A stretch of DNA of 51,410 nt from Reclinomonas americana ATCC 50394 (taxonomy: Eukaryota), in the NCBI GenBank assembly GCA_048213135.1, contig PS015020.1, positions 1 to 51,410 of the forward strand, in the 5' to 3' direction. Within the stretch, counting starts at the first letter, position 1; each line of letters starts with the position of its first letter. The translations under genes and the position numbers were made by a program. Under the pieces are notes generated by a model. It made no database searches. It was not told where the DNA came from and worked only from the letters and a program-made list of their open reading frames with translations. Of this stretch, positions 1-51,410 are shown in pieces.

Positions 1-357
1 CAGCTTGGGGAAGCGATCCTGTGCTGAGTGCGGTGCGTTTGGTGTTGGCACCCTTCGCAGATCGATTGCGCGTGTGCTGACTCTTTTTGTCGCCCCCCAA
101 TGTGTGTAGGTGTTGCGGACGGCGGCAAGAAAGGCCGCAGGTCAACGCGATCGCGAATTGTAAAGTATAAAATGAGATGCGTTGTACCCTCACGCACACT
201 GGCCTTCACTGCCTCTACTTGTCGTTGCAGCAGGAGATAGACGGCGAGGGAGAATTGCACATACACACACATTCACGGAAACACACACACAGAGCGAAAG
301 AAATAGAGAGAGAAAACACGACCACGGACACTCTCACTCACACGAGCACCTCACGCA

Positions 358-2093
358 TCAGTCAGCAAAGCCTGACGAGAGGTACATCGGTTCGCGCGAC
401 ATGGTATAGTAGACGAGAGCAAGCATTATGACGACCACAGCCCACACCAAGGCGCACACAATGGCGGCGGCAGTCCACCGCTGGCGTGGTCGTCGTCGCA
501 CGGTCACCACGTACTCTTCTTCCACTTCCTGCTCCACCTTGTGTGCGCGGGTGGTCGGCGACGTAAACACTGCGCAGCAGCAGCGGCAACAACAAAACAA
601 AGAGTGAGTCACTCAAGCCTCCACCACCGCACTCTCTCGCTCACGCTGTCCAAACGCAACATCGCTGTCCGCGCATCACGCTCGACTCCTCCTCCCCATC
701 TCCGTCATGTTGGGTTGCCTTTGTCACGGTTGGCGACTGCCGCCTCGTCTGCTGCTGCTGCTGTTGCGGCCTGTCAACAATCGGTTGTTGCCGGCGTCGA
801 CGGGAGGCCGAGTCGGTGACCGCCACCTGCTCATCGACAAAGCGCACGGCACGTGTTGCCGAGGCGGGTGCGCGCTCCGTGTCGTCATCAATGTCGTCGC
901 TTTCCTCGGCATCAGCATCGTGGTCCTCTGACCCTCCTGCTGCCGCCGCTGCCGCTGCCTGCAGCTGCATCTGAGCGGCCTGCTCGCCAACGGCCTGCTC
1001 CTGGCCGATGGTGACAGTGGTGCGGCACTTGTCGCCGTCGGCATGCGGCAATTCGACCTCCAGCTGCTCGCCGCGTCGGTGCAAAATCACACGATCGGCG
1101 GCTGGGCCAGCCAGCAAAATCACATCGCGCATGGTCAACCCAGTGACCACCACCTGCTGCGCGGGGCCACTGCGCATCGCCTCCTCAAAGTCGACCACAC
1201 TCGACTCGGTGGCTGACTCGTCGGCCTCGGAATCGGCCTCCGAATCCGGTTCGCCTGTCACGTCGACCGGGACGTGCTGGATCGGCGACGGTGCCAGATG
1301 TGCCGGCACCATCTCACGCACGGTGCTGTGCGTCGACGGCAGAGCCGACGAGATCACCGGCGTCCAGTCCATGGACATGTTGGGCGGGGTGATGACCGGC
1401 TTGGACGACAGCACCAGTGGCGGCACTGGCGATTGCGTTGGCGATGTTGGTGTGATGAGCATGGGGATGCCTCTGCACCGCGGTGTGTGTGTGTGCGTGA
1501 GAGAAAGGAAAGATGACTGCGGAGCGGCAACGGAGAGAACTCACTTGGGTTGCACCGGCACATTGGTCGGTCGTGCGCCAGTCGGTGTTCGCGGTGGCTT
1601 GCCGACAATCGTAATCAGCTCGTCGTCACCGCGCTCAGCCACGCGATTGCGCACGCTCGGCAACGGTTCTTGACCATCAAACGAGGCCGTCGAGCACGAC
1701 AGATCCGATGTGCCACTGCTGTCGTCGTTGGAGCCGGGCGGGGTGTCGAGAAGCAGGCGACCGGGCTTGGTGTTGCTGTCGAACTGCGAGGCAGCAGGGG
1801 AAGTGATGAGCGCGATTCTACGATCGGCATCTCGTCTACTATCAAACACGCACCATCTTGGACGATTCACGGCCGCCGTCGTCTGCCTCGGTCCACGGGT
1901 CGGTGGATCCCAGAATGTCCTCGGCAACGCGCAAATCACGCGTGGCAAATCGAGGAGTGCCCGTGTCGCCAAACGACAGTGACAGCAGTGCATCGTCGGG
2001 TCCGCGGAACGATACAAACGAAGGCGATCCGTCGCCTCGTCGACTGCTGGAGAGCGATCGGTGCGACGGCTCCGGTGACAACAGATCTGACAA
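358..2093 (-). CDS. Multi-exon low-complexity protein with one C-terminal transmembrane helix (tail-anchored-like); start uncertain
   Basis: Minus-strand ORF segments 1842-2093, 1541-~1780, 641-1462 and 358-~560 are separated by GT..AG intron-like gaps. The last segment reads RRRPRQRWTAAAIVCALVWAVVVIMLALVYYTMSREPMYLSSGFAD*. No catalytic motif recognised. Confidence 0.55.
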
Positions 2094-2692
2094 GAGGAAG
2101 CGAGTGAGTGCGATCGCTCACAGGGTGTCACGGGCGACAGGAGGGTGTTCCTCTCGACGTGCGCATGCATGTGTGTGTGCACGCGCGATACCAAGTCGTC
2201 TCTGACATTCGTTTCCCGTCGCGTCTCCTTTGCTCACACCGATCTCACTCTCTCCTCTCACAGACACACAAAGCTCCTCCTCGTTCTCCTCATCCTTCTC
2301 TTCACGCAACTCGAGTCAGTAATCATCTGCCACTGGCCCGTGTGCGAAATGTCAATCAGCTTGCCCGTGGGTGTGAATGGCACCGGTGGGAGCAGTGCAG
2401 CTGAGCGAGTCTGTGCTGCACGCACACCCGCATCGACGCTCTGTGAGAGTGCTGAACGAGGCCCTCTGGCTTTCCGCTCACTGTCGGCCATTGATTTCGT
2501 ACAACGAATGCAACGTTTCGGAGCTCGAAGACGTAACGGTTGTTTTTTTCCTCGCGACGTCGACGACGTTCTTGCCAGTGTGCATGTATTCTGCCACGGC
2601 ACATCTACTATAGAGCGTAGAACCAGGCAGACCCAGACACTTTGCTCCTGCTGCTGTGGGCAGGTGATGAATTATCAATGTCGACGTCGAGT

Positions 2693-4531
2693 TCACTTTG
2701 TGGCCACCTCTGGCATGCGCGGCGCGAATGCGTTGACCATGGCGACGAAGCGCGATCGCCAAGCTGCGTACTCCTTCTTCGTGTACCTGCGCCGTTCGTT
2801 GGCGGTCCACGAAAAGGCGTGATACGTGGTCACCCCGGCGTCGGAACCAGACTTGGGCAGCAGCATGGGCGGTGCTGGCGGCGGCGGTGGTGGTGGTGGT
2901 GGTGGTGCAGATCGTCGTGCTGATGACGCCGCCGCGGGGCGTCCCCTCTTGCCTCCACGACCCGCAGTAGGTGGTGGCGGTGGCGGTGGCGGTGGCGGCG
3001 GCGGTGGAGGCAGTGGTGCTATGGATGGCAAGTTGAGGACCGGCACCGGAGGCAGCATCGGCGGCGGAGGGAGCACGGCGTACGGCAAGAGGCGGCGTCT
3101 CTTGTGGGGAGGGCGGGAACCAGCAGCAGCATCCGCGTCTGACTCGTCGCTGTCCGAGTCATCGGTGGACGACGACGAGGATGACGAGGAGCCGCCAGAG
3201 GAGGAATCCGCGTCGCTATCGTCGCGGTACAGACGACGAGGCAGCACTCCAGCAGCCAGTCGCGTGACACGCTTGCCTGAGCGCTTGCGGGATGCAGTGG
3301 CCGGGGTTTGGCGCTTCGGCGGCGCAGACGGGTCGTCGGGCAACTGCTCCAACAACTCTGACGCCACCGGCTTGCGCCGCGTGGAACCACCACGCTTGCC
3401 GGATTTACCGCCGCGTGGAGTGGTGGTCGGCGGCGAACGCATGGTCACTTCCCCGTCATCACCATCGGCGTCGTCATCGCCATTGTCGTCGTCTTCCTCA
3501 CCGTCGAGGCGAAGCGCTTTCCGACTCCCACGCTTGCCTTTGCCAGCCGAGCCGCCTCTCTTGCCACCACTGGCAGCAGCAGCAGTCGCCGACTTGGGAG
3601 TCGTTCGGCTGCTGCTCGTCACCGAGGTGGTGGTGGTCGCCGTCGGATCCGTGTTCAGCAGATCCGCGCACAGCTCCTCGATCGCCACCTCGGTCTGCTC
3701 CAACTCGCGCGACTCGCACGAAGCTAGCTGCACCACGTCGGCACGCTTGATTGCACTCCCCGTCGACACATGCCGCGAGGCCACCAGCCACGCTGCCGCA
3801 ACAAACACCGAACGCGCAAAGTCGGCAGCCTCCCGCTTGGCAGTCGTCGCCAGACGACTCCGATAGCGAACCTTGAACCTGCACCAGTCACGCCGCCTCA
3901 GACACACTCAAACACGCACTCCCCTCTTCGAACAACTCAACGTCTCCAGCAGGCGATCGGCCAGTGTGGCCACCTCTGGGGCCTGGAACTTGCGCGACAG
4001 CTCCTCCATGGTGACCTTGATGCTGTCGGCAGTGCACGCAGTGAGCCATCACGTGCGTAATAAATGCCTCTGTATGATGGAGAAGCAACGGAACTTGACG
4101 CCCAGCAGTCCTTGCGCTTGCTTGCAGGTGACTTCGTAGACCTTACGACTTGGTGCGCCACTCATGCGAATCAAGGCCGCGCGGTCAATGGGAATGTTGT
4201 GACTGAGAATGAAAGAGGGGAAGAGGGAGAGATGCAATCAGTCAATGCACGATGGTGAGTGAGTGAGATGCGAGGCACTGCATGCGCGTACATTTGACAG
4301 GCCAACTCGAGGCACACTGCAGGTAGACACACTTGACCCTGTAATGTGTGTGCATATGAGTGAGAGTCTCTCCTTTCTTCTCTGCCTTCTCTCTCGCATT
4401 CACGCAACATCTCCGAGTCCGCGAGGTGAGCGAATGGTGGCCAAGTTGGAGAGCTCGGTGGCCTTGCGTTGCACATTCAACGAAGTCACACTCGGCAGGC
4501 CGAGGCGCTGCACCATTGACAACAGATCCAT
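2693..4531 (-). CDS. ORC6: Origin recognition complex subunit 6 with a long acidic/polyproline insertion
   Basis: Spliced MDLLSMVQRLGL..RKATELSNLA..|VCLPAVCLELAC..|IPIDRAALIRMSG..KVY..QGLLGV|..EELSRKF; second domain ADFARSVFVAAAW..IEELCADL; C-terminal EYAAWRSRF resembles the ORC6 DYEEWK motif. Confidence 0.8.
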
Positions 4532-4595
4532 TCCTTAATCCTTCCCCCCTTCTCTCTTCTCTCCCCTCGAACTTGGTGGGACGGCGCAGCGCTAT

Positions 4596-6195
4596 TCACT
4601 TCGCAGCTTCTTCCTCATCCTCATCCTCATCTTCTTCTTCCTCGTCCTCGTCTTCCTCTGCATCATCGTCCTCCTCATCATCTTCTCCATCGCCAGTGGC
4701 AGCAGCGGCTGCGGCTGTGGACGTTGATGTCGCTGACGTGCCCGCCGATGGTGCCGACCGATCGCTGCGACGTTGACGATGAGCACAGTGCTTGTCATGT
4801 CAACGCTGTGTGCAACTCACCCAATGGCGTTGAAGTTGAAGCATCGGTACTTTTGGAAGTTGCGCAGCACCGAGAGACATGCCACAGTCTGCAAAGCTGG
4901 CAAGTGAGCATGATGCAGGTGCAGGTGCTGGCAGCAAAGGGGCGGAACGCACCCCTTCGATGTGGCACACGACAGTGATGGGCGCCTCGCGCAGAACAAG
5001 CAAGTGCACCGGCGGAATGAGTTGCGTGATGGCACGCAGCAGCGACGAGGAGGAGACGCTCGAGTTGCAGCGGACCTTGATTTCGGCCCCGTACTGCGCG
5101 GCGATTTTTTCAGCAAGACACCCGAGGTGGCGATCACGCAGACGGCAACGCAACTCGCAACGGGCAGAACGCCGGGCGGGGAAAGGTCGCATCCAGCATC
5201 GGCTTCAGCACCTCGCAGATCTTCTCCACTGTGGCGCGGCAGGTGATCTGAATCGGGATGCAGCGGAACACAAATCTGCGACGCGTTCTCATGTTGGTCG
5301 TCGTCGCTGTTGGTGCATCGCAACTGCGCTCGCTTACCTCGTTCGCACAATGCTCTCCTGAATCAACTTGCCAAACACCTTCTCTGCCAACTCCACGACA
5401 TCAATGGGTGGCATGGCACGCAGTCGCTCTTTCTGCGCCGCCACCTCAATGTCGGCATCCGAATCCTCCTCCTTGTCGTCGACACGATCCTCAGTCGCCT
5501 CCGCCATGGACGACGAAGCAGCAGTCGACGTCACCACGGCCTTGTTCGCCGTCTGCAGCTCCAGAAAGAAGTGGCCCTTGACGCTGCGCACGTCGGCCAC
5601 GGCAAACACATCGGAGCCACTCAAGCCCGATCTGCACGCATGCTAAGCAAAAAGCAGCTCGAGAAAAGACACTGCCTGCACCCTTCAGCACGCACTTTCG
5701 CAGCTGCACCAGCTCGCTCTCGAGCGCAGCAGCCGTGCTGGTCCCCTTCATGAAATCCTCCTCCTCCTCATCATCATCATCGTCATCGACGGCGGGTATG
5801 GAGCTCGCTCCCACTGCACCCACTTTGCTTGCTCCCTCTGCCGCCTGCATCTCGTTCAACCCATACTGCGACAAAGAGAAGCATGAGTAAGAAGAGAGAC
5901 AGAGAGAGTCTCACGCATTGAGCACGAAACATCCTCCAGGAGGCCGAGTACTTCGCGCAGCGCCAGTCCGCGCTTGCCCTCCACAAAGGTGCACAGCAAA
6001 CCACTGCTGCCTGCGTGCAGAATCTGTTGCATTCGCGTGTTTGTGAGTGCAAGTCTGTGCGTGCTCGTTTTGTGTGCTTGTTGTCTGCATGACCTTGTTG
6101 CGCGGCTTGCCCACGACATAGTGTCGCTTGCGTCGTTTCCGGTCACTTGCACCATCGCCACCACCGCCGCCACCACCTCGTCCTCGTCGTTTCAT
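4596..6195 (-). CDS. THUMPD1: THUMP-domain protein 1 (Tan1-like adaptor for tRNA ac4C)
   Basis: Spliced basic N-terminus, GLLCTF..ALREVLGLLED, AALESELVQLRK, FVFRCIPIQITCRA, KVRCNSSV..AITQLIP, VACLSVLRNFQKYRCFNF, then an acidic tail ending AAK* (stop 4596-4598). Confidence 0.75.
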
Positions 6196-6269
6196 CGCTC
6201 TTGTGGAAAAGATTTTTGCTGATTAGCTCTGATTGATCGAGTACTACGTAGGACACATCGCTTCACTAC

Positions 6270-9200
6270 TCATAGGCTGGCGAAGCGATGCCTCTGAACT
6301 AGGTTTTGTAGCCGTGCAGCTAGTGTTTTGTCGTCGACCTCCGGCGATATAATTTGCTGCACGAGATCCTGTGCCTCGTCGGGCGACACCTGACTGTATT
6401 GCAGCGGTTCTGCGTGTGCGTGCACACCAGCAGTCAGCGATCTTCGCGACATCTCCTATTCCACGCCATCGCGTATTACCTTGTGTCGCCGTGGCGGCGG
6501 GTGGTTCTTGTGCTGGGCCCACACGCATGGGGATGGCGAGTTGTGAAAAGAGCGTCATCAACGTGCTCGGCACCACGTCGCCGCACACCGCGTACAACAT
6601 GCGGAAACATGTGCCGACGGACTCCATGGACTGCAACGTGGAGAGAGGAGATATTATTGCCTGAGCAACATCAAACCTCGTGACATCAACCACGGGACGG
6701 CGGGGCCAGCGGGCGGAGAGAGAAGCACGCACACACGCACCTGCACCATCGCCATGCTCGTCGGGTGGCAGTATGGGTTGCCGAAAAAGGCCACCATCAA
6801 CGGCAACAGCTTCTCACAAGCGTACGCCGCAAATCCTTCCACCTGCAGCATGCCCTCCACCGCGGTTTGCAGGAAAACGAGCACGTTGCGGGCCACTGTC
6901 AGATTATTGGTGCGCGCCACCAAAATCAGGGACAGCTCCAGCAGCTGCGGCACCACCGAGCCGTCCGACTGCGTCCATAGCGCGTCCATGCAACCGCAGG
7001 CAGAAATAGAGCCTACAAATGTGAAGAATTTGTCCAACAGATCCAACAGTTCACGCGACGCCTCATCGCGGATCGACACAGTACGCTCAATCGCCACTCC
7101 AATGTCGCCACCAGCCACCGGGCGCAGAAACTCCAGCACAACCGCGACGCACGACGGCAAGACTGCATGGAGGATGAGTGTGATAGACAAGGGAGACGAC
7201 GCTTGCAGTGGAAGTGGACGCAACTCGCGGCAACATTGTCGGCTGCCAGGTGCCGGAATCGACTCATCATCTGTGTAATGGCGCTGTAGATGCTGCCGAG
7301 CTCGGCGTGTGGCGACCAGTCGGCGCCCTCGGCCTGCATGGTGTAGTCCTGCAGCTGAATCGGTCGCAGCTGTGCACCGGGATTGGCCAGTGCACCTGCA
7401 GCGTGATGATTAGCAACCGGACGCGTCCACCGAGTGGAATTACAGGGAAGAGATGCGACTCACCAGGGATGTAGGCCAACAGTTGATCAATGGCCGGGGC
7501 CAGCACTGGCGGCTGCAGCGTCAACAGCGGCAAGCCGACCATCTCCATGAGTCGATGCATCAGGAAAATCACTTGTAGCCGAATGGACACGGCCCGCTGC
7601 AGAAGGGAGACAGAATGGTGAACCAACAAGAGGATCTGATCAAGTGCAATGAGCCGCGGACGCACATCACCACACAACCGCAGCAGCTCCGAGAGCGGCA
7701 CCCACAGTTCGAAGAAACACTCGGCCGCCGGATGCACCGTGTTCATCTTGGTCATGTCCTGCTCGGTGATTTTCTTGCCGAGTGCCGTCGCCCGCGGGAA
7801 GCCTGCTCGACAGCGTGTTAGCGGTACAGTCCCGTGTGCTCAGCGACGGATGTGCCAAAAGACACACAGGCGACACACCCTTTGACATGTAGCCGAGGAA
7901 GCGCGCCATGTACCCAACCAGGAACGTGATGACGGGGAACTCTGGCACGTCCAACTCGTACCATCTTTCGGCCACCGCGGTCTGCAACATTTGCATGCCA
8001 GGATCGAGGATAGCCTGCACGCAAGAAGGTAGCAAGTGAGTTGGGAGCCAATAAAGTCGAGAGCACCAGAAGGAAAACAAAACCTTCAACAGATCGCGAC
8101 TGGCCGAGTGCGTGGACGTGATTGCGCCGAGAGCCTCGCTGACTTCCAGGCGCGAGGAAAACGGAAACGCTGCGTTCCAATCAGTCAACAACTGCTCCGC
8201 GTCGGCGAGAGACGACCGCATGGCCGCCGCCATTGAGGAGATGTCCAAATAAACAATGTTCTGGTCGAGGACGAAGGAGAGCATGAATGGTGGAGTCGAG
8301 AAGTCCGCGAGAGAGGCGCCAACTCACGATGCAGTTCTCGACAATATCCGGAGCAGCCTCGGCGAGCACCGAACGCAGCGGCATGAAGAATCGCCGCAAC
8401 ACAGAGGCTGTGTGTCTCCTCAAGCGCACGTCCTTGTGCTGCAGACCACTGTGCGTGTGCACGAAAGAGAGAGAGAGAGAGTTTAACAACATACGATAAC
8501 ACGCAAGAAGCCTTTATCGTGTCGTACGCAACGATGGACCCAGCAGCAACTCCAGAGCCTCGTTGAGGTACTGTTGCTCGGCGAGGAAAAAGTTCACGTA
8601 TCGCGTAATGACGTCGATAAAGGCCTTGATCACAATAAGGTTGCTCGACTGTCGCACCGGCGAGGTCAGCAGTAATCTCATGCAGTCCGCAATGATTCCA
8701 ACAGGTTCCGATACACAAGCTGATAAGAAACAGTGAGAGGTCACAGAGAAAGCGAGTGCGCATGAGTTGCTCTCCCCACGCACTGCTCAGAGTCTCGCCG
8801 ACAATGTCAAACATGGCCAATGCAGCCTCGAGTTCCGGTGCAAACGCCTCGACATTGCTGCAACACCGCGAAAGCAGCTGGTACACCACTTGTTGCGTGG
8901 GTTCCGGGGCCGAGTTGATCAACGCCTTCAGCGCAATGAGCATATTCTGCTCAGTGGCAGGCATGAGTGTGACGGCGGAGTTAAACATGGAAAAGAGGAG
9001 AGTAACGCACAGCGCGCATCTCGATAAAGAACGTGTCATCGTCCGACTCGCCGGCCAGCAAATCCACGTCGGTGGGAACCACAATGCGGCAGTGAATCAC
9101 TTCGATCATTTCCAGCAGCAACTAAGCGACGACAATGGACGAATTATGAGAAGGGGAAAGGACACACAATAGTCTGTCGAAGCAGCACACGCAGTGCACC

Positions 9201-11477
9201 TGCTGATGTGATTCCATGTATTCCACTGGCGCACCCGGTTCCGCCGGCAGTGGCATCAAGTCACCTCGCTTGAGCTGTGCCGAGGTCGGAGCATGGCGTT
9301 AGTCAATAATGGACACAAACAAAAGGTCGACAACAAACACTCACTCACCTGTCGAGCAAAAATCATGACGCTGTCGATGACGGCCTGCGCCACCACCGGC
9401 GGAGACGTTCGCATGAATCTGACAATGAGCGCCAGCACACGGTCCAATGCCTCCAGGGACCACGTGCGGAATTCCATGACCTCTGGCGAACCCAGCTGCA
9501 CACACGAGGAACAATGAAAAATGAAACACTACTCGGAAAGAACCACTCGACAGAAATGCACACCATGGGAACGGCCTCGATCAGCTCCATGGCAACGGTG
9601 CAGCACAACATGGCGACATTCGACGAGTACGGGTCCGACATTTCGTTCAGCAGGTCTGTCTCCGTTGGATTCGGCTGCAGCAGCTGTTATGAGTCACCGA
9701 CAACGCAGCATCACAAGCGGTACTGTACCGCAACTTGCAGCGACGCTATTGCTGACGCGGCAGCATCCAACAGATTCGCAATGTCCAGCTCCTGCAGCAA
9801 TGAGATCTTGCGCTGTGGTGGATCCATACCCTTTTCGACAATCTGCAATGGGAGCACGCGTGAGTGGGGAAACGAGCAGGTGAAAAAGGGAATCGCGGAT
9901 CACCTTGGCAACACAATTGACGGCCTCGGCGCGCGTCTCCCCGTCCTGCAGGTACTGGTACAGTTGTGCCAGCAGCGCTGAATTGACCACCAGCGAAATA
10001 TCAATCCACTCTACGAGCAATGTGAGAAGCCATGAGGTGAACGCAATCCTCCACAACAGAAACACAACGCACCGACATAACGCGACAAGACGTCCAAACA
10101 CTGCCGCACAAGTGACGGGTGGTGCGTGCGACATGAAGCCAGCACCCAGACCCAAAAGTTCACAATCTCCCCAATGCACTGCTCACGCAGAGCGTCCTTC
10201 TGCACTCCCCCATGCCATTCAGCACACACACACACGCACGTGGACACGAGGAGAGAAGAAACACCAATCCACGCAACAATACGAATGCCCGCCTGGTGCA
10301 TCACACTGGTGCGATGGATCTCACGATTGACCACCTCGTCGTCGACGGTGGTGAAGATTGTCAGCAGGTACTCGATGAGGCCGACACCGTAACCCTGAAT
10401 GGGAACAGAAGATGAGAGACGAGAGGAAGCAACATTCAAAGAGACCCACGGGAGAGAGGAGGGGGGGGGGGAGGAGGGAGGAGGGAGGAGGAGGAGGGAG
10501 AGAGAGAGAGAGAGAGAAGAGGGAGAGAGCGAGGGGAAAGGGGGAAAGAGAGCGAGAAAAAAGGGATGGAACGCAAGAAGAACAAGAAGAAGAACATGCA
10601 GAACACAAGTGGAGGAGGAGAGACAACCAAACGACAGCAGAGTCAGAAACACTCTCGAAACTCGACACTCAGACAACAGAGAAATGAGACTCACAGCACA
10701 GCGAGGGAGGGAGGGAAAGGGAGAGAGAAGAGCGAGACGAGAGGAACTGCAGTGTCTCAAGGGAAGAAGAAGGAGAACATGCAGAGAAAGAACACGACGG
10801 AGACAAAGGTGGGGGGCAACCACACGACATCAGAGTCTGAAACACGCTGCGTCCTCGACACTCAGACAGCAGAGAAGAGTTCCAGACCATCATCCTCATC
10901 CTCATCAACATCCTCAATCACCCTCTCTCTCTCTCACACACACACCGATGCATCGGGTCCCTCCGGCAGTGCCTGCATCAGTGCCTGCGCCTGCGCCAGC
11001 AGCGCAGTGAATGCCGTCTCCCACTGCGCCGGGTACTGCTGCACAATCGCATGCGCATACACCACCGCAAACTTGGTGCGCACAAACAGCTGCGAATCGT
11101 GCACAGGATTCACTCCCGACGGCGACGTGGTGTGGTCGTGCACAAACGTGATGAGGAACTCCTGGAACGCTTGCTGCTCACTCAGCGGCAGCATGCCCAG
11201 TCTGTGTCAGAGATGTCAGTGAACATGTCTCCCGCCCCCACTGCACACGCACTGCACACACACGCGCGTGTGCTCACCGATTGGAGACAAACTCGTGCAG
11301 CAGAGAGAGTGAGTGGAACACCGACTGCACCATGGGTGAGTGGTAGAGGCGGTCGGCCAAGAAGCGCCAGTTGTCATTGACGCGCTCGAGGTATTGCCGT
11401 GCGCGATTCTGCTGTGGCGAGCTCGGGTCGTACAGACACGACACGGCGTTGTCGAACGACGCCCCTTCGTCTGCCAT
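6270..11477 (-). CDS. XPOT: Exportin-T (tRNA export receptor, Los1/PAUSED family), many exons
   Basis: MADEGASFDNAVSCLYDP..RARQYLE; FVRTKFAVVY..YPAQWETAF; DDEVVNREIHR..RI|KDALREQCI; VLSRYV|EWIDISLVVN; GLQHKDVRLRRHTASVLRRF. All are exportin-T-like segments joined by GT-AG introns. Confidence 0.85.
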
Positions 11478-11567
11478 TCGCCCTCCCAAACAAAAAACGC
11501 AAAAGACAGGCGGAATTTTACGACGGACGAACTTACACAAACCCTCCAGATCGCCTGCTTGTCAACC

Positions 11568-12647
11568 ATGTCACATCCACTGCCTCCTCCGCGCGTTCAT
11601 CACTTCGGCAACCTCGTGTCGGCATTGGCGATTACGCGCGACTGCCAGCATGTTGTCGTGAGCAATTGGGATACGACTGTGCGTGTTATGTCGCTGGTGA
11701 GTGGCGAGACAGTGCGGCTGTTCGACGGCGTCCGGCCCGTGTGGTCATCCATCGCCTTCACTCCCGATGAGCAGCACATTGTGTGTGGCGCTGGTGACAT
11801 GACTGTGCATGTGTTGTCAGTGGCGACTGGCGAGGAGGTTTGCCAGTTGCAGAACCACACCAATGTGGTGATGAGTGTCGCCGTCTCTCGCGACGGGCAA
11901 CACGTCGTGAGTGGGAGCTATGACAAGACAGTGCGAGTGTGGTCCCTGGCGAGTGGAGAACAAGTGCGACTGTTGACCGGACACACCGACTGGGTAATGT
12001 CGGTCGCCGTCACTCCCAACAACAAGTTCATTGTGAGCGGGGGTGCAGGTCGCGACAAGACAGTGCGGGTGTGGTCACTGGCGACTGGCGAGCAATTGCA
12101 CCGCATGACGTTTGAGGTTCGCTTGCTGTGTGTCGCCGTCACTCCCGACGGTCAGCGCGTGGTGATTGGGAGTGCCGACAACATTGTGCATGTGCGATCG
12201 CTGGTGGGCGATGAAGAGGTGCTGCAACTGACAGGCCACAGCCATCCTGTGCGCTGCGTTGCCGTCTCTCCCGACGGTCAATACGTTGTGAGCGGGAGTG
12301 AGGACTGCACTGTGCGACTGTGGTCGCTGGTGACGGGCGACGAACTCCGACGACTGGAAGGGCACACTCGCCTCGTGTCGTGCGTCGCCATCTCCGCAGA
12401 CATTCTCCACATTGTGAGTGGCAGCCGCGATGACACCATGCGTGTGTGGGCCGCTCCACTCGGTCTGGCCAGTGACGAGTTGAGTCAGGCGCGGGCGGCG
12501 ATGCAAGCAGTGCAGCAGATGCAGCCCGACGAGGAGGAAGAACCGGATTCGCGTTGCTTACCAGAGATGGTTTTGCGGTGCTTCATTGTCGAAGATGCTT
12601 CCGTCGTGCTCAATCGCTGCCGCGGCGACCCTGGGTCGTGGTGGTAA
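11568..12647 (+). CDS. Intronless WD40 protein, 7 repeats (single beta-propeller) with NLR-type repeats
   Basis: ATG 11568 (MSHPLPP); seven units of type GH..V.SVAV.PDGQ.VVSGS.D.TVRVWSL; short helical tail. Head-to-head with XPOT, 90 bp apart. Confidence 0.85.
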   Translation: MSHPLPPPRVHHFGNLVSALAITRDCQHVVVSNWDTTVRVMSLVSGETVRLFDGVRPVWSSIAFTPDEQHIVCGAGDMTVHVLSVATGEEVCQLQNHTNVVMSVAVSRDGQHVVSGSYDKTVRVWSLASGEQVRLLTGHTDWVMSVAVTPNNKFIVSGGAGRDKTVRVWSLATGEQLHRMTFEVRLLCVAVTPDGQRVVIGSADNIVHVRSLVGDEEVLQLTGHSHPVRCVAVSPDGQYVVSGSEDCTVRLWSLVTGDELRRLEGHTRLVSCVAISADILHIVSGSRDDTMRVWAAPLGLASDELSQARAAMQAVQQMQPDEEEEPDSRCLPEMVLRCFIVEDASVVLNRCRGDPGSWW

Positions 12648-12757
12648 GATACAATGCAAGCACGTAAGCAACTTTTCCCTTCATCCTGTCAACAGTGCAG
12701 TGGTCACGTTTTCATTTTGTCCAAGCGTGATGGAAAATGGTGGCATGAGCACGAGCA

Positions 12758-15091
12758 TCACTGCTTTGGCGCCTTCTCCAGCGCCTCGATACGTGCTTGC
12801 AACATGGTGAGAAGCTCCTGCTGTGCCCGCAGTTGTTTCGCCTGTTGGTCGGCCAGCGACTGCAGCCGATCGCAATCGCGCTCCGCCACCTGCAGCGCCT
12901 CGGTGTGCTCGTTGACGGCATCGATGAGGATCGGGGCGATGCGCTCGTAGGCCACCATTTTGAAGGATGCCGGCGCCGACGACCCACTCGATGGCGGTAC
13001 CTGCGTGTCGACGACCACTCCACCGCACTCCGCGTCGCCAGCCAGAGAAGGGAAGGCGGCCTCCAGTTCTTGCGCCATGACACCGAACTCGCGATCGCCG
13101 GGTGTGTAGCCGACACGCGCAGCCTCGGAATTCCACTCAAATTGGTACGCGTGCACCGCGCGCAGCCGCTCCGACACGCCGCCCTCGAGGCGTCGCAAAT
13201 CGGTCTTGAAGCGCATGTCCGAGCCGCGAATGCTGCAGGGAAAATAGTATCACTTTGAGCGCACCCACCAAGAGACACCCCCACCCACAACGGGTGTTCA
13301 CTCACCGCTGCACAATGGTGACCACGCCCTCGTCCTCGAATGGTACCGATGCAAGTGTGGAGGAGTCCAGCGAGATCTCGCGTCCACGGTACACCAGTCG
13401 CATGTCTTCGTCACTCAGGTGCGCCAGTCGTGGCAACGCAGTGCGGATGGCTGTCAAGTAGAGATGAGTGCTCAAGAAAAGCAAACCTGTACATGCTGCA
13501 CACAGATACGCAACTCTGCTTCAACTGACTGATGGTTTCGTTGGTCATGGCAGTCACTGTGCGATTTTGCGACTGAGCAGAGGCACGGGAGAGGACAAGA
13601 AGAACGGGATCACTTGACAAACCAGTGTGCAAATGCTGAGCATCGCGCACGCGGACGTTGATTCTTCTGCCTTCGGAGCTGGCAGGTGGTTGGGGTCCAT
13701 CGGGCGTGCGATTGCTGTCCTCGGCTGCAGCAGGCGCGGCGGCCGAGGCTGCGGCAGCCGCTGCAGCGGGTGCGGGTGCGGGTGCGTGCGCGGGGAATGC
13801 TGCTGCTGCTGCTGCTGCTGGTGGAGCTGCAGCATCCAGATTGCGCATGGACTGCGGTGGCGCCACCAGGACGGGTCCAGCGGCGGGCGCATTACGCGCA
13901 GCGGCTGCTGCTGCGGGCGGTGCCTGCACTGCGGCGGCGGGCGCGGGTGCTTCCACAGGAGCAGCGGCTGGGACTGGTGCGGCGGCTGGAGCTGCAGCAG
14001 CGGCAGCGGCAGCCGATGCTTCACCACTTGGCTGGTACATGTTGCCGGCAGCGGCGGCAGCTGCTGCTGCTGCAGTGGCTGCCGCTTGTGCCACACGATT
14101 GGCTTCCGCGCGCATGTCCTCCACGTGTTTCTCCGCACGGGCCTTGTCAGTGGAGCGGAAACGTGAACAATCCAGCATGAAGAAACAAACGGAACCCACA
14201 AACACAAACACGCACCAGTTGTTGCTGCAGTCGCTCCACCTGTGCCAGCAGCTCACGCACGTGACGAGCACGGGCCTCCGACTATATAAAACAACCGTGA
14301 GGACACAACACCAGACAGAGAAAGACTCGCGCAAGTCACGGCACCTGACTCTGACTCTCGTCCAGCCGTCGCGTCAACTATGCATTCCAGTGAGACTCCC
14401 CACAACGACAACAACAACGCTGGAAGGACACATACCTCGGCATTCTGCGTCTCCAGCTCCTGCACACGTGCCTGACTCTGCTCCGCACCGACAGCAGCCG
14501 CCTGCGAGATTGTTGGTATTGTCCGAGACACGAGCGCGCTGTGTACACACAAGCAGCACAACGCACCAGTCGCATGAGCAGCACACCAGGGCCGCCAATC
14601 ATCACCGGCTCCGGCTCATCAATGGCATGCACGCTGTCGAGGTAATGCGAGGCGGCTTCCTGTGAACGCAGAGTGGACAACAACAGCACACAACAGAGAA
14701 TGAGAAAGAGTGAGCAAGAAACGCGGTATTGATGGACAGCAGTGAGAGCAGAGAGTGTAAGGAAGAGCATGCGCACAGAGAGTCGGATCACGAGCAGCAG
14801 CAGAAGAGCGATCACGCGGAAAAACACTTGTGATTGCTCATGTTTGTGTCCATGTTCTTCTCACTCTCACTCACTCTCTTTCTCTCTCCCACACGCAACA
14901 TGCACGTTCCAGTTTGCGCGCTCCAGCACTGGTCGCGCTGCATCGCGATCAATCCCACAAATGTCACACATCTCCTGCAGTGCGGCCTCCTGCTCGGTGT
15001 GTGACAGGCGCCCACCACCCGGCTGCTCCGGCACATCACCGCCCACCGGCTGCTGTGCGTTGCCGCCTCCAATGCTATTGGGTCTGCTCAT
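12758..15091 (-). CDS. UBA-like + coiled coil + Ala/Pro linker + ubiquitin-like + peptidase S74 (ICA) autoprotease + coiled coil (paralog A)
   Basis: Exon 1 (15091-14900) ..LQEMCDICGIDRDAARPVLERANWNVH|EAASHYL is UBA-like. Spliced UBL reads RINVRVRDAQHLHTVTAMTNETISQLKQTIRTALPRLAHLSDEDMRLVYRGREISLDSSTLASVPFEDEGVVTIVQRIRG, followed by SDMRFKTDLRRL..AYQFEW..EFGVMAQELEAAFPSL..VAYERIAPILIDAVNE..LQARIEALE. Confidence 0.85.
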
Positions 15092-15273
15092 CGGCTTCTC
15101 CTCAAAGAACGATTGCTGCGATCACAGGACACGAACGCGATTAACTCGTCGCTCGTGTCGCCGTCCCTTCGCGGTTGCTGCTGCTACTGTCCACTTTGCG
15201 TGTAAGGCAGTCTGGCGTTTGCTTACCGTGCGGCATTGCCGAGTTGCGAAGTGTGTTCGGGAATTCAGCCACT

Positions 15274-17874
<2,601 letters not shown>

Positions 17875-18131
17875 CCTCCACCTGTTGTCTTGTGTGTGTG
17901 TGTGTGGCGCTGGCGTGAGCTCTCGGACACGACAAAATGCCGGATTTTGACGGGACAACAGCCTTCCGTCGTTCTTCGTAAGTCCACACACACCGGGTGT
18001 CAACGTCTTCACTTACGTGTGTTTCGACGGGCCAAGAGAGTGCAAAGAGATATGGAGAGAAAAAAAGAGCGAGCAAGCGACACTGACGTGATCTTTTGTC
18101 GTCACTCGTGTAAAATGGGTACTATGGTGGT

Positions 18132-20646
18132 TTAGAGGGCACTTGTGGCCGCCTGTGGGATGCATGCATGCACGATGATGTGTGAGTCGCACACGTATAG
18201 ACCACGGAGAGGATTGGAGCAAGCAAACGCAACTCGCAGCTGCATGTTCTTGGCGATCAGCGGGTGCACGACAATGTCGTCTGGTGTGTGCCACTCGACC
18301 TTGTCGCTGTACCAGCGCTTCGCCGGTGACATCATGCAGCGGGTCTGCGCAACTGCGTGAGTCCGACGCGCAAAAGGATACTTAAAAGGGGAGGTGAAAA
18401 CGCAACAAGGTTGAGGAACATGGCGCAGAGGAAGCCGCCGGCAAATGCAATGCCAATGGACACCACCAGCGTGGCCAATTGGTACGCCGGCTGCTTCTTG
18501 TTGTTGGGGAACAGCAACACAAATGCCTGGCCGTAGTTGATCTCCTTGGCCAGCGCCGTGGCAAACATGCCACCAATGCCGGCAATCACACCGGGGACGC
18601 CGTGCAGGTTGAGCACGCCGCACGTGTCCTTCAGGCCGAACCGGGCGGTCAGGTACGGCGTAATGTACAGGAAGCCAAGAGTGGAGGCGATGCCGGCGCA
18701 GGTGCCGACAATGATGGCAGACTGCACAGGAGGAGGATGGCGGCACGTTCAGTGAACAGCTGAGGAGAGAAGAAGGAGAGAGCTGGCGGGTGAATAGATC
18801 GCAACTCCCGAGCCAATGACCAGATCGGAAGCAGTGCCGACGGCCACACCGCCGCACAGCGTCGCGTTCTGCATGGTCACCATGTCGAACTGGCCCTTGC
18901 ACACGTGAGAGGTGGCCACGGTGGCAATCACGGCACCGAGGAGCGCCAGCACAGTGTTGATGACCACACGGTATTGGTTGTCGCCGGCGAACGCGCCGTT
19001 GAACGATGGCCAGCTGCAAGTACGTGGTGAGCACAAGGGCATGATTGCATCCTAAAACAGCTCACGTGGCAGACGCAACTAGCTGAGCATGGCAAACAGG
19101 GGAGTAATGTGGAGGGGGAAGAGTGAGCACAAAGGCAAGAAACGAGATGGTCAGCAGACAGCGCACTGCACGCAACATCCACAGGAACAGAGTGCCGAGG
19201 AAACCGGTGAGCTCGCTGTTGTAGCGTGTGGCGGCGTCCTCCTGGGAGGAGCGCTGGCGCGCCGCCACCGCGTCCTCCTTCAGGAACTTGGAGAGAGTGA
19301 GGCCGAACACGGCGCCGAACAAGTGAATGTACATGCTGTGGCGAGACGGGACTGTCGTCAGTGTGCTGCACGAGACATCTTTGCGTTTCCCCTCTCTCTC
19401 GCTCACCTGCCGCCAATGTCGGAGGCCTTGAAGTGGTGCTTACCAATGTAGTAGTTGATCGAGTAGAGTGGGATCTCGAGGACGAGAATGTACAGCACTT
19501 GCACAAACGAGACACGGCCAATGACCACGCCCAGCGTGATGAGCACGGCGGCGGCGGCAAAGAGACCCTCGATCAGGATGAGGATGCTGAGCTCGAAGTG
19601 ATGATCCCAATCACCTGTGTGCACCACCTCCCAAAAGGCGACGCACAGCATGCCCCACTGAATGCCGGCAGCCGTGACGAAAAAGGTGAGTCCCAGCGCA
19701 CCAAATCCGTGCGAGCGCATAAACGTCATGAGGAAGCCGAAGCCGACCAACACCATGAGTGCAATGCCCGTGTACATGCTGCGACACACACAGAAAAAGA
19801 AGGGGTGAGCGAACGAGACAGAAGAGAGAGACACGACTGCGGAGAGTGGAGATTCTCAACTCGTAGAAATCAGTGACACGAGCAGGCGCGCCACTCTGCG
19901 CGGCACTGAGCACGGCAAAGTCGTAGGCCGTGAGGCGCCAGAAGAGAATGATCATCACCGTCTCGAAGAGCAGCGCCGGAATGACAGTCAACAGGCGGTC
20001 GCAGAACGACGAGTGCGGGTGCGCCTCTGTCACGTCATCAATGCCACCATCATGCGTCGTACCCTTGTCATCGTGCGGGAGTGGGTACACTCGCTGCGCG
20101 ACGGACTCGCGATGCGCAATGTTGCTGGCCTCTTGCAGGTACTCCGTAATCTGCACGCCAGAGTGAGCGCATTGGGAGTGGGAGAGGGAGGGAGGGAGAG
20201 TCTCTGCGTACCTTTTCACTCTTGCGGCGCGCCTTGGCCAGCGCCACCTCTGCAGTGTCCACCTCGTGCGGCGCCACAGTGGCATCCGACAGTTTGTCTG
20301 CGCGTCGTGTGAGTGCAATGTGGGGCACAAACAGGAAGGGAGAGCGCAACTGTTCAAATCGTCGACTGCATGCTGCTCTCTTTGCTTGAGCCTCTGCGCG
20401 TGTGTGTGCGACAATGAGCACTGCGCGCGCACCAGCAACAGCAACGACGACTATGAGAAGCATTACCTCTGCATGCTGCGCTACTTCGGTCACCAAACTG
20501 CACACAGCGCGCATCAGTTCAATTGGGCTCACGTAAGCATGCACGCACTCCACTCTGCGCACATACCGGTTCGCCGCCTCCTTGTTGTTCCCGCCCAATG
20601 GCCACGCGCCATGCGGCTGGCCCAGCTCTCGCATCTCATAGTCCAT
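18132..20646 (-). CDS. Rh-family (Rhesus-type) ammonium/NH3 transporter 1
   Basis: GFGFLMTFMRSHGFGALG, DIGG|SMYIHLFGAVFGL, GTLFLWIWPSFN, MQNATLCGGVAVG, DTCGVLNLHGVPG; both pore histidines present. Probable start MDYEMRE at 20646; stop TAA at 18132-18134. Confidence 0.9.
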
Positions 20647-20784
20647 TCTCGCTTGGTTGGCAAGACACACTGACTCTCCCTTTCTTAAAATTTCCCCGGT
20701 CCAAAAAGACACCTGGTCGCCACTGCCTAATTCGGCGCAACGAAAGGAGTTAGTGCGCTTGAAGAGAGCGAGTGAGCTGAGAAA
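20647..20784. promoter_or_regulatory. Probable bidirectional promoter between the two Rh genes
   Basis: Only 138 bp between the inferred divergent start codons (20646 minus, 20785 plus). Inferred from geometry only. Confidence 0.45.
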
Positions 20785-23578
20785 ATGGCGCACACAAGCA
20801 ATGAGTTGCGTGTCTCTCTCTGTGTGCATGAGTGTGCGTGCGTGTTGCTCATTGTGTGCATGTGTGCATGCAGTCAACTGTCGCGTCAACTGGCGTCACT
20901 GAGCGCGCAGGAGATTTCCACGCTGGAGGCCCTCTCTCGTTCCGTACACTTTGCTGGTGCACACTGGTGTGCAAGTGCGTGACTTGTGTGTCATGCATGC
21001 ACGCGCGCAGGCACTCTTGCGGCGGAGGGAGATTCGCATGCGCAGGTGGCGGAGCTGGAGCGCAACCTCATTGAGCTGCGCCAGCGCCGCAATCGAGTTG
21101 CGTGTGTGTGTTCGCTTTGTTGCTGCATCACTGTCGGCTTGCAATTGAACCTGCGCTGCATGGACGCGCAGTTGATGGAGGTCGACCGCGACATTCAGCA
21201 TGCGCGCTCCAAGACCATGAGCGCGCACGATCATCACATTGCGCGCTCGTGGACGTCGCGTGTGACGGATCTCTTCCTCCCACTCATCATCTTCCAAGTC
21301 TCCATTATCATTCTCTACTTTACGCTCACGGATTACTCGAATGGCCTCTCCATTCCCGATCAAGTCGGCCCCGAGTTCCGCGTTGCCTCGTTTTACACTT
21401 TCTACAGTGGTTGCGTCACACAACTCACCATCACTTTTTTTCCGTGTGTGAGTGGTGTGCATCCAAACTGACGTCTGTGCGGCATGCCACAGGCATTTGC
21501 ATCATGACATTCATTGGTGTGTGAGACGCACGCATGCAGATCTCCCTGCTTTTTCCGTACATGTCTCGATGCCGAATCTCTCATTTCCGCTCTCTCGCTC
21601 TCACACAGGCTTCGGCTACCTCATGACCTTCCTGCGTCGCTACGGCTTTGGCGCGCTCGGATTCACCATGATTCTGGCCGCGGTGTGCATTGAGTGGGGT
21701 ATCCTGACGGAGGCGTTTTGGCACAATGTGGCCACGGGCCACTGGGAGACACTGTCGCTGAGTGTGAACAACCTCATCCTCGGCAACTTTGCCGCTATCA
21801 CGTTCCTCATCAGCTTTGGCGCCCTCATCNNNNNNNNNNNNNNNNNNNNCGTGGATGACCATGCTGCAAAAGGGGAGTGCGTCAGATTTTTCCTTCTTCT
21901 CCAATTCGTCGCAAATCACCGGCTCTCCCAAATGCCAAACAAATCACTTCTTTCCTGTTTTTTTCTCCCACTGCCCATCTCTTCTCTCTCCTCTTTTCCC
22001 TCCCCGTCCCCCGCACACACCTGCCACCAATGTCGACGGCGCGCAGCTTGAGCAGGCAGATGAAGCCGTTGAGAGAGTAGAAGAACATCTCCATGATGGC
22101 CAAGTAGAACATTTGCGTCGGCGTGACCTTGCCNNNNNNNNNNNNNNNNNNNNNNNNNNNNNNNNNNNNNNNNNNNNNNNNNNNNNNNNNNNNNNNNNNN
22201 NNNNNNNNNNNNNNNNNNNNNNNNNNNNNNNNNNNNNNNNNNNNNNNNNNNNNNNNNNNNNNNNNNNNNNNNNNNNNNNNNNNNNNNNNNNNNNNNNNNN
22301 NNNNNNNNNNNNNNNNNNNNNNNNNNNNNNNNNNNNAGTTCGGTGCCTTCTTTGGTCTGGCGGCCAGCATGGTACTGTCGCCGAAGGAGGCCAAGACCGC
22401 GTCTGATCGCGCCTCCAGCTACCAGAGCGACATGTGAGTGTGTGTGTGATTTGCAAACCTGTCAGAGACACTTCGCGTGCGCTGTTCGTCTCACCACTCT
22501 GTCCTTGCTTGTTCGCAGTTTCGCCGTCATTGGAACGTTCTTCCTGTGGATGTTGCGTGCCCGTTGCCTCTCTCTTTTCTTGTTCGTTTCATTTTCCTGA
22601 CATGCTGCTCTCCTTTTTGCAGTTAGTTTCGTGGGCACACCACTGCAGCGGCGGCCTTCTCCCATGTCTTCCTCGCTTTCGTGCTCACTTATTTGTCGTG
22701 CAGCTGGCCGTCGTTCAACGCCGCCATCGCTGGCAACTCGCAGTTCCGCGTCGTCATCAACACCGTGCTGTCGCTGTCGGGCAGCGTCATCAGCACCTTC
22801 GCCATGAGCAAGCTTACCAACGGTCACTTTGATATGGTCATGATCCAGAACGCCACTCTGGCTGGCGGTGTCGCTGTCGGCACGTCGTCGGATCTTATTA
22901 TCGGGCCTGGTGTTGCGTCTCACCATTTCCTATTTTTTCCGATCCAACACCTCACTCCCCACTGCTCCTGCTCACGCACAGGGCGCCGCCACGATTGGCA
23001 CCGTCGCTGGCATTCTGTCGTGCATCACCTACAAGTACATTATTCCGTTCCTGGAGCGCACCATTGGTCTGCAGGACACGTGCGGCGTGCTGGCGCTGCA
23101 CGGCTTGCCCGGCATTCTCGGCGGTATCTCGGGTGTGGTCAGCACGGCCACGGCCTCCTCCATTGTGTACGGCCAGGACTTCAACTCGCTGTTCGTCCGC
23201 GGCGATGACCAGGCCCTGTACCAGTTGGCCGCCACTGGCATCAGTCTGGCCATGGCCCTCGGCTGCGGCGCATTCAGTGCCTTCATTGTGCGCGTCTTCT
23301 GCCCCACGGTGCCGCCAAAGGACCAGCTGTTCCAGGATCACACCGAGTGGCACGTGCCGGACGACTACAACGCCGTGCCGAAGCAGCCCGAGTTCGCCAT
23401 GTGGCTGTGCCACGACGCCGGCAGCGCCATTGGCAAGCGCAACAGCAACATTTCGTTTGCGCACCACGACGACGACGACGAGGCCAGTGCACCGCTGGTC
23501 GTCAACGGACACAACATCCACGCTCACGCTGCGTCGCCTCGTGATGGCAGCCACTCGGCCAGGAGCGACCGCGTGTAA
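20785..23578 (+). CDS. Rh-family ammonium/NH3 transporter 2; internal exons at 21850-22133 lie on a gap-flanked, reversed contig
   Basis: GFGYLMTFLRRYGFGALG, LISFGALI|GKVTPTQ..AVDIGG|SMVIH (reversed piece), FGAFFGL, GTFFLWIWPSFN, IQNATLAGGVAVG, DTCGVLALHGLPG; stop TAA at 23576-23578. Confidence 0.9.
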
Positions 23579-24551
23579 AACATGCGTGTGGGGGGAGAGA
23601 TAGAGAGAGGAGAGGGAGAGAGAGGGAATAAGTGATTGTGAGTAGGCAGGTAGAAATGATCCCTCCGCCGTCTCAGTCTCAGTTGGGGTTTTTTTGAGGT
23701 TCTTCTTCTTCTTCTTTTTTTTAGTGAAAGGTGCGTACACACCATCATGACGTTGTCGCGGAGGGAGGCGGGAGGGGGGAAAGAGATGGAAGAGAGGGTG
23801 TCGTAGATGGTAAGGACCAGAAAAATGAATGGAAGACGCGAAGTGGAAATGACGAGGGACGAAGAGCGAGAGGAGGCAAAGAGAACAAGGAAAGAAAGCA
23901 ACAGATAGGCACATCGACAAGCCGCTCGATGTAAGGGAGTGGAGACGTACCGCACGGCGTGGAGTGTGACGGGCCTCACTGCGGGCATGGAATTCGCTTG
24001 ATCGTTGTCCAATGTTCACTTCACATTCTTAGGTCACCACCGCGAGGCATCGCTGCTGCAGCGTAGATTTGATGTATCGTATGCGACAGCAGAAAACGCC
24101 GGCGCCGATACCACGGTTCCGGATCCGGTCATGCTTCGCAGTTGTTTGCCTGGCGTTGGACTTCAAGCGCAAGATTGGATGCAGAAAAAACACAGCTCCC
24201 GTCAACAGGATGTTGTGCTGATGCTTTGGAGGCAGCGTGGTGGGCTCGTCCGTTTCTTTGTAACCTCGCGCGATTGACAGAATACAGTGGAATTTTCATG
24301 GCCTCCATCACATTTTGTCGGTGAGTAACGCGGTGGCCACGACGCCACACTTTCACTCAGCACACACACCACTCTCTCCTCTCCCTCGCTTGCTGCCCAC
24401 TCTCACCCACTCGTCATGTCTAATTTTCTCACTTGCTCTCTCTCTCGCCATGCCTCCTCGCTCCCTCCCCTCCTCGCCCTTCTCCTTGTGCTCACTGATG
24501 CCATCCCCACCACCATCACAGTTTCCCTTCAACAAAAAACAATCAGCAATC

Positions 24552-24834
24552 ATGAGCAGCCCATCGATGGGAAACATCTTCCAAGGTGCGAAACTTCTCG
24601 CACTCACGTTTTTCCCCCAATCTCATCATTGTTCTCACTCCCCGTCCTCCTCCTCCTTTAACAGGCATCGGCCAGACGGTGCAGGACGCCGGCTCGGTGT
24701 TCTCTGCGGGCCAGAACGCCTACAATGAGTTCTCGGCGCAGCCGCCGAACATTGGTGGCGGCCTCTCGTCGGCCGGCCAGGCCATCGCGGGCGTCGGCAC
24801 TGTCGTCAACGACCTGGAGAACTTGGGCCTCTAA
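24552..24834 (+). CDS. 67-aa Gly/Ala/Ser/Gln/Asn-rich microprotein, two exons
   Basis: Exons 24552-24585 and 24665-24834 (GTGCGA..TTTAACAG) give MSSPSMGNIFQGIGQTVQDAGSVFSAGQNAYNEFSAQPPNIGGGLSSAGQAIAGVGTVVNDLENLGL*; strong C/G third-position bias. Confidence 0.7.
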
Positions 24835-26414
24835 ACAGCGCTATCTGTTTTGTGCTTTGCTGCGTGCGTCTGATTCAAAAATGAAAAGAGCCGCAACGTG
24901 CGTGTGTTGTATGTTGGGGAGCAGGAGGGGGGCCAAGGTGACACGAGGCACAAGCACGACGTGCTAGCGTTAGTCATGGGCGAAGCAAAATAACTCTCAT
25001 ACATGGCATCAATGCATTGTGCTTATTAGAAGCAACGACAACAACGACTGCCTTGCTTTGGCAGGTCTGTCTTTACGGCAGCAGCAGTCCAGGCTTCTGC
25101 TAATCGCTTGAGAGAGCGTGGTTGGATGGTGGACTGGGTGCAAGACGAGCGGGGCATACGTATCGATTGACAGAGTGCGGAGCCGAGAAGCATGTGCAGG
25201 TTGGGTGGTTCGTCGTCGCCTTGAGAACACCACAGCGACGCTTGTTAGGTTCTGTCTACACAGTGTCGCATTTTGTGTTTGTCAAATGGTGGTGGCGTCG
25301 ACGTCGCCAGCGTTTCAAGAAACGCAAAATGTGTTGTACCAAAGTGAAGCAGTGCTGGCGACGGTCGCCTTGTGAGCAAGAAACGCATTTTGTGTTTTTT
25401 CTCGTTTTGCATTCATATCCAGAAAGGAGGGAGGGAGAGAGAGAGAAAGAGAGAGGGAAGAAACACACAGGATTGTGCGCCTCNNNNNNNNNNNNNNNNN
25501 NNNNNNNNNNNNNNNNNNNNNNNNNNNNNNNNNNNNNNNNNNNNNNNNNNNNNNNNNNNNNNNNNNNNNNNNNNNNNNNNNNNNNNNNNNNNNNNNNNNN
25601 NNNNNNNNNNNNNNNNNNNNNNNNNNNNNNNNNNNNNNNNNNNNNNNNNNNNNNNNNNNNNNNNNNNNNNNNNNNNNNNNNNNNNNNNNNNNNNNNNNNN
25701 NNNNNNNNNNNNNNNNNNNNNNNNNNNNNNNNNNNNNNNNNNNNNNNNNNNNNNNNNNNNNNNNNNNNNNNNNNNNNNNNNNNNNNNNNNNNNNNNNNNN
25801 NNNNNNNNNNNNNNNNNNNNNNNNNNNNNNNNNNNNNNNNNNNNNNNNNNNNNNNNNNNNNNNNNNNNNNNNNNNNNNNNNNNNNNNNNNNNNNNNNNNN
25901 NNNNNNNNNNNNNNNNNNNNNNNNNNNNNNNNNNNNNNNNNNNNNNNNNNNNNNNNNNNNNNNNNNNNNNNNNNNNNNNNNNNNNNNNNNNNNNNNNNNN
26001 NNNNNNNNNNNNNNNNNNNNNNNNNNNNNNNNNNNNNNNNNNNNNNNNNNNNNNNNNNNNNNNNNNNNNNNNNNNNNNNNNNNNNNNNNNNNNNNNNNNN
26101 NNNNNNNNNNNNNNNNNNNNNNNNNNNNNNNNNNNNNNNNNNNNNNNNNNNNNNNNNNNNNNNNNNNNNNNNNNNNNNNNNNNNNNNNNNNNNNNNNNNN
26201 NNNNNNNNNNNNNNNNNNNNNNNNNNNNNNNNNNNNNNNNNNNNNNNNNNNNNNNNNNNNNNNNNNNNNNNNNNNNNNNNNNNNNNNNNNNNNNNNNNNN
26301 NNNNNNNNNNNNNNNNNNNNNNNNNNNNNNNNNNNNNNNNNNNNNNNNNNNNNNNNNNNNNNNNNNNNNNNNNNNNNGGAATTCTTCTGTTGGTACAAAT
26401 CGGCTTGGGGCCGC

Positions 26415-29133
26415 TCAAGCATCAAAGTACATCTGCGACGAGAAGCAAAAAGATTAGCCACGTATGCACCAGCAACAAACACACAAACTAAAGAGACTCA
26501 CCATGTACTCCCACGGGTGCGGGCGAGTACGCAGCGAGTTGATCTCCTCGTCGAACTTCCACTCGATGTAGGCCTCAAGGAAAGCCTTGGAGAAGACACC
26601 TCCGCGGGTCAGCCACTCGTGGTCGTTGGCCAGCGCCGTCATCGACTCCTCGAGGGTGGCCGGCACACGCTTGACGCCGCGAGCCGCCGCCTCCTCCTTG
26701 CTCAGCGAGTAGAGGTTGACGTTGAGGGGCTCACCCGGGTGCACCTTGTTCTGGATGCCGTCGAGGCCGGCCATGAGGATGGCGGCGAACGACATGTAGG
26801 GGTTGGCGGTTGGGTCGGGCGTGCGGAACTCGGCGCGCACGGCCTTGGGGTTGGAGTTGGGGATGCGGATAAAGGCACTGCGGTTGCGGCTCGAGTAGGC
26901 CTGGAACACTGGCGCCTCGTAGCCGGGCACCAGGCGCTTGTACGAGTTGGTGGTCGGGTTGGTGATGGCCAACAGCGCACTGGCGTTCTTCATGATACCG
27001 CCGATAAAGTAGAGGGCCATGTCGGAGAGACCGGCGTACTTGTCGCCACGGAACAGGTTGTAGCCATCCTCACGGTGCAGCGACACGTGGGTGTGCATGC
27101 CGGAGCCGTTGTCGCCGTGCAGCGGCTTGGGCATGAAGGTGGCCGTCTTGCCGTTCTGCAGCGCGACGTTGCGCACCACGTACTTGTACCACATGACCTG
27201 CAGCGGGGGGAGAGGGGGAAAGTGAGAAGAGAGGAGAGAGAGAGAGAGAGAGAGTGGAAGAAGTCACGCACCTGATCAGCCATCAGGCGAGCCTCGTTGT
27301 ACTTCATGCCAATCTCGCACTGACCGCCGGCACCGACCTCGTGGTGCTGCGCCTCAATGGGAATGCCCAAGCTCTGCGTACAAACAATCAGACTCCTGTC
27401 CACACCAACAATTGCGAAGAAATATGCAAACGCACCTCCATCGCCAACGCCATGTCGGCACGCACGTCGCTCACGTAGTCGTTCGGCTTCACGGGGTAGT
27501 AGCCGCCCTTGACGCGCGGCTTGTAGCCGAGGTTGGGCTTGCCGCGGAAGAACTTGTTACCGGTCTCCCACGGTCCTTCCTCGGACTCGAGGGAGTACGA
27601 GGCAGAGTTCGGGCGCAGCTCGTACGAGACGCCTGTGGGGTGGGGGTGAGGGGTGAGAGAGGCGTTGTAGCACACAATGGCAGGAAATGTCAACGCACCG
27701 TCAAAGACAAAGAACTCGGCCTCGGGTCCCACGTTGAAGAAGGTGGCAATGCCGGTCGACTGCAAGTATTTGTGCGCACGGTCCAAAATGAACCGTGGAT
27801 CGCGGTCGTACGGCGTGCCATCGGGGTTGTTGATCGAGCTGCGAACAACGATCAGAAGGGAGAAGGGTCAGGGAAAGAAGGAAAGCGAAACGCAACCAAG
27901 TGAACGAGACGGTCTTCTCCTTGTGGAACGGGTCCACAGCGGCGGTCTTGGCGTCAGGCACCAACACCATGTCCGAGTTCTCAATGCCCTGTGTGGAGAG
28001 GGAAAGAGAGTAAGAATGCATGATTACGAGCAAGAGCAGATACAACAGCAGCTTTGTCAGAACAGATGAATGAAGAGAATCACAGAGAACAGGAAAAGTG
28101 ATGATCGGCAAGCCATGCACAGAACGCGTAGAGACGTAGACAGTATACATGAGAGAACAGCAGCATGGTCGAACGTACAGTATAATGTGAAGAGGATCAC
28201 AAAGAACAGCAATGAGTAAATCACATGCAGAGATAGAAGGGGAAGCGTACAAAGTGAAAAACGGCAAGCCATGCACAAAGATGGTGTACAAGAGAGAGCA
28301 GCAGCTTGTTGAGGATAGACGATGGGTGAAAAGGATCACAGAGAACAGCGATGTTGCGACAGAAGGGGGGAAAAGGGTGCAGAGTGAAAAACGGCAAGCC
28401 ATGCACAGAACGCGTAGAGACGAAGACGACGTTCAAAGTATGCAACACAAGACACGTGCAGAGACACAAAGGCAAGAATGCAGCAGCAAGTCCATGCGAC
28501 TGCACCCAAGAAAGCATGAAACACAATACGGGAGACGGAACAACTCAATACAGGAAAATCTTCATCACACACCACACCCAGCACAGCCCGCTCACGATGC
28601 AGCGTCCCACTCGCAGCCACCCAGACACACAACAAATAAACAAAGAGAGAAGTGCAAGACAACCCTCACGCACCTCCCAGCAGCGAATGGAGGAACCATC
28701 GAATCCGAGTCCGTTGGCAAACAGCGACTCCGAGAGGTTGCTGGCCACCGGCACACCCAAGTGCTGCCACGTGCCAAACATGTCGACAAACTTGAAGTCG
28801 AGCATCTTCGCACCTGCGAATAATGTAATCAATCAGCAACCGCGTCCAAAAAGACACATAGCAAGCGACCCGAAAAAGGGAGAGTCNNNNNNNNNNNNNN
28901 NNNNNNTCTCACCAGAGGAGCGCACATAGTCGACGGCCTGCGCCGGCGTAAAGTCCTTGTGCAGCTTGTTGGTGTTCCACTGAGAGAGAGAGGAGGATGT
29001 GTGAGAGTGCGCGCGGGAAAACCATAGACAGTAAGACACACACACACACCTGCAGGTTGAGCTGCGGGAGAGTGGTGATGGAGCGCGCTCGGGTCGCGGT
29101 GAGACCCAGGCGGCGAGACAAGTGGCCGAGCAT
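26415..29133 (-). CDS. glnA: Glutamine synthetase type I-beta (bacterial glnA-like) with introns and an N-terminal presequence
   Basis: [123 protein letters not shown]. Confidence 0.93.
28020..28500. repeat. Degenerate tandem repeat inside a glnA intron
   Basis: Recurrent CGGCAAGCCATGCACA (about 28106, 28262, 28392) and ATCACAGAGAACAG-like motifs. Confidence 0.75.
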
Positions 29134-29585
29134 TCTGTGCGCGTGCGAGAGAAGGTGTGGGTGAGACATGTCGCAACAAAAGGCGGAGAAATACAACACA
29201 AAAAAAGAGAGGAGAGTCTTGTTGTGCGTGTGTGAGGGGGGAGAGTCGCGGCACAAGTGTTCGCCGCACACGCATGAGTGACAGCAGACACACAGAGAAA
29301 GAAGGGACATGCAGGAGGTGACTTTCTTTGTTGCGTTGTGTGTCTTGTGCGCTCTTCTCACCGTGAAAGCGCGAAACGAAAGCACAAACAAAAATGCGGC
29401 GCCAAAAACCGACGTTGCGTGATATCTCTCTTTGATTATCGTGTGGTGCGAGAGGAGACGAGGTGGTCTTGTTTGCGGGGGGTGCAGGGAGGGAGAGAGA
29501 GGGGGGAGGGGGAGGGGGAAGGAAGAGGGAAGGAGAAAGGGGGAAGAGAGGGGAGAACGGGAAGAGATTTGCGACTGCCATCGGA

Positions 29586-29604
29586 AAAATCGGTGGTGGA
29601 GAGG

Positions 29605-29685
<81 letters not shown>
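29586..29685. repeat. (GA)n microsatellite at a gap edge
   Basis: Purine run becoming a perfect GA array from about 29607, before the N gap. Confidence 0.9.
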
Positions 29686-31100
29686 NNNNNNNNNNNNNNN
29701 NNNNNNNNNNNNNNNNNNNNNNNNNNNNNNNNNNNNNNNNNNNNNNNNNNNNNNNNNNNNNNNNNNNNNNNNNNNNNNNNNNNNNNNNNNNNNNNNNNNN
29801 NNNNNNNNNNNNNNNNNNNNNNNNNNNNNNNNNNNNNNNNNNNNNNNNNNNNNNNNNNNNNNNNNNNNNNNNNNNNNNNNNNNNNNNNNNNNNNNNNNNN
29901 NNNNNNNNNNNNNNNNNNNNNNNNNNNNNNNNNNNNNNNNNNNNNNNNNNNNNNNNNNNNNNNNNNNNNNNNNNNNNNNNNNNNNNNNNNNNNNNNNNNN
30001 NNNNNNNNNNNNNNNNNNNNNNNNNNNNNNNNNNNNNNNNNNNNNNNNNNNNNNNCAAAGGGCGAGACAGTGCATGGCGAAGAACGATGACCATGGCAAT
30101 GAGAGTTGTCTCTTCGTGTCGTACGCCTCTACATGCAGCGAGCGAGTTGACGAAAGAGAGAGGAGAGCGAGAGTTGCTTTGAAAGAGTGCAAAGCAGCGA
30201 CAACTGTGGCACAGAGGGAGCACGACACGGCCGTGTTTCGTTCAAGCATTTCGTATGCTCTCCAGCTGGTGCGCAGCACAGTGCATTGTGGTTCTCTTGG
30301 GCTCTGCTTCGGCCAGTCCGTCAACTCTCCACGTGTATCACGAGACACGGAAGACAGAGCACGCAGACAACACACGGCTGACAGATGTCGGGGCCGGCCG
30401 TGAACCGACAAGCGACAGACACGAGCAATCACGGCGACGCCCACCACGGCCACGCACACAGAGAGATACACAGATGTGCGTGTCTCGTGGAGGTCCACTT
30501 CGGCGACGAGAGACAGAGCGAGAGGGAGAGAGAGCTCGCATGCGAGCATCGACTCTGCATGATTGAGAGAGAGAGAGAGATGAACCACAACCAAGTCGAT
30601 CGCATCGCAGCAGGAGACGAGATGGGTGACAACAAGTGCACCAGGCCAACGCTCAGCCACACGCACACACAGAGAGAGAAGGGGGGAGAGAGCGATCTCG
30701 ACAACTGCCCACTGCTGCAATCCGACACTACTCACCGCAAAACAGAGATGTCAACAAAATAAAGAGTGCGATGCAGATGCACACGCGCGCGTGTGTGTGC
30801 GTGTGCGTGTCAAAAAGAAGTCTAACAGGGAGGCGAAGAAGAAGAGCAGTGCAGAACTGTGTCTTGCAACTTGTCTGCGCGCGTAAATCGTGCAAATCTA
30901 CCGTTTTTCGTCGAGATAGATTCTCAACTGATGGACTTGCTGTTCCCGCCCCAACCCATCCGTCGCTCATTGCGGGCCCCCATCCACCACACCACACCAC
31001 TTGCACACTTGCACACAAAGCAATGCTGCGCACACTCCGAAAACTTTTTTCGAACGCCCATCCATTCTCATCCATCTGTGATAGTGTTTTCATTCAGCAT

Positions 31101-34100
31101 CTATCCTACGCGCTCAGCAGCACTCTCGCCCATCGCCAGCGACTGTGCCTCCACCAGCTGTCGCACCAGGTCTTCGGGCTGTGAGCAACGCATGTCAGTC
31201 CGCCGATCAGCAGTACCCAATCATTCCTCTCGCCCGCACCTTGTCCACTGGCGGCTGGCACGTCTGTTCACGGCAGACAAAGGCGCGCGGCTTGTCGGCC
31301 GGTGATTCGCGCACGTACGCTTGCAGCTCATCGCCACTCTGTCGACGGCGGTCACACACGACGATCGGGATGATGAGAAAAGACGAGAGGACGCAACTGT
31401 GGAGTTGGCGAGGAGCCACTCGGTGCCATCGGAGCGATCCAGACGCAGCAAGTACCGGTGTGGCAGGTAGACCGAGTTGGCCGCCTGGTGGCACGCCGGT
31501 GAGTGGCGATTGCAACGCAGCAGGGGAGCACGCAAATGCTGTCAACCAACCGTGATCATGGCACTGTTGAGTGACAGCACCTGCTGCCCGTCTTCGGCCT
31601 CAACGAGTACGATGCGAACCGGCAATGCAGTGAGCGCCAGTAGACCGCACAGCATGAGCGGCAGCGAGTGCGGGACCTCTCTGCAGGTGGCTTTTTCAGT
31701 CACACAAAAGAGCACGCGGTTCCAACAGCTTGTGTCTCGCTCACCGCAGCTGGCCAATCACCGTGCCGACTGTGGCCTGTGCCATCGATTCAAAGTTGGT
31801 GTTGGCAATGTCTGGCGTGAATCGATTCTCCCCGAGCAACCACTTGAAGCGAGTGAGGTTGAGCACGCTGACCGAGTTGGGCGACGGTTCGGCGCCATCT
31901 GCCAAAGTGATAGAATGAACGAAACGAAGACTGTGCCCGCCGCGCAAGCACAGAGGAACGCACCGTACGTATCCTTCAAGCGCAGAATCAGGTGCGGATC
32001 GGAGCCGGCAGCATCAAAGTAGCCACCCACATCGCCGGACGACGCAGAGCAATCGTAGAACAGTCGATTTTGCGTGTGCTGCAAGTTGAGTGCCATCTGC
32101 GCGCGAGAGAGAGCGAGTGAGTGCACGTTGTTCCCAGTGGAAACACCACAATATAGAATTCACCTCCAAGTGCTCAACCTCTCCCGACACCTCGTACAGG
32201 TCCAACAGTCCAGCAACTGCAATCGCGTGAGTGAGACAAAGGAGGTTCATTCTCCAAGACGGACTACGCACTGAAGAATGCATAATCGGCAGCGAATCCC
32301 GGGATGGAGGACCGCTCCTCGCCGCGGAACGAGCGCCACAGCGTGTTGGATGCACTCTCGAACAGGTGCATTCGCACGAAACGCACCAGTCGTGATGCGC
32401 GTTCCAAGTACACGTGGTCTCCTGCACCCAAGAGGTGAGCACACACACACTCCTTAGCCAAGGATTGTGAAGCATCGCACCCACTGACCGAGTACGCCAT
32501 ACGCCTTGGCCAGCGCGGACAGCCACAGACCATTCCACGCCGTGACGCACTTGTCGTCGAGATGGGGACGCGGGCGCGATGACCGCGCCTCCAACAGCTT
32601 GCGCTTGGCGCTTTTCAGCAGCTCCACCACGTGCTCCTCCTGTCACGTACTCATGAGAAAGTGAGAGGCGAGTGGAGAAGCTGCTGACGCACATACGAGT
32701 TCATCTTGTCGGCCACTTCGCTGTCGGTGAGGTGGCGGCACAAGCAGTTCAGACCGCGCATCTCGTGGTGCGGATCGGAGCGTGGACGAATGTTGCCACC
32801 GACTTGCACACCGCAGGCGGCGGAGAAGGCCTCGCACTCTTCGGCAGTGAGCAGGGACTCAATCTCGCGAGCGTCCCACAAGTAGAATGCGCCCTCTTTC
32901 TGCGCAGCAATAGAGTGAGCACGGGCGGGCGGCGGGAGTGGACGAGTAACTCTTGGCACGGTACCTTTTCGCCGCCCGGTGAGACAGCCGAGTCGGCGTC
33001 CTCGGCCGAGTACACGCCACCAAAGGGGTGTGTCATGTCACGCTCGACGTATTCCAGAGTTTCGCGAGCCACTGCGGAGTCGGGGAGAAGAGGGGAAGAT
33101 GGGGGAAAGGGATGAGAAGAAGGGAGAAGAAATGGAAGAAGTGAAGTGAAGAGGAGTACAGGAGAACTGAAACAAGAATGGATCAACAGGCATGAGAGAT
33201 AGAGAGGTACAATGGGGAAGGAAATGAAAGTTGGGAAGTAGAAAAGGGCAGGAGAAAGACGAACAACAGCAGGAGGTCTCACAGCGAAAGAGAGAGCGTT
33301 GCAAGCACCTTTGAAAAGGGAGAAGGATAATAGCAGGCGGTCTCACAGCGAACGAGAGAAAGAGTGCTGAAAGCGCCCACTTGAAAAGAGACAGAAGAAT
33401 ACAGTAGGAGGGAGCTGAGAAAGTAGAGACGGCACTCTGGTCATGCAGAGAGAGGGCATGGAGAAGTAGAGAGTGGTGGTGGCAGGTCGCAGCAACAAGA
33501 ACAACTGCAGGTAATCTCACGGCAAGCAAGAGAAAGAGTGTTTAAAGCAACCACTTGAAAAGGGACAGAAGAAATCAGAAGGAGAGAGCGGAGAGAGTGG
33601 AAAGGGCATGCTGGTCAACAAGGACAACTGCAGGTGATCTCACAGCGAACTAAAGAAAGAGTGAAGCACGCCTCTTGAAATGGGGAAGAAAATATCATCA
33701 TTGGGAGCCTGAGAGAGTAGCAAGGGCATACAGGGTCACCACAATTCGTTCATCAACAAACATGCAACAGCTGTCTTGTTGACCAAGTGCAACCATATTC
33801 AAAACATCGACACAAACACCAGTCTTGAGGGCAGTGGTAGGTTTCTTGTGTGTGTTCGCTCTCGGAGCACCCACTTCTCCACTCATACCGCACTCACCAC
33901 GTGCAAAGTACTCGTTCTTGGTGAGCAAGTATGCGTCTAGGTAAGCGCACACAAGCTGCGCTTGGTCGTACATCACTGATCGACACACGAGAAAACGTCA
34001 GTGAGTTTCTCCGACAAACCCCCCCAACCACCAAGCATCATCAGTAAACTCTTTTCAAAGTGCGGCACATGCCAGTACTCGTCCACGGAGTAGCGATGGA

Positions 34101-36312
34101 ACCCACCACCTGCAGTGTGCCGAATGGTGAGTGTACAGCCCACCAAGACATCCCTCTCTCCAGCACGCACCAAGATGGTCGTACACGCCGCCACGGGCCA
34201 TGCACTCGAGCGTGTGCGTCACCATCTGCAAGGCAGTGTGTCGACGGCGCCTATCTGCACCGCCAGAAGTGGAGAGGTGAGCCACTCCGGACTCGCCACG
34301 CAAGTCACAACAACGATGATGTGCTCACCTCCGCCGAGACCAATGGCATGTGCCTGCATGAGGAACTGGAGTTCCACAGGGCGAGGGAACTTGGGTGAAC
34401 GCGAGAAGCCACCACGCGCCTCGTCGTATTGAGCAGCAAACAGGCGAACGCACGACCTGCAAAGTCGAGTGAGTGCGAAGCACAGCAGCGTGCGCACGTA
34501 TTTTGCTGTCGCTCAACTCGGCAATCTGGCGGCCCTGCCGCAGCATGGATTCGGCGGCTTTCTCGCCCAACTCGGAGCCATGCTGGTCCTGTTTCAATGC
34601 GTCGAGGACTTGCTGACTCTGTGAAATCTGGGAGGAGAGGGGGAAGCGATGAAGAGAGGGCAGGAAGAAGAGGCCGACGGGAATGTTTTTCGCAACAAGT
34701 TCATCGCGACTGGTGCGCCACACAGCAGCCTGCAAGATGGGGTGAGGACGGTGAACAAGGAAGCGCTCACTGCATGCAGCCGAATATCACTCACCAGGTT
34801 ACGCAGCACACGTGGCAGGCCGGGCCGTCCACTGCGATCGTCGGGTGGTAGGTACGTCACTGCGCAGAGGAGGGAAAGAAACATGAGTGATCTCGACTCC
34901 GAACGAGAGAGTCACCCGAAGACGCACTTGCCACCAGCGGTTTCAGATCGGGAGTGAGGAATGCATTCAGTGGCCATCCACCAGAGCCAGTGGTCGCTTG
35001 CAGGAATCGCTGCGGATGTGCATGAGGAGGGCATGAAAAATGGAATCGTGCTCTGCATCGACGACGGCCAAACCATGTAGACCGCGTCGACATCAGGGCG
35101 TTCCTGTGCGGTGGAGGAGGAGTTGGTGAGAAGGAGAAAATTGAAGGGGGATGGAACAGAACAACAGTGACCTCGAGTAGAAGAAGCAACGAAGCAGGGA
35201 GGGAAAAGCGAGGTGAGACAACAGTCATTTTGAATCAGGAGAAGGAAGACTACCTGCTGACTGTCGGCAATCGCAGACTGCAGAAAAGCAATGCAGTGCA
35301 GTGCGGAGGCAAGGTACAACAGCAGACACGCGAAGCAGAGAAAGAGAAAGGACGGAAGACAAAATTACAACCCCGAGACAACAATTGCTTCGGTTCACGA
35401 CGAAATGGAGGACACTGAGGAAACTGTCGGCAACCACAGGATGCAGATAAGCAATGCAGTGGAGTGCACAAGGAAGTCTACATGTGCACCAGTGATGTAG
35501 TGTCATTGAAGCAGCGGGGCTGAGATGGAATGAAGAAAAAACCACAACAGTTGCACGAGTAGAGATCACTGAGGAGACTGTCGACGACAACAGGCCGCAG
35601 ATCGGCAATGCAGTGAAGTGCGAAGACAAGCTATAACAACAGACACTTCGAAGCAGAGACAAAGAGAGAGGAGAAGACAGGAAACTCACGAGGCGCCTCT
35701 GAACCCACAAAACGTGGAGTCCTTATACAGTCATTGATTTTGCTGCACTCTTCTTCCATCGAATCCCGACTTCTCCTCTCCGCGTCCCAGCCATGATGCC
35801 CGCCACTTACCTCCCGATCGACCTTGATGCTCACAAAGTCCTTGTTGAGGATGGCGGCAATGGCCGGATTCTCAAACGATTCTCGCTCCATGACCTGCCA
35901 CTGCAGTCAGATCGCTTTCCCCCGCCGAGAGAGAGAGAGAGAGAGAGAGATAGAGAGTCGCACCACGGAACGCAACGTGACACCAATGACACGTGCTGTA
36001 GCCGATCGACAGGAAGATCAGGCAGTCACGCTCGCTGGCTTCGCGAATGGCTTCGGGCGACCACGGAAGCCAGTTGACTGCGTGGAGGGCCCGGGGTTAA
36101 CGAGCGTGCCTCTCCTCACAGAGAGGATGATGTGAGGCAAGACCTGGGTTATGAGCGTGCTGCAAGAGGTACGGGCTCTTCTCGTCGATGAGTGCGTTGG
36201 TGAACTTGTCGCCGGGCGACCGATTGCGAAACACCGAGGCTTCGGAGCGACCGGAGGAGAGCGGAGGTCGACTGGGAGCCGGTGAGGAGGGAGAGGAGGA
36301 GGAGGAGGCCAT
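31101..36312 (-). CDS. SPATA20: SPATA20/YyaL thioredoxin-domain + alpha-helical barrel protein
   Basis: [137 protein letters not shown]; last exon [11 protein letters not shown] with stop at 31101-31103. Confidence 0.92.
33230..33700. repeat. Degenerate ~100-120 bp tandem repeat in a SPATA20 intron
   Basis: Recurrent (GG)TCTCACAGCGAA..AGAGTG..CACTTGAAA units (about 33276, 33339, 33516, 33638). Confidence 0.7.
35250..35660. repeat. Degenerate tandem repeat in a SPATA20 intron
   Basis: Recurrent ACTGTCG(G/A)CAA..GCAGA..GCAATGCAGTG units (about 35260, 35423, 35577). Confidence 0.65.
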
Positions 36313-36619
36313 GAGGTGGCGTGCAGGCGTGTGAGTGACTGCGTGCACGCACAAGGGGAGTCAGATGAGTGTGCCTGGATTCTCCTGTCGGCACAACTTC
36401 ATCACGACGGCTCACCGACGTGTGGTAATCGGTGGGAGAGAGGGAGAAGACGAAGAAGCATACGAGGGGAGAGGGAGGGAGAGGGAGAGAGGAAGCGCAC
36501 TCGCTCTTCGGAGATCGACTTGTCCTGTTCGAAGCTTCGGAGAAAACGTCGTCGTTGTCAGTTCTCCTGCTACGTAGTGATTGCGCCGACCCACGTCCAT
36601 TCTACATCGATTTTTCACT

Positions 36620-38706
<2,087 letters not shown>

Positions 38707-38889
38707 TCTCCCCTGTGTGCTTGAAATGAACACGACGAACAATGAATGGAACAGACGCCACCGTACTGCAGTGTGGTCATTGATCACCATTGCGTTCATT
38801 CACACCCTACAGAGAGGAGAGAGAGACACACACACATGCTCTCTCTCTCTCTCTCTCTTATCTCTCTCTCTCTCACATTCATATCATCA

Positions 38890-39136
38890 TCAGCACACTC
38901 CCGTCCACATCGCCGACATGGAGTTGGCGTCGGCCACGGAGTTGGGCACGACAAGCTATACACATACGCGCACGCACACACACAGAGACACAGACAATGA
39001 GTGAGTGAGTGTGAGTGAGTGGCGAACGTTTTTCTCTCGTGTCATGTGTGTTTGTGTGTGTTGTGATGAAGACGCAACATCAGTCGTCATTGCGGCTGTG
39101 TCGATGCTGTTGGTGCCGCACTGCCCGTCGAAGAAC
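38890..39136 (-). CDS. Terminal exons of an unidentified gene
   Basis: CAG|FFDGQCGTNSIDTAAMTTD|GTTGCG..TAG|LVVPNSVADANSMSAMWTGVC*. Upstream exons probably lie in or beyond the gap; a candidate is 40180-40298. Confidence 0.4.
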
Positions 39137-39697
39137 TGCGAGGAGAGAGAGAGAGAGAAAGAGAACACGTGAGCACATGCACAGATGACTGGAATGTCTG
39201 TCTCTCTCNNNNNNNNNNNNNNNNNNNNNNNNNNNNNNNNNNNNNNNNNNNNNNNNNNNNNNNNNNNNNNNNNNNNNNNNNNNNNNNNNNNNNNNNNNNN
39301 NNNNNNNNNNNNNNNNNNNNNNNNNNNNNNNNNNNNNNNNNNNNNNNNNNNNNNNNNNNNNNNNNNNNNNNNNNNNNNNNNNNNNNNNNNNNNNNNNNNN
39401 NNNNNNNNNNNNNNNNNNNNNNNNNNNNNNNNNNNNNNNNNNNNNNNNNNNNNNNNNNNNNNNNNNNNNNNNNNNNNNNNNNNNNNNNNNNNNNNNNNNN
39501 NNNNNNNNNNNNNNNNNNNNNNNNNNNNNNNNNNNNNNNNNNNNNNNNNNNNNNNNNNNNNNNNNNNNNNNNNNNNNNNNNNNNNNNNNNNNNNNNNNNN
39601 NNNNNNNNNNNNNNNNNNNNNNNNNNNNNNNNNNNNNNNNNNNNNNNNNNNNNNNTAGTGATGTCTTTCAAATGCATGTGTGCAGTGTGTCAATGAG

Positions 39698-39736
<39 letters not shown>

Positions 39737-39933
39737 ATGAGCAGGGCTGTGCAGTGCAGCGTGCTGCATGCTTGCGAGGTTGAGTATTGGACTGACTGTC
39801 ATCATGATACTGCTCTGCGAGAGTGCTGTCTTTGTGAGTGAGCGAGTAAGAGAGAGAGAGAGCACAGCATATGTGCGCTTGCAGAAGTGCTTGCACCCTG
39901 ATGCGCTGAGGAATGAGTAATTGCAGTGTACAA

Positions 39934-39968
<35 letters not shown>

Positions 39969-40504
39969 CAGGGAGAAGCAGAGCAGGCTGTGTGCATGAT
40001 GCCCATCATGATGATTTGCTCTGCGACAAGAGTTTTATCTGTCACTTGCAGGGAAGAGAGAGCGCGCTTCGTTCGTGCCATAGTAGACTCATGTGACTAT
40101 CAACGGTGCACTTTGTGAAAGTGTTGTCTCTGGATCACTTTCACAGAGCCAAGTTCCTCTCCACTTTTCCTCTGGCTCACCCTTCGTGCCACGCAGGTCG
40201 CCGTCGCCGTGCAGGCCGTCGGCAATGCGATCCAAACCGGCGTCGACGACATTGAGGGCTGGCTCTAAGCGCCCGAACGGCGCCCATGTTGGCGACCTGA
40301 TTGTTGTTTTCTTGTAATTGTGACTTGCGCCTCCCCCCTTTTTTCGTGTTGAAAGAATGTGCGTGCAGTGCTTCGAGTGAATCCTCTGTGCTTTGCTTGC
40401 CTGCAACTGTGGGAGAGAGGGAGAGGGGAGAAGGGGATGGAGTGAAAGGATGTAGTACGTATCCAGGCAAGTCAGTCGATTAAGACTTGTCCTCTGCGTC
40501 ATCC

Positions 40505-41143
40505 CGAGCCGACGGTGTCATTGGACTCTTTGGTCGTGGACTAAAGACCCGCATCTTGACGAATGGCTTGCAGGGACTGCTGTTCTCTGTGCTGTGGAGG
40601 GTGATTGATGATGCGTTGAATAAGTAAACTGGCAGTGTGTTGGTTTCTGTATATTCTTCCGCAATTACTGCCAGAAACCGTACTGTACGCAAACTCTTCC
40701 ACCCCCGACTCAGGCCATTTTGCTGCATTTCCTGTTTGCAGTGTGACTTCGAGTCCATGTGCACGTCGCGAGCCTTGCTGAAACACCAGCAATTGATACG
40801 CTGCGCAACACTTTCAATCTTTCTGATTCTGGAATTCTAACAATCTCTGTGCTTCCCAGATCTGGTGCTCACTCACGATGATGACGATGATGAGCTGCGT
40901 ACAGCTGCATAGTGGATAAGTAGAGCTGCAGCAAGAACCGAACACTGCAAGTGTGCGGTTTGAGAATGCAGAATCTCTGAATCTGCATGCATGCATGCAC
41001 ATGCATGACATGTCGACAACTGCTGCCCGACCGCTGCGGGGTGGATGAGCACCCAATGGTGCACTGCCCAACATTGTCATGCACTGTAGTCGAGCGCAGC
41101 AAGAGCTGCGTCTACGGCCAGCAGCTCTTCGACGACGGAGAAA
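40505..41143 (+). pseudogene. Duplicated 3' exon fragment and downstream region of the mitochondrial carrier locus (left inverted arm)
   Basis: ADGVIGLFGRGLKTRILTNGLQGLLFSVLWRVIDDALNK* followed by about 500 bp matching the reverse complement of 47859-48375. Confidence 0.8.
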
Positions 41144-41304
41144 CTCACTCGCGACTTTGTGGACACGTCGCATCGGAAGAATTCATAAAAGCTTTTTGGC
41201 AGCGTCAGCTTCAATCATCCTACAATTCGCCTCCCCCCGTGAGCGTAGAAAACCAAGCCCCCAACACCTATCTCTCGTAGATACNNNNNNNNNNNNNNNN
41301 NNNN

Positions 41305-41590
41305 AGGAGAGCAAGAGGCAGTGATGGGGAGGAGAGCAAGAGGCAGTGATGGGGAGGAGAGCAAGAGGCAGTGATGGGGAGGAGAGCAAGAGGCAGTGAT
41401 GGGGAGGAGAGCAAGAGGCAGTGATGGGGAGGAGAGCAAGAGGCAGTGATGGGAAGAGCAAGAGGCAGTGATGGGGAAGAGCTTGAAAGCAGTGATGGGA
41501 AGAGCAGAAGGCAGTGATGGGGGGAAGAGCAAGAGGCAGTGATGGGGAAGAGCAAGAGGCAGTGATGGGAAGAGCAGGATCCGGAGGCAG
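41305..41590 (+). repeat. 25-bp minisatellite (GGAGAGCAAGAGGCAGTGATGGGGA)n
   Basis: About 6 near-perfect copies, then shorter degenerate copies; no spacers. Confidence 0.92.
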
Positions 41591-41629
41591 TGTTGGAAAA
41601 GAGGCGACGAGGAGAACTTCCTCCAGGCT

Positions 41630-42110
41630 TTGCCGAGAGCGGAGAGAGAGAGAGAGAGACTACTGGCGAGTGGAAATGAAGGAAACGATGCGCACTCAGT
41701 GGAGGCAAGTCGTCAAGTAAAGCGATAGGAGACACAGTCCACCAGTGTAAACCGAAGCGCGCAAACATCTTTCCAGTTCGCACGAAAGTCTCCCACTCTC
41801 TCCTCCCTCCCTTCTGCTATTGCTCATGGTGTCGCTCACGACGCTGGACACAAATTTAAACCCCATGAAGGCGGAGCGCATCAGCTTGTGGGTGGTATCC
41901 TTGGGCGCATCCAGTGAGTTGTACGTGAAGAACCAGGGGAAGTGGCCGACCAGCGTGGCGCCCGAGGCAGCGAGTGCTCCGGCGTAAAACACCGGGATGC
42001 CTCCAGCGCGGTACTTGCTGAGCAGCGTGGGAATTCTGTTCTTGCCCTCCCTCCACTTGCATAATGGTCTTGGTGGTGTCGATCTGCATGCAAGGCATTG
42101 CAATGAGCTC
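41630..42110 (-). pseudogene. Frameshifted duplicate of a mitochondrial carrier exon with flanking intron sequence
   Basis: Matches about 49635-50130 but carries a 4-bp GGAG duplication (frameshift), loss of YLPR and a 6-bp insertion. Retained intron flanks indicate DNA-level duplication. Confidence 0.85.
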
Positions 42111-42299
42111 TCGCTCTCTCTCTCTCTCTCACACACACATGCATGTGATCAAGAAGATGCAGTACAGTGAGCGCGCAGCGTCGGTGATGGAGTGGGCGCC
42201 GGGCGTCCTGCATGACACTTGCCACGACTNNNNNNNNNNNNNNNNNNNNNNNNNNNNNNNNNNNNNNNNNNNNNNNNNNNNNNNNNNNNNNNNNNNNNN

Positions 42300-42362
<63 letters not shown>

Positions 42363-42460
42363 GACACTCACTGTCATTTATGTTTGCGTGTCAGTTTTCT
42401 GTGAACGTGAGTTCCGCACACGATTCATCGCTGTCGGTGGTGGTGGAGGGCGTGTCGGCC

Positions 42461-45400
42461 ATGTCCACTCTCTCCGACTTGCTGCGCGAGGCCACGCGCC
42501 TGCTGCGCGAGAAGAGTGGAGATGGGGGGATGGAGATTGTGGGAGTGGAGAAGCCGGTGCCATTCAACATCGAATTTGTGGGTGGCGTGCCTCTCATTGG
42601 ACTCGGCATCAACTCATCGACGCATCTCGTCGTCCGTCTGACACTTGGCGTGGCGCTGCAGTCGAGCGGGGGGAGTGGGAGTGGACGGTGCGTGTTTGGA
42701 TGTGCACTCGAGTCGTCCTCGGTGTGGTTCATGCATCTCACTCTCATGGTTATCACAGCAACTTGCAGAGTGAGGCTCGGTTTGTGTTCGTCATTGCCAN
42801 NNNNNNNNNNNNNNNNNNNNNNNNNNNNNNNNNNNNNNNNNNNNNNNNNNNNNNNNNNNNNNNNNNNNNNNNNNNNNNNNNNNNTCAACTTCCCACTCAC
42901 CATACATCAATCCGCCTGGCGTACTGACTTTGTTTCTCGCATACAGCATAATTCACTCGAATCGCATCAACATGGCGTTCGAGGCGGTGGAGGAGGCCGT
43001 GCGTCTGCGCTGTCAGCGCACACTTGCGCAGTTCAGTCGTGATCATTCCGACTTTGATGTGCGAGCGTGGGTGCTGGGTTTCACACCACTCGGCATGCGT
43101 GCGATGGCGGTGAAGGCATGGCGTGAGCAACATGCTCCACTCCGTACTGTGCGAGTCGCGCTATTCAAGGAGAAGCAGCCGATGTTGTTGGCATGGCGTG
43201 CTGCATTTGACGCCGACCCCTCTACCGACCCTCCGTGTGACGGGTTCGACGCGACGGCACTCGCCTCCATCATGCTGTTTGGTGGCTTTGTTCAGGATGA
43301 CAGTCGCAAGCTGTTGCTCATTGACGATGCTGATGAACGCAAGGCCGTGGAGGAGCTGCGTGAGGTGCGGAACGAGTTGGTGCACGGGTCGTCGACGTGG
43401 ACCGAGGCCAGTGTACAAGAGTACCTCGGCGACGGTGGTGTGCTTCTGTCCCTCCTGGCCAAGCTGCGTCTCCCCCCCGATGTGCGTGACAGTTTTGCTA
43501 CTCGGATTCGCCAAGCGCACCATTTTGACTTCAGCATCAGCACATTCGACGAGCGACTTCATCGACTGGCGTTGCGTGAGCTGTCGTTCTACCAGCATGA
43601 CGAGAGTGTGCGCAAGGACATGCAGATGTATGTGCCGCTGTTGTGTTCCCGTGATCGTGACGTCTCTTCGAGTGAGAAGATGACGGATCTATTGACGGAG
43701 GTGGATAGTTTCCTCTCGGACACCAACACCACCCAGCGTGTGTTGGTGCTCTTTGGCAACAGTGGTGCCGGCAAGACCACCACCATGTCGATGCTCGCTG
43801 AGAGAGCATGGCGACAGTGGCAGACGAGAGAGAGCAGACGAGTGCCTGTGCGTGTGCCTCTTGGTTCTCTGCGAAATGCCGATGATCGGTTGTTGGAGGA
43901 GGCATTAGAGCGACTGTCGCCCGAGTTGGGATTCAGCGAGTCGGATGTGCGACGGCTGAAGGAGGAACCACTGCTGTTGCTGCTTGACGGGTATGACGAG
44001 CTGTATCGTGGTGTGAATCTGTTTGTCAAGAACCAAATGGATGTGTGCCGCGATGTGAAGGTGATTATCACATGTCGCGGCGATTACGCATTGACGGCAT
44101 TGGGTGGTGTGACGGGGTATCGGCGGTACTTTGCACCAGTGGATGCACGCGGAAAGTTGCGCATGCAGCAGCTGATGGAGCGGCACATTGCGCCATTCAG
44201 CAAGGAGCAGATTGAGGAGTACTTTGAGCGATGGGTGGAGGTGGGTGGTGATTGTGATGACGGCGAAGTGCAATGGTCATCTACTGAGGAGTACATGCGT
44301 GCACTGAAGAGTGTACATGGACTGGATACACTGGTGTCAAATCCATTCCTGCTGTCGGTAGTTGCCCGTGTGTTGCCGCAGCTGGTGGCAAGTGGCGTTC
44401 AGCGACCGACTCGGTGTGACGTGTTTGACCGATTCATTCGACAGTGGATTGAGAGGGAACAGGAGAGGCAATCAAAACTCGGTGCGGAGCGTGTGCCGAG
44501 TTGGGAGACATGTCTCTCGTTCTGTGAAGGACTGGCACGGTTGATGCATGAGAGGAATGTGGTTCGTGTGTCGGTGACGGAGAGTCGATCAGGTGATGGT
44601 GGGGAGGAGGAGGATGACTTCGGTGGTGCACCGCTCACCTTACGACGAGCGGAAGGGGTGCCATTTGACAAGTTCCTCAGTCACGGGAGCCAACATGTGC
44701 GAGTGTGCTGTCCAATTGTGCGACGATATGGGACGACGCAGTGGGGTTTCGTGCATCTGTCTCTGCTCGAACACTGTGTGGCACGGCATGTGTTTGCGTG
44801 GGAGACGTGGGATGAGGAGAAGAGGATGACAGTGCAAGATGTGCAGCAGCATGTGCTGGGTGTGCGACTGCTGAATGATCGACCATCGATGGTGGGGCAG
44901 ATGGCCGAGGTGGTGCGACGATCTCCTGTATTGCAAAAGAGACTGTGGGAGGTGATTGAGCTGTCGAGAGAGGTTGATGAGGAGCGACTGGTGACGGCAG
45001 CCGCGAATGCAGCGACGGTGTTGTGTGTGGCACAAGTGTCGTTTAGTGGGCGCGATCTGTCGGCTGTGCGAGTGAGGAATGCAGATTTGAGGGATGCGGT
45101 GATGCACAGGACGGTGTGGAGAGGAGCGGATATGCGCGGGGTGAATATGTGCATGGCGTTTGCGAGGGAGGCGGACTTCAGACGGGCGAATGTGACGGGT
45201 GTGAAGTGGCCGAGGAAGCCATTGGTGGGTCACACTTATATTGTGAATTCTGTTGCCGTTACTCCTGACGGTCAGCATATCGTTAGTGGCAGCTGGGACA
45301 AAACAGTGCGAGTGTGGTCTCTGACAAGTGGAGAGGAAGTGCAATGTATTTGTGGACACATAGCAGGTGTGTACTCAGTTGCTGTCACACCCGATGGTGA

Positions 45401-47096
45401 GCACATTGTGAGCGGGAGTCGAGACAAGACTGTACGAGTGTGGTCGCTGGCAAGTGGCGAAGAGTTGCGACGGTTGGAGGGTCACACTGAAGAGGTGTAT
45501 TCAGTTGTCGTCACTCCGAGTGGTCAACATGTTATCAGTGGGAGTGAGGACCAAACTGTGAGGGTGTGGTCACTGCAGAGTGGACAGGAGGTGCGCCAAT
45601 TGGTGGGACACACTGGAAAGGTGTGGGCTGTCAGTGTTACCCCTGATGGCCAGCACATCGTCAGCGGAAGTGGAGACAAAACTGTGCGAGTGTGGTCACT
45701 GGCGAGTGGAGAGGAAGTGCGACGGCTGGAGGGTCACACTCACGCTGTGATGTCTGTCGCCGCCACTCCCGACGGTCAGCATGTGGCAAGTGGGAGTGGG
45801 GACGAAACAGTGCGTGTTTGGTCACTCGCGAGTGGAGAGGAAGTGCGTCGGTTGGAGGGGCATGCCGGGTGGGTGTTGTCCGTCGCTGTCACTCCCGATG
45901 GTCAACACATTGTGAGTGGAAACTATGCAAAATCGGTGAGTGTTTGGTCACTGGCAAGTGGGACAGAAGTGCGACGATTAGAGGGTCACGAAGGCGGAGT
46001 GAATTCTGTCGCTGCCACTTTCGATGGTCAGCAAGTAGTAAGCGGAAGTGGTGATAAGACAGTGCGAGTGTGGTCAATCACCAACGGGGAAGATGTTCGT
46101 CGAATAGCGAGGCACGCCAAGGATGTAAAGTGTGTTGCGGTAACTCCTGATGGTCAGTACGTGGTGAGTGGAAGCGATGATAAGACATTGAGAGTGTGGT
46201 CAGTGTCAACTGGAGAGGAAGTTCAACGATTGGAAGGGCACGCAGGTCCCGTGTGGTCTGTGGCTGTCACTCCCGAAGGTCAGCACGTTGTAAGTGGGAG
46301 TCGAGACATGACAGTGCGAGTCTGGTCTGTGGGGAGTGGAAAGGAGCTGAGATGCTTGGTGGGACACAGTGGTGACGTCTGTGCTGTGGCCGTCACACCG
46401 AATTCGCTGTCTATTGTAAGCGGGAGCAATGACATGACAGTAAGGGTGTGGTCAATTGAGAGAGGTGAGGAAGTACTACAACTCATACACACTGGGTTAA
46501 TTTGGTCTGTTGCCATCAGTCCTGATGGTCGGTACGTTGTCAGTGGGTGTAGTGACAAGACTGTGAGAGTTTGGTCGTTGGCAAGTGGTGAGGAGGTGCG
46601 CCGACTGGAAGGTCACACTGAGAGGGTGTGGTCTGTTGCCGTCACTCCGGATGGTCAACATGTTGTGAGTGGTGGCGTGGACTTGACGGTGCGTCTGTGG
46701 TCACTGATGAGTGGCGTCGAAATGCGTCGGTTAGAAGGACACACACGTGCTGTATTGTCAGTTGCCGTCACTCCCGACGGTCTGTGCATTGCAAGTGGGA
46801 GCTTCGACAAGGCTGTGCGATTATGGCCTGTGGCGAGTGGAGCCGACGCACGTCTGTTGGAGGGACACACGGATGTCGTGATTGCTGTCGCCGTCACTCC
46901 CAATAGCGAACACGTTGTGAGTGGGAGCTGGGATAGGACTGTTCGTATGTGGTCATTGGCGAATGGAGAAGAGGTTCACGGTGACACTGTCGACCAAGAT
47001 GCCCGAACATCCTCCAAACCAAGGTCGCGACACCTCCTCGATCGAATTTTAGGATCATTCCTGCCTGATTTTACCGACGCGTTGTCCGAGCAGTAA
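42461..47096 (+). CDS. NLR-like STAND protein: HEPN-like N-terminus, NACHT, pentapeptide repeats, 14 WD40 repeats
   Basis: 4.15-kb uninterrupted exon 42947-47096 with FDATALASIM..ELREVRNELVH, Walker A VLFGNSGAGKTT, Walker B LLLLDGYDEL, NPFLLSVV, FVHLSLLEH, AAANAATVL..FSGRDL pentapeptides and 14 GH..WS repeats. A probable first exon 42461-42687 joins in phase (CG|C); alternative start ATG 42972. Confidence 0.9.
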
Positions 47097-47254
47097 AATG
47101 CAGAGGGAGACTGCTGAAGTGTTCGCAGTGTGTGCAGTCAGTCTTTTCTGTGCGTGGGTGGTTGTGTAGTACATCTGAACATGACCACAAGAACCTGTGT
47201 GTGCGTTGGAAGAGAGATCACTGCATACGTGTCTGCCTTTCATCTACGGTCAGT

Positions 47255-47350
47255 GCTCGCTCTTCCCATCACTACCTTCTAGATCTACGCTTCCCATCAC
47301 TGCGTCCTTCTCTCCCCACTGCCTTCTGCTCTTCCCATCACTGCTTTCTA
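47255..47350 (-). repeat. Reverse-complement degenerate copies of the 41305 minisatellite
   Basis: CTCTTCCCATCACT(G/A)C-type units running into the N gap. Confidence 0.8.
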
Positions 47351-47858
47351 NNNNNNNNNNNNNNNNNNNNNNNNNNNNNNNNNNNNNNNNNNNNNNNNNN
47401 NNNNNNNNNNNNNNNNNNNNNNNNNNNNNNNNNNNNNNNNNNNNNNNNNNNNNNNNNNNNNNNNNNNNNNNNNNNNNNNNNNNNNNNNNNNNNNNNNNNN
47501 NNNNNNNNNNNNNNNNNNNNNNNNNNNNNNNNNNNNNNNNNNNNNNNNNNNNNNNNNNNNNNNNNNNNNNNNNNNNNNNNNNNNNNNNNNNNNNNNNNNN
47601 NNNNNNNNNNNNNNNNNNNNNNNNNNNNNNNNNNNNNNNNNNNNNNNNNNNNNNNNNNNNNNNNNNNNNNNNNNNNNNNNNNNNNNNNNNNNNNNNNNNN
47701 NNNNNNNNNNNNNNNNNNNNNNNNNNNNNNNNNNNNNNNNNNNNNNNNNNNNNNNNNNNNNNNNNNNNNNNNNNNNNNNNNNNNNNNNNNNNNNNNNNNN
47801 NNNNNNNNNNNNNNNNNNNNNNNNNNNNNNNNNNNNNNNNNNNNNNNNNNNNNNNNNN

Positions 47859-48560
47859 TTTCTCCGTCGTCGAAGAGCTGCTGGCCGTAGGCGCAGCTCT
47901 TGCTGCGCTCGACTACAGTGCATGATAATGTAGGGCGGTGCATCGTTGGGTGCTCGTCCACCCCGCAGCGGTCGGCCGCGGGCAGCAGTTGTCGACACGT
48001 GCACGTCATGCATGCGTGCAGATTCCGAGATTCTGTATTCTCAAACAGCACACTTGCAGTGTGCTTCTTGCAGCAGCTCTACTTATCCATTACGCAGTTG
48101 CATGCTGTTCATCATCATCGTCGGTGAGCACCAGATCTGGGGAGCACAGACATATGTTAGAATTCCAGAATCAGAAAGATTGAAAGTGTCGCACATCAAA
48201 TGCTGGTGTTTCTGAAAGGCTCGCGACATGCACATGGACTGGAAGTTACACTGCAAACAGGAAATGCAGCTAAACAGCCAGAGTCGGGAGGTGCAAGAGT
48301 TTGCGTTCAGTACGGTTTCTCGAAGTAATTCCGGAAGAGTGGAATAATTACTGAAACCAACACATTGCCAGTTTACTTATTCAACGCGTCGTCAATCACC
48401 CTCCACAGCACAGAGAACAGCAGTCCCTGCAAGCCAATCGTCCAGATGCGGGTCTTCAGTCCACGACCAAAGAGTCCAACGACACCATCGGCGGCGACAG
48501 TGCGACGAACGGTGTCACCGTACGAAATCGGTTTCGTGGTGAAGGCAGTGACATTGTGGG
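47859..48560 (-). other. 3' exon of the mitochondrial carrier gene plus downstream region (right inverted arm)
   Basis: KPISYGDTVRRTVAADGVVGLFGRGLKTRIWTIGLQGLLFSVLWRVIDDALNK* (stop about 48373). No clear AG acceptor seen directly upstream. Confidence 0.75.
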
Positions 48561-49170
48561 GGAAAGGGGATAAAAAGAGAAGGGCACGACAGCGCAAATC
48601 AGTGGGAAGGCGGAGGAGATGGAGGGAGAGAGAGCGTCAGAAAAGCACGTAGTGAGACAGCTCACAAATCCATCATCTCCCTCGATAATGCAGAAAGCCG
48701 AGAGTGAGAAGCAAATGATGCACGCTCATCATCGGTNNNNNNNNNNNNNNNNNNNNNNNNNNNNNNNNNNNNNNNNNNNNNNNNNNNNNNNNNNNNNNNN
48801 NNNNNNNNNNNNNNNNNNNNNNNNNNNNNNNNNNNNNNNNNNNNNNNNNNNNNNNNNNNNNNNNNNNNNNNNNNNNNNNNNNNNNNNNNNNNNNNNNNNN
48901 NNNNNNNNNNNNNNNNNNNNNNNNNNNNNNNNNNNNNNNNNNNNNNNNNNNNNNNNNNNNNNNNNNNNNNNNNNNNNNNNNNNNNNNNNNNNNNNNNNNN
49001 NNNNNNNNNNNNNNNNNNNNNNNNNNNNNNNNNNNNNNNNNNNNNNNNNNNNNNNNNNNNNNNNNNNNNNNNNNNNNNNNNNNNNNNNNNNNNNNNNNNN
49101 NNNNNNNNNNNNNNNNNNNNNNNNNNNNNNNNNNNNNNNNNNNNNTCTCACTCACTCGTTCTCTTCACAG

Positions 49171-49935
49171 GTTGCGGTGAGCGATCGCGATCATCGACCC
49201 CCTCTTCCCTCTCCTCTCTATGTATGTGTCACTCATGTCGATTTGCTGCGAAGCACGGCGATGAACTACGAAATGCGTCACGGCGGTGGCATGCGAAACG
49301 CCTTTTCGCACTTGTACAATGAGGGTGGTCGTGGTCTTGGAGGTGTCCGTCGGTTTTATCGCGGTCTCCTGCCAGCGTTGCTGCAGGGCCCACTCAGTCG
49401 GTTCGGCGACACTGCCTCCAACGCCGGTGTGATGGCGTTTGTCAATCGCTACGAGGAAACCAAGGTCTTGTGTGTGCGATGACCAGAGCTCCTCATCGCG
49501 CACCGATTGTCTCACTTGCCCCCTCAGAACCTGCCAGTCGCCGTAAAGACGGTGGCGGCAAGTACCACGGCTGCACTGTTCCGCATCTTCTTGATGCCGG
49601 TGAGCGACTGACCACGTGCATCTGTCTTCTGCATCTGTGAGCTCATCGCAACGCCTTGCATGCAGATCGACACCACCAAGACCATTATGCAAGTGGAGGG
49701 CAAGAACGGCATTCCCACGCTGCTCAGCAAGTACCGCGCTGGAGGCATCCCGGTGTTTTACGCCGGAGCACTCGCTGCCTCGGGCGCCACGCTGGTCGGC
49801 CACTTCCCCTGGTTCTTCACGTACAACTCGCTGGATGCGTACTTGCCGAGGCCCAAGGACACCACACAAAAGCTGATGCGCTCCGCTTTTATGGGGTTTG
49901 TGTCCAGCGTTGTGAGCGACACCATGAGCAATAGC
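49171..49935 (+). CDS. Mitochondrial carrier (SLC25-like) internal exons; contig probably reversed relative to its 3' exon
   Basis: (W)LR|TAMNYEMRHG..RFYRGLLPALLQGPLSRFGDTASNAG|..FRIFLMP|IDTTKTIMQVEG..ATLVGHFPWFFTYN..SVVSDTMSNS; contains the Px[DE]xx[KR] signature PIDTTK. Confidence 0.8.
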
Positions 49936-50144
49936 GTTGCGTGCACTCGCGGGAGGGGGGAAGGGAGAAGAGGGGATGGGAAGAGGAAGGGAGAGAGATT
50001 GGGTTGCGATCTTGCACTCTCGTGCAGAAAGGGAAGGCTTGTGCGCTTCGGTTTACACTGGTGGACTGTGTCTCCTATCGCTTTGATCGTCTTCCTCGGA
50101 TTGTTTCCTTCTTTCCACCGACCGACTGTGTGTGTCTCTCTCTT

Positions 50145-50184
<40 letters not shown>

Positions 50185-50639
50185 NNNNNNNNNNNNNNNN
50201 NNNNNNNNNNNNNNNNNNNNNNNNNNNNNNNNNNNNNNNNNNNNNNNNNNNNNNNNNNNNNNNNNNNNNNNNNNNNNNNNNNNNNNNNNNNNNNNNNNNN
50301 NNNNNNNNNNNNNNNNNNNNNNNNNNNNNNNNNNNNNNNNNNNNNNNNNNNNNNNNNNNNNNNNNNNNNNNNNNNNNNNNNNNNNNNNNNNNNNNNNNNN
50401 NNNNNNNNNNNNNNNNNNNNNNNNNNNNNNNNNNNNNNNNNNNNNNNNNNNNNNNNNNNNNNNNNNNNNNNNNNNNNNNNNNNNNNNNNNNNNNNNNNNN
50501 NNNNNNNNNNNNNNNNNNNNNNNNNNNNNNNNNNNNNNNNNNNNNNNNNNNNNNNNNNNNNNNNNNNNNNNNNNNNNNNNNNNNNNNNNNNNNNNNNNNN
50601 NNNNNNNNNNNNNNNNNNNNNNNNNNNNNNNNNNNNNNN

Positions 50640-50808
50640 ACTGCAAGTCTGACCTGACCTGCTCGTGCTACTACAACTGCAACAACTACTCGGCGGTGGC
50701 TGCTGGCACTGCGTCGTGCCCGGGCACCAGCCAGCACGTCGGCAACGGCAACTGCTGCGGCTACTACACTGGCGCCACCTGCCAGATCTCGCCGTTCGGC
50801 AGCAACTA
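50640..50808 (+). CDS. 3' end of a Cys-rich, probably extracellular protein
   Basis: CKSDLTCSCYYNCNNYSAVAAGTASCPGTSQHVGNGNCCGYYTGATCQISPFGSN* with strong C-ending codon bias; 5' part lost in the gap. Confidence 0.55.
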
Positions 50809-51053
50809 AGCAGCAGTAGCAGCAGCAGCAGCTGATGCGACAGCACGATGAAGAGAATGAAATCTTCTGCTCCTTTTTGAGATATCGAAAAATTGGTGGG
50901 CAATACTGGGAGATAAAGAAAATGTCTTGTAGATCTAGATCGGGGAAGAGGTGAACAGGGGAAAAATAACGGTATCTTCTCCCGTCTCCATCCTTGACTG
51001 TGACATGGCCGAAGTAGGTTGCATGCGCAGCTGCACAGCGTCGATCGTGACGA

Positions 51054-51410
51054 TCATCGTGACTTGCTTCTCGCCTCAGCTGTCCATCTTCGCGCACTGC
51101 AATGCACAGCGCTGCCGGTGTGCCAGTTGCTAATAATTTGCTTGCACTTGCCTGCAGCAGCGCTCCTGTTCGGCATACGCGTGTTCGAATTGATTCGACG
51201 TTTGTGCGACGTTGGTGCGACTTGACCGAGCTCTCCACGTGCAACGATAAATACACAGAGTGCATCCTCCTTATCACCACACACCGTCTTGTCACACACT
51301 GCGAGTCTTGCACCGCAGCCGACGGCGAACGTCACTACATGCTTGTCCCATGGAATTTTTTCATCCACACCCTCCGTCACCAACCCGCCATCGCGCCCTC
51401 GCAGTGGCGG
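51054..51410 (-). CDS. Possible exon of an unidentified gene running off the window
   Basis: Open frame VTEGVDEKIPWDKHVVTFAVGC..LCVFIVARGELGQV; no motif recognised. Confidence 0.25.
   Translation of the reverse strand, partial: PPLRGRDGGLVTEGVDEKIPWDKHVVTFAVGCGARLAVCDKTVCGDKEDALCVFIVARGELGQVAPTSHKRRINSNTRMPNRSAAAGKCKQIISNWHTGSAVHCSARRWTAEARSKSR

Follow-up and report, generated by a model that had tools for sequence, protein, structure and literature searches.

Gene structure and domain order

The window, i.e., the whole stretch of 51,410 nucleotides that was analysed, contains on its + strand a single unbroken open reading frame (ORF) that runs from an ATG at 42972 to a stop codon at 47096. 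This full-length coding sequence (P0001, 42972-47096) is uninterrupted and specifies a protein of 1374 aa. Judged by its sequence, the gene product is a STAND/NLR-like protein with a tripartite architecture that consists of an N-terminal module, a NACHT domain and a sensor made of pentapeptide and WD40 repeats. The domain order that had been predicted originally, a helical N-terminus followed by NACHT, pentapeptide repeats and 14 WD40 repeats, was recovered completely within this one ORF.

The gene had been proposed to start at 42947, which is not a start codon. The frame is open from a TTG at 42930, its first ATG is at 42972, and 42947 is the base that follows an AG at 42945-42946, located behind a pyrimidine-rich stretch. 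The discrepancy between the two positions could arise because this AG may be a splice acceptor. Because the leader between an assembly gap (N at 42800-42884) and the first ATG (42885-42971, + strand, GC content 46%) has neither a stop nor an ATG in frame, the gene may possess an additional exon upstream of its ATG.

The NACHT NTPase domain (aa 256-422, 43737-44237, + strand) matched PF05729 with 40.5 bits (Pfam cut-off 26.7). It carries a Walker A motif, GNSGAGKTT (aa 262-270, 43755-43781), a Walker B motif, LLLLLDGYDE (aa 334-343, 43971-44000), and a VIITCR motif at 44061-44078, and the set of NTPase motifs is intact. Membership in the NACHT clade of STAND NTPases was defined by a profile match above the curated cut-off together with a Walker A (GxxGxGKT/S) and a Walker B (hhhhDGxDE) motif; the protein has all three and belongs to this clade. 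A helical region that can be aligned with fungal and bacterial relatives follows (aa 423-676, 44238-44999, + strand) and includes the motif SNPFLL at 44337-44354.

The next segment (45000-45245, + strand) begins with the conserved junction motif AANAATVL (45000-45023) and continues with pentapeptide repeats (aa 686-758), which scored 24.9 bits against PF00805 (cut-off 20.2). These repeats had been located at about 45040-45210, and matches to solved pentapeptide proteins, with E-values down to 6.9e-9, cover 45027-45245. The WD40 array (aa 742-1328, 45195-46955, + strand) comprises 14 stretches matching PF00400 (E 3e-150), in agreement with the number originally counted, and its units of 41-42 aa are enough for two seven-bladed propellers. 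At the DNA level, the array has a period of 126 bp and its copies are 65-70% identical; the mean amino-acid identity between units is 52%, and positions 16, 34 and 18 of the unit vary most. The protein ends with a tail of 46 aa plus the stop codon (46956-47096, + strand) that matched no family.

Genomic neighbourhood and relatives of the chassis

The observation that this long exon lies uninterrupted among intronic genes holds for the neighbours considered, an ammonium transporter (22.6-23.6 kb) and a glutamine synthetase (26.4-28.4 kb, - strand), both of which are distributed over several reading frames in the manner of genes with introns. The fraction of G and C at third codon positions (GC3) of the NACHT-WD40 gene is 0.57, compared with 0.85-0.91 in neighbouring housekeeping genes. 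Furthermore, one 25-nt minisatellite (unit AGGAGAGCAAGAGGCAGTGATGGGG) occurs on both sides of the gene, with a left array at 41305-41572 (+ strand, directly after a gap at 41285-41304) and an array in reverse orientation at 47256-47349 (- strand, directly before a gap at 47351-47858), forming an inverted pair in which a 32-nt arm at 47317-47348 is 100% complementary to 41485-41516. Both arrays adjoin assembly gaps, and the left array at most possibly belongs to the gene. Among 15 ORFs at 39.7-42.8 kb, no transposase or integrase was seen. The - strand ORFs at 41.7-42.1 kb had been taken by eye for a mitochondrial carrier, a guess that we rejected since Pfam returned 0 families for the 15 ORFs of this interval at E up to 0.01.

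A 4.1-kb gene free of introns next to split genes, its deviating GC3 and the inverted arrays would fit an ORF that is no resident working gene but was carried in by a mobile element or a recent insertion, or that has lost its function and persists as a relic. We rate this as the least probable of the readings considered here: a frame of 1374 codons with intact NTPase motifs does not describe a decayed relic, weak expression fits the low GC3 too, the arrays that abut gaps may be scaffolding artefacts, the 39.7-42.8 kb interval is free of recognizable transposase or integrase genes, and the phylogenetic position of the NACHT domain argues against a recent donor.

This position was derived from a quick tree, in which the NACHT-pentapeptide-WD40 chassis groups with Mortierellaceae fungi and with Nitrospirae, Coxiellaceae and 'Mycoavidus' assemblies (SH-aLRT 97). 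Nine of the 12 close loci could be aligned with the chassis across 640-888 aa, at 26-33% identity; in the other three (L008-L010), the tblastn alignment comprised just the C-terminal 253-412 aa. The junction motif, in the form AANAxTxL, is common to the query and its chassis relatives. The NACHT domain itself forms a deep, unresolved branch. Because its identity to every sampled relative is approximately 30%, no recent donor is apparent among the sampled lineages, and the recent acquisition that had been suggested for this gene is not supported.

Relatives that share the order NACHT-AANAxTxL-pentapeptide-WD40 carry diverse modules in the N-terminal effector slot, namely TIR, CHAT, Metallophos (a phosphoesterase), AAA_35, ARM_5/TPR or a caspase (PF00656). 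Bacterial NACHT relatives were found by an alignment-based contig scan; a contig scan with a single NACHT protein returned none. No HEPN domain was detected in the N-termini of the 33 bacterial or MAG NACHT relatives examined. Of four sequencing runs, one, a public run of the source organism, yielded matching contigs: 12 covered about 44161-45121, in addition to scattered WD40 pieces, and contigs of this run are paralogue-like, with 85-90% identity in the NACHT-to-pentapeptide part. The run had no coverage of the N-terminal region, an absence without diagnostic weight.

A HEPN-like helix in the N-terminal region

The N-terminal region (aa 1-235, 42972-43676, + strand) is predicted to be all-helical and comprises a candidate effector domain and linker helices, with a candidate HEPN-like core at approximately aa 40-185. 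Both elements that had been pointed out in this region are there: FDATALASIM at aa 92-101 (43245-43274) and an R-x4-H, which is located exactly at 43368-43385 (+ strand) as RNELVH (aa 133-138, or R133-N134-x3-H138, with an Asn right after the Arg). A HEPN domain is an all-alpha bundle of roughly four helices, and its motif is R-x4-6-H, in which the Arg precedes a polar residue that is mostly N; R133-N134-E-L-V-H138 has this form. Taken alone, R-x4-6-H is unspecific, with 17 occurrences in the protein, mostly as RRLEGH of the WD repeats.

The motif is part of a helix (aa 119-145, DADERKAVEELREVRNELVHGSSTWTE, 43326-43406, + strand) with a similarity to HEPN profiles that exceeds chance. Three HEPN models converged on this one helix through sub-threshold matches of approximately 25-45 residues. 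PF18731 (HEPN_Swt1) yielded an E-value of 0.022 for the whole N-terminus and 0.0024 for a 53-aa piece, with 15.5-18.6 bits against a gathering threshold of 27.5 and a match restricted to positions 74-104 of the 115 in the profile; PF18735 (HEPN_RiboL-PSP) matched the helix with E-values of 0.04-0.1, and the PADLOC model CARF2--CARF_HEPN matched aa 118-162 (E 0.0088). The N-terminus lies below the membership threshold of PF18731 and is, on its sequence, HEPN-like. A comparison by hhalign with 29 cyanobacterial Swt1-like HEPN domains gave a P-value of 7e-4 at a probability of just 26%.

We also built our own HMMs from cyanobacterial Swt1-like HEPN domains and used composition-preserving shuffles as controls. 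The N-terminus reached 12.9 bits compared with a best score of 8.5 among 2000 shuffles and, in the second comparison, 13.2 bits compared with 7.9 among 5000 shuffles, i.e., 0/2000 and 0/5000 shuffles attained its score. As a negative control, the N-terminal regions of 36 NACHT relatives were scored on our own Swt1-like HEPN profile and remained at or below 4.4 bits. ESM Atlas look-ups, in which scores below 0.9 count as leads only, placed HEPN_Swt1 (0.81) and HEPN_DZIP3 (0.78) at the top for aa 1-230, and HEPN_DZIP3 (0.84, with 181 features in common) ahead of HEPN_Swt1 (0.81) for aa 40-190; in each look-up, 9 of the 10 best named matches belonged to the HEPN clan. In addition, RNELVH terminates a long predicted helix and is succeeded by a short loop, an arrangement seen in aligned bacterial family members too.

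For the remainder of the region, the similarity was at chance level. When only the profile columns N-terminal of the motif helix were used, 373 of 2000 shuffles scored at least as high as the query, and for the columns C-terminal of it the query obtained no score at all. MAFFT places all five family-invariant columns (W50, D93, F103, R133 and H138), and the first three residues were considered as evidence for the HEPN fold; they were dropped because the shuffle control shows that MAFFT does so in about a fifth of trials (with the helix fixed and the rest shuffled, W, D and F aligned anyway in 31 of 150). The real N-terminus matched 11 of 26 conserved columns, compared with a shuffle mean of 11.7.

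Searches with the N-terminus were likewise negative. There was no hmmscan match to PF18738 (DZIP3-like HEPN) at E up to 10, no Pfam match to a HET domain and nothing relevant among PDB sequences at E up to 10; in the Pfam scan that lacked a HET domain, HEPN_Swt1 was the one family to match the N-terminus. Homologues of aa 1-235 were found neither among proteins of 755-2405 aa (E up to 1e-3) nor among proteins of 129-412 aa (E up to 10), and phmmer returned no credible homologue from 1.84 billion representative proteins; its single match (E 1.3e-5), a repetitive bacterial protein of 2018 aa, was judged spurious. Peptide patterns of the N-terminus produced 315 matches in metagenome contigs and 7 in viral contigs, 0 of which were confirmed in either set, and a degenerate pattern for ELREVRNELVH produced 0 matches in metagenome contigs. 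A single-sequence AlphaFold2 model of the N-terminus was unusable (pLDDT 40.6), and the alignment-based model (pLDDT 69) is circular, since its input was an alignment of HEPN domains; a Foldseek search of the PDB with the latter model was empty at E up to 0.001, and Foldseek returned nothing at E below 2.

The HEPN reading is partly supported. It has support for one helix, aa about 119-145, from three sub-threshold models, a profile score above all shuffles and the ESM Atlas look-ups, and none from the rest of the region. It is possible, if less probable than the HEPN reading, that the protein is the same STAND/NLR-like receptor with a lineage-specific helical adaptor or another effector (e.g., membrane-targeting or protein-recruiting) at its N-terminus and that the resemblance of RNELVH is due to chance or convergence. 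This would account for a HEPN similarity confined to a single helix, for a bare R-x4-6-H that recurs 17 times, for profile matches that are all sub-threshold, for an N-terminus that remained without relatives in all sequence searches and for chassis relatives that place non-enzymatic ARM/TPR modules in the N-terminal slot. It would leave to coincidence that three HEPN models and two embedding look-ups agree on clan and helix, that 0/5000 shuffles came near the profile score, and that the typical Asn follows the Arg in a motif that ends a long predicted helix just before a short loop, the arrangement of the bacterial members.

Proposed mechanism and comparison with known systems

With moderate confidence, we read the protein as a STAND/NLR-like switch in which the N-terminal effector is most likely a divergent, metal-independent RNase of the HEPN type. 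The ligand sensor would likely be the double WD40 propeller behind the short pentapeptide-repeat solenoid. Upon activation, the NACHT NTPase would oligomerise and bring the N-terminal helical modules close together, where they would act as effectors, with predicted HEPN-type RNase activity that involves R133, N134 and H138. Because two subunits of a dimer jointly make up a HEPN active site, this proximity would switch the RNase on. The presumed outcome is that cellular or viral RNA is cleaved and that the infected cell stops growing or dies. The sequence shows the architecture, the intact NTPase motifs, repeats with variable positions and a helix resembling the catalytic helix of HEPN domains; a HEPN fold, RNase activity, activation by dimerisation, a ligand and a role in immunity are what we infer.

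In an improbable alternative, the STAND scaffold would have a housekeeping or regulatory, non-immune role, and its HEPN-like module would be an RNA binder or lack catalytic activity. A precedent is the eukaryotic Swt1 HEPN domain, which, according to PMC3710099, is inferred to be inactive and to serve in RNA sensing, and WD40 arrays are general interaction platforms. This alternative is at odds with the presence of all three motif residues R, N and H, with the death- or defence-type modules (TIR, CHAT, caspase) borne by chassis relatives, with the paralogue-like contigs (85-90% identity), which an expanded and diversifying family would be expected to have, and with the concentration of WD40 variation at few positions. 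An extended version of the RNase reading, which we regard as very unlikely, would see in the N-terminal module the founder of a HEPN family, new and highly divergent, as the weapon of a NACHT-pentapeptide-WD40 receptor in a unicellular eukaryote. The gene would lie within a foldback-like cassette of ~6 kb between inverted minisatellite arrays and would encode a ligand-gated RNase death receptor that is mobile, i.e., able to move within or between genomes.

Should the N-terminus prove to be a HEPN RNase with activity, NACHT receptors armed with HEPN would reach another eukaryotic lineage beyond animals and bacteria, and a HEPN head would sit on a chassis common to early-diverging fungi and bacteria. 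This would be a further argument that NLR-like immunity is put together by exchanging the effector heads of old STAND bodies. The picture of how HEPN-NACHT-type receptors work is unchanged by this finding. No eukaryotic HEPN-NLR is known to have been studied by biochemical means, and the present gene, which has no introns and encodes a small N-terminal domain, lends itself well to experiments.

Podospora HET-E and other NWD-type fungal NLRs combine NACHT with internally similar 42-aa WD40 repeats that vary at few positions. The query resembles them in that its NACHT is followed by an array of 42-aa WD40 units with variation focused on few positions, but it differs through its less uniform repeats (52% at the amino-acid and 65-70% at the DNA level), its pentapeptide spacer and the absence of a HET domain. 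Since this class combines a HET or related N-terminus with near-identical WD repeats, the query falls outside it. RNase L and Ire1 have HEPN RNases of the KEN-domain type, which are switched on when a ligand causes an upstream domain to dimerise or oligomerise, and they offer a model for how the query could work. These enzymes are an analogy only; the query lacks kinase and ankyrin modules and has no match to the KEN family. The NACHT-pentapeptide-WD40 proteins of Mortierellaceae, Nitrospirae, Coxiellaceae and 'Mycoavidus' have the chassis of the query, AANAxTxL included, whereas none of their N-termini (ARM_5/TPR, Metallophos, caspase or without assignment) is like that of the query.

For bacterial NACHT proteins, bioRxiv 10.1101/2022.07.19.500537 lists HEPN among the enzymatic effectors and beta-propellers and pentapeptide repeats among the sensors, and the combination of an N-terminal HEPN with a STAND NTPase is noted in PMC3710099. 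The motif helix of the query is closest to the bacterial-type Swt1-like HEPN; unlike these bacterial defence proteins, the query resides in a eukaryotic nuclear context with intron-containing neighbours. Metazoan NACHT proteins with an N-terminal HEPN are described, in PMC9646362 and PMC3710099, as DZIP3/hRUL138-like in bivalves and CXorf38 (Swt1-like) in cephalochordates and cnidarians, with an R-x4-H that has an Asn after the Arg, C-terminal WD40 or TPR repeats and a predicted RNase effector. The query shares with them an N-terminal HEPN-like R-x4-H plus Asn, a central NACHT and C-terminal repeats, and the nearest ESM Atlas clusters of its N-terminus are molluscan DZIP3-like HEPN proteins. 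It departs from them in that its N-terminus is below every Pfam HEPN threshold and has no PF18738 match, in the pentapeptide segment between NACHT and WD40, in a NACHT that falls in the Mortierellaceae/bacterial clade and in no sampled animal clade, and in its host, an intron-rich eukaryote. HEPN-NACHT receptors have thus already been described in bivalves, cnidarians and bacteria, and the protein analysed here is a probable further member.

An uninterrupted frame and its domains

The window, a draft eukaryotic scaffold, is interrupted by 14 runs of N, so that statements on gene ends and flanks are limited. Its genes are spread across several frames, the pattern of intron-containing genes: an exportin fragment near 10 kb and an ammonium transporter at 22.6-23.6 kb are each split over frames, and a glutamine synthetase at 26.4-28.4 kb (26457-28432, minus strand) lies in at least three pieces. 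By eye, we take the conserved 12-residue motif of this glutamine synthetase to look bacterial GSI-like. Among these neighbours stands the single long exon of the original prediction, a plus-strand frame running without interruption from 42930 (TTG) or 42972 (first ATG) to the stop at 47094-47096, with 1374 codons counted from the ATG. The predicted start, 42947, differs from this ATG and is the base after an AG preceded by a pyrimidine-rich tract, which from its sequence may be a splice acceptor. From the assembly gap at 42800-42884 to the ATG there are 87 bases (46% GC) with neither an in-frame stop nor an ATG; we took 42972 as the start, and an upstream exon may lie within or before the gap. 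Long CT dinucleotide runs adjoin assembly gaps, at 42300-42363 and at other gap edges.

The encoded protein (the query) has the predicted chassis of NACHT, pentapeptide repeats and 14 WD40 units. NACHT (PF05729, aa 256-422) scored 40.5 bits, above its cut-off of 26.7, with Walker A GNSGAGKTT, Walker B LLLLLDGYDE and a VIITCR motif, and is followed by a helical region, an AANAATVL motif and the pentapeptide repeats (PF00805, 24.9 bits against a cut-off of 20.2), whose predicted position at about 45040-45210 was correct. Pentapeptide proteins of known structure align with aa 686-758 at E-values down to 6.9e-9. The WD40 units (aa 742-1328, 41-42 aa each, mean amino-acid identity 52%) are encoded by a periodic array of 126 bp whose copies are 65-70% identical, and their variation is centred on unit positions 16, 34 and 18, in GH-x-x-x-V-x-S and SGS-x-D-x-T.

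A HEPN-like helix in the N-terminal head

All evidence supporting a HEPN domain in the head, the module in front of NACHT, concerns one helix at about aa 119-145 (DADERKAVEELREVRNELVHGSSTWTE), which holds R133-N134-x3-H138 (RNELVH) at the predicted coordinates, 43368-43385. The commonest HEPN motif, according to passages of PMC9646362, is Rx4H with Asn after the Arg; the bare R-x4-6-H pattern occurs 17 times in the query. In a Pfam scan of the 243-aa N-terminal piece (42972-43700), the sole match was HEPN_Swt1 (PF18731; E 0.022, 15.5 bits, profile positions 74-100 of 115). Shorter N-terminal pieces reached E-values of 0.0099 to 0.0024 with this profile and 0.04-0.1 with a second HEPN family, PF18735, and the PADLOC model CARF2--CARF_HEPN matched aa 118-162 (E 0.0088). 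All of these profile matches are short and lie under curated thresholds.

We collected Swt1-like HEPN domains from cyanobacteria, where 41 of 401 sampled genomes have them, N-terminally in frames of about 1100-1180 or about 390-450 aa. On HMMs made from 29 and from 37 of these domains, the query scored 12.9 and 13.2 bits, compared with the best scores of 8.5 and 7.9 bits in 2000 and 5000 composition-preserving shuffles, respectively; the N-termini of NACHT relatives (n=36), used as a control, did not exceed 4.4 bits when run on this Swt1-like profile. The ESM Atlas, which itself rates scores below 0.9 as leads only, returned the clusters HEPN_Swt1 (0.81) and HEPN_DZIP3 (0.78) for aa 1-230, and HEPN_DZIP3 (0.84, 181 shared features) and HEPN_Swt1 (0.81) for aa 40-190, one clan holding nine of the ten best named matches in both cases.

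Outside the helix the signal falls to chance. Profile columns N-terminal of it gave no signal (373 of 2000 shuffles scored at least equally), and the query gets no score in those C-terminal of it. MAFFT placed the query on all five family-invariant columns (W50, D93, F103, R133 and H138), but we rejected this alignment as evidence because shuffles do equally well: when only the residues outside the helix were shuffled, W, D and F still lined up in 31 of 150 trials, and the query matched 11 of 26 conserved columns against a shuffle mean of 11.7. Protein searches and metagenome and viral scans found no homologue of the N-terminal domain, and a lone match among 1.84 billion representative proteins was judged spurious. 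Single-sequence AlphaFold2 modelling of the N-terminus was unusable (pLDDT 40.6); with the HEPN alignment as input the model reached pLDDT 69 and pTM 0.57, a circular result. In the comparison of the N-terminus with HEPN profiles and structures that the prediction had proposed, hhalign against the cyanobacterial domains gave P 7e-4 (probability 26%), and Foldseek with the alignment-based model found nothing at E below 2.

Support for the predicted HEPN domain is confined to the motif helix, which resembles HEPN beyond shuffles, and does not extend to the rest of the domain. As far as sequence comparison carries, we regard the resemblance to the HEPN catalytic helix as real and a HEPN fold as putative; that the N-terminus is a HEPN domain we favour with modest confidence. 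The gene encodes an NLR-like STAND protein whose head is a probable, still putative HEPN-type RNase.

Relatives of the chassis

Searches with aa 1-700 found four Mortierellaceae proteins (26-27% identity) and a caspase-NACHT-pentapeptide-WD40 protein. A NACHT-alignment scan of prokaryotic genomes yielded 48 loci, of which we examined 33 (L001-L021 and 12 more with a long NACHT match), leaving out 15 short-match loci. An AANAxTxL-pentapeptide-WD40 continuation is common to 10 of the 33, on contigs of Coxiellaceae, Nitrospirae and gammaproteobacterial MAGs and several labelled Mycoavidus. The 12 closest loci (L001-L011 and L019) are 24-36% identical to the query, with tblastn spans of 640-888 aa in nine and only the C-terminal 253-412 aa in L008-L010; L011, from Nitrospirae, ranks first (32% over 788 aa).

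A tree of 38 NACHT segments was drawn with IQ-TREE by a quick search, short of a completed careful one; P0003, without a P-loop, was excluded. Here the query falls in a 16-row clade with all chassis proteins, fungal and bacterial (SH-aLRT 97), but its place inside is unresolved, on a long branch whose composition deviates from the alignment. Because no close donor was found among those sampled, the recent acquisition that had been proposed lacks support.

Mycoavidus is an endosymbiont of Mortierella. Contigs labelled as Mycoavidus cysteinexigens MAGs (L002-L006, L008, L009 and L019) encode ARM_5/TPR-NACHT-pentapeptide-WD40 proteins that share 32-42% identity with those of Mortierellaceae, and the fungal proteins nest among these loci in the quick tree, which points to either host DNA binned into endosymbiont MAGs or gene sharing between fungus and endosymbiont.

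The heads comprise ARM_5 with weak sub-threshold TPR matches (five loci), an ARM_5 fragment without a TPR match (L006), a weak TPR match (L003), Metallophos (L011), CHAT (L017 and L021), TIR (L023), AAA_35 (L024) and, in the protein P0006, a caspase domain; two further loci have sub-cut-off matches only (DUF4231 and PGAP1), and the other 19 examined have no N-terminal domain match at E up to 0.001. Because heads differ among chassis relatives, we read the slot of the HEPN-like module as a swappable head, often with death or defence-type enzymes.

Genomic setting and known systems

Over its whole length the gene has a GC3 of 0.57, which declines from 0.67 in the N-terminal part to 0.52 in the repeats. 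Pieces of the glutamine synthetase and ammonium transporter have 0.91 and 0.85, and another WD40 gene has 0.71. Such values agree with weak expression or with a foreign history alike. A 25-nt minisatellite array at 41305-41572 (plus strand) recurs inverted at 47256-47349 (minus strand), with a 32-nt arm 100% complementary, so that the arrays bracket a roughly 6-kb segment containing the gene. The unit has 12 matches in the window against 0.19 expected by chance, and elsewhere in the window only one match, with two mismatches, at 202-216. Because both arrays adjoin assembly gaps, an assembly or scaffolding artefact is as likely as a foldback-like biological inverted repeat. None of 15 ORFs at 39.7-42.8 kb is transposase-like.

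One small public sequencing run contains contigs identical to 44161-44926, others 10-14% different over 44422-45121, and contigs joining WD40 repeats in other registers; this pattern points to paralogues whose repeat numbers differ. A seven-repeat WD40 ORF at 11340-12647 (plus strand), of the query's repeat type (up to 54% identity by tblastn) and with no NACHT found nearby, seems to be a sensor paralogue in the form of a propeller on its own. Unexpected in this setting is a Peptidase_S74 (chaperone of endosialidase) ORF at 15277-15939 (minus strand; E 6.1e-11), an intramolecular chaperone domain best known from phage tailspikes.

The original observation is confirmed, and its interpretation is supported in part: for the STAND/NLR-like architecture, the HEPN head being probable only. 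Because HEPN-NACHT and HEPN-STAND proteins are published, the domain logic is already known. Passages of PMC3710099 describe, for cephalochordates and cnidarians, fusions of Swt1-clade (CXorf38) HEPN with NACHT and Death domains and, for bacteria, N-terminal HEPN with STAND NTPases; parts of PMC9646362 report more than 50 pearl oyster NACHT proteins with N-terminal DZIP3-like HEPN and state that NACHT proteins there may bear C-terminal TPR or WD40 repeats. Bacterial NACHT effectors include HEPN, and their sensors beta-propellers and pentapeptide repeats, in portions of 10.1101/2022.07.19.500537, and excerpts of PMC13581612 mention bacterial STANDs with WD40 sensors as well as a HEPN-like protein that shares an Avs7-type sensor. 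Among the titles and abstracts listed in a non-exhaustive literature search, none described a protist HEPN-NACHT protein. Relative to these systems, the new elements are the pairing of this particular chassis and a HEPN-like head, its high sequence divergence and its occurrence in this eukaryote.
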